From an uncultured Candidatus Rokubacteria bacterium (lineage in GTDB: Bacteria > Methylomirabilota > Methylomirabilia > Rokubacteriales > DASRDR01): a DNA stretch of 64,000 bases. The stretch is from NCBI GenBank assembly GCA_963805625.1, contig CAWDVE010000019.1, positions 160,001 to 224,000 of the forward strand. The letters are read 5' to 3'. A program made the translations under genes and the position numbers. Below the pieces are notes generated by a model that saw only the letters and a program-made list of their open reading frames with translations, searched no databases and was not told where the DNA came from. Below are positions 1 to 64,000 of this stretch, piece after piece. Numbering within the stretch: position 1 is the stretch's first letter; each line of letters starts with the position of its first letter.

Positions 1-1332
1 GCACGGCCTTGAAGGTCGCGCAGGCCGACTGCTGGTAGAGCAGCGGGACGCGGTTGGCGTAGCGGATGACGCGGGCCAGCTCGCCGTCGTCCTCCCGCTC
101 CTCGCCCTCGGCGAGCGGCACCGCGCGGGCTGCGTGGGCGCGCCGCCGCCTGCTCCGGCCCCTTGCCGAAGGCCAGCCCCGCCTCGATGACGAACGGATT
201 GCCGCGGTACACCGCCGGCGGGCGGGTCACCGCGGTGTAGAACTCGCCCTTGATCTGCTTGTACAGGCCGTGGAGGATCGCCTTCTCGCCGATGGGCGAG
301 ATGCAGCTCGACGGCGGCGCCATGATCTTGGTCGTCTGGATGGCCTTGTAGAGCGCCTCGGCGTCCTCGCCGTGGATGTTGCGCGGCCGCGCGTTCGGCG
401 ACAGCTTGGCCGTCCGGCAGATCTCCGAGCGCGACGGCGGGGAGACCCGGCTGAAGTCGCCGGCGAGGAATCCCGCGAGCGCAGTGGCTCCGCGTGTCCT
501 GGAGCATGCGCAGGAGGATGCCGAACTCGATGCCGTAGGGATGCGGCTTGATCTCGCGGGGCTGGGGCGGCAGCTCGTGGATCGTCCGCGGGTACTCGCG
601 AGTCTCCCCCTCGGGCGTGTGGTAGACGAGCGCCACGTGCGGGTTGGCGATGGCCGTCTGCTCGAGGTACTCGTCCACCGAGGCCCGGCCCCGCTGGTAG
701 CGCCCCTCGATCTCGAGCGTCACCTGGGTGCCGCGGTGGCTCTCCCAGTCGATCTTCTTGTTCTCGAAGATCCGCGGCTCGTTCTTCTTGGTGTCGATCT
801 GCACCTCGAAGTAGTGGGCCGGGGAGCGGGCGCTGGTGCGCGAGGTGATCTGGACCGGCTTCCCGGTCGTGAGCTGAGCGTACATGCCGGCCGCGGAGAT
901 GCCGATCCCCTGCTGGCCCCGGCTCATGCGCAGCCGGTGGAACTTCGAGCCGTAGAGGAGCTTGGCGAAGATCGGCGGGATCTGGTGGCGGACGATGCCG
1001 GGGCCGTTGTCGATGACGGTGACGCGGAACCGCGTCGCCTGGCTGGCGGGGGGCGGCGGCGACCCGTTGCTCGGCACGACCTCGATCTTGACCGCGACGT
1101 CGGGGAGGATGCCGGCCTCCTCGGCCGCGTCGAGGGCGTTGTCCACCGCCTCCTTGACGCAGGTGAGGAGGGCCTTGCGCGGGCTGTCGAAGCCGAGGAG
1201 GTGCCGGTTCTTGGTGAAGAACTCGGAGACGGAGATCTCGCGCTGGCGGGCGCCCATCTCGACGGCGGAGACGCCGGGCTTCGGTGGCGGCGGGGGCGTC
1301 CCGGTCTGGGCCAGCGCCTGCGCGTTAGACAT
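1..1332 (-). CDS. top6B: DNA topoisomerase VI subunit B (3' end outside window; one frameshift near 483)
   Basis: Manual minus-strand translation from ATG 1332 (AGGAGG RBS): QREISVSEFFTKNRHLLGFDSPRKALLTCVKEAVDNALDA (GHKL N-box), PREIKPHPYG, RPPAVYRGNPFVIEAGLAFG, RYANRVPLLYQ. Not in the ORF track. Confidence 0.93.
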   Translation of the reverse strand, partial: MSNAQALAQTGTPPPPPKPGVSAVEMGARQREISVSEFFTKNRHLLGFDSPRKALLTCVKEAVDNALDAAEEAGILPDVAVKIEVVPSNGSPPPPASQATRFRVTVIDNGPGIVRHQIPPIFAKLLYGSKFHRLRMSRGQQGIGISAAGMYAQLTTGKPVQITSRTSARSPAHYFEVQIDTKKNEPRIFENKKIDWESHRGTQVTLEIEGRYQRGRASVDEYLEQTAIANPHVALVYHTPEGETREYPRTIHELPPQPREIKPHPYGIEFGILLRMLQDTRSHCARGIPRRRLQPGLPAVALGDLPDGQAVAERAAAQHPRRGRRGALQGHPDDQDHGAAVELHLAHRREGDPPRPVQADQGRVLHRGDPPAGGVPRQSVRHRGGAGLRQGAGAGGGAPTQPARCRSPRARSGRTTASWPASSATPTASRCSTSSRPARPSRPC

Positions 1333-1656
1333 TGCCTCCTTGATATCAGACGCAGGCCCGCTGGCGCGCGTTTATCCTCACCCGAGGTCATCGGACCGAG
1401 GACGGCGCTGTCGGCGGCCTCGGTTCCCCACGGGGGCCGCGGGCACGCTTGACCTGCGCGTCCGGCGGGCGCGATTCAGACTCGCGGAAGGACGCACGGA
1501 CCCTGCAGGGCGGTGACGAGCCGGCGAGAAGCCCACCTCCGTCTCCTCTGGCATGGACACCTCGGGTGGGGACTCTACGCCCCAGCTTGCCACGCCCCGA
1601 CGGTAACCACATCCCACAAGCTGCGGACATGCTGGGCTTTTCGGACACGATCGGCG

Positions 1657-1672
1657 TGGCACTCTCGTTGCA
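1657..1672 (+). promoter_or_regulatory. sigma-54 (-24/-12) promoter
   Basis: TGGCAC-TCTCG-TTGCA, exact consensus spacing, about 40 nt upstream of the ATG at 1714. Confidence 0.7.
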
Positions 1673-1713
1673 CCCGCTTCGACAGATAGCCTGAACTGGA
1701 TTGGAGGCGTGGC

Positions 1714-2175
1714 ATGAGGAAGGTGGTCGTGCTCGCAGCGTTCGCGATCGTCGTGTGTGCCGTGGCCGGATCGGATGCATGGGCCCAGGGAGGGATGCGG
1801 TGGAGGGGCAGCGGCGGCTGGGGGCCGGGTGGCCCGTACGGGCGCATGTACGACACCAAGGCCGTCGAGACGGTCAAGGGAGAGGTCGTGGCCGTTGGTC
1901 CGGTGATGCCAATGAAGGGGATGGGGGGCGGCATCCACGTCTCGCTGAAGACCGAGAAGGAGACGCTCTCGGTTCACCTCGGGCCGAGCTGGTTCATCGA
2001 GAACCAGGACTTCAAGATCGAGCCGAAGGACACGCTCGAGGTCAAGGGCTCGCGGGTCACGATGGGTGGAAAGCCGGCGCTCATCGCCGCCGAGGTGAAG
2101 AAGGGCGACGAGACGCTCACTCTGCGGGACGACAACGGCGTCCCGGTCTGGAGCGCGACCCGCCGGCGGCCGTGA
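1714..2175 (+). CDS. exported small OB-fold-like protein (MamS/MamX-like domain; family often annotated 'DNA-binding protein')
   Basis: GGAGG RBS, signal peptide ending AWA-Q, Gly-rich stretch, motifs YDTKAVETVKGEV, VHLGPSWF, LRDDNGVPVWS. Confidence 0.75.
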   Translation: MRKVVVLAAFAIVVCAVAGSDAWAQGGMRWRGSGGWGPGGPYGRMYDTKAVETVKGEVVAVGPVMPMKGMGGGIHVSLKTEKETLSVHLGPSWFIENQDFKIEPKDTLEVKGSRVTMGGKPALIAAEVKKGDETLTLRDDNGVPVWSATRRRP

Positions 2176-2535
2176 GGAGGGGACTGACCAGGGCGCCCTA
2201 CTACATCGCGGAAGCGAGACGTGCTGCAGGCGGTTGAGTCGGGCGAGACGATCACGCGTGCCGCCGAGGATCTCGAGGCGGCACGCGGAACCTAAGTTAG
2301 GCCGTCCCGGGCAGCCCTCGCCGGCCCTCCGCGGAGGGACCGGTGAAGCCGGCGCTCTCGCCTGGCACGGGCGTCCCATGGACGCTCGCGGCGATCCGGA
2401 GCCAGTGGGCCGACCTGGCCGGGATGGGGTATCTTCGTGGCATCACCGTGGGGCACTTGGCCGCGGCCGGGTGGTAGCCGCTGCTCCTGCGGGACAGACG
2501 TGTCACCCTGGCGTCCCCAACGAGGAGGAGATCCC

Positions 2536-3636
2536 ATGACCGAGCCCCCCAAGACCTCCGTCACCCGTCGCGGCTTCCTCAAGACCGGCGCGCTCGCCGC
2601 CGCGACGGCGCCCCTCCTGGCACGCGCGCCGCTGGCGCAGGCCCAGGCGCGCGGCACGAAGGTGCTGGACTTCCAGACCGGCGCCGACGTCGCCAAGGCC
2701 GAGCAGGAAGGCGAGGTCGTCTACTACGGCCACGACGGCGAGGCCGGGATCGGCGTCCTGCTCGATGCGTTCAAGAAGGACTTTCCGAAGATCAAGACCA
2801 GCTACGTGCGGCTCCAGACCGGCGCCCTGTACGCGAAGATCACCGGGGAGCGGTCGGCCGGCCGCTTCGGCGTCGACGTGCTGCAGCTCTCCGACGTCTC
2901 GCCGGCCATCGACTTCCAGAAGAAGGGCGGCTACGAGCAGTACCCCTCGCCGGAGTACGCCGCCTACCGGCCCGAGCACCAGTCGAGCCCCGCGGGCTAC
3001 TACGGCTGGGGCGGCGTCACCTTCGCCGGCATCTCATACAACCGCAGCCGGGTGACGGCGGAGCAGGCACCGAAGGCGTGGAAGGACATCCTCAACCCGG
3101 CCTTCCGGGACGGGATCAGCGCCAAGCTCGCCACCTCGGGCATGCAGCACGCCCAGTGGTACATGCTGCGGAAGCTCTACGGCAACGAGTTCTGGCAGGA
3201 GTTCGCCAAGCAGCGCCCCAAGGGGTTCGACGCGCGGGCCCAGCTCTTCGACCGGCTGTCCAAGGGCGAGGACCGCATGTGCGTGCTCGCGGAGTACGCG
3301 GGGTACACGCTCTTCTCGGAGAAGGGCGCGGACATCGAGTTCGTGGCGCCGGCCGACGGGTTGCCCGCCACGTCGTTCTTCATCGGGGTGGTCAATCGCG
3401 CGCCCCATCCCGAGGCGGCCAAGCTCTTCGTGGACTGGGCGCTGTCCAAGCGTGGTCAGGCGGTCTATCAGAACCAGAAGATCCTCCTCTACGGGTCGCT
3501 CAGGACCGACGCGGATGCGATGCCCACGGGCAAGCGGCTGGCGGACTTCAAGCTCCTGTTCCCCACGGACTGGAACGACTACGTGGCCAGCCACCCCGTG
3601 TTCGTGAAGGAGTGGAACGCGATCATGGGGCTCTGA
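2536..3636 (+). CDS. ABC transporter substrate-binding protein (Fe3+/thiamine/polyamine cluster), Tat-exported
   Basis: GAGGAG RBS, twin-arginine TRRGFLK, AEQEGEVVYY, APHPEAAKLFVDWALSKRGQ. Confidence 0.9.
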   Translation: MTEPPKTSVTRRGFLKTGALAAATAPLLARAPLAQAQARGTKVLDFQTGADVAKAEQEGEVVYYGHDGEAGIGVLLDAFKKDFPKIKTSYVRLQTGALYAKITGERSAGRFGVDVLQLSDVSPAIDFQKKGGYEQYPSPEYAAYRPEHQSSPAGYYGWGGVTFAGISYNRSRVTAEQAPKAWKDILNPAFRDGISAKLATSGMQHAQWYMLRKLYGNEFWQEFAKQRPKGFDARAQLFDRLSKGEDRMCVLAEYAGYTLFSEKGADIEFVAPADGLPATSFFIGVVNRAPHPEAAKLFVDWALSKRGQAVYQNQKILLYGSLRTDADAMPTGKRLADFKLLFPTDWNDYVASHPVFVKEWNAIMGL

Positions 3637-3646
3637 GCCCCGTGTC

Positions 3647-5347
3647 GTGACGCTCGTCGCGCGGGCCCGGTCCTGGCGGCCGGGCCCGCGGCTCGTCAGC
3701 CTGGTCGTCGGGGGCGCCGCCGCCGTCCTCGTCCTCTATCCGATCGCCTACCTGATCCAGGCGTCGCTGAGCGTCGGCGATCCGCAGGCGCGCCCGCCGG
3801 AGGCGTACGGGCTCGACAACTTCGCCGACCTTGGCCGCTACGCGCACATCTTCGGCAACACGCTGCTGGTGGCGGCCGTCGCGACCGTCCTGGCCGTCGT
3901 GGTGGGATTCACGATGGGGTGGATCCTGTCGCGCACGAACGTCCCCGGCCGGGTCGCGCTCGAGCAGCTCATGGCCATGCCCTACTACGTGACGCCGCTC
4001 ATGGGCGCGTTGGCCTGGGCGCTCATCGGCTCGGCCAACAGCGGCTTCGTCAACCAGCTCTGGCGGGCGCTCGGCGGCCGGGGCCACCTGATCGACGTCA
4101 ACACGCCCTGGGGGATCGCCTGGGTGATGGCCCTCTTCGAGGGCTCGGTCGCCTTCGTGATGATCGGCGCCGTGATGAAGTCGATGGATCCCGCGCTCGA
4201 GGAGGCCTCGCAGGTCCTTGGCGCCAGCCGCGTGCGGACGATGCTGCGGATCACGCTGCCGCTCGTGCTGCCCGGCGTGCTCGGCGCCGCCATCTTCGTC
4301 TTCGCCGAGATGCTGGGCTCGTTCTCGGCGGCGTTGGTTCTCGGCCTCCCCAGCCGCTTCTACGTCGTCACCACGGCGATGTACCAGATGGTGTCGCAGT
4401 ACCCGCCGCGGTTCCCGACGGCGGCGGCCATGGGCGTGTCGCTGTTCGCGCTCATGTTCGCGATGGTGTGGATCTACCGCCGCATCGTGAGCGCGGGCAG
4501 CTACGCTACCATCACGGGCAAGGCTTTCCGCCCGCGCGTCATGGACGTCCGCGGCCTCAGGTGGCCGCTCCTGGGGCTCTGCGTGGCGTACCTGGGCGTG
4601 GCCATGGTCCTGCCCGTCCTGACGATCGTGTACGCCTCCTTCCAGCGGCTGACGACGCTCTGGCCCCGCGCGGACAACTTCACCCTGGCCAACTACACGA
4701 CCGCGCTGTCGCTCGACGCGGTGCGCTCCGCGCTCTGGAACAGCCTCCTCCTCGGCTTCGCCACCGCGAGCCTCGGCGTCGTCCTGATGGGATTCCTCTC
4801 GTGGCTGATCTACCGCTCGCGTCTCCCCGGCGCCGGCGCCATCGAGTACCTCCTGATGTTCCCGCAGGCGGTGCCGCGCCTCGTCTTCGCCTTCGGGATG
4901 CTGTGGGCCTGGCTGGTCTTCCCGATCCCCATCTACGGCACGCTGTGGCTCCTCCTGATCGCGTACCTCACCGTGTTCCTGCCGCTCGGGCTCCGGACGA
5001 TCTCGGGCGTCATCCTCCAGATCGACCGATCCCTCGAGGAGTGCGCCCAGATGTGCGGCGCCACGTGGGGCTACCGGCTGCGCACCGTGACTATGCCGCT
5101 CCTCCGGCCCGGCCTGATCGCCGCGTGGCTCCTGCTCTTCATCGCGAGCGTGCGCGAGCTGGGCGCGTCCATCCTGCTGATGGGGCCGAAGGCCAAGGTC
5201 ATCACGCCGGCCATCGTCGAGTCCTGGTTCTCGACCAGCTCGGAGCTCACGGCGGCCATGGCGCTCCTGCAGACGCTGGCGGTGGCGGCCGCGCTGGCCG
5301 TGCTCTTCGGGGTGGCGCGGCGGGTCGCCCCGCACGGAGGCGAGTGA
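3647..5347 (+). CDS. ABC transporter permease, FbpB-type (duplicated TM domain)
   Basis: 566 aa hydrophobic; two EAA loops ([22 protein letters not shown]). Confidence 0.92.
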
Positions 5348-6441
5348 GCGTGCGCCAGGCGTCGATCGAGGTGCGCGACCTGGTGGTGCGCTACGGTGAG
5401 GTCGCCGCGGTCCGCGGGGTGGGCTTCGACGTCGGCGCCGGCGAGCATCTCACGCTGCTCGGCCCGTCGGGATGCGGCAAGACCACCACGCTACGGGCGA
5501 TCGCCGGGCTGGAGCGGCCGGTGTCGGGTGAGATCCGGATCGGCGGCCACCCGGTGTTCTCGTCCTCGGCGCGCGTGAACGTCCCGGCCGAGCGCCGCGG
5601 GCTGTCGATGGTCTTCCAGTCGTACGCCATCTGGCCGCACATGAGCGTGTTCGACAACGTGGCCTACGGCCTCCGGGTGCGACGGCGGCCGGCCGCCGAG
5701 GTGACGGCGCGCGTCCGCGAGGCGCTCGACCTGGTCCAGCTCGGCGACCTCGGCGCTCGCAGCGCCGCCAAACTGTCCGGCGGCCAGCAGCAGCGCGTCG
5801 CCCTGGCCCGGGCCTTCGTGTTCTCGCCGGCGGTGCTTCTCTTCGACGAGCCGCTGTCGAACCTCGACGCCAAGCTCCGCGCGGAGATGCGCGTGGAGCT
5901 GAAGGAGCTGCAACGCCGCCTGGACATCACCTCCGTGTATGTCACCCACGACCTCGAGGAGGCGCTGGCCATCTCCGACCGGGTGGTGGTGATGCGGGAC
6001 GGCGGCGTCGAGCAGGTCGGCACGCCGGGCGAGATCTACGACCGGCCGCGCAACACGTTCGTCGCCGACTTCGTGGGGTCGGCGAACCTGATCCGGGGCC
6101 GCCGGCGCCCCGACCTCGACCGCGACGGGCTCGTGGTCATCGAGACGCCGGGGGGCGCCCTGGTCCACGGCACCGCCCTCGACCGCCGGGCCGGCACCGA
6201 CGCGCTCATGGCCGTCCGCACGGTCCGCCTGCGCCTCGAGCGCGCGCCGTCGCCCGCGTCCGTCAACGTGTGGCCGGGCCGGATCCGGCAGCGCGTGTTC
6301 CAGGGCGACTTCACGCAGTACCACGTGGACTGGGACGGGCGGCTGCTCATCGTGCGCTCGGCGGCGCCGGAGCCGATGGCCGAGGGCGACCAGGTGTTCG
6401 TCAGCGCCGACCCCCGGCACTGCGTGCTGCTGGAGGAGTAG
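5344..6441 (+). CDS. ABC transporter ATP-binding protein (FbpC/PotA family)
   Basis: [30 protein letters not shown]-terminal TOBE; GTGA overlap with the permease stop. Confidence 0.93.
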
Positions 6442-6486
6442 ACCGTCCTCGTCGCTTTCCGGGCCACGGCGGCCGGGGTGGCCAGC

Positions 6487-7828
6487 CTACTGCGGGCAGA
6501 TGTAGCCGGTCCCGCTGGGGTTCCTGAAGCAGCCGACCGATTCCGGCAGCAGCTGCTTCGGCAGCCACAGCACGACGCTCGGGAACTGCATGCAGAAGCG
6601 CGATGGTGAGCAGGAAGACGACGTAGAGCGGGAGCGACCGGACCATCGCGCGGTAGAACGGCACCCCCACGAACTTGGCGGCGATCAGCAGTGACAGCCC
6701 GTAGGGAGGGGTGATCAGTCCGAACACCAGGGTGGTGATGATCACGACGCCCATGTGCAGCGGGTTGATGTTGCCCAGCTCGGCCAGCTTGATGACGATG
6801 GGCATGAAGATGATGATCGCCGGCACCGCGTCGACGAAGTCGCCGACCAGGATGAACAGCAGCACCAGCAGGAACATGATCATGCGCGGGTCGGTGCCGG
6901 CATAGGCCTCGATGAAGCCGGCGACCGTGTCGGGGCCGCGGAGGTACGCGAGCATCCAGCCGAACGCGGACGCGCCGGCGACGGCCGCCAGGGGCAGCGA
7001 GTAGAGGAGCCCCGTGTACATGAAGTCCCTCGGCAGCTGCCAGACGTGCCGGGGCCGCAGGATCGGGATCAGGACCAGGAGGATGTAGAAGGCGGCCACC
7101 ATGCCCGCCTCGGTCGGCGTGAACCAGCCGGTCAGGATGCCGCCCATGATGATCACCGGGATGACCATGGGCAGGGCGGAGCCGCGGGCGGCGACGAACA
7201 CCTCGACCAGCGTCGCCCGAGGCTTCAGGTGGCCGGTGGGGCCGAAGAAGTAGCTGTAGATCATGAGCCCGATGCCGATCATCACGCCCGGCACGACGCC
7301 GGCCAGGAACAGCCCGCCGATCGACACGTTGCCGGTCGCCCCGTAGACCACCGCCATGATCGAGGGCGGGATCAGGTTGGCGATGGTCGAGGCCGAGGCG
7401 ATCAGCGCCGCGGTGAACGCGCGGTCGTATCGCTCCTTGTCCATCTCCGGCGCGACGGTGCGGCTCAGCACCGCCACGTCGGCGGCGGACGAGCCGGAGA
7501 TCCCGGCGAAGAACATGCTGAAGAGCGTCACGACCTGGGCCAGGCCCCCGCGCAGGTGTCCGACCAGCACCTGCGCCAGGCGGATCATGCGCTGGGTCAC
7601 GTCGGCCGAGGTCATCAGCTCCCCGACCAGCAGGAAGAACGGGATCGCCAGCAGCGTCTCGGAGTCGATCCCGTGGAACAGCTGTCCGATGATCGACTGG
7701 AAGCTGACGGGGGTCAGCGACGTGGCGACGAGGACGCCGCCGATCAGCGCGAAGGCGACCGGCACGCCCATGTAGCCCAGCCCCAGGAACAGGAGCGCCA
7801 TCAGCACGAGGATCGCGCTGGAGCTCAT
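6487..7828 (-). CDS. dctM: TRAP transporter large permease (frameshift near 6600)
   Basis: LAIPFFLLVGELM, GISGSSAAD, LIPPS, FTPTEAG, GLITPPYG; C-terminus continues in another frame to TAG at 6487. Confidence 0.9.
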
Positions 7829-8393
7829 TCGACGGGCTCCTCGGTCAGCTCCGTGTCCTCGGGCCCCGCGTAGCCGTTCCTCAGGCCGTTGACCACTTGC
7901 TCGATCGTGAACAGGGCGATCAGGACGCCGGCCAGCGGAACGACGGCGGTGTAGACCGTCAGCGGAATGAGCGACGGCATGCGGAAGCTGCCCAGGTCGT
8001 GCAGCGCGTTCTGGACCCCGAACCAGATCATGAAGCCGGCGATGACCAGCTGGATCAGCCGGTTGACCGTTTCGATGATCTGGCGCTTCGCGCCCCGCAT
8101 GCGGCGGGTCATCTCGGCAGGTAGATGTGGTCCATGCGGCGCGTGGCCGCCGCCATGCCCACGAACACCCCCCAGGCGAAGAACGCCGTCGTCAGCTGCT
8201 GGAGCCACAGCCACGGCCTGCCGATGGTGCGGGTCACGACGTCGAAGAACACGCACATGGTGAACCCGAACATGCAGACCCCGCACAGGATCATCAGCAG
8301 GGCTTCAACCCGGTCGAGCGCCGGCCACTTGAGATGCCGGTGACGCGGGATCACCAGCGCGCGGTGCGATGCGAAGAGATCAGCGTCAGCCAC
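7825..8393 (-). CDS. dctQ: TRAP transporter small permease (frameshift near 8118)
   Basis: ORFs 8109..8393 and 7825..8286 join into a 4-TM DctQ; lies between dctP and dctM. Confidence 0.85.
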
Positions 8394-8471
8394 GGTCGCG
8401 GTGTCCTCTCGAGTGAAGAGCGGCGGCGCTTCGAACGCCGCCGCTCCCGCTACGCTGCGCCGTGAGGCGCG

Positions 8472-9506
8472 TTACTTCACCTTCCGGACCAGCTCCAGCA
8501 GCTTCACCGCGTCCGGGCCCAGCTCCTTGGCGAGCTCATCCTGGATCGGCGCGGCGACCTTCACGAAGCCTGACTTGTCGACCTTGGTGTTGACCTTCAC
8601 GCCCAGCTTGACGAGCCGTTCGGCCGAGTCCTTCTCGAGCTTGAGGGCGTGGGGCGGCTCCTGCTGGCCGACTTCGGCGGCGGCCGTCTCGACCCACTTC
8701 TTCTCCTCGGCGCTGAAGCTGTTCCAGGTCTTCTCGCTGACCCACACCAGGTTGTTGTTGGCTTCGTGCTCCGTCATGTTCAGTACGGGCGCGACCTCGT
8801 AGTGCTTGTTCGAGAGATACACGTTCACGCCGTTCTCGGCGAAGTTGACCACGCCGGTCTGCAGCGAGGTGTAGACCTCGCCGAACGGCATGTGGACGGG
8901 CGAGGCGCCGTAGGCCGCGAAGTGCGTGTCCTCGGTCTTGGTCGCCTGCACGCGGACCTTCTTGCCCTTGACGTCCTCCACGCTGTTGATCTCCGCCTTG
9001 CCGTACATGTTGCGGAAGCCGAGCGTGATCACCGCGAGGGCGTGGGCGCCTTGCACCGACTTCCCGATCATCTCCTTGAAGGCCTTCACGACCTCCGGAT
9101 CGGCAACTGCCTTGGCCAGGTGCGCGTCATCGCGGAAGATGAAGTGCAGCGAGAACACGCCGGCCTGCGGCGCCACCGTCGACGCGTTGGCGGTCGAGGT
9201 GATGGCGAAGTCGATGTCGCCCGAGCGGACCTTCTGGAGCATGACCGGCTCCTGGCCCAGCTGCGCCCCGGGGAACTGATCGACCTTCAGCGCGCCCTTG
9301 CTCAGCTCGCCGAGGCGCTTCTCGAAGAGGTCGCCGGCGAAGCCGTAGCCGGTGCTCTTGGGCTGGTCGTAGGCGAACGTCAGCTTGCGCTGCGCCCCCG
9401 CGTCGTTCGGCAGGGCGAGCGCGGCGACGCCGAGCGCCAGCAGGCCGAAGCCGACATGCCTGAGATGGATCATCATCGTGGTCTTCCTCCCCTTGGCTGT
9501 GGACAT
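8472..9506 (-). CDS. dctP: TRAP transporter substrate-binding protein
   Basis: Signal peptide, FPGAQLG, DVKGKKVRVQ, MPFGEVYTSLQTGVV..AEN. Confidence 0.92.
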   Translation of the reverse strand: MSTAKGRKTTMMIHLRHVGFGLLALGVAALALPNDAGAQRKLTFAYDQPKSTGYGFAGDLFEKRLGELSKGALKVDQFPGAQLGQEPVMLQKVRSGDIDFAITSTANASTVAPQAGVFSLHFIFRDDAHLAKAVADPEVVKAFKEMIGKSVQGAHALAVITLGFRNMYGKAEINSVEDVKGKKVRVQATKTEDTHFAAYGASPVHMPFGEVYTSLQTGVVNFAENGVNVYLSNKHYEVAPVLNMTEHEANNNLVWVSEKTWNSFSAEEKKWVETAAAEVGQQEPPHALKLEKDSAERLVKLGVKVNTKVDKSGFVKVAAPIQDELAKELGPDAVKLLELVRKVK

Positions 9507-9630
9507 CGTCCGTGAAAGCCCCGCATATGGTTGTCCAGTGGGCCAGGGCGCGTCAAGCCGAGGTTACCGCTCGACGTGGGACACGGAGGCGGGCGGTGGC
9601 GACCCTGGTAAGCTCTCTGGCGGAGCGAGC

Positions 9631-10722
9631 GTGAGCACCCCTGGGCACGTGATCGTCTGCGGAGCCGGCGTCGTGGGCGCGAGCGTCGCGTACTTCCTGG
9701 CGCGCCGCGGGGTCCGCGTCACGGTGGTGGAGCGCTCGGGGGTGGCCTGCGCCGCGTCGGGGAAGTCCGGGGGATTCCTCGCACTCGACTGGTGCGACGG
9801 CTCGCTCCTCGGCCCGCTGGCGCGCGCGAGCTTCGCCCTCCACGCCGACCTGGCCCGGGAGCTCGGGACGGACTACGGCTACCGGCGCATGGAGACGTTC
9901 ATGCTGGCCGCGCGCGAGCGAGGCGGCCGCCCCGCGGACCACCGGGTGCCGGCCCCGGCCTGGCTCGACGCGGAAGCCACGGTCATGGACGTGCTCGGCT
10001 CCATCGAGACGACGGCTCAGGTCGACCCGGCCCGTTTCACGGCGGCGCTGGTCCGAGCCGCGGAGGCCCGCGGCGCGACGCTCAGGCTGGGCGTCGTCGA
10101 CGGCGTGCTCCGTCGCGCGGGCGCGGCCCGCGGGGTGACCGTCGATGGCGCCGCCGTCGAGGCCGACGCGGTCGTCCTGGCCATGGGCCCGTGGACGGGG
10201 GCCACGGATCTCCCGCTCCCGCGGGTCCAGGGGCTCAAGGGCTACAGCGTCACGCTGGCCGCGGCCGGTGTGCCGGCCCACGCGCTGTTCGTCGACTACC
10301 GCACGGCCGACGGCCGCCGGCTCGAGCCGGAGATCTTCCCCCGGCCTGGCGGGGAGGTCTACGTGTGCGGCATGGCGGACCCCGCGCCGCTGCCGGACTC
10401 GCCGGACGCGGTCGACGTCAGCGAGGCGGCGTGCGCCGTCCTCGCGCGCGCCGCCGGACGCGTGTCCACCCAGCTTGCGGCCGCGCGGATCACCCGGCGT
10501 CAGGCGTGCTACCGGCCCGTCACGGACGACGGTCTGCCGCTGATCGGCCCCGTGCCGGGCGTGGCGGGCGCCTTCGTGGCAACGGGCCACGGCCCCTGGG
10601 GCATGCTGAACGCGCCGGCGACCGGCCGGGCGCTCGCCGAGCTTATCGTCGACGGCGCCGCGTCGTCCGTGGACCTCCGCGCGTTCGACCCTGCCCGGTT
10701 GGCCTCCGTCCGAGGCCGATGA
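9631..10722 (+). CDS. FAD-dependent oxidoreductase, D-amino acid/glycine oxidase (DAO) family
   Basis: GAGVVG Rossmann motif, ASGKSGGFLA, ACYRPVTDDGLPLIG, ATGHGPWG. Confidence 0.88.
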   Translation: MSTPGHVIVCGAGVVGASVAYFLARRGVRVTVVERSGVACAASGKSGGFLALDWCDGSLLGPLARASFALHADLARELGTDYGYRRMETFMLAARERGGRPADHRVPAPAWLDAEATVMDVLGSIETTAQVDPARFTAALVRAAEARGATLRLGVVDGVLRRAGAARGVTVDGAAVEADAVVLAMGPWTGATDLPLPRVQGLKGYSVTLAAAGVPAHALFVDYRTADGRRLEPEIFPRPGGEVYVCGMADPAPLPDSPDAVDVSEAACAVLARAAGRVSTQLAAARITRRQACYRPVTDDGLPLIGPVPGVAGAFVATGHGPWGMLNAPATGRALAELIVDGAASSVDLRAFDPARLASVRGR

Positions 10723-10827
10723 AGCGCTAGCGCGGCCGATCGCGCACGGCGTCCCGCGGAACGGCGGCACTCCCCGGCGGGGCACGGGCCTTTGGTAGAC
10801 TGGTTGCACCCTAGAGGAGGACGAGCC

Positions 10828-11796
10828 ATGGCCAGCGTCGCGCCGAAGTACGCCTGGATGAACGGCAAGGTGATTCCCTGGGAGCAGTGCGTGCTGCACG
10901 GGCGCAGCGCGGGCGGCTTCATGGGCAGCAACGTGTTCGAGGGGGTGCGCGCCTACTGGAGCCCGCAGCACGGCGAGCTCTTCGTCTTCAAGCACGAGGA
11001 GCACCTCGAGCGGCTCGGGCGCTCGCTGAAGACCGTGCGCCTGGACGTGCCCTTCACGCTGCGCGAGATCGGGCAGGGGGCGCTCGACCTCCTGCGGGCG
11101 AACGAGTTCCGCCAGGACGTCCACTTCGTCCCGGTGGCCTTCTTCGGGATGGGGGCGCACAACTTCAACACCCTCGGCCCCACGGTCGACAACGGGGTCT
11201 ACATCACGGCGGTGCCGTGGCCGCAGCCTGCAGCTTTGTGGGATGGGGCGACCGCCTGCGTGGCCTCGTGGCGGCGCATCAGCGACGACACGGTGCCGCC
11301 ACGGCTCAAGGCGGGCGCCAACTACCAGAACAGCCGGCTGGCGCAGACCGAGGCCAAGGTGGACGGCTACGACACCGCGATCATCCTGAACCAACGCGGC
11401 ACGGTGGCCGAGGGCCCCGGCGCGTGCCTCATGATGGTGCGCGACGGGAAGCTGATCACGCCGCCGGTCACAGCCGGGATCCTGGAATCCATCACCCGCA
11501 CCACGCTGATGGACCTGGCGGCGCGCGAGCTGGGCGTGGAGGTCGTGGAGCGGGAGGTCGACCGCACCGAGCTGTACGTGGCGGACGAGGTGTTCATGTG
11601 CGGCAGCGGCCTCGAGGTGCTCCCGATCACCTCGGTCGACCGGATCGCGGTCGGCGACGGGACGCGGGGATCGCTGACGAAGCGCATCCAGGACGTCTAC
11701 TTCTCCGCCGCCCGCGGCGAGCTGGCCGCCTACCGTCGCTGGCTCACCCCCGTGTACGCCGGGGTGCGCGAGGCGGCCGCGGCCGCCTCCCGCTAG
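10828..11796 (+). CDS. ilvE: branched-chain amino acid aminotransferase (PLP class IV)
   Basis: GAGGAGG RBS, VFEGVRAY, KAGANY (PLP Lys), EGPGACL, GILESITR. Confidence 0.88.
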   Translation: MASVAPKYAWMNGKVIPWEQCVLHGRSAGGFMGSNVFEGVRAYWSPQHGELFVFKHEEHLERLGRSLKTVRLDVPFTLREIGQGALDLLRANEFRQDVHFVPVAFFGMGAHNFNTLGPTVDNGVYITAVPWPQPAALWDGATACVASWRRISDDTVPPRLKAGANYQNSRLAQTEAKVDGYDTAIILNQRGTVAEGPGACLMMVRDGKLITPPVTAGILESITRTTLMDLAARELGVEVVEREVDRTELYVADEVFMCGSGLEVLPITSVDRIAVGDGTRGSLTKRIQDVYFSAARGELAAYRRWLTPVYAGVREAAAAASR

Positions 11797-11798
11797 GG

Positions 11799-11851
11799 CG
11801 AGACCCGACGCCGCGGGCCGACGGAGGCGACGCCGGCCGGGGTCGGTCTCG
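11799..11851. terminator. possible bidirectional hairpin between convergent genes
   Basis: Imperfect inverted repeat cgagacccgac...gtcggtctcg between the ilvE and yciI stops; no U-tract. Confidence 0.3.
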
Positions 11852-11873
11852 GGCGGGATCCTGGTCGTTCGCT

Positions 11874-12266
11874 TCAGCGTCCCGGGTCTCGGCCCCGGCG
11901 CGCCCAGGGCTCGCGGGGGTCGTGCGCCGCGAGGCGCCGGACCTCGACGCTCCCGAAGCGCGCCCCCGGGATCCGCCCGGCGATCTGGACGGCCTCGTCG
12001 AGATCGCGCGCCTCGATGAGGTAGTACCCGCCGAGCTGCTCCTTCGTCTCGGCGAAGGGGCCGTCGGTGGTCGATGGCCGGCCGTGACGCACCCGGACGG
12101 TGGCGGCGGTCTCCACCGAGTCAAGCGGCGCGGCGCCCACATAGTGCCCGCTCTGCCGAAGCTCCTCGCAGAGCGCCAGGTTCTCGGCGACCAGGGCGTC
12201 CCACTCGCCGCCGGACAGCGCGGCGATCCTCCGCTCCTCGGCGTAGACCAGGCACAGGTACTTCAA
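11874..12266 (-). CDS. YciI family (DGPF) protein
   Basis: MKYLCLVY, TDGPFAETKEQLGGYYLIEA; TTG start with AAGGAGG. Confidence 0.88.
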   Translation of the reverse strand: MKYLCLVYAEERRIAALSGGEWDALVAENLALCEELRQSGHYVGAAPLDSVETAATVRVRHGRPSTTDGPFAETKEQLGGYYLIEARDLDEAVQIAGRIPGARFGSVEVRRLAAHDPREPWARRGRDPGR

Positions 12267-12401
12267 AGGTCCCCTCCTTGGGCGCGCGATCGTTTCCCGG
12301 AGCGCGCGGACCGTGCCTCGTCACGGCGATGACTCGCCGGAGGGGCAGGCCGCTCGATCACCCCGTCAGTCTAGTTGATTCAAGCTCCGCCTGACGGGCC
12401 C

Positions 12402-13472
12402 TCATGGGGCGGCCGGGCGGGTCCACGGCCGCTCTGGCCGCGGCGCCCACCCGAGCATCCGGGCCCCCACCTGGGCGATGCCGCCTGGGAAGGCGAAGAT
12501 CACGGCGATCAGGAGGCTGCCGAGCACCAGGCCGTGGGACAGAGCGAACCGGTTCGCGACATGCTGGAGGACCACGAACACGGCGGCGCCCACGACCGGG
12601 CCGAGGAACCAGCGGGTGCCTCCGATGATCGTGACGGCGATGAGCTTGGCCGAGAATAGCCAGTGGAGCTGCTCGGGCGTGACCTGGCGATCGATCTGCC
12701 CGTAGAGTCCCCCGGCCAGCCCCACGATCGCGCCGGAGAGGACGAAGGCCCGCCACCGATAGGCCCGCACCGGGATGCCGACGAACGCAGCGCGGACGTC
12801 GCTGTCCCGTATCGCTCGGAGCGCCATCCCGAACGGCGAGCGGCTGATGCGCCAGAGCACGCCGAGCGACGCAAAGAAGGCCACGAGCAGCACGTAGTAG
12901 AAGACCGCGAAGAACCGCTCGGGCGCGGGCTCGGTCCCGAGGATGGTGAGGCGGGGGATGTGGAGGCCCCCGTCGCCGACGAAGAAGAGGCCCTTCCCGA
13001 AGTCCCCGAGCAGGCGGAACGGGACCCCGACGACGAACACGGCGTGGACGAGCTGCCCGAAGGCGAGCGTCATGATCGTGAAGTGGATGCGGGTCGCGCG
13101 CACGCACCAGGCGCCGGCCAGCGCGGCCGTGGCGCTGGCCGCGGCGATGCCGGCCAGGAGGTACACCTCGAGCGACTGGACGTCAGCGATGTTGAAGAGG
13201 AACGCGCCGGCGTACGCCCCGAGCCCGAAGTAGGCGGCGTGCCCGAGGGAGAGGAGGCCGGTTGTCCCGTACACCAGGTTCAGCCCGAGCCCGGCGATCC
13301 CGAGCGTCAGGACGTAGCACAGCTCGATGAGGGGGTAGGGCGCGAGCACCGCAGGCATCGGGGCGAGCAGAAGCGCCGCCAGACCGGCGGCGAGCGTCGG
13401 CCGCGATCGATGGGTCCATGCGCGCGCACCGGCGCCGAACCGCGTGCCGGGCGCCCTGTGCCAGATCCACAT
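12402..13472 (-). CDS. branched-chain amino acid ABC transporter permease (LivM type), orphan
   Basis: GLLSLGHAAYFGLGAY, FTIMTLAFGQ, SPFGMALRAIRD, IIGG..FLGPVVGA; start uncertain. Confidence 0.85.
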   Translation of the reverse strand: MWIWHRAPGTRFGAGARAWTHRSRPTLAAGLAALLLAPMPAVLAPYPLIELCYVLTLGIAGLGLNLVYGTTGLLSLGHAAYFGLGAYAGAFLFNIADVQSLEVYLLAGIAAASATAALAGAWCVRATRIHFTIMTLAFGQLVHAVFVVGVPFRLLGDFGKGLFFVGDGGLHIPRLTILGTEPAPERFFAVFYYVLLVAFFASLGVLWRISRSPFGMALRAIRDSDVRAAFVGIPVRAYRWRAFVLSGAIVGLAGGLYGQIDRQVTPEQLHWLFSAKLIAVTIIGGTRWFLGPVVGAAVFVVLQHVANRFALSHGLVLGSLLIAVIFAFPGGIAQVGARMLGWAPRPERPWTRPAAP

Positions 13473-13816
13473 CGCTAGCCCTCGCCCCACGTCTCGACGA
13501 TCGGCATATTGCCACGTTGTGAGACTCGCCGTCGCGGAGCGACGGCCCTCGGGGGCTGTGGGCCTGAAGCGATCGGTGACCGTTTCGAGCGCGTATACCC
13601 GGCGCGCCAGGCTTTGTCGAGATGGTCTGTCGCACCCGCGGCGATGGGTCCACGAGACCAATGCCGTCGCGGGTTGCCGGGTCGTGGCTGTCGGAGTGAC
13701 GGTCCGCGTCACCCGAGCGGGGTGCCGGCGCCCCAATCGAGCCGGCCGGGAGGGCCTTTGGCACGGATTCGGCCCGAATCAGTGCCTGGCACGGCCTTGC
13801 ATGGGATCTCCTCGCA

Positions 13817-14251
13817 ATGCTGCGGCAGGCGGCCGTCGCCGTGCTGGTGGTCGGGACAGTGGTGTCGCTCACGACAGCCGCGCGCCGCCGGCTGCGCCAT
13901 GGCGTGCCCCGGAACGGGCGCGGGCGTGGTCACCCGCATCATTGCTTTCTCTGCGACGGCTGGTGGAACCATCAGGGAGAGTGCGTGGAGGGGCCGGCCC
14001 GACTGTGCCCGTGGTGCCTCGCTGGCAGCCGGCCCGACAAGGCCCCGCTTCCCGAGCGCATCGTGAGCCTGATCCAGGAGATCGGCCCGGCCCGCCGGAG
14101 CCGCCACGCCCACCACTGTCCGACGTGCCTCATGACGTGGTCGCACCGCCACGCGGACACGTGCACGGCGGGCGATCGCGCCGCGCTTCCCGAGTGTCCC
14201 GGTTGCCGGCGACGGCCCGCCGCGCTGCCGGTGTCCTTGCCGCGCGTCTGA
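13817..14251 (+). CDS. small protein with N-terminal hydrophobic segment and two His/Cys-rich putative metal-binding repeats
   Basis: HPHHCFLCDGWWNH..C..CPWC and HAHHCPTCLMTWSH..C..CPGC; the internal repeat argues it is a real gene. Confidence 0.6.
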   Translation: MLRQAAVAVLVVGTVVSLTTAARRRLRHGVPRNGRGRGHPHHCFLCDGWWNHQGECVEGPARLCPWCLAGSRPDKAPLPERIVSLIQEIGPARRSRHAHHCPTCLMTWSHRHADTCTAGDRAALPECPGCRRRPAALPVSLPRV

Positions 14252-14529
14252 CGTCCGTGTGGGCGCGCCCCCCGGATCGGTAGCACCGCATGGCGCCGCC
14301 GCGGAACGTGCCGGACGCCAAGATCACAATCCGATCTGCCTGTCGATATGGGCTGGCGACCAAGCAGCGGGCCGGCGAAGCTCCAGGGCTTCACCGATCT
14401 CGACGGATCGCGCCCGGACTGCTGTCCCTGCATCCGGGAGGTCCAGCGGACCGGGAAACCCGTGGATGCGACGGGGTCTGTTGATCTGGCACTAGCGCGG
14501 GAGTGGCAATCCAACCGGTGCCGGGACCG

Positions 14530-14910
14530 CTAGGCCAACCTCGTTTGCAGGGCCGTGGCCACAGTCGCCCGGATGGCGTCTGCACGAAAGGGCTTCAGGA
14601 TGACCGGCAACCGCCAATCACGGGCGCGTTGCATCACGGCGGGCTGATTCATCCCTGTGATCAGGACGATCGGCGTGGCCGGAGCGCGTCGCCGGATCGT
14701 CTCTACCACCCCCCAGCCGCTCATCACGGGCATGACGATATCGACGAGGACAAGGTCCCAACCGCCCTCGTCGAAACGCGCCAGACCGCTCGCGCCCTCC
14801 GCGGCCGCTTGCACCTCGTACCCGAACGAGGCGAGCAGGTGCAGCAGGACCTCCCGCACGTTGGGTTCGTCGTCAATCAGGAGAATCCGAGGTCGACCGG
14901 CACTAGACAT
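14530..14910 (-). CDS. single-domain response regulator (CheY-like)
   Basis: ILLIDDE, DLVLVDIVMP, VLITG, ILKPF. Confidence 0.88.
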   Translation of the reverse strand: MSSAGRPRILLIDDEPNVREVLLHLLASFGYEVQAAAEGASGLARFDEGGWDLVLVDIVMPVMSGWGVVETIRRRAPATPIVLITGMNQPAVMQRARDWRLPVILKPFRADAIRATVATALQTRLA

Positions 14911-15044
14911 GGCGATGGTGCAACCGTTGTCAGCCGTCCAGACCTCAAGCGTATCCCACCTAGACGCGTCTCGAGAGTGGCGAAAATCCCCACTCAGGCC
15001 CTCCCGGGCCCCGAGATGTAAAGCGGGCCGATTGAGTCTGAACG

Positions 15045-16085
15045 CTAGCGGGCGGGAACGCTCACGCGGACCGTGCCGCCGAGCGCCGCACGAAGGGCGG
15101 GGCCGCGCCCCTTCGGCACGCGGATCTCGTAGCGGCCCTTGCCGAGCCAGTCCTCGACGATCTCCGGGTTGAGGGCCTTCAACTCCCGGTAGAACGAGCC
15201 CGCCTGCCGCGCGAGCTCGGTGACGGCCACCCGGTCGCGGAGCTCGATCCCGACGACGTCGGAGTCATAGGGGCGGTAGCGCTGCTCGGGCGGGACCTCG
15301 AAGCCGTACCGCTCCGGCTCCGAGAGGATGAGCTTCGCGGCGAGCGCCCGGAAGACGTAGCGCTCGGTCTCCTCCGAGAGCGCGACCTGGTAGTAGCTCG
15401 ACACGCCCTGGTGGCGGAGCGCCTGGTCGATGCGCGCCTCGCCGGCGTTGTAGGCGGCGAGCGCCAGGGGCCAGTCGGGGAATCGCTGGCGCAGTTCTCG
15501 CAGCAAGGCGAGCGCGGCGGCGGTGGAGCGCTCGGGATTCCGCCGCTCGTCCCAGCCCGAGGTGACCGCGAGCCCGTAGCGCTTGGCCGTTGACGCGATG
15601 AACTGCCAGATGCCGAGCGCGCTGGCGTGCGAGTAGGCGCCCGGGAGGAGCGCGCTCTCGATGACCGCGACGTACTTGAGGTCCTCCGGGAGCCCGGCGC
15701 GCGCCAGCTGGCGCTCGATGTACGGGAAGTAGCGGGCGCTGCGCTTGAGCCAGAGCAGCACCTGGGCGGGATTCCCGAGCGAGAGGAGAAACTCGCGCTC
15801 GAGGCGCTCGCCGATGTCCCACCGCACGAGCGGCACCGGCTCCCCCGCGAATTCCATTCGGGTCGGCAGCGCGAAGCTGTGGAGAGCCCGCGGCGAGGCG
15901 GCCTGGCCGCTCTCGAGCCGTGCGAGCCGCGCACGGAGCCTGTCGAGCTCGGCCCGGAGCTCGACGACTTCCGAGATGGCTGGCTCGCCGGCCGGTTCGG
16001 CGACGGGTTCAGTGTCCTGGGCGGCGGCCGGGGCCCCTCCGAGGAGGCCGATCGATAGCCAGACCATCAGCCAGGTCTTGCGCAC
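15045..16085 (-). CDS. lytic transglycosylase (SLT, MltD-like)
   Basis: Signal peptide, coiled coil, VAVIESAL (catalytic Glu), GIWQFI, LALAAYNAGE, ETERYV. Confidence 0.88.
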   Translation of the reverse strand: MRKTWLMVWLSIGLLGGAPAAAQDTEPVAEPAGEPAISEVVELRAELDRLRARLARLESGQAASPRALHSFALPTRMEFAGEPVPLVRWDIGERLEREFLLSLGNPAQVLLWLKRSARYFPYIERQLARAGLPEDLKYVAVIESALLPGAYSHASALGIWQFIASTAKRYGLAVTSGWDERRNPERSTAAALALLRELRQRFPDWPLALAAYNAGEARIDQALRHQGVSSYYQVALSEETERYVFRALAAKLILSEPERYGFEVPPEQRYRPYDSDVVGIELRDRVAVTELARQAGSFYRELKALNPEIVEDWLGKGRYEIRVPKGRGPALRAALGGTVRVSVPAR

Positions 16086-16097
16086 GCCGGGGAACGG

Positions 16098-16113
16098 AGC
16101 AATGTCCGTGCCA
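16098..16113 (-). promoter_or_regulatory. sigma-54 (-24/-12) promoter
   Basis: Minus strand TGGCAC-GGACA-TTGCT immediately upstream of the transglycosylase GTG. Confidence 0.7.
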
Positions 16114-16217
16114 GCCTCGGGCCGGAATGGCGGGGTGGCGAACGCGCCAGATGTGTTCGCGGGCCGACATTCCCTCGCGGTCGAATTCCTGCCCGGGACG
16201 CAGTGGCACCCTGGGGG

Positions 16218-16793
16218 TCAGCGGGGACGGTTCTGGCGCGCCAGCTCCATGAGGAGACCGGCCTCGCCAAGATGGGCGCGGCCGTGGCCGATGTCGAGGG
16301 TGATCACCTCCGCGACCGTCTGAGTCCACATACCCTGCACCTCGGCCAGGTACTGGGTTGTCCGGTACGCGGGGCGGCGAGCGAGATGCGCGCGGTTGTC
16401 CGGCACCCGGTGGAGATCGCGCTCGGTCACGGTGCCGAGCCAGCAGACGTTCTCGGCGAGCACCGCGTCGGCGTAGGCCAGCATGTCCTCGACGGAGACG
16501 GCCCGCGCGATGGCGTCCGCGTCGGCGAGGCTGATGCCAAAGGCGAGACCGAGCCGGTCGAACCCTACTTGGCGGATCCACGTGTCCCGGTCCCTCACCT
16601 CGGGGACGTTCCGGATCCAGGTCTGGACCGTCCAGTCCTGGCTGGCGGGAACGTGCCAGAGCGTGAAGCCCGTGAGGTTCTGTCCGGGCGCCACGCGGAA
16701 GGTCCACTCGTCCGGGCTCAGGTCACCGGCCAGCTCGTGCAAGCCCGCGTTCACGGTGGTCCACTGCGACGCGAGGAGGGCGATCGCATCCAT
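16218..16793 (-). CDS. DinB/YfiT family protein
   Basis: GQNLTGFTLWH and C-terminal HGRAHLGE metal-ligand pattern. Confidence 0.8.
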   Translation of the reverse strand: MDAIALLASQWTTVNAGLHELAGDLSPDEWTFRVAPGQNLTGFTLWHVPASQDWTVQTWIRNVPEVRDRDTWIRQVGFDRLGLAFGISLADADAIARAVSVEDMLAYADAVLAENVCWLGTVTERDLHRVPDNRAHLARRPAYRTTQYLAEVQGMWTQTVAEVITLDIGHGRAHLGEAGLLMELARQNRPR

Positions 16794-16854
16794 TGCTTCG
16801 CCAGTGTACGCCCGGCTTGACCCGGTCCTCCTCCGGGTGCTACCCAGGGAACCC

Positions 16855-17580
16855 ATGAGCCCGTCACCGCAGAGCGAAGGCCGTCCACCACAGGCCGAAG
16901 GCCGTCCACTAGTTCGGGAGTCGCCCGAGGGCCTCGAGGTCGAGACGGGCCCAGCGCCCGCGGCGTCCGTCATCTGGCTCCACGGCCTCGGCGCCGACGG
17001 CTCCGACTTCGTGCCGATCGTGCCCGCCCTCGGTCTCCGGAAGCCCGTCCGCTTCGTCTTCCCGCACGCGCCGCGGCGGCCGGTGACCATCAACGCCGGC
17101 ATGGTGATGCGCGCCTGGTACGACGTGCTCGCGCTGGAGGGCCCGCGGCGGGAGGACGAGGCGGGCATCCGCGAGTCCGCGCGCCGGGTCGAGGGCCTGA
17201 TCGCCGCCGAGGTGGCCCGCGGCGTGGCGCCGGCCCGGGTGATCCTGGCGGGGTTCTCCCAGGGCGGCGCCATGACGCTTCACGTCGGGCTGCGTCACGC
17301 CGCGCGCCTCGGCGGGCTCCTCGTGCTCTCGGCCTACCTCCCGCTCGCCCACGCGGTCGCGGCGGAGGCGAGCCCCGCGGGCCGCGGCACCCCGGTGTTC
17401 CTCGGTCACGGGACCGAGGACCCCTTGATTCCCCCCGTGCGGTCGCGGGCGGCCCGCGACGCGCTCGCCGCGCTCGGCTGCCCCGTGGAGCACCACGAGT
17501 ACCCGATCGCCCACACGGTCTCCGACGCCGAGATCCGGGACCTCGCGGCCTGGCTCGCCCGCCGCCTCGCGGACGGGTGA
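16855..17580 (+). CDS. phospholipase/carboxylesterase (alpha/beta hydrolase 2)
   Basis: IWLHGLGADG, MRAWYD, GFSQGG, HGTEDPLIP, AHTV. Confidence 0.92.
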   Translation: MSPSPQSEGRPPQAEGRPLVRESPEGLEVETGPAPAASVIWLHGLGADGSDFVPIVPALGLRKPVRFVFPHAPRRPVTINAGMVMRAWYDVLALEGPRREDEAGIRESARRVEGLIAAEVARGVAPARVILAGFSQGGAMTLHVGLRHAARLGGLLVLSAYLPLAHAVAAEASPAGRGTPVFLGHGTEDPLIPPVRSRAARDALAALGCPVEHHEYPIAHTVSDAEIRDLAAWLARRLADG

Positions 17581-17667
17581 CCGAACCGGGAGCGAGCACC
17601 CGATCCGGCGAGGGTCTCCTCGGACGGCGTCGCCCTGCGGCCGGCCGACCCGCGGTAATCTAGATCC

Positions 17668-18545
17668 GTGCGGATCGCGACCTGGAATGTCAACTCGCTG
17701 AAGGCCCGCCTGGAGCGGGTCGTCCTGTGGCTCGAGCGCGCCCAGCCGGACGTGCTCCTGATGCAGGAGACGAAGCTCGGGGACGCGGACGCCCCGGCCG
17801 ACGTCTTCGAGCGCGCCGGCTACACCCTGGCGCATCACGGGGAGGGCAGGTGGAACGGCGTCGCCATCGCGAGCCGCTCGGGCGTCGCGGACGTGGTGAC
17901 GAACTTCGGCGCCCCGCTGCGCGCCGCCCGCACGGAGGACACCGGCGACGACGAGCCGTTCGCCGAGGCGCGGATGATCGCCGCCTCGTGCGGCGGCGTG
18001 CGCGTCGTGTCCCTCTACGCGCCCAACGGCCGGAGCGTCGGCTCCGTCTTCTACCAGGCCAAGCTGGCCTGGTTCGACCGGCTCGCCCGCTGGCTGGCCG
18101 AGGCGGCGGACCCGCGCGCGCCGCTCGTGCTCGGGGGCGACTTCAACGTCGCGCCCGCGGACGCCGACGTCTGGGACGCCGCAGGCCTGCCACGGCGGGA
18201 CCCACGTCTCGGAGCCGGAGCGGGCGGCCTTCGCGCGGCTCCTGCGACTGGGGGCTCGTCGACATCTATCGCCGGCAGCACTCCGAGCCCGGACGCTACA
18301 GCTGGTGGGACTACCGCGCCGGCAACTTCTACAAGAACATCGGCATGCGCATCGACCACCTGCTGGTGTCGGCGCCGCTCGCGGACCGCGTCGTCTGGAG
18401 CGAGATCGACCGCGAGACGCGCAAGGGGAAGCCCTTGCCCTCGGACCACACGCCGGTCGTGATCGACATCGACGAGCCGGGGCGTCCCTTCGACGCGGGC
18501 TGGGCGTCGGCCGAGGAGCGCATCGCCGCGCGGCGCTCCCGGTGA
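17668..18545 (+). CDS. xth: exodeoxyribonuclease III / AP endonuclease (frameshifts at about 18184-18245)
   Basis: IATWNVNS, MQETK, LYAPNG, GGDFNVAP, YSWWDYR, RIDHLL, SDHTPV. Confidence 0.9.
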
Positions 18546-19628
18546 TCCTCGAGCCGCCGATCGAGCCGATGCTGGCGACGCTCGGCGACGAGCTGCCCGC
18601 CGGCGACGGGTGGCTCTTCGAGCCGAAGTGGGACGGCTTCCGCGCGATCGTGTTCCGCGACGGCGACCGCCTCTACATCCAGAGCCGGGACCTCAAGCCG
18701 CTCGACCGCTACTTCCCGGAGCTGGCAGCGCCCCTCTCGCGCGGCCTTGCCCGAGCGCTGCGTCGTCGACGGCGAGATCGTGATCGCCGACCGCGCACGG
18801 GCTCGACTTCGACGCGCTCCAGCTGCGGCTGCACCCGGCGGCCTCGCGGGTGGCGAAGCTGGCGGCGGAGACGCCGGCGTCGTTCGTCGCCTTCGATCTC
18901 CTGGCCGAGGGCGACGAGGACCTGCGCGCCCGCCCGCAGGCGGAGCGCCGCGCGCGGCTGGAGCGGGCGCTCGGGCGCGCCGGCGGCCGCGTCCATCTCA
19001 CGCCGTGCAGCCGCGACCGCGCCGTCGCGCAGGACTGGTTCCAGCGCTTCGAGGGCGCCGGGCTCGACGGCGTCGTCGCCAAGCACGAGAGCACGACCGT
19101 ACCAGCCCGGCAAGCGCGCGATGATCAAGGTCAAGCACGCGCGCACGCGCCGACTGCGTCGTCGCGGGCTTCCGCTGGCACAAGAACGGCCCCGGCGAGC
19201 TCGTCGGCTCGCTGCTCCTCGGGCTCTACGACGACGGCGGGAGCGCTCCACCACGTCGGGGTGACGTCGTCCTTCACGATGACGCCGGGCGCCGCCAGCT
19301 CGCGACGGAGCTCGCGCCGCTCCGCGCGAACGCGCTCGAGGGGCATCCCTGGCGTGACTGGGCCGGGGCCGAGGAGAGCGCGACGCGCATGCCCGGCGGC
19401 AGCAGCCGGTGGAGCGCGGGCAAGGACCTCTCGTGGGAGCCGCTCCGCATCGAGCGCGTGTGCGAGGTCAAGTACGACCACCTGCAGGGCGACCGCTTCC
19501 GGCACGCGGCGACCTTCCTGCGCTGGCGGCCGGACAAGCGGCCCGCGGACTGCCGCTACGACCAGCTCGAGGTCACCCCACCGGCGGAGCTGGCCGCGAT
19601 CTTCCGCGAGGCGGCCGGGCGGGCCTGA
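18542..19628 (+). CDS. ligC: ATP-dependent DNA ligase, LigC type (several frameshifts)
   Basis: EPKWDGFRA, VVDGEIV, AFDLL, GLDGVVAK, MIKVKH, C-terminal SRWSAGKDLSWEPLR..EVKYDHLQGDRFRH..RWRPDK. Confidence 0.88.
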
Positions 19629-19631
19629 CCG

Positions 19632-20938
19632 TCAGCCTCCACGCGATCGGCGCGGAGGCGCCGTACCCCACGCCGGCGGGTCGTCCGGATCGAGGGGCTC
19701 CGGCGCCGGCCGGAGCGTCGTCGGGCACGTGCTCCAGGTTGACGCGGATGCGGGTCCAGGTCGAGGAGCGGCCGCGCATCGAGTCGACGAGCACGTCGGC
19801 GGGCTGGAGGTGCGGGACGACCGCGGGATGACGCGCCTTCCACCGCTCGAGGCCGGCGAGCGCGTCCTCCTTCCTCTGCGGCGCGGCCGATCTCGACGAG
19901 CGGCTTCGTCGGAACCCGGCGGCCGCCCGCTTCGGCGCTCCGCGACGGGGCGACCCGCGCCGGCTCGCCGGGCTGCTTGGCGTAGTGCGGCGGCCACGGC
20001 GCGTCGCCGAGGCCCTCGGCCTCCTGCGCGGCCGAGAGCTCGAGCAGCGGCTCGAGCGAGCACGGGTGCTCGTCGATCCCGGCGTGACGGTCGCCGATCT
20101 CGGCGAAGCGGGCCGGCATCGTCCGGAGCGTGAAGTCCCCCGGCGCGCACGCGCCGAGCTCGTCCCACGTCACGGGCGCCGAGACGCGCGCGTCGGGCGT
20201 GGGGCGCACCGAGTAGGCGCTGGCGACGGTGCGGTCCTTGGCGTTCTGGTTGTAGTCGAGGAAGACGCCGTGACGCTCCTCCTTCCACCACTTGCTGGTC
20301 GCGAGCGCCGGCGCCCGCCGCTCCACCTCGCGCGCGAGGGCGAGGGCGGCGCGCCGCACCTCCACGAACGACCACCGCGGGTGGATCCGCACGAGGATGT
20401 GGATGCCCCGCGAGCCCGAGGTCTTCGGCCAGCCGACCAGCCCGAGGTCGCCGAGGGCCGCGCGCACGACCGTGGCGACGGCCACGAGCTGGGACCACTC
20501 GACGCCGGGCACCGGGTCGAGATCGATCCGGAGCTCGTCGGGATGATCGAGGTCCTCCGCGCGCACCGGATGCGGGTGAAGCTCCAGGCACCCGAGGTTC
20601 ATCATCCATGCGAGGGCTGCGGCGTCCCGCGGCACGACCTCGTCGGCGAGGCCGCCCGAGGGGAAGCGGAGGGAGACGACCTCGACCCAGTCCGGCCGCG
20701 ACGTGGGCGCGCGCTTCTGGTAGAAGGACTCGCCGTGGATCCCGTTCGGATAGCGGACGAGGACGTTCGGCCGGCCGCCCGCGCCCCGGAGCGCCCCGTC
20801 GGCCACGGCGAGGTAGTAGCGCACGACCTCGAGCTTGGTGATTCCGGCCTCGGGAAAGTAGACCTTGCCGGGATTGGTGATCGTCACCTCGCGGCCGGCG
20901 ACCTCGAGCGTGACGCGCTCGCCCTTTGGAGGCGCCAT
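19632..20938 (-). CDS. stand-alone LigD-type primase-polymerase (Prim-PolC-like) with C-terminal extension (frameshifts near 3' end)
   Basis: ITNPGKVYFP, FYQKRAP, LRIDLDP, KTSGSRGIH, KWWKEER, FLDYNQN, APWPPHY. Confidence 0.88.
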
Positions 20939-21145
20939 GCTTTGAGCATAGTCCAGGCGACGCGGAACCCGGCCAAAGGTCTGACACTGGAGGCGTCGCT
21001 GCCGCGCCGCCCGTTCGCCACGGTGACCCCTGGGGACGGTGGCCGCGAGCGCCAGTGGGGTGGGACGCGTGCTCTTCGCCGTCGGTCCGCGCTCCGCCGT
21101 GAGGTACTGTGGAAGAGAGGGCCGCTCGCCGGAAGGAGGACCTCC

Positions 21146-21652
21146 ATGAAGGTGTGTCGAAGGGTGTCGCTGCTGGCGGTTTCGGTTGTCGCGCTGTGGG
21201 CGCTGGCACGCGCGGTGTCCGCGCAGATGCCGGATGCCATTGCCGCGCCGGGGGAGACCGTCGTCGCGACCCTCCATGCGGAGGGGGCGCAGGTCTACGA
21301 GTGCAAGGCCGAGGCGGGCGGCAAGCTCGCGTGGCAGTTCCGCGAGCCGATCGCGACCCTCCTTCTCGACGGCAAGACGGTCGGCCGGCACTACGCGGGG
21401 CCGAGCTGGGAGCACGGCGACGGCAGCGCCGTGATGGGCAAGGTGGCCGCTCGCGCGCCCGGCGCCAGCCCGAAGGACATCCCGTGGCTCAAGCTCGACG
21501 CGACGGAGCGCCGCGGCACCGGGCTGCTGTCGGGCGTGACGACCGTCCAGCGCATCAAGACAGAGGGCGGCGTCGCGGAGGGCGCGTGCGAACGGGCCGG
21601 CGCCTACCTGAGCGTCCCCTACGCCGCGGAGTACGTGTTCCTCCGCAAGTGA
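21146..21652 (+). CDS. DUF3455 family exported protein
   Basis: Signal peptide, AEGAQVYEC, REPIATL, GRHYAGPSW, IPWLKL, QRIKTEGG, VPYAAEYVF. Confidence 0.85.
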   Translation: MKVCRRVSLLAVSVVALWALARAVSAQMPDAIAAPGETVVATLHAEGAQVYECKAEAGGKLAWQFREPIATLLLDGKTVGRHYAGPSWEHGDGSAVMGKVAARAPGASPKDIPWLKLDATERRGTGLLSGVTTVQRIKTEGGVAEGACERAGAYLSVPYAAEYVFLRK

Positions 21653-21676
21653 TCGCCAGCTCGAGGAGGCCGCCTC

Positions 21677-21976
21677 ATGTGTCGAGCCATCAAGGCGCTC
21701 CACAACTTCACGCCGCCCGCCTCCGATGAGGAGATCCGCGCGTCGTCCCTTCAGTTCGTCCGGAAGCTGAGCGGCTTCACGCGGCCCTCCAGGGCGAACG
21801 AGCCCGCGTTCAGCCGGGCGGTGGACCAGGTGGCCCAGGCCGCCCGCGAGCTTCTCGACGCCCTGGTCACGACGGCGCCGCCCCGCGATCGGGACGTCGA
21901 GGCGTCGAAGGCCCGGGCCCGGTCGGCGGACCGGTTCGGCGCGTCCAGGGCGGGCCGCGCTGCGGCCTCGGGGTAG
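21677..21976 (+). CDS. DUF2277 family protein
   Basis: MCRAIKALHNFTPPASDEEIRASSLQFVRKLSGF. Confidence 0.85.
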   Translation: MCRAIKALHNFTPPASDEEIRASSLQFVRKLSGFTRPSRANEPAFSRAVDQVAQAARELLDALVTTAPPRDRDVEASKARARSADRFGASRAGRAAASG

Positions 21977-21997
21977 GGGAGCGGACCGCGGATCTCG

Positions 21998-22747
21998 CTA
22001 CGGCTGCGCGGTGATCTGGCCCGTCTGCGACCGCGAGCGATGTGGCTCCGGGATGCTCTCCGGACGGTTCGTCCAGAACGTCGTGCCCGCGTCGTCGGTC
22101 CATCGATAGATCTTGCTTCGGACTGCCGGGGGGACCGATCCCGTGCGGGGCTCGTCGGGAGATGGCGTCGGCGCGACGGGCGGCGCCGGCGGCGGATTGG
22201 GGATCCACACCCACACGTAGGGCGTTGCCACGCCGTCTCCGCGGAGCTCGTAGCGCCCGGTCGGGTGCTCGACGACGCTCGGCGAGGCAGTGGCCGGGGC
22301 CGCCGCGGCCGGGGCGGGCTGCGGAGACGCGACGGACGGCGACACGTAGACGGTCGGTGATACGTAGATGACCGGCGACACGCTGACGGCCGGAGGCGAC
22401 ATGTCGACCGGCGGCTCGTAGAGCGCCGCCGGCGCGTAGAGGGCCGTCGTGCCCAGGAACCCGGGGAAGGCGTGATGCGGCGCCCGGTGAGAGAGGCGCG
22501 CGGGAGGCACCCGGGCCAGCCGGCTCTCCGGGCTCCCCGGGAGGGGCAAGGGGAATCCGCCGGGCGACCCGAACGCGCCCTGCGGCCGGTATTCGGCTGG
22601 CGCCCGGAATCCGCTGTGCGCAGGGGCGGGCCCGACCGCGTGGCGTGCGCGCCGAGAGTGCGGCCGGCCGCCGGCGAAGGCCGCCGCCGGTAGCAGGGAA
22701 GCCGCAAGAGTCACGCACACCGTGAGGGCAATGAAGTGTCGTCTCAT
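21998..22747 (-). CDS. Pro-rich exported protein with C-terminal DUF4124-like motif
   Basis: Signal peptide, GRYELRGDGVATPYVWVWIP, IYRWTDDAGTTFWTNRPESIP. Confidence 0.65.
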   Translation of the reverse strand: MRRHFIALTVCVTLAASLLPAAAFAGGRPHSRRARHAVGPAPAHSGFRAPAEYRPQGAFGSPGGFPLPLPGSPESRLARVPPARLSHRAPHHAFPGFLGTTALYAPAALYEPPVDMSPPAVSVSPVIYVSPTVYVSPSVASPQPAPAAAAPATASPSVVEHPTGRYELRGDGVATPYVWVWIPNPPPAPPVAPTPSPDEPRTGSVPPAVRSKIYRWTDDAGTTFWTNRPESIPEPHRSRSQTGQITAQP

Positions 22748-22927
22748 CCCGGGTCACGCTCTGAGACAGAGTCTACTCCCCACCGGTGGTGCTGAACAGG
22801 TCAGGCTGCGAAGGTCGGATGCGTCACGGCCTGGGCGCCCCGCCACCGTAGCCCCGCGGGACGCGGGTATTTGGGTTCGGCGTGCCGTGAAACATCCGCG
22901 CACCGGACAGCGCTAAGCTGGGGCCCC

Positions 22928-23626
22928 ATGACGGAAGCCAACATCGCGTTCGTGGCGCGTCTCCTGGCCGATCCGACCCGCGCGGCCATGTGCCTGGCCC
23001 TGGCGGGCGGCGAGGCCAGACCGGCGGGCGAGCTGGCCGCCCGCGCCGGCGTCTCCGCGCAGACGGCCAGCAACCATCTGGCCAAGCTGATCGACGGCCG
23101 CATCCTGCGCGTCGAGCAGCAGGGGCGCTGGCGCTACTACCGCCTGGCCGGCGCCGACGTGGGCCATGCCGTCGAGGCGCTCGCCGTCGTGGCGCCGCCG
23201 CTGCCCGGCCCGGTCGCGGGCGACGCCATGCACGGCGTGGCGCGCCGGCTCAGGGACGCGCGCACCTGCTATAGCCACCTGGCGGGCCGGTTGGGCGTGG
23301 CGCTGGCCGATGCGCTGGTCGCTGAACGGTGGATGGAAGAAGACGGTCGCAGCTACCGGCTGACCCCGACCGGCACGCGCTCGCTGCGCGCACTCGGGAT
23401 CGAGGTGCGCGGTCGTCCGGCGCAGCCCGCGGCGCGGCGGTGCCTGGACTGGACGGAGCGCCGGCCGCACGTTGCCGGCCCGGTGGGCACGGCGCTGGCG
23501 AGCCTCGCCCTCGACCGTGGCTGGGTGCGACGCGTCCGGGGGACGCGAGCGGTCGTCGTCACGCCGGCGGGCCGCGCGCAGCTCAAGAAGGTCTTCAACG
23601 TGCGATGGGAGGAGAGGGCCTCATGA
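22928..23626 (+). CDS. ArsR/SmtB family transcriptional regulator
   Basis: LADPTRAAM, GELA..VSAQTASNHLAKL, ARTCYSHLAG, CLDWTERRPH. Confidence 0.9.
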   Translation: MTEANIAFVARLLADPTRAAMCLALAGGEARPAGELAARAGVSAQTASNHLAKLIDGRILRVEQQGRWRYYRLAGADVGHAVEALAVVAPPLPGPVAGDAMHGVARRLRDARTCYSHLAGRLGVALADALVAERWMEEDGRSYRLTPTGTRSLRALGIEVRGRPAQPAARRCLDWTERRPHVAGPVGTALASLALDRGWVRRVRGTRAVVVTPAGRAQLKKVFNVRWEERAS

Positions 23627-23928
23627 TCACGCTGAGCATTCGCTACACGATCGACGCGCGGAAGCGTCAGGACTTCGAGCGGTACGCACGGGCTCTGGGC
23701 GGCATCATCCCGCGCTGCGGCGGCGAGCTCATCGGCTACTGGTTGCCGACCAAGTTCGCCGGCCCGACCAACTCCGCGCTGGCCTTGATCGACTTCCCGA
23801 GCCTCGCGGCGTACGAGCAGTACCGCGACCGTCTCGCCAAGGACGACGACAACATCGACAGCGTGCAGCGCGCCGACGAGAGCGGCTGCATCCTCGTCGA
23901 GGACCGGGCGTTCCTCGAGCGCGTCTAG
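23623..23928 (+). CDS. NIPSNAP family protein
   Basis: ATGA overlap with the ArsR gene; IRYTID, GYWLP, FPSLAAYEQYR. Confidence 0.85.
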   Translation: MITLSIRYTIDARKRQDFERYARALGGIIPRCGGELIGYWLPTKFAGPTNSALALIDFPSLAAYEQYRDRLAKDDDNIDSVQRADESGCILVEDRAFLERV

Positions 23929-24315
23929 CGCCTCGCCGCGCGGCGTCGGGGCGCGCGCTCGCAGGATTGTTCGCGGGCCCCGGCGCGGGCGGCGGGTGCT
24001 CGCCAGGATCAAGGAGCCGGCAGGCGTCCACCGACGCTCGGGCTGGTGCCAGCCCGGCCGGGAAGAGACTTCATGTCGCCGGGGCGCCTTGACGCTCCGA
24101 GCCGACTGATCGTAGCGTAGGCGGAGTCAGGATCTGAGTCTCGACGACCGGAGACCGTCCTCCAGGACCCCCACGTCAGGGCCCAGGTGAGGCTGATGGC
24201 GAAGTGTCGGCGATCGATCCCTCGACCGCTGGCAGGGTGTCCCGGCGCATCGTGAGGGTATCAGGAACGTGACGCTGCTGCGGCTGGCCGGCACATCGGT
24301 TGCGGGGAGCGTGAC

Positions 24316-27300
24316 GTGACGACACCAGCGGAGGGCTTCACTCTCGAGGACGTCCTCCGGGAGGAGCGCGACTTCCTGAGGGGCCCGGCGGACAAGGACG
24401 CACCTCGCAACACTCAAGACGAGCCGCGCCATCCGGACGAGTTCCTGGGCCTGGCCTTCTCGGGCGGCGGGATCCGCAGCGCCACGTTCAATCTCGGCGT
24501 GCTCCAGGCCCTCTCGGAGCTGAAGCTCCTCAAGGAGTTCGACTACCTCTCCACGGTGTCGGGCGGGGGCTACATCGGGAGCTGGCTCTCGGCCTGGATC
24601 CATCGTGCGGGCATCGACACCGTCGAGCAGCAGCTCAGCATGAAGGATCACCCCCACGAGGAACCGAAGGAGGTGACGTTCCTCCGGAGCTACAGCAACT
24701 ATCTCACCCCGAGGACGGGAATCCTCAGCACGGACACCCTGGCCGCGGTGGTGACGTATCTCCGCAACCTCATCCTCAATCTCTCGATCGTCCTGCTCTG
24801 TCTCACCGTCGCCCTGCTCCTGCCGCGCATGATCGCGTGGGCCGGGCAATTCCTTCAGGCCCAGTCGGATGTCCTGCTCGTGGGCGCCGCGCTGGGGCTC
24901 GGTGTCGCCGTGTTCTTCATCAATCTCAATCTCGCCAGTCAGCTTCCGTACAGCCAGAGCAATCGCGACAAGAGGTCTCTGGGCTCGAGGTGGAAGGCGC
25001 CACGGTACGCCACGCGCACTGCGGTGGTCGCCTGGATCGTGCTCCCCCTGGTGCTCGCGGCTCTGGCCCTGAGCTTCTGGCTGGCCGGTCCCGCACCCCC
25101 GCTGGCGCAGGCATTGCTCGAGACCGATTGGCCCACGCTGCGCCTCGATGCCGAGATCATCGGCGGCATGATCTTCACGATCGGCCTCTTCTGGTTCTGC
25201 GCATTGAGGATAGCGCGCGTGTTGCGAGAGCCGGGCGATCGTCCGACGTGGAGATGGCGATTGGGTGCCCTCCTGATCGGCGTGCTGATCGGTCTGGTCG
25301 GGCTGGTCGCGTTCCAGGAGATCATGTTCGCCAGAACCGACCCGGGGTCTTCTCGCCTGTGGTGGGCGACTGTGTGGGGGCTCCCAGGTCTGCTCGGCGT
25401 GTTCGGGCTGGCCGTCGTGTTCGTGATCGGCGTGAGCGGGCGCCAGTTCGAGGAGGACAGCCGGGAGTGGTGGAGCCGTCTGGGGGGTGTCCTGTTCGGC
25501 GTCGCCGTCGGCTGGCTGGTCGTCGCGGGTCTCGCCGTTCACGCGCCCCCCTGGGTCATGAGGGTGACCCGCCTCGCCCAAGGTCTGAGCGTCGCCTGGC
25601 TCGTGACCACCATCGTCGGCGTGCGCGCCGCCATGAGCGGGTCCACCGGTAAGCCAGGGTCTATCAGCTGGCGCGAGCGGCTCGCGATGATCACGCCCTA
25701 CGTCTTCCTGGCCGGGCTCCTGATTGCCCTCGCCTTCGGCATTCATGCCGCCCTGGCCGCGTGGCACGGCGAGAGCACGTTCACCTTCGAGGGGAACGAC
25801 TACTTCAGCGACATCACGAAGTGGCTCAGCTTGGGGGGCCTCGGGGCGCCGTTCCTGTTCAGCGCGGCCCTCGCCGCGTTCTTCTCCTGGCGGATCGACG
25901 TGAACGTGTTCGCCTTCCACATGTTCTACCGGAACCGGCTGGTCCGGTGCTACCTTGGCGCCAGCAATCCGCAACGGGCGAATCATCCCTTCACCGGCTT
26001 CGACGGAGGCGATTCCGTGCCGATGAAGGATCTTCAGCAGCGCCCCTACCATCTGGTCAACGCGGCGTTGAATATCACCCGCGGGACCCGTTTGGCGTGG
26101 CAGGAGCGAAAGGCCGCGTCCTTTATCGCCAGCCCGATCTTCTGCGGGTACGAGCTGAGGGACGACGACCGCAAGGCCGCCAGGACCTACCAGCGCACGG
26201 AGCATTACCTCGCCGAGGAGAACGAGGCGCGCAAGCGCCGCCGCACGAAGGCCTGGAAGCGGCGGAACCGCTCAGCGAGCGACGAGCCGGATCCCGGGGA
26301 GCTCAAGCTGGGTCTCGGGACCGCGCTGGCCGTGTCCGGAGCCGCGGCAAGTCCCAATCAGGGGTATCACTCCTCGCCCGCGGTCGCGTTCCTGATGACG
26401 GTGTTCAACGTGCGGCTCGGGTGGTGGCTTCAGAATCCCGCTCAGCTTCGGCAGTGGCGACAGATGGGCCCCCGCTGGGGGATCATGTACCTCCTGTCCG
26501 AGCTCTTGGGCATGGCGGACGACTCCTCCAAGTACGTGTATCTCAGCGATGGGGGCCACTTCGAGAATCTCGGCATCTACGAGCTGGTGCGGCGCCGCTG
26601 CCGGTTCATCGTCGCCTGTGATGCGAGCATGGACCCGGGATTCGAGTTCGAGGACCTCGGCAATGCCATTCGCAAGTGCCAGGTCGACCTCGGTGTCTCG
26701 ATCGAGATCGACGCCCAGTCGATCCGACCGGATCTCGCGACGCAGCGGGGCCTGGCTCATTGCGCGGTCGGCACCATTCGCTACGGGCGCGCCGGCGGGC
26801 AGGCGGCCGGCGGCACGCATGCGGCGGACGGCTATCTCCTTTACATCAAGCCCTCCATCACCGGGAGCGAGCCCAGCGACGTCCTGCAGTACCGGGTCGC
26901 TCACGCCGAGTTCCCGCACGAGAGCACGTCCGACCAGTGGTTCGGCGAGTCCCAGTTCGAGAGTTACCGGAAGCTCGGCCATCACATCACGCGTCTGGTG
27001 TTCCGCAGCGCAGGCATCACCGAGCCGCGTGGACGGGCCGCATCCGAGCGCCCCGGACGGGAGCGGATGTTCGTCGCCCTCAAGGAGCGCTGGTATCCAT
27101 CGAGCGCCGCGGTCAAGGCCAGTTTCTCGAGGCACGCCGACCGCCTGAACACGCTCAAGGTGGCGCTGCGCCGGGATGACAGCCTCCGCTTTCTGGACGC
27201 CCAGATCTACCCGGAGTGGGACGAGCTCATGAGGGGGCGGGAGGCCCCTCATCGCTCAGGCCTGTCGCTGCCGCCCTCGGCCAGGGAAGCTCGGGCCGGC

Positions 27301-27972
27301 TTCTACTTCTGCATCAACCTGCTCGAGCTGATGCAGAACGTCTATCTCGACCTGAACCTGGAGGAGGAGCACAACCATCCGGACAACCGGGGGTGGATGA
27401 ACCTCTTCAAGCACTGGTCCTGGGCGACCATGCTCCGGGCCACCTACGCGATCTGCTGTTCGACCTTCGGGGCGCGGTTCCAGACGTTCTGCGCCCGGCG
27501 TCTGGATCTCGTGCCGGGAGAGCCTAGGGTGGTGTCGCGCAGCGTGAACGGGCCGGTGAGCGGAATCCTCGACGAGGCGCACCGGCGGGGGGAACTCAAC
27601 TTTTGGGAGGTCAAGGTCATCGGCGATTGCGAGTCGGCGGGCGTGCCCTTCGACGAGATCCACCTGCTCCGGCTGAGGGTCGAGGATCCCAGCCGGGCCG
27701 CGGCCGATCCCGACGCGGAGGCGGCGCTCGAGTTCACTTTCGGCTTCGCGCTGACCCATCAACGAGAGTTCGTCTACTTCCGCGTGCAGGACCACTTGCG
27801 TCGGATGGGCCTGGCCCGCGACGCTCTCCTGAGACTGTGCAAGCGCCGCTACACGGAGGTGTCGAAGCATGCTCGGGAGGATGCCGATCCGGAGGGATGG
27901 CGACGCTTCCGGGCGCTGTTGACCTCGGCGCTGAGCGAGATCAGCGGCCTCTCGAGCGCCACCCGCGAATAG
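24316..27972 (+). CDS. large membrane-embedded patatin/cPLA2-like phospholipase
   Basis: GLAFSGGGIRSA, DYLSTVSGGGYIG (Ser), YLSDGGHFENLG (Asp), about 10 hydrophobic segments between the motifs; 1218-aa intact ORF. Confidence 0.85.
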   Translation: MTTPAEGFTLEDVLREERDFLRGPADKDAPRNTQDEPRHPDEFLGLAFSGGGIRSATFNLGVLQALSELKLLKEFDYLSTVSGGGYIGSWLSAWIHRAGIDTVEQQLSMKDHPHEEPKEVTFLRSYSNYLTPRTGILSTDTLAAVVTYLRNLILNLSIVLLCLTVALLLPRMIAWAGQFLQAQSDVLLVGAALGLGVAVFFINLNLASQLPYSQSNRDKRSLGSRWKAPRYATRTAVVAWIVLPLVLAALALSFWLAGPAPPLAQALLETDWPTLRLDAEIIGGMIFTIGLFWFCALRIARVLREPGDRPTWRWRLGALLIGVLIGLVGLVAFQEIMFARTDPGSSRLWWATVWGLPGLLGVFGLAVVFVIGVSGRQFEEDSREWWSRLGGVLFGVAVGWLVVAGLAVHAPPWVMRVTRLAQGLSVAWLVTTIVGVRAAMSGSTGKPGSISWRERLAMITPYVFLAGLLIALAFGIHAALAAWHGESTFTFEGNDYFSDITKWLSLGGLGAPFLFSAALAAFFSWRIDVNVFAFHMFYRNRLVRCYLGASNPQRANHPFTGFDGGDSVPMKDLQQRPYHLVNAALNITRGTRLAWQERKAASFIASPIFCGYELRDDDRKAARTYQRTEHYLAEENEARKRRRTKAWKRRNRSASDEPDPGELKLGLGTALAVSGAAASPNQGYHSSPAVAFLMTVFNVRLGWWLQNPAQLRQWRQMGPRWGIMYLLSELLGMADDSSKYVYLSDGGHFENLGIYELVRRRCRFIVACDASMDPGFEFEDLGNAIRKCQVDLGVSIEIDAQSIRPDLATQRGLAHCAVGTIRYGRAGGQAAGGTHAADGYLLYIKPSITGSEPSDVLQYRVAHAEFPHESTSDQWFGESQFESYRKLGHHITRLVFRSAGITEPRGRAASERPGRERMFVALKERWYPSSAAVKASFSRHADRLNTLKVALRRDDSLRFLDAQIYPEWDELMRGREAPHRSGLSLPPSAREARAGFYFCINLLELMQNVYLDLNLEEEHNHPDNRGWMNLFKHWSWATMLRATYAICCSTFGARFQTFCARRLDLVPGEPRVVSRSVNGPVSGILDEAHRRGELNFWEVKVIGDCESAGVPFDEIHLLRLRVEDPSRAAADPDAEAALEFTFGFALTHQREFVYFRVQDHLRRMGLARDALLRLCKRRYTEVSKHAREDADPEGWRRFRALLTSALSEISGLSSATRE

Positions 27973-28285
27973 CGCCCGGGGGCTTGTGTCACGACGCGCC
28001 AGTCGCCTCTGGCGCCCTCCGACGGGATGTTGACGCCAGTGCTGCGCGACGGTAGCCAGCCTGACGCGGACCCGCTCGGAGGACGAGAACCCAGTCAGTG
28101 GCTCCCGCGCAGCATCGGGCCGATCATCGCTCGAGCTCCGCTTGACCACTCCGGCGAGCGGCGAGGGAGGAGGCGCGACCCGCTGTCGCGCCTCCCGTAG
28201 GGCCAGCAGAGTGCCTGCCGACGCTGCACCACCAACGCGGCATCAAATCATCGGCGGCACACGACGATCAGCGGCACACGAGGTC

Positions 28286-28765
28286 CTAGGCCCCGGGCTT
28301 GCCCATGGAGGCCATGGCGGCCGCCCCGCGCTTCCGGATCTCCTCGGGACGCAGGTCCTCCTTGTGGGTGGCCAGCGCCCACTCGTGACCGAAGGGATCG
28401 GCGAGCTTGCCGAATCGGTCGCCCCAGAACATGTCGGTGGGCGGCATGATGGCTTTGGCGCCGGCGTCGACGGCCCGCTTGAAGGCGGCGTCCACGTCCG
28501 GCACATAGAGGAAGAGTGACCCGGTGGTGCCGCCCAGCGTCTGCGGCGAGCGACTTCCCATCTGGGGGAACTCGTCACTGAGCATGACCATGGAGTCGCC
28601 GATCTTGATCTCGGCGTGCATCACGCTCTTGCCGTCGGGGGCGGTCATGCGCTCGCCCTCCCGGGCACCGAACGCCCGCGTGTAGAAGTCAATCGCTTGG
28701 GCGGCACCCTTCACGGTGATGTAGGGAGTGACGGTGCGATACCCGTCTGGAATAGGCTTGGCCAT
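28286..28765 (-). CDS. VOC/glyoxalase family protein (PhnB-like)
   Basis: KPIPDGYRTVTPY, HAEIKIGDS, DMFWGDRFG.LADPFGHEW. Confidence 0.9.
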   Translation of the reverse strand: MAKPIPDGYRTVTPYITVKGAAQAIDFYTRAFGAREGERMTAPDGKSVMHAEIKIGDSMVMLSDEFPQMGSRSPQTLGGTTGSLFLYVPDVDAAFKRAVDAGAKAIMPPTDMFWGDRFGKLADPFGHEWALATHKEDLRPEEIRKRGAAAMASMGKPGA

Positions 28766-28829
28766 GGTAGGCTCCTTTCCTTGGTTGGCGCTTCAGCCTT
28801 GTGCGCCAGCTCGCGACAGTTTGAGAGCG

Positions 28830-29405
28830 GAACGGCACGAAGTCAGGGCCGTTCACCGCCTCGGCGACCCTCAGCAGCCCAGGATGACCGTACAGTCTCA
28901 GGCACGAGTCCATTATCTGCAGATTGCCGAGGAGGAGCTCGACGATGCGATCCGGCGCATCCGCCGCTGGTGTCGGCTCCTGCATCTTGACGGGATGCCG
29001 GCCCTGATACCTGCTGGTTCCCCCGAGCGGATCGCTCAAGGGCCTGGCGAAGCTGAACGAGGGGCGGGCGAGCGCCGACCCAATGGCTGGTCGCCCACGG
29101 GCATCGACCTTTGCCCCGGGCTCGACCGGGGCGCCCGCAACGACACGCTCGACGTCGGCTTTCAGCTCCTCGAGCTCATCCTCGCCGATGGCTCCTTCGA
29201 AGACGTAGAAGCCACAGCGCCAGTAGGCCTCGAGGATGTCCCGATGAACCGAGCCATCAGCCTCGAACCGGATGGCCCCGCGATTGCCGAGCTCGAGCGC
29301 GCGCGCTTCGCCCTCGCGTATGTACTCGCGCATCGCCGAGGCGTGCCGCTCGGCTGAGAGCTCCCGTGTGATCCGTAGCTCTGGCATGTCAACGCCCTCG
29401 GTCAC
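28830..29405 (-). pseudogene. phytanoyl-CoA dioxygenase-family protein, N-terminal half only
   Basis: GEARALELGNRGAIRF, YWRCGFYVFEG, GRHPVKM, LRLYGHP; similarity stops at VNGPDFVPF, before any HxD motif. Confidence 0.6.
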
Positions 29406-29570
29406 TCGGCGCCACGCGGGTGGTTGTGTTGGCGCATGACTCCGCCTTTCTAGCGCGAATCCTGGATCGCCGGCGTCCGTGATGTCAAGGACCGCGCGGT
29501 CGCGCGCCCGCCGGACGAATCCCGTTGGAGCGATTGCGTGAGGCGAAGGCGGCCAGGAACTAGGAGCTCT

Positions 29571-31013
29571 TCACGCGGTCTCCGTTTGCCTCGCAGTCCC
29601 GCCCTCCCGGACAGCCCGCGCCGCGTCCTGGCCGGCGAGCATCCCGTAGCCCAGCGCCGTCAGGAGGCCGTTGCCGGAGAAGTAGCCGCCGGGGCCGTGG
29701 CCGGAGAGGCCGGCCGCGGTGCCGCCGCCGGCGTAGAGGTTCGGCACCGGCGTGCCGTCTCGCCGGAGGACGCGCGCGGCCGCATCCACCACGAGCCCGC
29801 CCTGCGTGTGGAAGAGGGCGCCGGTGACCTTGACGCCGTGGAGCGGCGGCTCCAGCCGGCGGCAGTCGAGCCGGCCGAAGGCGTCGGACCGTCTCCCCTC
29901 GGCAACGGCGTGATACTCGGCGAGCGTCTCGTCGAGGGCCCGCGCGGGGAGCCCGAGCGCGGCGGCCAGCTCCGCGGCGGTCGCCGCGGTGACCACCGCT
30001 CCCGCGTCTAGCGCCTGCCGGTAGTCGTCGAACCCGAGCGCCAGCCGGTGGAGCCGCGCGTCGTACACGTTCCACGCGAGCCCCTCGGGCTGGGTGAGGA
30101 CGCGGAGCGCGTGCTCGGAGTAGCCCGTGGTCTCGTCGCCGAACCGCCGACCGTCGCGGTTGACCTGGATGCCGCCCTCAGTGATGACCGCGTAGGTGAT
30201 GAGGATACCGTGCGGTACGGCGACCGACGCGTGCGCCTGGTAGGCGTCCATGAAGGCGACGGCGCCGCCGAGGGCCTGGCCCCACCGGATAGCCTCCCCC
30301 GTGTTGCCTTCTCCGCCGAAGTAGTACGCGCTGGCTACCTCGGGGCAGTAGCGGGTGAGCATGGCCCGGCTGGCGGCGAAGCCGTTCGCGGCCAGGATCA
30401 CCTGGCGGGCACCCACCCGCTCGATGCGCCCGGCCCGCTCGGCCACGACGCCGCGCGCCGCGCCGCCGCCGTCGGCGATCAGGCCCGTCACCGCGGCGCC
30501 CTCGATCAGCTCGGTGCGCGGGTGCTCCGTCACCGCCCGCCGGAGGTCCGTCCACAGCGCCGCACCGGTCCGGCTGGGCGGCGCGTGCATGCGGAACTCG
30601 GTGTGCGCCGGGTACTTGAAGTCGCCGACGAAGGTGAGGGAGACGCCCACCTCGTCGACCAGCCACTCGACGAGGCCGGCGGCGACCCGACAGAGATGCC
30701 GCGTCGTCTCCGGGTCGGACGCGTGACCGTTCTTCCGGAGGATGTCCTGGGCCATGGCCTCCGGCGTCTCGACGATGCCGGCGGCCCGCTGGAGCCGGCT
30801 GCCCGCGGCCGGGATCATGCCGCCGGAGCGCGCGGTGTTGCACCAGGGCTGGGCCTGCTTCTCGAGGACCAGGACCTCGACGCCGCCCTGGGCGGCGGCG
30901 ATCGCCGCGGTCAGGCCGCAGCCGCCGCCGCCCACCACGACGACGTCGGCCTCGAGGTCGAAGCGCCCGGTGTCTCGGACGAGTCCAGTGTCCTCGCTCA
31001 CGACCGCGGCCAC
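29571..31013 (-). CDS. FAD-binding oxidoreductase (flavocytochrome c/fumarate reductase/KstD-like, FAD_binding_2)
   Basis: VVVGGGGCG, LAANGF, GNTGE, LFHTQGGL, PNLYAGG, SGNGLLTA. Confidence 0.88.
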   Translation of the reverse strand: MAAVVSEDTGLVRDTGRFDLEADVVVVGGGGCGLTAAIAAAQGGVEVLVLEKQAQPWCNTARSGGMIPAAGSRLQRAAGIVETPEAMAQDILRKNGHASDPETTRHLCRVAAGLVEWLVDEVGVSLTFVGDFKYPAHTEFRMHAPPSRTGAALWTDLRRAVTEHPRTELIEGAAVTGLIADGGGAARGVVAERAGRIERVGARQVILAANGFAASRAMLTRYCPEVASAYYFGGEGNTGEAIRWGQALGGAVAFMDAYQAHASVAVPHGILITYAVITEGGIQVNRDGRRFGDETTGYSEHALRVLTQPEGLAWNVYDARLHRLALGFDDYRQALDAGAVVTAATAAELAAALGLPARALDETLAEYHAVAEGRRSDAFGRLDCRRLEPPLHGVKVTGALFHTQGGLVVDAAARVLRRDGTPVPNLYAGGGTAAGLSGHGPGGYFSGNGLLTALGYGMLAGQDAARAVREGGTARQTETA

Positions 31014-31126
31014 CGGTCGTCCGTCCAGAGGTGCTCCATCGCCCGCAGCGCGACGAGCCCGGGCATGAAGAGCGGGAGCCCTCCCGCCGCCTCGCGCATC
31101 GGGTCGGTCAGCGCCATAGTGGTCAC
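30998..31126 (-). pseudogene. 43-codon remnant, probably start plus C-terminus of an Asp/Glu/hydantoin racemase-family gene
   Basis: AAGGAGG RBS and GTG, then TTMALTDPMREAAGGLPLFMPGLVALRAME; stop overlaps the oxidoreductase start. Confidence 0.35.
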
Positions 31127-31247
31127 GTGGCCCTCCTTCGTCCGGGACATTGGACGCGTTCGGTTTCGGGCTGGACCCACCCCACCGGCGGGCCGTGACC
31201 CGGATGAGGAGTCACGCGTCCGGGGCCGCGGGACGAGCCCGCTCTTG

Positions 31248-32078
31248 TCAGAAGGGCTTGTCGCCCTGGATCGTGACCCGCAGACCGCGGCGCCGGTTCG
31301 GGTAGTAGTCCCAGAGCGCGTGGTGCTGCACCTGGCGGTTGTCCCAGAACGCGATCGAGCCCGGCTGCCACTGAAACCGGCAGTGGAACTCCGGGGTCTC
31401 GATGTGGCGATAGAGCATCTCCAGCACGGCGTCGCTCTCGAGCTTCGAGAGCTGCACGATGCGCGAGGTGAAGAGGCGGTTGACGAAGAGCGTCTTGCGG
31501 CCGCTCACGGGGTGCGTCCGGATGACGGGATGCTCGGCCTTCGGATAGGCCTTGTCGACCGGGCTCGCGTTCTCGTAGCGGCCACGGTACACATGCTCCC
31601 CGTCGTGGATGGCGGTCAGGCCCTCGAGGAACCGCTGCATGGGCGCCGAGAGCGCGTCGTAGGCGGCGCCCATGCTGGCGAACAACGTGTCGCCGCCGAC
31701 CGGCGGCACCTCGAGCATGTAGAGGATCGTCCCCATGGGCGGCTCCGGATCGCACGAAACATCCGAGTGCCAGTCCTCGCCCGCGATCCGCTTCGATTTC
31801 TCGTCGGCGAAGATCACCATGATCTCGGGGTGCCCGTCGAGCAGCATCGGGTAAGCGGGGTGGATGTGCAGCGCGCCGAAGCGCCGGGCGAATGTGGTGT
31901 GCTGCTCCGGCGTGATGGTCTGGTCGCGGAAGAAGATGACGCCGTGTTCAATCAGGGCCTGGTGGATCGCGGTGAACGTGGCCTCGGGCAGATCCTGGGA
32001 CAGGTCCGCCCCGCGGATCGTCGCCCCGCAGTGCGGCGTCGTCCTGCTGACCTCGATCGGCGTGCCACTCATGCTCAC
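31248..32078 (-). CDS. TauD/TfdA family Fe(II)/2-oxoglutarate dioxygenase
   Basis: WHSDVS, GGDTLFAS, HPVIRTHP, WDNRQVQHHA. Confidence 0.93.
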   Translation of the reverse strand: MSMSGTPIEVSRTTPHCGATIRGADLSQDLPEATFTAIHQALIEHGVIFFRDQTITPEQHTTFARRFGALHIHPAYPMLLDGHPEIMVIFADEKSKRIAGEDWHSDVSCDPEPPMGTILYMLEVPPVGGDTLFASMGAAYDALSAPMQRFLEGLTAIHDGEHVYRGRYENASPVDKAYPKAEHPVIRTHPVSGRKTLFVNRLFTSRIVQLSKLESDAVLEMLYRHIETPEFHCRFQWQPGSIAFWDNRQVQHHALWDYYPNRRRGLRVTIQGDKPF

Positions 32079-32129
32079 GCTCCCCCCTTCGCCAGTGGGC
32101 CAACGGGATAGCAGGGGTGCCGGACCCGC

Positions 32130-32648
32130 CTAGAAGGGTAACCCCTTCAGCCCCTGCACGCCCTTGAGCGCGGCGATCTCCCCGTTGTGCTCGGCGACGT
32201 GCCAGACGACGATGTTGCCCAGGACGAATGCGACGGTCTGCTCGCCGACGAAGCCCGTGTCGACCTTCCGCTCGAGGTCGGCCGGCCCGAGGCTCGACAC
32301 GTAGGCGTCGGTGGCGGCGTAGACCGCCTTGGCGTACTCCCGGAAGGACGGGAGGTGCATCCTGACCGTCCGGCCCCACGCGGGATCGAACATGGGGCTC
32401 GCCGGCATGGCGACGTTCAGCCGCGAGGCCCAGCCGTGGGACTGGTACACGAGCGGCTTCTTCTGGAGCATGCCCTGGATGATTCCGTCCTCGCTGAACA
32501 TGATGTGCGCGTAGATGGAGCCGACGTTCGTGATGGTGGCGTTGGGGAGGTTTCGGTCCAGCGTGTCCTGCGCGCAGTCCGCGACGGTCTGCTCGAGGAT
32601 GTCGTGATAACCGGCGAGTTGCTGCCTGAGGAGACTCTGAGGGGTCAT
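32130..32648 (-). CDS. DinB family protein
   Basis: SIYAHI and WHVAEHNGEIAALKG. Confidence 0.82.
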   Translation of the reverse strand: MTPQSLLRQQLAGYHDILEQTVADCAQDTLDRNLPNATITNVGSIYAHIMFSEDGIIQGMLQKKPLVYQSHGWASRLNVAMPASPMFDPAWGRTVRMHLPSFREYAKAVYAATDAYVSSLGPADLERKVDTGFVGEQTVAFVLGNIVVWHVAEHNGEIAALKGVQGLKGLPF

Positions 32649-32749
32649 CGACGTTCCTTTCTCGATGTTGATCAGATGATCGCGCTCTCAGTACACACGA
32701 GGCGGGAGGAACCGTCAATCGTCTCGTGTCACTCCTACCGGAGACGGGT

Positions 32750-32908
32750 GCTCCCTTCGCGGCGGGGCGCTTGCGAGCGGCGGCCGCGAAGCGGTACAAG
32801 AGGGTGGAGAGCGTGACGGCCGTGATCTGGAAGACGATGGGCAACGTGGAGCGGACGTGCCGATGGCTCGACGTGCCCGAGCGGCTGGCACGGCGGCGGA
32901 GGGCGTGA
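32750..32908 (+). mobile_element. degenerate C-terminal fragment of an IS256-family transposase
   Basis: PFAAGRLRAAAAKRYKRVESVTAVIWKTM..VERTCRWLDVPE resembles the IS256 C-terminus (recognised from memory); no other IS parts seen. Confidence 0.55.
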
Positions 32909-32916
32909 CGGGCATC

Positions 32917-35900
32917 ATGCGCTGTAGCGGGTGCGGCTTCGAGGCACCCGCCGACTTCGCGTTCTGCCCCAAGTGTGGAACGCGGCTCGCCGCCGCTCCC
33001 GCGCCGCCGTCTCGGCCCGCCCCGCCGCCCGAGTCCGAGGGCGACCGCCGTCCGGTCACCGTGCTTTTCGCAGACCTGGCCGGGTTCACCACGCTCAGCG
33101 AAGAACTCGACCCCGAGGACGTGCGCGCCATCCAGAGCGATCTCTTCCGCGAGATGTCCGGGGCGATCGAGCGCTACGAGGGCTTCGTCGAGAAGTTCGT
33201 GGGTGACGCGGTCATGGCGATCTTCGGCGCCCCGCGTGCGCACGAGGACGATCCCGAGCGCGGGCTGCGCGCCGCCCTCATGATGCGCGAGCGGATGGGC
33301 GCGCTCAGTCTCCGCTGGGAGGGACGGGTGGGGCGGCCGCTCGCGCTGCACATCGGGGTCAACACCGGCCCGGTCGTGACGGGCCGGATCGGCGCGGCCG
33401 CCGACGCCGCCTACGCGGTGACCGGTGACACCGTCAACACCGCCTCTCGCCTGCAGAGCGCTGCGCCGCCGGGTGAAATCCTGGTCAGCGACGCGACCTA
33501 TCAGCTCACTCATCACGCGTTCGCGTTCGCCTCGCGCCAGGAGGTCCCGCTCAAGGGCAAGAGCGAGCCAGTGGGGGTCCATCGCCTGCTGGGCCCGCTG
33601 ACGGTCCCGCGCTCGGCCCGCGGCCTCGAGGGCCTCGGGCTGGCCGCGCCCCTGGTGGGGCGCGAGCGCGAGCTTCGCCGGATGGAAACGGTCTTCGACG
33701 ACATGCGAGCGGGGCGCGGCCAGGTGCTGAGCCTCATCGGCGAGCCCGGAGCGGGGAAGTCGCGGCTGCAGCGGGAGATTCTCGCGCGCCTCGATGCGAC
33801 CGGGCGCCTCGAGGGTGTCACGATCCGGCGCGCGGTGTGCTCGGCGCTGGGCGAGCAGACCTACGGGGCGGTTGCCGCGCTCCTGCGCGACGCCTACGGG
33901 GTGGAGCAGGGCGATTCCGTCGAGGTTGCGCGGAGCAAGCTCGTCGCGGGCCTGGTGACGCTCGGGGTCGACGTGGCGGATCGCTCGGCGATCGTGGCCG
34001 CGCTCGCCCGGGTGTTCGGGCTCGAGCGCGATGAGGCGCGCATGCGCCACCTGGAGCCCGAGCAGGTCAAGCGCCAGATCTTCATGGCCACCCGCGCCCT
34101 GTTGGAGCGGCGGCTCGCCGCCGGCCCGCTGGTGCTGGTGGTCGAGGATCTGCACTGGGCCGACGCCGCCTCCATCGAGCTCCTAGGCGCGGTTGCGGAC
34201 CAGCTTGCCGACCGCCCGCTCCTGCTCCTCCTGATGTATCGGCCGACGCTCGATCCGGACACGCTGGGGACGGGCCGAGCCCCGCACACCGCGATCGAGG
34301 TCACGCCGCTGTCGCGGTCCGGTAGCGAGGACCTCCTGGCCGCGTGGTTCGGTGACTCGACCCATCTCTTTCCGGAGCACCTGCGGGCCCAGATCCTGGA
34401 GCGGACCGGCGGCAACCCCCTGTACCTCGAGGAGGTGGTGCGCGCCCTGATCGCGGCGGGGGTGCTGGTCCGCGCTGGCGCGGTGTGGCGCTGCACTGCC
34501 GGAGGCCTCGACTGCGCAGGTGCCCTCCACCCTCCACGGGCTGCTGCTCGCGCGTCTGGACCGGCTCGACGCCGCCGAGCGACGGGTCATCCAGGAAGCG
34601 GCGGTGATCGGGCCCCGCTTCGAGGTTGCCGCTGCTGAAGGCGGTCTCGGCCGAGCCCGGTGCGGTGGACGCGGCGCTCGACGTGCTCGCCGGAGCCGAT
34701 CTGGTGACGCCGGGGCCGGATCACCGGTTCCGCCACGGGCTCCTCCAGGAGATCGTGTACCAGAACATCCTCGTGGCCCGTCGCACCGAGTTGCACACGC
34801 GCGTGGGCACGGCCCTCGAGGCCCAGGGCGGGGCAGCGACGAGAGTCTCGATCGGCTGGTGGCCCTCGGCCACCACTTCGCCCTCAGCGCCGACAAGCGC
34901 CGGGGCGCGGTTACCTGATCGCGGCCGGCGACTGGGCGCGCGGCCTGTACGCCAACGCGGACGCGATCCAGCACTACCAGCGGGCTCTCGATGCCCTCGA
35001 GCGCTGCGATGCGGTCGAGACGGAGCGGCTGGCGGCTCGGGAGCGCATGGCCGACCTGCTCGGCCCGACCGGGCGACGGGCGGCGGCGCTGGGTGAGTAC
35101 GAGATCGTGGAGGCCGGGTACCGCGCGGCGCGGGATGCGCCGGCCCAGGCGCGGATCCTTCGCAAGATGGGGGGTCTCCACTGGGACGCCGGCGCACGGG
35201 CACGGGCGCTCCAGTGCTTCGAGGCGGGACTCGCTCTGCTCGGCGACCATCGAGAGCACATCGAGCAGGCGCACCTCTACCAGGAGATGGGCCGGCTGGC
35301 CTTCCGAAGCGGCGACAGCCAGCGGGCCGTCGAATGGGCGGAGCAGGCGCGGCTCCACGCCGAGCGGATCGCCGCCGCCCCCGTGCTCGACGCGGACGGG
35401 CGCGGGGAAGCGGTGACCGCCGTGGCGCAGAGCCACAACACACTCGGCGTCGCCTGGGCCCGCCTGGGCCGGCTCGAGGAGGCGGTCGCGCACATCGAGC
35501 GCAGCGTGGCCCTCGCCCAGGAGAATGGGCTGCTGCAGGCCGCCTGTCGCGGGCTCGCCAACCTGAGCGTGCTCTACAGCACGCTCGATCCGGGTCGGGC
35601 GATCGAGACCTGTGCGGCCGGCCTCGAGACGGCCAAGAAGATCGGCGACCTCGGCTTCCAGTCGCGCCTGTACGCGAACCTCGCGGTGGCCTACTGCGCA
35701 CTCACCAACCGCTGCGACGAGCAGGGTATCGGTGCGGCACACGCCGCGATCGATCTCGATCGGCGCCTCGGGCAGCTCGATCACCTGGCGGTGCCGCTCA
35801 TCGTGCTCGGGCAGATCTACCAGTGTCACGGCGATCCGGCCCGGGCGATCGCGCACTACCAGGAGGCGCTCGCGCTCGCGGAGGCGGCCGGCGAGCCGCA

Positions 35901-36054
35901 GCTCCTGTTTCCCTGCTACGATGGGCTCGCGACCGTCCACCTGGACCTGGGCGACGAAGGTCGGGCGGAAGAGTTCATGCAGAAGGCCCAGGCGGTCTGC
36001 GAGCGGGCCGGGCTCGAGCCCGACGCGCTCGTGGTGCTGCCGTTCTTGGATTGA
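32917..36054 (+). CDS. class III adenylate/guanylate cyclase with zinc ribbon, AAA ATPase and TPR domains (frameshifts at about 34500-34910)
   Basis: CSGC..CPKC, VLFADLAGFT, KFVGDAVMAIFG, GDTVNTASRL, GEPGAGKSRL, EDLHWAD, TPR region 35047-36054. Confidence 0.88.
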
Positions 36055-36078
36055 CTCGAGAAAAGGGAGACACTCGTC

Positions 36079-36738
36079 ATGGCGTTCCTGCGCCCGGGTG
36101 ATCCGGCTCCCCACTTCGCGCTGCCCGCCGTCAATCGAGAGGGCCAGGTCTCGCTCGACGACTATCGCGGTCGCAGTCCGATCCTGCTGGGCCTGTTCCG
36201 CGGCCTGCACTGACCCTTCTGCCGGCGCCAGCTCGTGCAGCTGGGCACCACGCAGGAGAAGCTCAAGGCGGTGGGTGTGGAGACGGTGGCGGTGGTCAAC
36301 ACCCCGCTGGAGCGCGCGCGGCTCTACTTCAAGTACCGCCCCGCGCGCGTGCTGCTGCGGCGGACCCGGAGGCGGCGACGCACCGGGCGTTTGGGGTGCC
36401 CGCCGGCGTGATCGTCGAGGACGAATCGGCGACCTCGTGGCCCCAGAGCGCTACGATGGGCCAGCTGCTGGCGGCGGAGATCAATCCCACCGGGGAGCTG
36501 CCGGCGCCTCAGAACCCCTTCGCGGCGATGGAGACCCTGAACAAGCAAGACGGGTTCGAGCCGACCGAGACCGACCACCAGATCGCGGCCGCGCACGGCA
36601 CCCAGCTGGCCGGGCACTTCCTCATCGACCGCGAGGGGATCATCGAGGTGGGGGCAGATCGAGGCCGGCGAGCGGATCGGCGACCTCGGCAAGTTCCCGA
36701 GCGACGAGGAGATCCTGCGCGCGGCCCGCGGTCTGTAG
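36079..36738 (+). CDS. AhpC/TSA (redoxin) family selenoprotein, Sec at codon 45 (later frameshifts near 36360 and 36650)
   Basis: MAFLRPGDPAPHFALP..LDDYRG..LFRGLH-[TGA 36211]-PFCRRQL; UxxC occupies the CxxC site and the frame continues past the TGA. Confidence 0.8.
36228..36244 (+). promoter_or_regulatory. putative bacterial SECIS hairpin
   Basis: CCAGCT-cgtgc-AGCTGG; the loop starts 20 nt after the UGA and has G at its second position. Confidence 0.6.
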
Positions 36739-36814
36739 GCCCGGTCGGACAGCTGGTCGAGGCGCCCGGTGTCCCGGACGAGGCCGACGTCGTCGGACAC
36801 GGCCGGTCCTGGCC

Positions 36815-37228
36815 CTACTTCTTGTCGAGCCCCATGTCGCGAAAGCGGTCGACCGCCTCGCTGGGAGCGAAGTCGTCGAGCTCGAACAGCTGGCGCACCT
36901 CGATCTCGGCGTCCTTGCCCTCGCCGGCGAGGTTGGGAAAGCGCTTGGTCCACTCGATCGCCTCTTCCCGCGACTTCGCCTTGATCAGGGTGTAGCCGGC
37001 GAGGAGCTCCTTCGTCTCCGCGAAGGGCCCGTCGGTGAGGGTGCGCCTCCCGCCGGAGTACTTGATGCGCCAGCCCTTCGACGTGGGCTGTAGGCCGGAG
37101 GCGTCGAGGAGCATGCCCGCCTTCGCCAGCTCCTCGTGGTACTGCGCCATCTCGCCGATGAGCTTCTCCTCGGGCATGACACCGGCCTCCGAGTCCCTGG
37201 AGGCCTTGACCATGATCAGGAATCGCAT
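36815..37228 (-). CDS. YciI family (DGPF) protein
   Basis: MRFLIMVKA, GLQPTSKG, DGPFAETKELLAGY, IEVRQLFE. Confidence 0.9.
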   Translation of the reverse strand: MRFLIMVKASRDSEAGVMPEEKLIGEMAQYHEELAKAGMLLDASGLQPTSKGWRIKYSGGRRTLTDGPFAETKELLAGYTLIKAKSREEAIEWTKRFPNLAGEGKDAEIEVRQLFELDDFAPSEAVDRFRDMGLDKK

Positions 37229-37503
37229 CGTCCTATCTCCTCGTCGTGTCAGGTTCGGAGCCGCGTGACCGCGCGGCCGGGCGAAACGGCTCCTCGCCCC
37301 GTAGTCGTCCGGGAGCGCGCAGATCGACATTCGGCCGGCCCGCCTCACACCATGCTACTTGAGGGCAATCATAGCCGGGGCGGCTGCTGACGCTCGGGCT
37401 GGCCCTGTTCCTGGAGAACGCGGCCCTCGCCGCCTTCCGGGCGGACCCGCGAAGCCTCCAGCTCGGCTACCGGCTACCGCCGCTCCTACTCGGCGAGGCG
37501 GTC

Positions 37504-37860
37504 GTGAACGTGCCTCGCCTGATCGCGTTCGCGGCGTCCATCGCCCTCGCGGTCCTTCTCTGGCTCTTCCTCCGGTACACGGACACGGGCAAGGCCATCC
37601 GGGCCGCCGCGGAGGAGCGCGAGGGCGCCCTCCTGATGGGCATCGACGTCCGCCGGCTCGACTCGCTTGCCTTCGGGCTGGGAGCGGTGCTGGTCGCGGT
37701 GGCCGGGAGCCTCGTCACGCCCTTCCTCTACGTCGCGCCCGACGTCGGGGACGTGTTCAACATCCTGGCGTTCGTGATCGTGGTTCTGGGCGGGATGGGG
37801 AGCTTTCTCGGGGCGCTCCTGGGTGGGTTCGTGGTCGGGCTCGCGGAGTCGCTACCTCGG
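37504..37860 (+). pseudogene. branched-chain amino acid ABC permease (LivH type), internal fragment
   Basis: TDTGKAIRAAAE..ALLMGIDV, AFVIVVLGGMGSFLGALLGG; both ends missing. Confidence 0.7.
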
Positions 37861-37999
37861 CCTCTGACCGGCCTCGCCGTCCCCCGGCGAGCATCGGTCG
37901 CGCGTGCCCGAGGGAGCCTTGTCTCGCCCGCTGGCCTTCGGCTATGGTGAGGTCGGCCATCGGCAGGTTCACGGATGTGAGCCCAAAGGGGGAGCTCGG

Positions 38000-39227
38000 A
38001 TGCGAACGGCATTGATCGGCGGTGTGCTCATCGACGGCTCAGGCGGCCCGCCCCTGCGCGACGCCACCCTCGTCATCGAGGGCAGCAAGATCGCCGACGT
38101 GGGCCACCAACGCGCGTTCGGCCCGGAGGTGCGGGTTGTGGATCTGGGCGGCCGCACGGTCATGCCGGGGCTGATCGATTGCCACATCCACTTCGCCCAC
38201 TGGGGCATGAACCTGATCGCGTACCAGGGGCAGAGCCTGATGCTCCTGGCGGCCGAGACGATCGCCGCGCTGCGGACCACCCTCGAGGCTGGCTGCACGA
38301 CCGCGCGAGACCTCGGCGGGCTCGACGCCGGGTTCCGCGAGGCGGTGGCCGGGGCCTCGTCCCGGGACCTCGCCTGCACTGCAGCCTGGTCATCGTTTCG
38401 CCGACGAACGGGATCGTCGACGCCACGACCCCGCAGGGGCTCGCGTCGCCGGTCGTCCCCGGCATGCCCCGGCCGGAATGCGACGGTCCCTACGGCGCCC
38501 GTGCGAAGGTGCGCGAGGTGCTACGGCAGGGCGCGGACGTGATCAAGATCGCGACCAGCGGCGGCGTCAGCTCCGCAAAGCTTCACCCGAAGCGCCCGAT
38601 CTTCACGGCTGAGGAGGTCGAGGCGATCGTCGACGAGGCCCACATGGCCGGCGTGCCCGTGTGCTGCCACGCGCTCGGCGGCCGGGGATCCTGACGGCGG
38701 TCAGGGCCGGTGTCGACACCATCGAGCACGGTGGCTGGCTCGACGACGAGTGCATCGAGGAGATGGTGCGGCGCGGCACCTGGTACGTGCCCACCTTCGC
38801 GGTCTACCGGTGGCACGGCACGCTCGGCCCGTCGTTCAAGCAGGAGCGGGCCCGGGCGATGCACGAGCACCACGTGCAGAGCTTCGGTCGGGCGCTGCGG
38901 GCGGGCGTGCGGATCGCCATGGGCACCGACGCGGGCGGCTACGGGTACGGCGACAACGGGCTCGAGCTTGCCCTCATGGTCGAGGGGGGCATGACCCCGG
39001 CCCAGGCCATCGAGGTCAGCACCCGGCGGTCGGCGGAGTGCATGGGAATCGCCGACGAGGTGGGCACGCTGGCCCGCGGCAAGGAAGCCGATCTCATCGT
39101 CATCGACGCGGATCCCCTCGGGGACATCGGCGTGTTGCGCGAGGCGAAGCACCGGGCGCTCGTCATGAAGGGCGGAGGGCCCGTCACGGGGCCCCTGGCG
39201 GCCGCGCTCACCCCGGCCGCGCGCTAG
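38000..39227 (+). CDS. metal-dependent amidohydrolase (Xaa-Pro dipeptidase-like; frameshifts)
   Basis: PGLIDCHIH, TTARDLGG, GADVIKIATSGGV, DTIEHG, MGTDAG, GKEADL. Confidence 0.85.
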
Positions 39228-39250
39228 GACGGCAACGCGGGGCGAAGCCG

Positions 39251-40057
39251 TCAGAACAGGCGGCTGAAGCCCACCACGCGATCGACAACCAGGACGACCG
39301 CGACCGTGAAGACGACCAGGACGGTTGACACGGCCGCCACCAGCGGGTCGCTGTTATACTCGATGTACTGAAAGATCCGGACCGGCAGGGTCATCATGCG
39401 CGGCCCGGCCAGGAACAGGGTCACGACCACCTCGTCGAACGAGGTGATGAACGCGAACACCGCCCCCGCCAGCACGCTGCCCTTGATCAGCGGCAAGGTC
39501 ACGGTCAGGAAGGCGGTCACGCGGCCGGCCCCGAGGCTGCGAGCCGCCTCCTCGATCGATCGATCGAATGCCTGTAGCCCGGACGACACGATCAGGACCA
39601 CGAACGGCAGCACGAGGACGATGTGTGCGGCCAGCAGGCTCACGAAGGAGCCGCCCAGGCCCACGCGGCTGTAGTAGATCAGCATCGCGATCCCGGCGAC
39701 GATCCCCGGCACGGTCAGCGGCGAGGTGAGGAGTCCGCGCGCTGTGCCCGCTCCCCGGAAACACCGGGCGGTCAGCGCCAGCGCCGCCAGGAGGCCGACG
39801 ACGGTGGCGATGGCGGTCGCCACCGCGCCGAGCCGCAGGCTCAGGAGAAGCGAGTTGACGAAGTCGCGGCTCGCCAGGAACTCCCGATACCAGCGGAGCG
39901 ACAGCCCGCGCGGCGGAAAGGCCAGGTACGCGTCCCGGCTGAAGGACGCGACGATCACCACCAGGATCGGCGCCAGCAGAAACAGGCAGACGATCGCGTT
40001 GACGCTCCAGAGGGCGAGCCGCCTGATGGGGAGCGGCCGCCGGGGCCGCTCCGTCAT
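39251..40057 (-). CDS. ABC transporter permease (PotC type)
   Basis: FPPRGLSLRWY, IEEAARSLGA, FITSFDEV, TLPVRIF. Confidence 0.9.
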   Translation of the reverse strand: MTERPRRPLPIRRLALWSVNAIVCLFLLAPILVVIVASFSRDAYLAFPPRGLSLRWYREFLASRDFVNSLLLSLRLGAVATAIATVVGLLAALALTARCFRGAGTARGLLTSPLTVPGIVAGIAMLIYYSRVGLGGSFVSLLAAHIVLVLPFVVLIVSSGLQAFDRSIEEAARSLGAGRVTAFLTVTLPLIKGSVLAGAVFAFITSFDEVVVTLFLAGPRMMTLPVRIFQYIEYNSDPLVAAVSTVLVVFTVAVVLVVDRVVGFSRLF

Positions 40058-40090
40058 GCTCCGAGCCGATGTTGGGCCTGGGTGCCGCGC

Positions 40091-41024
40091 TCAGTCGTCG
40101 CACCGGATCACCGCACCCACGTGCGGGCGGCGGCGCTCGCCGGCCCGGGAGGATCGTCAGGCCGAGGACCAGCGCGATCAGGATGAACGAGCAGGCGGCG
40201 GCGAACGGCCAGTTCAGCACCGCCGTGGCCTGGTCGTACACGATCGTGGCCATGACCTTGGTGCGGGCGCCGCCGATCAACTTCGGCGTGGCGAAGGCGC
40301 TGACGCTGAGGACGAAGACGAGCAGCGAGCCCGCGGCGACCCCGGGCAGGCTCAGCGGCAGGATAACGTCGCGGAAGACGTGCCACGAGCTGCCGCCCAG
40401 GCTCCGGACCGAGTCCTCGAGGTCGGGGTCGATCTGCTGGATGACCCCGGACAGGGTCAGGACCATGAACGGCATCAGCACCTCAGTCAGCGCGATGACC
40501 GTGCCGGTGAAGTTGAACATGAGCTGCGTCCGGGGGAGCTGGAACGCGGCGAGCAGCGTGTTGGCCACCCCGTTGTTCGCGAGCAGGATCATCCATCCGT
40601 AGCTGCGCACGACCACGCTCGTCATCAGCGGGATCAGCACGATGACGGTGAGCAGCCCCTTCCACCGCGAGCGGCTCCGCGCCAGCGTGTACGCGAGCGG
40701 GTATGACAAGATGAGGGCCAGCACGGCCACTGCGGCGCCCATGAGCAGGGTGTCGACGAGGATGGATCGATAGAAGGCGTCGGAGACGAAGCGCCAGTAG
40801 TTGTCCAGGATGAGCGCGGGCTCCTGCCGTCCGCCCGGCAGGAAGCGATAGAAGCTGTACGCGAGCATGATCGCCAGGGGAGCGAAGAAGAACGGGACCA
40901 GCAAGAGGGCGCTCGGGAGCATCAGGACCGCCCACGGCAGCCACCGGCCCCGGCGCGATGGCCGCCGCCCCGACGCGGGCGCGATCACGCCGGTCGGATG
41001 ATCCGGCACGCGCTCGCCGGCCAT
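40091..41024 (-). CDS. ABC transporter permease (PotB type; frameshift near 3' end)
   Basis: LSYPLAY, SVVVRSYGW, LEDSVRSLGG, FATPKLIGG, NWPFAAA. Confidence 0.85.
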
Positions 41025-41063
41025 CCCAGCGCCACGCGGTCGTCCGCGCGAACCCGCCGCGGC

Positions 41064-41702
41064 CTACCTCGGTCTCTGAACCTGGCAGTCTGAGACTTCA
41101 GGCGCTCCGCACCCCTCCCGCAGCTTGGCGTCGAGGTTCGACAACGGCTCGTCGAGCAGCAGGAGCGAGGGTCGGATGACGATGGCCCGCGCGAGCGCGA
41201 CGCGCTGTTGCTGACCACCGCTCAGCTGGCGGGGGAATCGCTTCGCCAGGCCGGGCAGCTGGACCAGTCCCAGCGCTTCCTCGACCCGCCGGCGGCGCTC
41301 GGCCACGGGGACCCGGCGCATGCGGAGGCCGTAGGCGACGTTGTCCTCGACCGTCATGTGGGGGAACAGACCGTAGCTCTGGAAGACCATGCCGATGTCC
41401 CGTTTGTTGGGCGGGAGCCGGGTGACGTCCTCGGCCCCGATCCGGATCTCGCCGGCATCCGGCTCGACGAAGCCCGCAATCATGCGGAGCGTCGTGGTCT
41501 TGCCGCATCCGCTAGGGCCCAGCAGCGTGACGAACTCCCCGGCCCGGACCTCGACGGACACCGCGTCGACCGCGACGACGTCGTCGAATGTCTTGACGAC
41601 GTCGCGCAGCGTCAGCGCGGCGACTGCCGCGTCGGCGACGACGGCCACGGGCGCGAGGCTACGTCCGTGGGCCGGCGGCGGGGTGGAGGACCCCGCCGCC
41701 AT
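41064..41702 (-). pseudogene. ABC ATP-binding protein (PotA type), truncated after the D-loop
   Basis: [34 protein letters not shown], then unrelated sequence; H-loop and TOBE absent. Confidence 0.75.
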
Positions 41703-41717
41703 ACCCGGGGCCGGCGC

Positions 41718-42345
41718 TCACTTCGAGGTGATCTCGCGCTGCCACCGCTCCGTCCACTCCGACGTGAACTTCGCGATCTTCTCCCAGTCGGGGGTGAACG
41801 AGTTCTCCAGCGCCTTGCCGGTCGGCATGAGCTTCTGGACGTTGTCCGGGAGCTTCACGTTCTTGTTGGTCGGACCCAGCACGGCGTTGGCGTGGAAATT
41901 GGTCTGCTGGGCGGCGTCCAGCGCGAAGTTGACGTACTTCTCGGCCAGCGCCTTGTGCTTCGTTCCCTTGACTATCCCGATGCCATTGCCGAACAGCACC
42001 GTGCCATCCTGCGGGTAGGCGAGGCCGACCGGGGCGCCCTGGAGCACCTGGGTGCCCGCGCGGTCACTGGCCCATACCCCGATCCACGCGTCGCCGGTGT
42101 TCAGCATGGGGCCACGCTGGACGTGCTTCGCGAGGAGGTCGATGATGACTGCGTCCAGAAGCGCCCGAACGTCCCGCCGTAGTTGACGACGACCAGCTCC
42201 TCGCCCTTGAAGTCCTCCTGGGCTCCGGCCGGGGATGCCCCCCGAGAACGGCGACGAGCCCGGCGAGTAGCGCGACGAGCACGGCCACCCGCGTCCTCCC
42301 CGCTGCTGCCCTGATCCCACTGCGGCGACGTTCGTCCCAGCTCAT
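41718..42345 (-). pseudogene. ABC substrate-binding protein (PotD-like) with internal deletion
   Basis: Signal and ELVVVNYGGTFG N-terminus joined almost directly to the C-terminal half (YPQDG, KALAEKYVNFALD, WTERWQREI); only about 200 codons. Confidence 0.7.
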
Positions 42346-42391
42346 CGAGCGCTCTCCTCTCATGGCCGGCGACGTGCCCGGCCCCAGATCC

Positions 42392-43717
42392 TCACGTGCC
42401 ATAGACCTCGTGGGCATCAAGCCGTCTCCTGAGAGCCACGTATTCCTCCCGGCCCAGCTTCTTGCCCGCCTCCGCCATCACCCGTCTGGCCTCGCGGGCG
42501 CCGTCCCACAGGAGATCGATCACCATCATGGCCATGGACTTGGCCGGATTGACGGCGGCCAGCCGGTGGTCCACCACGACGTAGTCGCTCGAGTGGGGAG
42601 TGCTCTGGGTCCCGCCGGAGCGCGGGTGCACCGTCGGCATGATGAAGCTCAGGTCACCGACGTCCGTCGAGCCCGTGACGTGGCGGGGTACGCCCATGCG
42701 CTCCTGGCCGACGACGGCCGCGCAGCTCGCGTGGGCCAGGGCCACGAGGTTCGAGTCCGAGTGGTTGGGAAGGTAGCCGGAGATCGTGGTGATCTCGACG
42801 GTCGCCCCCATCGCTAGGGCCCCGGCACGGAGACTGCGGTCTACCTTCGCTGACGCGTCCGCGATGGCCTCGATCGTCTTACCTCGTACCAGCATCTCCA
42901 CGCGCACGTCGGCGGGGATCGCGCTGACCGCCTCGCCCCCGCGCGTGATGATCGGGTGCACGCGAATCCCATCCTCGTCCCGGAACGTCTCGCGCTGGTG
43001 CTCGATGGCGCTCAGCGCCAGCGTCGCCGCCTTCAGCGCGTTCACGCCCAGATGCGGGGCGCCTCCCGCGTGCGCGGCGCGCCCGACGAAGCGGGCCCGC
43101 TTCACGACGCACCCGTTGTGCGTGTCCCCGACCGTCGCCAGGCTTCCGTCGTCCCGGGCCGGCGTGTGCGTGATCGTCACCATGTCGACGTCGTCGAACT
43201 CGCCGAGGCGAATGAGCTCGGCCTTGCCGACGATGAATTCGACCTTCTTCTGCTGCCGCAGGCTCAGGCGCCAGTCGACCTCGATGCATTCCTCGGCCGG
43301 AACGGCGAAGAGGACGACGTCCCCGTCGAGCTGGTCCATCAGCGGCTGGAGGCCCATGCCCGCTCCCAGCATGGACGCGACCTGAGCGTGGTGACCGCAG
43401 GCGTGCGCGGCGCCGGTCGTCGGATCGGCGAACGGGTGATCGGAGACGATCAAGGAATCGAGCTCGCCCAGGATCCCCACGGTGGGCCCCGGCGCCCGCC
43501 CGGGCAGCCGCGCCTTGACGCCCGTCAGGGCCAGCCCGGCGCGGTACGGCAACCCCATCCGCTCGAGCTCCCGGCAAACGTACAGGGCCGTCTGCGTCTC
43601 GCGGAAGCCGGACTCCGGGTGCCGCATGATGTGGTCGCTGATCCGGACGATCTCCTCAGCACGCCGGTCGATCTCGGCGCAGATCCGGGTCTTGAGGTCC
43701 TCTTTCCCTGAGCTCAT
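42392..43717 (-). CDS. M20/M25/M40 family amidohydrolase
   Basis: HPESGFRE, LGELDSL, AHACGH, VPAEE, GRAAHAG, GSTDVGD. Confidence 0.9.
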   Translation of the reverse strand: MSSGKEDLKTRICAEIDRRAEEIVRISDHIMRHPESGFRETQTALYVCRELERMGLPYRAGLALTGVKARLPGRAPGPTVGILGELDSLIVSDHPFADPTTGAAHACGHHAQVASMLGAGMGLQPLMDQLDGDVVLFAVPAEECIEVDWRLSLRQQKKVEFIVGKAELIRLGEFDDVDMVTITHTPARDDGSLATVGDTHNGCVVKRARFVGRAAHAGGAPHLGVNALKAATLALSAIEHQRETFRDEDGIRVHPIITRGGEAVSAIPADVRVEMLVRGKTIEAIADASAKVDRSLRAGALAMGATVEITTISGYLPNHSDSNLVALAHASCAAVVGQERMGVPRHVTGSTDVGDLSFIMPTVHPRSGGTQSTPHSSDYVVVDHRLAAVNPAKSMAMMVIDLLWDGAREARRVMAEAGKKLGREEYVALRRRLDAHEVYGT

Positions 43718-44009
43718 CGGCTCGCCTCTCCCTCGCTCTCTACGGGCGCCGGGACACGCCCACCGGCGACGCTGCGCACACGTCAGCCGGCCATTCTGGC
43801 CGTCGGAGGGAAACCCGTGCGAGTGGCTGGCGACCCTCGGACCCGCCGTGCAACCGGACGGCTCATCGTAGCCCGGTCTCCAGGGACCGGGCAAGGTGCC
43901 ATGACCATCGCGCATGCCATCCGACCACCGCCGCGCGCAGCGAAGCGAGTCGGTCACCTGCGCGAGCGCCGTGACCGGAGCGTGAATCTGGTCGCGGGGC
44001 GGCGGGACG

Positions 44010-45458
44010 CTACGGCGCGGCTGCCGGGACGCGAAGCGCTGCCTCGACCGCGGGCGAGAGGTAGGCCCCCTGGCGGAGCAGCTCGCGCTGGATGGCCCGA
44101 GGGTCGACGTCCCGGAGCCGGGTCGATCCGGCCGCGGCCAGGGCGGCGGCGACACCGGCGGCCTGGCCGGTCATCCAGCACTGCGGGATCTCGCGGAGGA
44201 AGGTGTGCGAGCTGGGATCGCACGAGATGTGGCGCCCCGGCCCGAGGATGCCCTCCAGGTCGGTCGGGACCAGGGAGCCGTACGGCACCGAGATGTTCGG
44301 GACGTTCGGCGACAGGCTGGGCGAGACGCCGATCTCGTCGTCCCACACCGCGGCGGTGTCCCACTGCGCTCGCGTGACGCGGCGGAGGCCGCGGAGGCGC
44401 CGGCTGTGGCGCACGCCGATCTGCGGCGCCCCCAGCATGAGGTACGCGTGCTCGAACCCCGGTGCGTGTGCCCGGTAGACCTCGAGGTGGCCGACCATGA
44501 GCTGGCGCGAGCGGATCTCGACTGCAGTCAGGTCCTCCACGTCGACGGCGCTGTAGCCCGACAGCCGCGGCCCCATGAAGAGCGCCACGTCATTGCGCCA
44601 GCCGACGAACGGCTTCTCGAAGAACCGCAGCTGCTCGCGCCCGCGCGCCATGAAGTCCGAGAACCCCGTGGGGTTCCCGGTGCGGAACGCGATCCAGCGG
44701 TCCATGTCCACGCCGCCGAAGAGCCACGCGGTGTTGGTGCAATGGTGGATGTCCCGCTCGTCGATGTCAGAGTCAAGCGTCGCGCCCACGCGGGCGAAGA
44801 GATCGGCGTCGCCGCTGGCGTCCACCACCACCCGGGCCCGGATGGCCTGCCGGCCCTCCTTGCTCTCGAAGATCGCCCCCTGGATGAGAGGGCCTTCGGC
44901 GACGGGCGCGACCGCCCAGGCGTGAAGGACGAGCTGCACCTTGTGCTCCAGCACCATGTCCATGCACGCAGTCTTGAGCCACTCGGGGTCGATGGTGGGG
45001 GACCAGGTGACGACGCCGTGGAAGGCCGCCGTGCGCTGGGTCCAGTAGGCGGCGGTGGCCTCGTCCCGCGAGCCCCAGGCCTCCTGCGGGGGACCGAAGC
45101 GCGCATCCCGCGGCAGCCGGTCCATCAGCTCCTCGGCGACGCCGCGGATCACGTGGCGGCCCGTCCAGTCGGACATGCGGTCGATCCAGATCACGAGCCC
45201 GCCGGTCGAGAGCCCGCCCAGGTGGTTGTAGCGCTCGACGAGCGTCACGGCCGCGCCGAGGCGCGCGGCCGCGACGGCGGCCGCCACGCCCGCCGGGCCG
45301 CCGCCGACCACGAGCACGTCGGTCTCGGCGAAGACGGGGACATCGCGCGCCGGCTCGTGAACCGTCAGCGCGGGGCGGCGGCGCCGGGCCGGCCTCGCGG
45401 CGTCGCCGAAGATCTCCAGACCCTGCAGGCGAAACAGCTTCTCACCGCTGCCATTCAT
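44010..45458 (-). CDS. FAD-dependent oxidoreductase (FAD_oxidored family)
   Basis: DVLVVGGGPAG, LGGLSTGG, VDASGDAD, GVRHSRR, VPYGSLVP, GRHIS, MTGQAAG. Confidence 0.88.
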   Translation of the reverse strand: MNGSGEKLFRLQGLEIFGDAARPARRRRPALTVHEPARDVPVFAETDVLVVGGGPAGVAAAVAAARLGAAVTLVERYNHLGGLSTGGLVIWIDRMSDWTGRHVIRGVAEELMDRLPRDARFGPPQEAWGSRDEATAAYWTQRTAAFHGVVTWSPTIDPEWLKTACMDMVLEHKVQLVLHAWAVAPVAEGPLIQGAIFESKEGRQAIRARVVVDASGDADLFARVGATLDSDIDERDIHHCTNTAWLFGGVDMDRWIAFRTGNPTGFSDFMARGREQLRFFEKPFVGWRNDVALFMGPRLSGYSAVDVEDLTAVEIRSRQLMVGHLEVYRAHAPGFEHAYLMLGAPQIGVRHSRRLRGLRRVTRAQWDTAAVWDDEIGVSPSLSPNVPNISVPYGSLVPTDLEGILGPGRHISCDPSSHTFLREIPQCWMTGQAAGVAAALAAAGSTRLRDVDPRAIQRELLRQGAYLSPAVEAALRVPAAAP

Positions 45459-45535
45459 CGTCGCGTGTCTCCCGTTCTCGACCTGCTCCGGATTCGGGCT
45501 CGTGTCCAGCGGGGCGCCCTGACCGCGGCGCGCAC

Positions 45536-46079
45536 TCAGGGATCCGGCGTCGGACGCCGGAGGTAGCGACCGCGCGCCGGCCCCACGACGCCGCCGCGAT
45601 CGTAGACGACCTGGCCGCGCAGGAACGTGCACCGCCAGCGCCTCCATCTCGCCCACGTGGGAGGCCTGGATCGGGGCCAGGTGGTACCCGTAGTCGACCC
45701 AGTAGTGGCCGTCCGAGACGCGGAGCACCTCGGGGAAGAACTCGGCGTACGGGCCGCCGCGGTTCAGATAGTACTGGCCGGTGCGGAAGTAGGTCAGCAT
45801 CGCGGTCACGCCGCCGGACGCCGCCGCTCGGCTCTCGCTCCGAGCGTCGCCGGACAGCGGGGCGTAGATGCCTGCGTGCGTGTGGGCGTCCACGACACCC
45901 GGGAAGCCGAGGAGGTGACGGCCATCGAAGACCGTCCGGGCGTCGCCGACGGGAATGCCAGGCGCGATCCGCGCGAAGCGGCCGTCTAACACGCCCAGGT
46001 CGAGGATCTCCACGGCCGGCTGGCGTGGTCGCACGACGCGGACGTTCTTGATGACGAGGTCGAGCGGCGGCGCCGTCAT
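45536..46079 (-). pseudogene. dihydroorotase/allantoinase-family amidohydrolase with large internal deletion
   Basis: N-terminus PGVVDAHTH..AAASGGVT..DYGYHL joined out of frame near 45630 to the terminal TFLRGQVVYDRGGVVGPARGRYL. Confidence 0.75.
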
Positions 46080-46319
46080 GGCCGGCGGTCCGCCGCCCGG
46101 GTCGGCGCGAACCACGTGCTCCACGCCCCTGGTCTGGCCAGTGCTGCGCTCGCCGGCGATCCAGTGCCCTCCGTGGACGCGTCGACTGCCCATCTCGTCT
46201 CCGGTGTCATGATGTCCTATTGCTATAGGATGCGTGCCACCGGTGCAAGGTGCATGCGCGGAGGTCCCGATGGGGATGGCCACTGCCCGGCGGCCTTGGC
46301 CCCCGAGAGCCCGGCTCGA

Positions 46320-47363
46320 CTACACGGCGTCGTGCAGCGTGACTGGAACGTCGTAGGCGCGCCAATCCGGAATCGCCGCGGTCGTGAGACGGGCGAACCG
46401 GCCTTTGCTGAGGGCGACGTGGCGCCCCATGAGGATCCGGCAATCGCCCAGGATGAAGTCGAGATGGAGGTTCTGCACCGCGTTGTCTGCGTCGGCGCTG
46501 CCCACGCCGAGGTGAAAGCTCGCGACGCGCTCGTTGAGGAGAATGTCTGCCGGCACGAAGCCCGGGATGCCGTCGTTGGTGCCGATCCCGATCTCGACGA
46601 CCTCGTTGCAGTGCGGCACCAGCAGAAACTCCTCGACCAGTTCCCGGGCGAGCGCGTGACGGCTGTCGACGTCGGTGATCCTCCCGCGTGAGATGCGCAG
46701 CGTGACCGGGTTCGCGCCCAATCGCGCGTCGAGCGGCCAGCCGATGTTGGACCCGATCGCGCCGTCGGCCACGAGGATGCCGTCGACGTCGGCGCTCCGG
46801 GTGTTCACCTCGGCTGGCGGCCAGACCCCGGGGTAGCCGCCCGCGGCCTCGCCGTACGTATTGGCCCACGGCGCTGCCCGATCGAGCTCCACCTCGAGAC
46901 GGGTGCCGCGATTGCTTTGCACGGTGAGATGGCCGGCGCGGCGCGCCCGTTCGATGAGATCCCAGTTCCGCCGCCGAAGCGTGTCCTGGCGGCGCCGGAA
47001 CCCGCGGCATACGGACTCGGCTGTGGCGCCAAAGAAACGGTACGCGCGCGGTGCGCGAGGGCGGGTCGACATGTAGCGGAGCAGCGCCCGCGTGTGGTGG
47101 CTCTCGCCTGATTCGAGGAACACGACCGCGTCGCATGGCTTCTCGAGAGACGCCTCGATGGCCGTCCAGGCGAGCCTGGCGGAGACGCTCCTGACCGTGA
47201 TGCCGGCACCGGCGGCGATCACTCCGACGGCGCGACAAACGCCCTCTACTGCGGGGTCGTAGACCAGGACCGTTGCCTGACCGGCCGTGAGGCGGGCGTA
47301 GTCGGAGAGCAGCGCCCGCGCACCTCGCATGAACGCGCGGTCGTTCAGATGGCCCGACGTCAT
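46320..47363 (-). CDS. M29/aminopeptidase T-like metallopeptidase (CgnB/E-like fold)
   Basis: RGTRLEV, WPPAEV, DGILVADG, EIGIGTN, NER..FHLGVG, LHLDF. Confidence 0.72.
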   Translation of the reverse strand: MTSGHLNDRAFMRGARALLSDYARLTAGQATVLVYDPAVEGVCRAVGVIAAGAGITVRSVSARLAWTAIEASLEKPCDAVVFLESGESHHTRALLRYMSTRPRAPRAYRFFGATAESVCRGFRRRQDTLRRRNWDLIERARRAGHLTVQSNRGTRLEVELDRAAPWANTYGEAAGGYPGVWPPAEVNTRSADVDGILVADGAIGSNIGWPLDARLGANPVTLRISRGRITDVDSRHALARELVEEFLLVPHCNEVVEIGIGTNDGIPGFVPADILLNERVASFHLGVGSADADNAVQNLHLDFILGDCRILMGRHVALSKGRFARLTTAAIPDWRAYDVPVTLHDAV

Positions 47364-47427
47364 GCCGTCTCGGCCGTCGGCCCCCTCGGCCCATGACCGG
47401 GCCAGTCCGGGACGACGCCCGGGTTGA

Positions 47428-47718
47428 TCAGCGCGCCGCGCGGCTACCCGGCTTCCGCCGCCGAGACTGTGCGGGTTTCGCCGCGCGGCGCAGCTCCAGG
47501 CAGGCGAGAGCATGCCCGTTCGGGTCCAGGGCATTCGAAGAGAAGACCAGGGTCACCGACGGGACGACGCGCTTCGTCGCGCGCCGGAGCTGCTCCTGTT
47601 GCGGCTGTGTCAGCTCCAGCGTGATTCTCCGCCTTGCCGGGATTTCGATGGACCAGCTCGCTTGGCGGGCCGCGAGACGCCGGCGAAAGGCTGCCACTCT
47701 TCGTGCTTGGGTCGCCAT
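47428..47718 (-). CDS. small basic hypothetical protein (possible precursor/leader-type peptide)
   Basis: GGAGGTGA Shine-Dalgarno just before the ATG; co-oriented 64 nt upstream of the peptidase. Confidence 0.55.
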   Translation of the reverse strand: MATQARRVAAFRRRLAARQASWSIEIPARRRITLELTQPQQEQLRRATKRVVPSVTLVFSSNALDPNGHALACLELRRAAKPAQSRRRKPGSRAAR

Positions 47719-47894
47719 GGATCACCTCCAGATGTCGGGCGATGGCACCGGGCGCGCCGCCTGCGGCAGGGGGCCCGGGCGACCGCGCGCGTCGCTCCGT
47801 GGCAGAGCTGGTACGCGCTACGCGGCGTGCCGCGCGAGGCCATGGTGGTACCTTAGCCCCGGCGCAGTGGGCGCATCAACTCCCCTTGGGACCA

Positions 47895-48284
47895 CGGGGT
47901 CTGGCGAGCCGATGGGGGCCTGGACCCGAAGAGCCTGGGCGTCCTGGAGACCGGATCCTGGATGGATCAGGACGCGGCGGTGGTGGTGGCCCGCGTCGGG
48001 CGAGAGGCGCTCATCGGCTACGCGCGTCGGGCGTTGGGCGCCGTGGATGCCCTGGTGGCGTCGCTCCAGGGCGCCGACCTCGAGCTGTGGCGCAATTCCA
48101 TCATGGAGTTCGTGAGCAACCCCGAGGGTCTGGGTGCCACCGAGACGTCGGGTGCCGCGACGACCGTGGCGGGAGACCTCGCCTTCCACTTCTCTCACGC
48201 GAGTTCTCTCACGCGAGCCGACATCAGGGCATGATCGAGGGGCTCGGAGGGATGCTCGGGCGGAACGGGACGACGATTATGTGA
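47895..48284 (+). pseudogene. DinB-family C-terminal fragment
   Basis: WGLDPKSLGVLETG..MDQDAA..YARRA..FHFSHASRHQGMIE; 5' part missing, frame broken by a 14-bp duplication. Confidence 0.55.
48190..48217. repeat. perfect 14-bp tandem duplication
   Basis: TTCTCTCACGCGAG twice in direct tandem. Confidence 0.9.
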
Positions 48285-48356
48285 CGCGACGGAGGCGCCG
48301 GCGCCCGGTGGACGCCGGCCCGTGCCTCCGTCTCGTGTCGCGCGTGGACGAACGGC

Positions 48357-49463
48357 TCAGCGGATGCTGAACACGGGCTCGCCGAGCGCCTTCTCGTCCA
48401 CGCTGATCCCCAGACCGGGACGGCTCGACACCTCCGACCAGCCGTCGCGCGGCTCCGGCGTCCCCTCGGCGATGTGCTCGTTTACCATCATGTTGATGAG
48501 CATGCCGTTCAGGAGCGACTGCGGCGGGGTGCTGGCGGCGAGATGCGCCATGGCGGCGGTGACCACGTCGCCACCTCCGGCATCCTCCATGGTCATGGCC
48601 AGCCCCCACTGCCGGCAGACGTCGCGCGCGAGCCGGACGCGGCTGATGCCGCCGAGCCGCGACAGCTTGAGCATCGCGCAATCCATGGCTCCGGCGGCCT
48701 GGGCGGCGAACAGGGCGTCCAGGTCCGTCAGGGCCTCGTCGAGGATCATCGGCCGCGCGGTGCGGCGACGGATCGCCAGGCACTCCGCCAGCGTCCGGCA
48801 GGGCTGTTCGAGGTAGATCGGCTCGTCCTCGAGCGCGGCGATGAACTGGGCAGCCTCGTGCTGGCGCCAGTAGGCGTTGGCGTCGACGATGACCACCTCC
48901 TGGTCCCGCACCACGTCGAGACAGGCCCGGGCGCGCGCCACGTCGAGCTGCCAGTGGCCGCTGCCGACCTTGACCTGGTAGCGGCGGAAGCCCTGCGCGC
49001 GGAGCTGCTCGGCTCGCTCTCGCATCGCCTCGGGCCGGTTCACCCCGACGACGTGGTAGATGGGGAATCGCGCCTGGAAGGTCCCGCCCAGGAGGTCGCT
49101 CACGGGGAGGCCGGTCGCCTGGCCGAGGAGGTCCCAGCAGGCGATGTCGATGGGGGACTTGGCGTAGGCATGACCGTAGAGAGCCCCGTCCATCCGCGCG
49201 TAGACCTGCTCGATCTGTCGCGGGTCCGCTCCGAGCAAGGCCGGTCCCATGAGCTGGATGGCGGCCCGCGTGCCCTCGGGAAACGCCAGCATGTAGGTCG
49301 GGTTGAAGGGACACCCCTCGCCCCAGCCGACTAGCCCCTCGTCGGTGCTGACCTTCACGAGGGTGCTGTCCTCGGCGCTGACCGTGCGCCCGCCCGACAG
49401 CGTCAGCGGGCCGCCGGCGAGCGTGTAGCGGAAGCGATAGACGTCGATGCGCGAGATCTTCAC
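48357..49463 (-). CDS. mandelate racemase/muconate lactonizing enzyme family (hydroxyproline betaine epimerase / cis-3-hydroxyproline dehydratase-like)
   Basis: GWGEGCP, GHAYAKSPIDIACWD, YQVKVG, DAN, LEQPC, ILDE, KLSRLGG, EDAGGGD. Confidence 0.85.
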   Translation of the reverse strand: MKISRIDVYRFRYTLAGGPLTLSGGRTVSAEDSTLVKVSTDEGLVGWGEGCPFNPTYMLAFPEGTRAAIQLMGPALLGADPRQIEQVYARMDGALYGHAYAKSPIDIACWDLLGQATGLPVSDLLGGTFQARFPIYHVVGVNRPEAMRERAEQLRAQGFRRYQVKVGSGHWQLDVARARACLDVVRDQEVVIVDANAYWRQHEAAQFIAALEDEPIYLEQPCRTLAECLAIRRRTARPMILDEALTDLDALFAAQAAGAMDCAMLKLSRLGGISRVRLARDVCRQWGLAMTMEDAGGGDVVTAAMAHLAASTPPQSLLNGMLINMMVNEHIAEGTPEPRDGWSEVSSRPGLGISVDEKALGEPVFSIR

Positions 49464-49691
49464 GGATGCCCCCGTTCGGTGTCAGTGCCCGGATCTCTCC
49501 CGAGGCCGCGGCGATGCGCGTCGCGCGTGACGCCGGGAGACGAGCAAGAGAAGAAGCGCTCCGGGCGTGAAAGTCAAGCGCCGGCCGCGGCGCTCGACGT
49601 CGACCCTCGGCGCATCGTCCCGCGCCGTGCGGGCCTGGGGCTGGCATGGCGGGACACCGGAACTGCCGGAGCCGCCCGCGTGAATCGACGC

Positions 49692-50180
49692 TCAGGCTGT
49701 CCGGTCCTCTCCTCTGCCGCTGACACCGGTCCCTTCGAGGGACGCCGGCTCGATGGGGGACACCACGCTCCGAACCACCTGATGCAAGGCGGCGATATCA
49801 AAGGGCTTCATGAAAGTCGCGACGGCTCCGACCTTGGTCGCCATGTCCTCAATGGGACGGTCCTGATAGGTCGCGTCGCCAGTCATGATGATGACGGGAA
49901 TTCCGGGGTAGAGGCGGCGCACCGCGCAAACCAGACCGAAGCCATCGAGGCGCGGCATGACCACGTCGGTCACCAGGATATCGGGGACCCACGTCTCCGC
50001 CAGCGCCAACGCCTCGCGGCCGTTCATGGCCGTCAGTACCCGGAGGTAGCCGTCCTCCAGGACGGTCTGGAAGAGCTCCAGGAGAGTGGGCTCGTTGTCG
50101 GCGATCAGCACGACGGGGGCGAGATCCAGCGGTGGGGCGCTCGGGACGGGGGACGGTCGGGTCGACGTGAGCTGTGCCAT
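49692..50180 (-). CDS. single-domain response regulator
   Basis: VLIADNE, DILVTDVVMP, IIMTG, FMKPF; GGAGGAG RBS. Confidence 0.85.
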   Translation of the reverse strand: MAQLTSTRPSPVPSAPPLDLAPVVLIADNEPTLLELFQTVLEDGYLRVLTAMNGREALALAETWVPDILVTDVVMPRLDGFGLVCAVRRLYPGIPVIIMTGDATYQDRPIEDMATKVGAVATFMKPFDIAALHQVVRSVVSPIEPASLEGTGVSGRGEDRTA

Positions 50181-50239
50181 CACTCCTCCACATTGTGACG
50201 TGGGCCGGCTATGAGAATCGATAACAGAACGCTGATCAC

Positions 50240-50255
50240 AGCAAGACGAGTGCCT
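50240..50255 (-). promoter_or_regulatory. sigma-54-like promoter
   Basis: Minus strand AGGCAC-TCGTC-TTGCT, 60 nt upstream of the response regulator ATG. Confidence 0.55.
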
Positions 50256-50493
50256 TGAGCGACCGGCGGGGAATTCGCGGTAGCTTGCCGAATCGAAACC
50301 GGACAACTTGTCGCTGCGGTGCCATGATGGCCGGATTCGTCCCGCATGCGACCCGGGAAGAGGAAGGCGGCGGACACGAGATCCGTCCTGGCAAGAACCT
50401 TGCTGCGACCAGCGCGTGCGAGCACTGACAGAGCCGAGCATCCGAGCGCGGCGCCGAAGTCATCCGAGGCGCCCCGGGGAGGCGTCGCGCGGG

Positions 50494-51711
50494 ATGAGTG
50501 ACTCCCTCGCAACCGCAGAGGCGGCCGCGCTCCGCTACGTGAGCGACGGCACGCCGGGCATCCACCGTGTGCGGGCGGGTCGGGGATTCCGTTACGTGGC
50601 GGCCGATGGGTCTCCCGTCCGCGACCTCGTCACCCGTCGCCGTATCCGGGCGCTCGCGATCCCACCGGCCTGGACCGAGGTCTGGATCTGCGCGTCGCCC
50701 GAGGGGCACATCCAGGCCATTGGCCGCGACGCCAAGGGGCGCAAGCAGTACCGCTATCACGCTCGCTGGCGCGAGACTCGGGACGCGACCAAGTATGCGC
50801 GGCTGGCTTTGTTCGCCGAGCGGCTGCCGGCCATCCGCCGGCGCGTGAGCGAAGACCTCGGCCGGACCGGGTTACCCAGGGAGCGGATCCTCGCCGCGGT
50901 CGTGCGCCTCCTCGAGACCTCCCTGATCCGGATCGGGAACGTCGAGTACGCGGAGGAGAACAACTCGTTTGGCCTGACGACCTTGCGAAACCGGCACGTC
51001 ACCGTCGATGGGTCGAGCCTCCGCTTCGAGTTCCGCGGCAAGGGGGGAAAGCGGCACGTCGTGAACGTCGCGGATCGACGGCTGGCCCGGATCGTCCGAC
51101 AGTGTCAGGAGCTACCGGGCCACGAGCTGTTCCAATGCGTAGACGAGGACGGGCAGCATCACGCCATCGGCTCGGCCGACGTCAACGCCTATCTCCGCGA
51201 AATCGCGGGCGAGGAGTTCACGGCCAAGGATTTCCGCACGTGGGCCGGCACGGTATTGGCGGCGAGCGCGTTGCGGGACGGCGGGTTCGAGTCCGACCTG
51301 GAGGCGAAGCGGAACGTTGCGCGGGCCATCGAGACCGTGGCGGAGCGCCTGGGCAACACGCCAGCCATCTGCCGGAAGTGCTACGTGCACCCCGCGGTGG
51401 TCGAGGCCTACTTCGAGAAGACGCTGCCACGGGCCCCGGAGCAAGCAGCGCCGGAACGGGCGGTGTCACCAGCGGGCCTGGAGCCCGACGAAGCGGCCCT
51501 TCTCGTGCTCCTGCGGGCTCGACAGTGCGTGGGACCGGGCGCTCACCCGGGGCGTCGCCGGCGAGCGACGTCGGGAAGACCGGCCGCGTCGCTCAGGGGC
51601 TGGTCGAGCCACCAGCTCGCGCGTGGGCTCGTGGGCTCACGGGAGGGTTCACGACGTGAAGCCACAGGCCGAGTGTCGTCAGACCCGTTCCGAATCCGGC
51701 GCGACCGTTGA
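50494..51711 (+). CDS. DNA topoisomerase IB (bacterial/poxvirus type)
   Basis: IPPAWTEVWI, GRKQYRYH, IRIGN..Y, FRGKGGK, AKDFRTW, LGNTPAICRKCYVHP. Confidence 0.93.
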   Translation: MSDSLATAEAAALRYVSDGTPGIHRVRAGRGFRYVAADGSPVRDLVTRRRIRALAIPPAWTEVWICASPEGHIQAIGRDAKGRKQYRYHARWRETRDATKYARLALFAERLPAIRRRVSEDLGRTGLPRERILAAVVRLLETSLIRIGNVEYAEENNSFGLTTLRNRHVTVDGSSLRFEFRGKGGKRHVVNVADRRLARIVRQCQELPGHELFQCVDEDGQHHAIGSADVNAYLREIAGEEFTAKDFRTWAGTVLAASALRDGGFESDLEAKRNVARAIETVAERLGNTPAICRKCYVHPAVVEAYFEKTLPRAPEQAAPERAVSPAGLEPDEAALLVLLRARQCVGPGAHPGRRRRATSGRPAASLRGWSSHQLARGLVGSREGSRREATGRVSSDPFRIRRDR

Positions 51712-51756
51712 CGAACCCGCCGCACAGGACGCCGACGGCGATGACGAGGACAGTGC

Positions 51757-52215
51757 TCACGCCTCGGGCTTCTCGCGGCCCGAGAGCAGCCGGTCCAGCT
51801 GATTCGCGAACGCATGGCTGTCGCCCCGACTCCAGGGCGCGGGCCCGCCAGTCTGGAAGCCGGTCGTGCGCAGCTCGGCCATGAGGTTACGCACGGCGAG
51901 GCGCTCCGGGATATTCTCCGGCGTATAGAGCACGCCACGCGGATCGAGCGCGTGGGCGCCACGGCCGATCACCTCCGCCGCGAGCGGGACATCGGCCGTG
52001 ACGACCAGGTCGCCGGCCTGGACCTGGTCCACGATCTCCCGGTCGGCGACGTTGAAGCCCCGCCGGACGCGCATGGTTCGGATCAATGGCGACGGCGGGG
52101 TCCGGACGAGCGTGTTGGCCACCAGGACCATGGGGACCTGCTGGCGCTCGGCGGCGCGGAACAGGATCTCCTTGATGGGCCTCGGGCAGGCGTCGGCGTC
52201 GACCCAGATCTGCAC
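51757..52215 (-). CDS. YaiI/YqxD family (DUF188) protein
   Basis: [28 protein letters not shown]. Confidence 0.9.
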
Positions 52216-52302
52216 GCTAGGGGCGGCACCCCGAACGGGTGCCGCCTCGAGGCCTGCGGGAGGCGGCGCGCGACCAGCCTGGCCACCCGGGCGAGCCGCG
52301 AC

Positions 52303-52711
52303 TCACACCTTCCACTCGTAGAGCGTCGATCGCGCGCTGCCGTCGGCCTCGGCGACGTGCTCCACCAGGGCCAGCACGTTGTTGAGGCGCGCCAGCTTGC
52401 CGGTCGTCTGGGCCTGATAGGCCACGGAGGCGGCGAATTTCATGTCCATGCCGTTCCCCGTGGGCGTCCCGATCCGTGGCCGTTCCAGATGGCGCTCTCG
52501 CCGCCGTCGACCATCACCATGCCCCGCCCTTCGCCGTACAGCTGGCCCGGAACTCGCTCGAAGACCGTGTAGTGCCCATGCCGGCGCCCTTCATGCCGAG
52601 GAGGCTCAGCGTAGCTTCGAAGCAGACCTCCATCTTCCCGTAGCGATAGTCGAGTACCCGTCACGAGGTGACCTTCCCATGTTCTTCTTCGAGCCGTTCT
52701 CCCAGCATCAT
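52303..52711 (-). pseudogene. conserved hypothetical beta-rich protein, disrupted
   Basis: GAGGAGG RBS; MLGERLEEEHGKVTS*RVL..LYGEGRG..GKLARLNN..LYEWK; in-frame TGA at 52661-52663 plus two indels. Confidence 0.55.
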
Positions 52712-53024
52712 GTCCTCCTCGAGTCTGTCGTCGGTTCGGCGACTCGCGGCGCCTAGAGCAGCATGAGTCGCCTCCCGCTCCACTTGTACTACGGGAGCGG
52801 CCCCGCGAGAAGGCGGCGAGGGTAAACTCGAGGTGGCGAGCCGGCCGGCTCGTCCCGCTCCAGCGTCCGCGGCGCCGTGTTTGAGCGCGTTCGAGTGGCT
52901 TTGATCACCTCGCCAGGAAATCGCGCATCGCGGCGGTCACGTCCGTGCGCTGTGAGAAGAGGAAATCGTGTGGTTGCCTCCGCGAAGCTCCACGAGCGTC
53001 GTATGCCTGGGCTGGATCGACGTG

Positions 53025-55001
53025 CTAGAGGTGGCGGGCGGCGCGGGTGCCCTCGAGGAGCGCGTCGTGGAGGAGCCGCGGCGCCATCGCGTCGCCGACC
53101 AGGACCACCTCCGGGACGCGCCCCTTGAGCCGTGCGAAGAGCCCGTCGACGGCGCGGGCCCCGTAGGCCAGGACGACGGTGTCGACGCCGTCGAGCCGCA
53201 GCTCGCGCCCCGAGTACTCGTTGGCGGCGAGCACCCGGAGCCGGCCGGTCCCGTCCGCCTCGACCCCGGCGAGCGCCGTGTCCACGATCATCGCCACATC
53301 CCGCTGGTAGAGCCGCTCGAAGAGCGGCTCCTTCGTGGATCCCTCGGTGTTGTCGCACACGGTGTGGTACGCGGTCAGAACGCAGACCGCCCGGCCCTGG
53401 ATGGCGAGGTAGTCGGCGGCGAGGCCTGCCTGGACCCGGCCGGTCCCGTCGACGACCACGACTCGCGGCCCGGCGACCGCCGCGCCCGAGAGGATATCCT
53501 CCACCGTGACGACGCCCGGCAAATCCAGGCCGGGCAGGTGGGGCCGGCGCGGCACCGCGCCCGTCGCGACGATCACGGCGTCGGGCCGGTCGGCGAGCAC
53601 GCCCTCCAACGTGGCCTCGGTCCCGAGCCGTACGGTCGCAGTCGTCTTCCGGAGCTGGCGGACGAGCCAGGTGATGGACTCCCCGTATCCGGGCCGGAGC
53701 GGCGCGCGGGCGGCGACCAGCACCTGGCCCCCGAGCGTGGCTGTCCGCTCGTAGAGGATGACCTCGTGGCCGCGCAGCGCAGCGATACGGGCCGCTTCGA
53801 GCCCCGCGGGGCCGCCGCCGACCACCACGATTCGCCGCGGCACCGCCGCCGGGACGAGCTCGCCGAGCTCGGCCTCACGGCCGGTCACCGGATTCTGGGA
53901 GCAGGAGAGCGTGAGCCCGCGATTCGACCGGCCGAGACAGCCCTCCTGCATGCCGACGCACATCCGGATGTCGTCGAGGTGCCCCTCAGCCGCCTTCCGC
54001 GGCATCCACGGGTCGGCCATCAGCGCCCGCGTCATCGCTACCAGGTCGCACGCGCCTTCGGCGAGCAGGCGTTCAGCATGGCGCGGGTCGACAACCCGGC
54101 CCGCGTAGATCACGGCGGCCCGCACCTCCTGCTTGATGCGAGCCGCCAGCGACGCGTAGACGCCCTGCGGCGCGTTCGCGAACGGCATCAGCTTCTGGTG
54201 GAGCCGCGGGGTCTCGCCGGTCGAGCCCGAGACCGTGAAGTAGTCGAGCTGGCCGAGCGAGTCCAGGACGCGGACGATCTCGACCACGTCCTCGAGATGA
54301 AGCCCGTCCGGGATCAGCTCGTCGCCGCTGACGCGCATCCCCAGGACGAAGTCGCGTCCGACGGCGCCGCGTATGGCTCCGACGACCTCGACGGCGAACC
54401 GGAGCCGGTTCTCGAGGCTGCCCCCGTACTCGTCGGTTCGCCGGTTCACCGACGGCACCCAGAACTGGTCGATGAGGTGGCGCGCGTAGGCGCAGAGATC
54501 GGCCCCGTCGAAGCCCGCGCGCTTGAGCCGGAGCGCGGCGGCCGCGTACGCTTGCACGATCTCCGCGATCTCGCTCCGGTCGAGCGCGTGCGGGATCTCG
54601 CGGTTCTCCGTCTCGGGGACGTCCGAGGGCGAGACCAGGGCCTGCTCCCCGGGCCCGGACGAGCCGCGGCGCCCGCGATGCGTGGTCTGCGCCATCACGT
54701 GGGCGCCCTCGGCGTGGATCGCGCGCGCGAAGGCCGCGAACGTGGGGAGCGACGAGTCGTCCCAGTTCTTGATCCCGTTCCAGTCGAGGACGGGGCTCGA
54801 CGGGTGAACGCTCGAGCTCCCGAAGCACTGGACGAGCCCGGCGCCGCCTCGCGCCTTCTCCTGGTGGTAGCGGATGTAGCGCTCCGTGATGTAGCCGTCC
54901 TTGCCGAATCGAGTCGCGTGCGGCGTGCTCACGATCCGGTTCCGGAGCGTCACGTGCCCGAGCCGGAAGGGCGTGAAGAGGTGCTGGAAAGTCATGGCCA
55001 T
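53025..55001 (-). CDS. NADH:flavin oxidoreductase (OYE + Fe-S + FAD domains), DgcA/StcD-like
   Basis: LRNRIVSTPH, EKARGGAGL, HLIDQFW, YGGSLENRLRF, MTRALMADP, VVGGGPAGLEAAR. Confidence 0.88.
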   Translation of the reverse strand: MAMTFQHLFTPFRLGHVTLRNRIVSTPHATRFGKDGYITERYIRYHQEKARGGAGLVQCFGSSSVHPSSPVLDWNGIKNWDDSSLPTFAAFARAIHAEGAHVMAQTTHRGRRGSSGPGEQALVSPSDVPETENREIPHALDRSEIAEIVQAYAAAALRLKRAGFDGADLCAYARHLIDQFWVPSVNRRTDEYGGSLENRLRFAVEVVGAIRGAVGRDFVLGMRVSGDELIPDGLHLEDVVEIVRVLDSLGQLDYFTVSGSTGETPRLHQKLMPFANAPQGVYASLAARIKQEVRAAVIYAGRVVDPRHAERLLAEGACDLVAMTRALMADPWMPRKAAEGHLDDIRMCVGMQEGCLGRSNRGLTLSCSQNPVTGREAELGELVPAAVPRRIVVVGGGPAGLEAARIAALRGHEVILYERTATLGGQVLVAARAPLRPGYGESITWLVRQLRKTTATVRLGTEATLEGVLADRPDAVIVATGAVPRRPHLPGLDLPGVVTVEDILSGAAVAGPRVVVVDGTGRVQAGLAADYLAIQGRAVCVLTAYHTVCDNTEGSTKEPLFERLYQRDVAMIVDTALAGVEADGTGRLRVLAANEYSGRELRLDGVDTVVLAYGARAVDGLFARLKGRVPEVVLVGDAMAPRLLHDALLEGTRAARHL

Positions 55002-55112
55002 TTCTCGTGGACTTGGAGCATACCAGGAACGGCCGGCGCCAGACAGGAACGCCGGAGGCCGCCACGCCCTCGCGGGCGCTCGCACAGGGCCGCGCGGTGT
55101 GCCGAGTCTCGC

Positions 55113-55850
55113 TCAGCCCGTTCGAGGAGAAGGGGCGCCGACGTGCACGTGGGCGCCGGTCGACGCGCCCGCGACCGGTCCGGGGAAGGCCAGGAACAGG
55201 ATGCCACGCAAGCGGAGATAGTCGAGCAGCACGCGGCCCTCGGTGCTGTCGGGATGGACCGCGACGTCGACGGCATTTCGGTGATCGAAGCCCAGCCGGT
55301 CGTGGAGCGCCGTCTGGCTTATGGCACTCACGGGAAGCGGGCGCCCGAACCGCCCGGAGAAGAATTGCTCGAGACTCGCGACCTGGGTCAGCGTCCACGC
55401 GCTGACGCCGTGGTACTCGAGCACCTCCGGCGTGGACTGCTCCGCGCCCGGGGGGACCGGCGGCAGCGCCGCCAGCTGCCGGAGCGCCTGGGCTTCCGTC
55501 ATGACGGCCTCGGAGTCGGTTAGCTGCCTGCGCGTCTCGCCAAGGCGCCTCTCGGCCTCGGTCACCGCGCGCGGGGCCTCTTCGACGTCACCGCGAGCGA
55601 TCAGCCCCTCGGCGTGGAGCCAGCGGGCCCGATCAGCTGCGGCCGTCGCGCGGGCAAGCGCCTCCTCGAGGACCGACGCGAGGCGCCCGAGCGATTCCTG
55701 GTACTCGCGGGTCCTCTGCTCGAGCTCCGCGAGGGTTTCACCGAGAGGATCCGCTCTCGACCGAATGGCGGTGAGGATGAGGGGCCACGCCAGTGCGGCC
55801 CGTCCGAACCGCAGGAGCTCCCGGCGCGCGATTACCGTCCCGCGAGTCAC
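55113..55850 (-). CDS. exported coiled-coil protein with a LAS/M15-like Zn-peptidase domain
   Basis: ARRELL twin-Arg-like N-terminus, coiled coil, HDRLGFDHRNAVDV and GAHVHVG; start uncertain. Confidence 0.6.
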   Translation of the reverse strand: MTRGTVIARRELLRFGRAALAWPLILTAIRSRADPLGETLAELEQRTREYQESLGRLASVLEEALARATAAADRARWLHAEGLIARGDVEEAPRAVTEAERRLGETRRQLTDSEAVMTEAQALRQLAALPPVPPGAEQSTPEVLEYHGVSAWTLTQVASLEQFFSGRFGRPLPVSAISQTALHDRLGFDHRNAVDVAVHPDSTEGRVLLDYLRLRGILFLAFPGPVAGASTGAHVHVGAPSPRTG

Positions 55851-55881
55851 CGGACTGAGGGATCGCGGCTCGGGAGCGGCG

Positions 55882-56712
55882 TCATGAAGGCGAGCATGAT
55901 GGGACGCAGCGAGCGCCCTTGGCATCGATCAGCACGACATCCACCGGACCCCCGGCGTGGCGGTCGCCGATCTGATAGAGCCGCGTGTCCTCGCGAATGC
56001 CCGCCTCGATCACGCGGCGGACGTGCTCGCTGAGCTTCGACGGCTCCTGGATCGAAGGTCCGAACATCGCGGTGGCGCCCGCGAAGGGTCCTTGTCCGTA
56101 GAAGGTGTCGAGGGCGTCGGGCCACGCCACCGCTCCGCGAGGCGGCGCGGCCAACTTTGCGGTCCATCGATCATCGAGCTCGAGCGAGCCTAGGGTCGCG
56201 TGCCCTGAGGCGACATAGGCCACGAGCAGCGTGAGACGCGCCACCTTCAGTCGGATCTTAGCCTCGGCATCGGCGGGGTTCCTGGCTAGCGCGCGCTTCG
56301 CGGGCTCCCGAATGACCTGGAGCCGCTCCTGAAGATCCGTGCGGAGGAGCTCGACGATCGCGTCGAAGTTGAGGCGCGAGGCATTGAGCGTAGCGATGAG
56401 CCGGCGGATGTGCTCCACGGTGTCCTGCTCGGGGCCGAGGGTGGCGATGCCCGCCACGGCGACCGCGAGAGGTAGCGAGTCGTGCATGGCGATCTTCACC
56501 TGCCGGCCCTGTCGTTCCGAGGGAGAATCACCGACCCTCGGCAGCGCATTGGTCCACAACCGGTCAGCGCCGAGGACGACGAAGTGGTCCCGCGGGATAC
56601 CCATGATGATCGTGCCGGTCCTCAAGACAGGGTCGCTCCACGGGACACCTGCGCTTAGGAGCCCGAGCAGCGTGACCGCGATGACCGTCAATGACCGGAT
56701 CACACCGTTCAT
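55882..56712 (-). CDS. Ntn hydrolase of proteasome-beta type with N-terminal signal/propeptide
   Basis: G|TIIMGIPRDHFVVLGAD (Thr1-Asp17 spacing), KI, AVAVAG, C-terminal GGPVDVVLI. Confidence 0.6.
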   Translation of the reverse strand: MNGVIRSLTVIAVTLLGLLSAGVPWSDPVLRTGTIIMGIPRDHFVVLGADRLWTNALPRVGDSPSERQGRQVKIAMHDSLPLAVAVAGIATLGPEQDTVEHIRRLIATLNASRLNFDAIVELLRTDLQERLQVIREPAKRALARNPADAEAKIRLKVARLTLLVAYVASGHATLGSLELDDRWTAKLAAPPRGAVAWPDALDTFYGQGPFAGATAMFGPSIQEPSKLSEHVRRVIEAGIREDTRLYQIGDRHAGGPVDVVLIDAKGARCVPSCSPS

Positions 56713-56862
56713 CCTGTGCAAGAGCGCTGCCCCGCGGGATTGTCGAGGTGTCTCGCCCCCCCACCCGGTCCGTCGCGGGTCCCGTGCGACGGTATGTCGC
56801 CACGATGACGAGTTGACTCCTGCCGAGTACCGCGCGGACGCCGGCGACGCCTGCTCCAGGAG

Positions 56863-57671
56863 GCCAAGCGCGACCGATGGGTGCTGGCGACGAAGGCCGC
56901 GCAGTCCACTGGGCCCAACATCACCGACCGGGGTCTGTCGCGGCGGCACCTGATGCAGGCCGTGGACGCGAGCCTGACGCGCCTGCAGACCGACCACATC
57001 GACCTCTACTACATCCATCGGGTCGACCCCGACACGGCCTGGGAGCAGACAATCGCCACCTTCGGCGACTTGATTCGCCAGGGCAAGGTGCGCGAGTGGG
57101 CGCTCTCCAACGTGAAGTCCTGGCATATTCCTCAGTGTGTCACCTGAGCCGGCAGCTTGGCGTGCCGCAGCCGGCGGCACTGCAGCCCTACTACAACCTC
57201 ATGAACCGCCAGCCGGAGATCGAGCTGCTGCCAGCGGCCAAGGCGTTCGAGCTCGGCGTCGTGCCCTACAGCCCCGTCGCGCGCGGCGTGCTGACCGGCA
57301 AGTACAAGGTCAATCAGTCGGCCGACCCCAGCAGCCGCGCCGGCCGCCAGGACAAGCGCATGCTGGAAGCGGAGTGGCGACCCGAGAGCCTGATCATCGC
57401 CGAGAAGCTCACGGAGCACGCCGCGAAGCGCGGCACCAGCCTCGTCGGATGGGCCTGCGCCTGGGTGCTCAACAACCGCGCGATCAGCTCGATCATCGCC
57501 GGCCCGCGCACCTTCGATCAATGGACCAGCTACTTCGCCGCGCTCGACTATGCATGGACGGCGGAGGACGAGAAGCTGGCCGACAGTCTGGTTGTCCCCG
57601 GCCACGCTTCGACGCCCGGCTTCACCGATCCGGCGTATCCCGTGGAGGGGCGGTTCCCCAGGGTCGGATAA
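56863..57671 (+). pseudogene. aldo/keto reductase, 5'-truncated and frameshifted
   Basis: RDRWVLATK, SLTRLQTDHIDLYYIH, GKVR, QPYYNL, YSPVARGVLTGKY; N-terminal DTA..Y catalytic region absent. Confidence 0.75.
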
Positions 57672-57902
57672 CCCGGGCGCTCTGCGATTAGAGGTGCTGG
57701 AAGGACATCGCGCGAGCGGCGCCGAGGTCAGTCGATCACCTTGTCCGCCCGGGCGCGGACAGACGGCGGGATCGTGAGAGCGCGCGACGACTGGACTGGG
57801 ACCCCGCCTTGACGCGTCCTGGCGCTCGGCCATAGGATCCGCGTGACAGGCAGGCGGCCGGTGCCCCGCTCGAGGTTTGCTGGGGGGGAGGAGGATAAAG
57901 AG

Positions 57903-58592
57903 ATGCGAGTCGGAGCGACAGCGCTGATCCTCTTGAGCGTCCTGGTGATGGTGGCCCTTCCGGCACTGGGCCATGCTCAGTCCCCGACCGCCACTCGTGG
58001 CGCCTTCGGGGGAACCCTGTCCACGGGGGCGACGGTCGGCGCGCTGCGAGGGGCGGTGCCCGAGGGCGCGACCGTGGGTGCCGCGCGAGGGTCGTTGCCG
58101 GCCGCCGCGGTGATCGGGGCGGTCCGGGGCACCCCCCCACCGGGGGGGACGGTCGGGGCGTACCGGAGCGCACTCGCGGCCGACACGGTCAGCGTGCTGC
58201 CGGGGGCGTCCATTCCGATGCCCACGGGCGCGTTCCGAGGAGACGTTCCGACGAATGCCAATGTGGGCACCGTCTCAGGGCCGCTCCCGTCGGGAACTCA
58301 ACTCGGGGAGCCGGGGCCTGGCGAGCTGGCTCAGCGGCTCAAGTCCGAGGCCCGGATGAACCTGGTCGACGGGAGCTACGCCCGCGCCGAAGGGATGCTC
58401 AAGCAGTCCGTGGCGATCCGCGAGGAAATGGTGGGTCAGGTGCGCCCCGAGATCGCGGAGGCCCTCGACGACAATGCCAAGCTCCTCCGGAGATGGGACC
58501 GGAACGCCGCGGCGGCCGACATGGAAGCCCGCGCCAAGGAGATCCGCACCAAGCTGGAGCCGCCGGCGCCCAAGAAGCCCAATCGCTTCTGA
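57903..58592 (+). CDS. exported protein with 13-aa Gly-rich repeats and a C-terminal TPR-like unit
   Basis: GAGGAGG RBS, signal ending GHA-Q, GATVGAxRG repeats, GSYARAEGMLKQSVAIREEMVG..PEIAEALDDNAKLL. Confidence 0.7.
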   Translation: MRVGATALILLSVLVMVALPALGHAQSPTATRGAFGGTLSTGATVGALRGAVPEGATVGAARGSLPAAAVIGAVRGTPPPGGTVGAYRSALAADTVSVLPGASIPMPTGAFRGDVPTNANVGTVSGPLPSGTQLGEPGPGELAQRLKSEARMNLVDGSYARAEGMLKQSVAIREEMVGQVRPEIAEALDDNAKLLRRWDRNAAAADMEARAKEIRTKLEPPAPKKPNRF

Positions 58593-58625
58593 CGGGTCTC
58601 GTGTGAGCGCCGTCCCCGGGCGGAG

Positions 58626-59504
58626 CTAGCGGCCCAGGAAGCGCCTCACTTCCTCCCGGGCGGCGGCCGCCGCCTGCGGGTCGTGGCCCAGCGTGCCTCC
58701 CCTCGTCCGCCGGACGAACGGCGGAAGGTCGGGAACGTCGAACGCGTGGCGCGCTTCCGGATACACGCGTACCTCGAGAGGGACATCGCCGCCGAGCCGC
58801 TTCTCCAGTTGCTCGCACGCCCACGTGGACGAGATGTCGTCCTTTCCGGCCAGGAGCATGAGGAGCGGGATCTTCACGTTCCACGGCGTCCCGACGTAGC
58901 ACTCGGGATAGTAGGCGACGGCCTTCCGGAACGGTGCGGGCGTGTTGGCCGGGAGCATCGCGATCACGCTCAGCACACCACTGCCCCCCCTGGACCAGCC
59001 GATGACGTCGATCTCGGACGCCCGGATGAACGGGCGGGTCCTGGCGTAGGCCGCCGCGGCGAGGATGTCTCCCGCGACGTCCCCAGGAGGGACGGCGCCT
59101 GCGCAGATGTGACGGCCGCGGGCGCCCAGGTAGTCGACGAAGATCACGACGTACCCCCGCGACGCGAACTCGTCGGCCACCCGCCCGTAGTGGTGTGGCG
59201 CCTCGTGAGGCGTGAAGCCGCTGCAACCGGAGACGAACAGGAGCGCGGGATGAGGGCCCTGGCCCTCCGGCCGGACGACGCGATACTGCGGCTCCGCCGG
59301 CTGCTGGCTCGAGCTCGGTCTCGGCTCGCCGGCGACGCCGGCCAGGAGCGCCACTACCACGAGCGCCCTGACGGCGTTCCGCCCGGACTCGGCGAAGATC
59401 CGCCGTCGGCCATCGTGTCCGGATTCGGCACCGTGACGCGAGCCCTTGGACCTGCGTACCGTCATGCGGCTCCTCCTGCGGCCATCGAACGACTTGACGG
59501 CCAC
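58626..59504 (-). CDS. dienelactone hydrolase-family alpha/beta hydrolase
   Basis: GPHPALLFVSGCSG, GWSRGG, AYYP, GKDD, YPEARHAFD; start uncertain. Confidence 0.82.
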   Translation of the reverse strand: MAVKSFDGRRRSRMTVRRSKGSRHGAESGHDGRRRIFAESGRNAVRALVVVALLAGVAGEPRPSSSQQPAEPQYRVVRPEGQGPHPALLFVSGCSGFTPHEAPHHYGRVADEFASRGYVVIFVDYLGARGRHICAGAVPPGDVAGDILAAAAYARTRPFIRASEIDVIGWSRGGSGVLSVIAMLPANTPAPFRKAVAYYPECYVGTPWNVKIPLLMLLAGKDDISSTWACEQLEKRLGGDVPLEVRVYPEARHAFDVPDLPPFVRRTRGGTLGHDPQAAAAAREEVRRFLGR

Positions 59505-59538
59505 GCGGGGCCTGGCGCCCGGATGACCTCGATGGGGG

Positions 59539-60498
59539 CTAGCCGAGCGTCTCCGCGATCCTCACCAGCTCCTCGTACTCCTGCATCCAGTAGCGATGGT
59601 CGCGGAAGCTCGGGAACGCCTGAGGGAACGACGGATCCTCCCACCGCCGCGCGATCCAGCCCGACATATAGACGATACGCATCGCACGGAGCGGCTCGAC
59701 GAGCCCGAGCGTGGAGCGGTCGAACTCGCGGAAGACCTCGTAGCCCTCCAGGAGATCCTCGCGGCCCTTCTTCGCTTCCTCGTCGTGGCCCCGGGCGAGG
59801 AGCCAGAGATCCTGGACGGGCGGGCCCATGAGACAGTCATCGAAGTCGACCAGCACGGGGCTGGGCGTCCAGAGGATGTTGCCGTAGTGGAGGTCACCGT
59901 GGATGCGCTGCAGCTTGACGGCGGCCAGCTCGGGCGCGGCGGCGCTGGCGATCCGGAGGGCGACCTCCTTGTAGCGCGGCCCGAGGTTTTCGGGCATGAA
60001 TCCGCCCTTCATCAGCACTTCGAGCGGCTCGTGGATGTAGCGCTCGAGGCTCAGCGCCGGACGGTGCGGAGCCGGACGGGCGGCACCGATGGCGTGCATG
60101 CGCCCGATGGTGCGGCCGATGTGGCGCCGCTTCTCGGCGTCCAGCTCGTCGAGCGTGCGGCCGCGCACCTTGGGGAACGCGGCGTAGAAGATGCCTGCCA
60201 CCTCGTTCAGCGTGGTGCCGGTGCCGAGATCGAGCGGGGCCACGGCCGGAAGCTCGGCGTCGACGAGATCCAGCAGGAACCGGTGCTCGTCGAGGATGGT
60301 CTCGCGCGACCAGCGGCCGGGACGGTAGAACTTCACGACGAGGCGGCGCTCGTCCACGAGCTCGACCTCGTAGACGCGGTTCTCGAAGGCGCGGAGCGGT
60401 AGGCAGCGGCCGGTGCTGCGGAGCCCGCCTGCCTCGACCGCGTCGAGCACCCGGTCCGGGGTGAGGGCGAAGAAGGTCGCCTGGGGTTGAGTGGTCAT
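59539..60498 (-). CDS. srkA: stress-response Ser/Thr kinase (SrkA/RdoA/YihE family)
   Basis: LTPDRVLDAVE, FENRVY, KFYRPGRWS..ILDEH, RIHGDLHYGNILW, VDFDD, VQDLWLL, WIARRWEDPSFP. Confidence 0.9.
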   Translation of the reverse strand: MTTQPQATFFALTPDRVLDAVEAGGLRSTGRCLPLRAFENRVYEVELVDERRLVVKFYRPGRWSRETILDEHRFLLDLVDAELPAVAPLDLGTGTTLNEVAGIFYAAFPKVRGRTLDELDAEKRRHIGRTIGRMHAIGAARPAPHRPALSLERYIHEPLEVLMKGGFMPENLGPRYKEVALRIASAAAPELAAVKLQRIHGDLHYGNILWTPSPVLVDFDDCLMGPPVQDLWLLARGHDEEAKKGREDLLEGYEVFREFDRSTLGLVEPLRAMRIVYMSGWIARRWEDPSFPQAFPSFRDHRYWMQEYEELVRIAETLG

Positions 60499-60599
60499 CG
60501 GACGTCGAGTGTACCCTACGCGCGGTCTGCCGGACGTGCGGCGACGTGTCGCGGCACGAGAAAGGCGCACTGGCCTGGTCCTCGCAGCGGCGGCGCCGA

Positions 60600-61268
60600 G
60601 GAGACCCGCCGGAGAGAGGCGGACTATGCCGTGACCCAGGCCCTGGCCGAATCGCGCGGCCTCGATATCGCCGCCGCGAGGATCCTTCGCGCCGTGTGCG
60701 AGAGTCCGGGGTGGGATCTCGGAACGCTGTGGGTGCCCGCGGAGGGCGGTTCTTGCGGTGCCTGGAGCTCTGGCATACACCTTCAAGGCGGTCCCGGGAG
60801 TTCGAGGCGGTCAGCCGTGGAGGACGTTCGCCCCGGGTGTCGGCTTGCCGGATCGCGTGTGGGCGAGCGGGGAGCCAGTCTGGATCCCAGGCGTCGTCGT
60901 CGACCGCAACTTTCCGAGATCTCCCATGGCCAGCCGTGAGGGTCTCCATTCGGCGTTCGCGTTCCCCATTCGGGTGAGGGAACGCGTCCTCGGGGTAATG
61001 GAGTTCTTCAGTCGGGCGCGAGGGGGCCTGGGGCTCGGCCTCGCGGTCGTCAAGCGGCTCGTGACGCTGCATGGCGGCCAGGTGTCGGTGGAGAGTGCGG
61101 GACAGGACCGGGGTGCCGGAGGACCGGCGCCATTCAACCGAGGCCGGGTTCAATGCCCATTTGGTCAAGTCCGTTCGCCCCGAGGCGCTGCTTCGAACGA
61201 TGGCCTTGCTGGCCCACGGGGGGGCCGGCTCGATTTCGCGACACGCCGTGACGTCGCCCCGCCCTTGA
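60600..61268 (+). pseudogene. collapsed remnant of a hybrid histidine kinase (GAF, HATPase end, receiver end)
   Basis: FAPGVGLPDRVWASGEP..GVMEFFS, then GGLGLGLAVVKRLVTLHGG, then EAGFNAHLVKSV. Confidence 0.7.
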
Positions 61269-61351
61269 GCCGGTCCGCGGAGTCAATATCCACGGCACGA
61301 TGGCGCCCACGACTATCCTGACCGGCTGGATCGTCTCACTGACAGGAGACG

Positions 61352-63493
61352 ATGAGCATGCGAACCGGCGTGACGACCCTGGCAGGCGTGCTGGCGATGA
61401 TTCTGACGATCGGCCCGATGCCGAGCGCTGGGGCGGATGATCCGCCGGATCCGGGATTCGAGCGGACACCTCCCCGGCTGAGCCTCACCGACGGACAGGT
61501 CTCGTTCTGGCGACCCGGGGCGCAGGACTGGGCGACGGCGCAGATCAATACGCCGCTCGCGCCCGGAGACATGCTCTCGACGCGCTCGCCCGGAACCGTG
61601 GAGGTCCAGATCGGCGCGCGCGCCTTCGTCCGCGCGTGGGCGAACACGCAGCTCGGCCTAGCCAATCAGGATCCGGACTTCATCCAGTTCACGCTGGTGG
61701 CCGGGAGCGCGGTGTTCGACCTTCGCGCACTGGAGCCGGGAGACACCGTGGAGGTGGACACCCCCAACGCCGCCGTCACGATCCAGCAGGCGGGGTACTA
61801 CCGCGTGGACACCACGGGCGAGCGCTCCAGGGTCATGACGCGCGAGGGCGGCCGAGCCACGGTCACGCCGGCCAGCGGGCAAGCGGTAACCATCACGCCA
61901 AGCGAGGAGCTGGTGATCGAAGGGACGGCGCGCCCCCAGCTGGCGGCATACGCCGCGCCACCGCTCGACGACTGGGACCGCTGGAACTACACGCGGACCG
62001 ATCGGCTCCTCGACGCCGTGAGCGCGCGCTACGTCTCCTCCGGCACCTACGGACTGAGCGACCTGGATCCGTATGGCTCCTGGCGGGTGGTCCCGACCTA
62101 CGGGACCGTCTGGGTGCCGACCGGCGTGCCGGTCGGGTGGGCGCCGTACAGCGAGGGGTCGTGGATCATCGACCCCGTGTACGGCTGGACCTGGGTGGAC
62201 GCGGCGCCGTGGGGCTGGGCCCCGTACCACCACGGGCGCTGGTGCTTCGTGGACGGGTACTGGGCCTGGGCGCCCGGCCCCGTGATCGCCCGGCCCGTGT
62301 ATGCCCCCGCGCTGGTGGCCTTCTTCGGTGACCCGGGCGGGGTCGTTGCCGGACCGGGGCCGGCCGTGGGCTGGGTGGCGCTCGGGTGGGGCGAGCCGGT
62401 CGTGCCCTGGTGGGGGCGACGGGGCGGGGTCCACGGACCGTCGTGGCGTGGATGGGGGGGGCCGCGCGTCGTGAACAACGTGATCGTCACCAACACCACC
62501 GTGGTGCGCGTGCAGAACATCACCGTGTACCGGAACGCGGTCGTACCGCGTGCAGTCGTGGCCGTCGATCGAGCGCGCTTTGGCCGCGGTCCGATCACCC
62601 AGCGCGTCGTCCAGGTGGACGGGCAGAGGCTGAGACCGCTCGCGGGCGCGCCCCAGATTTCGGCCACGCCGGCGAGCTTCGCTCCGACGCTGGGTCACGG
62701 CGTCCGACCGCCCGAGGGGATCTTGAACCGGTCGGTGGTCGCAACGCGGCCCGCGCACCGTGAGGCAGAGGCAGCGACGGCGGGCGCCGAGACGGGGGCG
62801 TCGCGGGGAGTGTCCACGCCTCCGCAGCGTCTCGTCGTGACCAGGCCCGAGCCGCAGGAGCCGATCGGCCCAACCCCGCGACCGTCCTTTGGCCGTGGCG
62901 GGCGTGGAACGGTGGAGCGCCCGATGGCCGACCGCAAGGCGTTGCCCGCACCGCCCCGACCGGGCGTGACATCCGCGGGACCGGCGCGTCAGGGTCCTGC
63001 CGGCGTGGCGACGCTGGCGGGCCCGCAACTCACGTCCGAGCCGGGAAGGGGGCCGGTGAGGCGAGAGCCACCGAGTCTCCCGGCTGAGTCGCCGGCGACC
63101 TTGCGGCCGCGGCCAAACGTGGGGCAGGCGGGGAACGCTCCGGGCGGAGCGCTCCACGCAACTCGCCCCCCGAGTAGAGCGGTGCCGGCAGGCGCCCGGC
63201 CGGTCAACGATCCGTCAGAGCCGCTGAAGGGGCGAGAGGCGTCGCCGCCGGCAGCGCGACAGGCTCCCGCCGCGTCCGGTACGCCCGGCGTGGAGCCCAC
63301 GCCCGAGCTCAGGACCAGAGGTAATGGCGCGTCGACGGCGGCGGTCTATTCGAACGGGCGTCCGAACCGAATGGCGACTCGGCCCGAGATCTCCCGGCCG
63401 CCGGCCCATTCGCTGCCGGGAGAGCCCGCCAATCGTCTCGCGCCGGGCAGGGGCCAGCGGAGCCCAACGCCGCCCGGCCAGCCGAAGGGCTAG
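61352..63493 (+). CDS. exported FecR-like/DUF6600 protein with Pro-rich tail
   Basis: Signal peptide, RLSLTDGQVSF, EVDTPN, LDPYGSW, GWAPYSEGSW, PWGWAPYHHGRW, WVALGWGE. Confidence 0.82.
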   Translation: MSMRTGVTTLAGVLAMILTIGPMPSAGADDPPDPGFERTPPRLSLTDGQVSFWRPGAQDWATAQINTPLAPGDMLSTRSPGTVEVQIGARAFVRAWANTQLGLANQDPDFIQFTLVAGSAVFDLRALEPGDTVEVDTPNAAVTIQQAGYYRVDTTGERSRVMTREGGRATVTPASGQAVTITPSEELVIEGTARPQLAAYAAPPLDDWDRWNYTRTDRLLDAVSARYVSSGTYGLSDLDPYGSWRVVPTYGTVWVPTGVPVGWAPYSEGSWIIDPVYGWTWVDAAPWGWAPYHHGRWCFVDGYWAWAPGPVIARPVYAPALVAFFGDPGGVVAGPGPAVGWVALGWGEPVVPWWGRRGGVHGPSWRGWGGPRVVNNVIVTNTTVVRVQNITVYRNAVVPRAVVAVDRARFGRGPITQRVVQVDGQRLRPLAGAPQISATPASFAPTLGHGVRPPEGILNRSVVATRPAHREAEAATAGAETGASRGVSTPPQRLVVTRPEPQEPIGPTPRPSFGRGGRGTVERPMADRKALPAPPRPGVTSAGPARQGPAGVATLAGPQLTSEPGRGPVRREPPSLPAESPATLRPRPNVGQAGNAPGGALHATRPPSRAVPAGARPVNDPSEPLKGREASPPAARQAPAASGTPGVEPTPELRTRGNGASTAAVYSNGRPNRMATRPEISRPPAHSLPGEPANRLAPGRGQRSPTPPGQPKG

Positions 63494-63503
63494 CCGAGCG
63501 GGA

Positions 63504-63713
63504 TCAGCGCGCCGGGCCCGTGGCCCGGCTCCGGACGACGGCCGCGCGGCGCCCGAGTGCCCGGATGGCAGCGACCGTCCGCTCCGCCGCGGCGCGGTCC
63601 TGCCGGCAGTTGACCACCACGTCGGCGCCCTCCCGGGCGATGCCGAGTGCGATGGCCTGGCCGATGCTGCGGGAGCCGCCCGTCACGAGGGCCCGCTGTC
63701 CCTGGAGGCGCAT
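63504..63713 (-). pseudogene. short-chain dehydrogenase, N-terminal fragment
   Basis: MRLQGQRALVTGGSRSIGQAIA..REGADVVVN; stops after 69 aa. Confidence 0.7.
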
Positions 63714-63759
63714 ACGAGAATCTACTGCCGACGGGGGGCCCGAGACTACCCTGGTGGGG

Positions 63760-64000
63760 ATGGCTCCGAGGGCGCGCCGCGGGGGGGAGCTCGAGACCCT
63801 TAAGGGGCGAATCGCCGAGGCGTTCGTCGAGGCGATCTTCCGGCGGGCCGGCTACCGGGTGTCGCGTTCCGGTCGCGAGAGCCAGTTCCAGCGGATGATC
63901 AGGGTTGGGTCCGACTCCTTCCTGCCCGACTTCCTGCTGCGCAAACCGGCCGGAGAGACGCCCACCGGTCGGCCGCTCCACCGGCTGATCCCGGTCGAGG
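63760..64000 (+). CDS. PD-(D/E)xK nuclease-fold protein (partial, runs out of window)
   Basis: LKGRIAEAFVEAIFRRAGYRV..FLPDFLLR..LIPVE. Confidence 0.6.
   Translation, partial: MAPRARRGGELETLKGRIAEAFVEAIFRRAGYRVSRSGRESQFQRMIRVGSDSFLPDFLLRKPAGETPTGRPLHRLIPVE

Follow-up and report, generated by a model that had tools for sequence, protein, structure and literature searches.

The locus described here raises two questions: whether a redoxin gene with an in-frame TGA codon encodes a selenoprotein, and what the product would have to do with the large signaling ATPase encoded directly upstream of it. Both genes lie on the forward strand of the window, by which we mean the whole stretch of 64,000 nucleotides of contig C19 that was analyzed. 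The redoxin gene (36079–36738) runs from an ATG at 36079 to a TAG at 36736–36738; Pfam matches, alignment and a predicted structure indicate a protein of the Prx/TlpA fold of about 219 residues, with a UxxC motif and a helical insert of about 65 residues. The first-pass annotation had read an AhpC/TSA frame with a thioredoxin fold from this ATG, and the Pfam families AhpC-TSA and Redoxin indeed match residues 6–78, across the TGA. That codon (36211–36213) is codon 45 and, as read off the sequence, stands at the first Cys of the CxxC motif (GLH-[TGA]-PFC), as had been claimed; the alternation of U and C among relatives predicts it to be selenocysteine. The second Cys of the U/CxxC motif (36220–36222) is invariant in the alignment. 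The distance of 24 nt between the stop codon of the upstream cyclase gene (36052–36054) and the redoxin ATG was likewise found in the sequence as described, and a purine-rich motif resembling a ribosome-binding site, AAGGGAGA, is present at 36063–36070, 8 nt upstream of the ATG. Rfam gave no match within 32000–37500, and a promoter scan found none.

The reported gene at 36079–36738 is confirmed, with the ATG, the TGA and the TAG all present; what the first-pass annotation overlooked is that two indels leave no single open frame in the assembly. Compared with its relatives, this copy has one base missing at ~36356 and one extra at ~36645, a compensating pair that puts residues 94–188 out of frame and introduces two more TGAs. 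At ~36356, short-read contigs of relatives from four runs show the other form, as do those from three runs at ~36645; none of these contigs spans both genes. The upstream gene carries four further single-base indels (34499, 34624, 34830 and 34909), giving six in the 3.8 kb of the operon vs none in 26 control genes on other contigs, in a comparison run with 150 of the 388 query proteins. Counted by stretch, 7 frameshift sites fell within 26–46 kb of the window as against 0–3 per control stretch, two of the 7 being in a nearby amidohydrolase. The amidohydrolase and the ABC-transporter genes close to it, which look frameshifted by eye, are found at 37904–39227 and 39354–41702, and this stretch of the contig is altogether rich in indels. 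The six operon indels may reflect either a local assembly error or decay of this copy; we regard decay of the window's own operon as possible, if somewhat doubtful, and it is a question apart from the meaning of the TGA.

That meaning is best read from other copies. Motif matches over loci L027–L254 yielded 168 distinct redoxin copies, and at the motif column these carry TGA in 30 cases, TGC in 108 and TGT in 30 (138 Cys); neither TAA nor TAG occurs there in any of the motif matches. The alternation between Cys and UGA that the first-pass annotation had proposed to look for is thus present. On a quick tree of 107 redoxin rows with the U/C column masked, parsimony counts 8 switches between U and C, and at least 4 are forced by well-supported branches. 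Of two paralogues in the same genome, the one on contig C17 keeps this TGA within an intact frame and the one on C18 has Cys in its place. Short-read contigs gave a similar picture, with TGA at this position and TGT as the only other variant listed; these contigs come from relatives only, as no public run was found to contain half of the words of the stretch.

The genome also contains selA, selB, selC (the tRNA-Sec gene) and selD. On contig C21, next to selA and selC, selB is broken by a frameshift into two parts that each score below the cut-off. The selC-selA-selB cluster lies at G000:C21:223609-228224 and selD elsewhere, at G000:C10:162221-163141; selD itself carries an in-frame TGA together with a strong hairpin that has a GGA loop. 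A selA match was found in 16 of the 18 genomes with a TGA copy at the locus vs 42 of the 61 others; of 22 relatives chosen because they had a TGA-containing match, a set that overlaps the 18, 20 gave a selA match. The two of the 18 that gave none both possess a TGA-containing selD, which suggests that the selABC cluster is unassembled in them, although one is listed as 98% complete. Genomes that carry a TGA copy and gave no selA match include G025 (listed as 98% complete) and G024 (89%). Five Variovorax genomes without a selA match have stop-free redoxin copies only. None of the contrary findings named in advance (TGC, TGT or TGG in the reads, absence of selABCD, or homologues with neither Cys nor UGA at this column) applies to the redoxin. 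Judging from these comparisons, we consider it very probable that the UGA is read as selenocysteine. Selenium is nevertheless optional for the redoxin, as 138 of the 168 copies use Cys. A second and more distant AhpC/TSA family (~40% identity in many relatives) is widespread in the order and has one in-frame TGA; it probably represents further Prx-like selenoproteins.

A hairpin downstream of the TGA, CCAGCT-CGTGC-AGCTGG, had been reported as well. It is found at 36228–36244 with the loop, CGUGC, beginning 20 nt past the UGA, and it resembles a SECIS element. The passages on these elements in PMC13188914 describe a bacterial model with a loop of 3–9 nt, a G in the first two loop positions, a spacing of 16–37 nt and an MFE of at most -7.5 kcal/mol. 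In our own implementation of these rules, 24 of 27 TGA copies were predicted to carry a SECIS element vs 27 of 88 Cys copies, against a background in which 154 of 600 random 60-mers of this genome also pass. The loop contains GU in 28 of 30 TGA copies vs 41 of 138 Cys copies. Compared with shuffled sequences the hairpin was not significantly stable (z = -1.34), and no compensatory change was seen in the 6 stem pairs of 17 aligned TGA copies, the stem being constrained by coding as well; in some Cys-coded copies the hairpin is identical. By itself the hairpin is weak evidence for the selenocysteine reading.

The redoxin was modeled by AlphaFold2 as a Prx/TlpA fold with a mean pLDDT of 95.9. The nearest solved folds are those of AhpE and BCP (Z 17–18, ~148 of 216 residues aligned), and the best PDB matches by sequence are reductases of the TlpA/ResA/DsbE type. 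The peroxiredoxin motif PxxxT/SxxC(U) is absent; the site reads LFRGLH-U-PFC, and in 35 aligned copies neither Cys is preceded by a Pro/Thr pattern. PF00578 and PF08534 both score above cut-off, and together with the Prx/Trx fold and the UxxC motif they place the protein among the Prx-like UxxC oxidoreductases. The earlier statement that AhpC-like proteins are a known kind of selenoprotein agrees with the sections of PMC13188914 and PMC1088965 on Prx-like UxxC families. Like the Prx-like PF00578 (UxxC/UxxU) and Redoxin PF08534 (UxxC) selenoproteins, the redoxin has UxxC in place of TxxU, and Cys homologues are widespread. It differs from them in its size (~220 residues), in the helical insert of ~65 residues, which has no counterpart in solved chains, and in its fixed position behind a STAND sensor, a neighborhood that does not appear in the operon section (section 9) of PMC13188914. 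The best NCBIfam match is NF040769 (SelL-related; compare AhpC-TSA_2, PF13911), with which the redoxin shares the CxxCR motif and the position of the insert; however, all of six redoxins scored 49.5–64.3 bits vs a cut-off of 120, so that the protein is not a member by the curated models, and PF13911 gave 17–23 bits vs a cut-off of 27. By its family matches the redoxin would add one more member to the Prx-like UxxC selenoproteins already known and, taken alone, an ordinary one.

The gene upstream (32917–36054) encodes, as judged from domain matches, a STAND protein of SWACOS-type architecture, with the four indels mentioned above. An N-terminal zinc ribbon, CxxC...CxxC (32923–32976), is followed by a class III cyclase domain (33052–33567) and a STAND NTPase domain (AAA_16, 33649–34227) with the Walker A sequence GEPGAGKS and the Walker B sequence VEDLHW, all three assigned by domain match and alignment; a Cys/His-rich TPR tail ending in LPFLx (35407–36051) was recognized by alignment and predicted structure. 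SWACOS-type STAND NTPases were reportedly defined by Leipe et al. in 2004, a paper cited in PMC8195603 and PMC7159879. The family resembles them in having an adenylyl cyclase or Ser/Thr kinase head and an AAA_16 NTPase with Walker A and B motifs, followed by C-terminal repeats, here TPR. What sets this subfamily apart from other SWACOS-type STANDs is the conserved Cys/His tail ending in LPFLx, an Ala in the cyclase domain and the near-obligate redoxin gene; the other STAND cyclases of this genome have none of the three.

The Asp, Asp, Lys, Asn and Arg of the cyclase domain, which we take to be the metal-binding, catalytic and base-specifying residues of class III cyclases, and the Walker A Lys are each present in 56 of 56 full-length homologues. 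In 55 of the 56, the second base-specifying position (within 33412–33450 of the window) is Ala. Adenylyl cyclases usually have Asp or Thr at the second adenine-specifying position, and the Ala therefore makes the product nucleotide uncertain. Most of the other STAND cyclases of this genome that were matched by motif have Thr, with Gln replacing the Lys.

The TPR tail is the best-conserved region of the 56 full-length homologues (mean 0.85–0.86 vs 0.58–0.81 elsewhere), and five of its Cys occur in every one. Numbered as in P0002, His951 and Cys965 of the tail are found in all of 35 distant representatives, Cys995 in 33 and Cys922 in 31; the median number of tail Cys is 7 (n = 35) vs 2 in 20 other STAND proteins of this genome. 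The predicted structure of the TPR part matches generic TPR superhelices, and the last six residues were not placed. The protein ends in LPFL plus one residue (P0002 residue 1040); this last residue is a Cys in 14 of the 18 kinase-headed members and in 22 of the 56 that have a cyclase head. In rare cases, P0004 and P0024, the same tail rich in Cys bears a BTAD transcription-activator head; the two were left out of the effector swaps that keep a redoxin, as none of 119 further relatives of P0004 carries the tail and no locus was seen. Two apparent fusions of cyclase, STAND and redoxin (P0160 and P0164) were left out as well, as the tail, read in the wrong frame, makes up their junction and their 90% cluster also holds split forms of 1105 and 226 residues; a weak search for such fusions gave one match among 7993 scored candidates.

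The association of the two genes across genomes, which the first-pass annotation had suggested examining, proved to be very strong, although the counts that follow include kin, are not independent and are given without a P value. A genome scan with the STAND tail gave 427 related stretches; the best 80 came from Rokubacteria/Methylomirabilota, Beta-, Gamma- and Alphaproteobacteria (including cultured Variovorax) and others, the nearest named relatives among these 80 being Rokubacteria. In 71 of the 80, a redoxin with an intact motif lies directly downstream (13 TGA, 58 Cys). The other nine comprise one locus with no DNA left, one at a contig end, one that is broken, one remnant and five with another gene in this place. 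A metagenome scan ranked on a kinase-headed member gave 79 of 80 loci with the pair: 18 of 18 with a kinase head, 34 of 35 with a cyclase head and 27 of 27 whose head was off the contig or unrecognized; in the single remaining locus 26 nt of DNA are left. When 151 genomes were drawn evenly across the phylum, 57 had the tail, 58 the redoxin and 50 the two together; of the 61 tails in this even draw, 56 were followed by a redoxin, either a close one (43) or a diverged one (13). The diverged STAND clade was paired with the diverged redoxin clade in 13 of 18 fetched loci. We thus observe one STAND subfamily, marked by its Cys/His TPR tail, with a redoxin directly behind it in many soil and groundwater bacteria.

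All 18 kinase-headed loci, which collapse to 11 clusters at an identity threshold of 90% and to 6 at 80%, retain both the redoxin and the Cys/His residues of the tail. In these a Ser/Thr kinase stands in place of the cyclase. As the kinase-headed versions keep the redoxin, the pairing follows the NTPase-TPR part rather than the cyclase. The kinase-headed clade probably has a single origin, judging by its sequences, and in an effector swap the downstream gene would stay by linkage alone. The dependence is asymmetric: the STAND gene is nearly always accompanied by a redoxin, whereas 54 of the 111 redoxin matches in the even draw lie away from a full tail (of the rest, 43 are directly behind one, 7 are second in a tandem and 7 are within 6 kb). 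Among the separable clusters listed, a third gene recurred in 12 of 160 loci at most, though the largest cluster, in which the module is merged with other frames, could hide one; 60 sampled neighboring ORFs were metabolic, transport or regulatory.

Several individual loci deserve mention. Both other redoxin copies of this genome, at G000:C17:546733 (L057:8440-9381) and G000:C18:36417 (L058:8180-9044), sit directly behind decayed remnants of a STAND tail, so that the redoxin has outlived its partner at C17 (TGA) and C18 (Cys). Tandem redoxins behind one STAND gene occur in L099, L101, L105, L106, L116 and L124, often one with TGA and one with Cys, in either order. In L094, directly after position 5645, a DJ-1/PfpI-like gene with a Cys nucleophile, recognized by eye from its translation, occupies the usual place of the redoxin. 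The Variovorax loci L129 and L154 encode cNMP-binding proteins on both flanks of the module (~1200-2150 and ~6330-7050), one of them CRP/FNR-like; these are candidate receivers, in the Variovorax lineage only (4 of 180 loci overall).

The reading towards which we lean has the redoxin controlling the thiol state of the TPR sensor, or binding to it according to its own redox state, and thereby gating the output of the STAND cyclase or kinase. It is in line with the first-pass annotation, which had proposed a co-transcribed selenocysteine redox partner and possible redox-gated cyclic nucleotide signaling. What argues for this is the fixed gene order, the one-way dependence, the retention of the pair through the effector swap and in the diverged clade, and the Cys-rich, conserved sensor. 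In such a scheme the module would consist of two gene products, a cytoplasmic redoxin of the thioredoxin fold and the cysteine-rich STAND ATPase encoded just upstream. SelB and tRNA-Sec would read the UGA as selenocysteine on the hairpin, and the product would be a dithiol or selenolthiol disulfide reductase rather than a classical peroxidase; its catalytic residue would be Cys or, as an optional and faster version, selenocysteine. The redoxin would then act on the TPR region around His951, Cys965, Cys995 and Cys922, or bind it in a redox-dependent manner, and the resulting change would feed into the usual STAND switch between ADP and ATP and into oligomerization, bringing the cyclase domains (or, in the kinase clade, the kinase domains) together.

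One alternative explanation is that the redoxin is a co-expressed stress enzyme with a substrate of its own (a peroxide, electrophile or persulfide), which shares the operon and the stimulus and does not act on the STAND protein. The 54 of 111 redoxins found away from a full tail fit such an enzyme, as do the tandem extras, the persistence of both other redoxins of this genome behind decayed tail remnants, the closeness of the fold to the peroxiredoxins AhpE and BCP (Z 17–18), and the redox or stress genes, such as catalase and DJ-1/PfpI, among some neighbors. However, the STAND gene is almost never found without a redoxin (56 of 61 tails) and keeps no other gene among the clusters listed, the conserved Cys/His tail would be left unexplained, and the redoxin does not have the Prx motif PxxxTxxC; we consider this explanation unlikely.

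In another scenario, the role of the Cys and His residues of the tail is to coordinate a metal or cofactor or to detect a small ligand, and the redoxin is a maturation factor which keeps the ligand thiols reduced. TlpA and ResA have such a role, and the best PDB sequence matches of the redoxin are to reductases of this type (TlpA/ResA/DsbE); the conservation of His951, Cys965, Cys995 and Cys922 would also suit a set of ligands. Against this, the tail Cys are spread over five repeats. The repeated use of selenocysteine suits fast catalysis, yet it fits maturation as well as redox input. On balance we find this scenario a little less likely still than a separate stress enzyme.

Very unlikely, in our view, is a role of the pair in immunity or abortive infection, with the TPR part sensing a change caused by an invader and the cyclase or kinase passing the signal on to a separate effector. 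The portions of PMC7159879 and PMC8195603 on conflict systems describe STANDs with swapped effectors as common, and the cyclase domain scores against PycC models; but those matches span the generic cyclase domain only, the sensor is the best-conserved region rather than a fast-changing one, PADLOC matches are partial and concern 7 of 60 neighboring ORFs (including cNMP-binding, ABC-ATPase and PLD domains), and a cNMP-binding neighbor occurs in only 4 of 180 loci. That the TGA really ends translation of a decaying gene, the window locus being a pseudogene, is extremely improbable: the six operon indels vs few elsewhere and the truncated STAND remnants in this and related genomes would suit it, but the TGA occurs in otherwise intact copies (the C17 paralogue and the short-read relatives), always at the Cys column, and is accompanied by the loop GU and the selenocysteine machinery.

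Returning to the redox-gating reading, a comparable arrangement is known from animals, where oxidized TRX1 is described in 10.1101/2021.09.20.461118 as binding and restraining the STAND protein NLRP1. The likeness to human NLRP1 and thioredoxin-1, a STAND ATPase restrained by a thioredoxin-fold protein according to redox state, is one of functional analogy only: the NLRP1 sensor is an LRR and binding has been shown, whereas here the sensor is TPR, the output enzymatic, the redoxin dedicated and linked by gene order, and binding a prediction. The module also resembles Pycsar (PycC) in its class III cyclase domain, but differs from it in the attached STAND and TPR parts, in that 176 of 180 loci, and likewise the window, have no adjoining gene for a cognate cNMP receptor, and in showing no defense-island context among the sampled neighbors. 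ASK1 and thioredoxin offer a second analogy. No description of the STAND-redoxin pair was found in a search of the main texts of papers, mostly open-access ones. The main texts of the STAND surveys PMC8195603 and PMC7159879 contain no thioredoxin, peroxiredoxin or redox, the text covered of PMC13236601 has no mention of redox, and that of the 2026 selenoproteome review PMC13188914 has none of a cyclase. Both parts are of known kinds, and the module that they form is apparently undescribed.

Most bacterial STAND cyclases are without a known input and most Prx-like selenoproteins without a known substrate; the pair suggests that each may answer the other. The residues that can be named for the module are His951, Cys965, Cys995 and Cys922 and the U/CxxC motif, and the Cys-coded copies in cultured Variovorax make it testable without selenium genetics. 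The redoxin is also an example of a gene that standard annotation splits or misses in lineages that use selenocysteine. Whether the pair represents a widespread form of bacterial thiol-redox signaling not described before, in which a STAND TPR sensor would be switched directly by a dedicated (seleno)redoxin and its outputs, a cyclic nucleotide or Ser/Thr phosphorylation, would be exchangeable, is a judgment that we find almost evenly balanced, leaning slightly to doubt. If true, thioredoxin-fold redox control of STAND proteins would extend beyond animal inflammasomes, the module would be a bacterial parallel of the control of NLRP1 by thioredoxin, and a selenoprotein would serve as the input of a second-messenger pathway.
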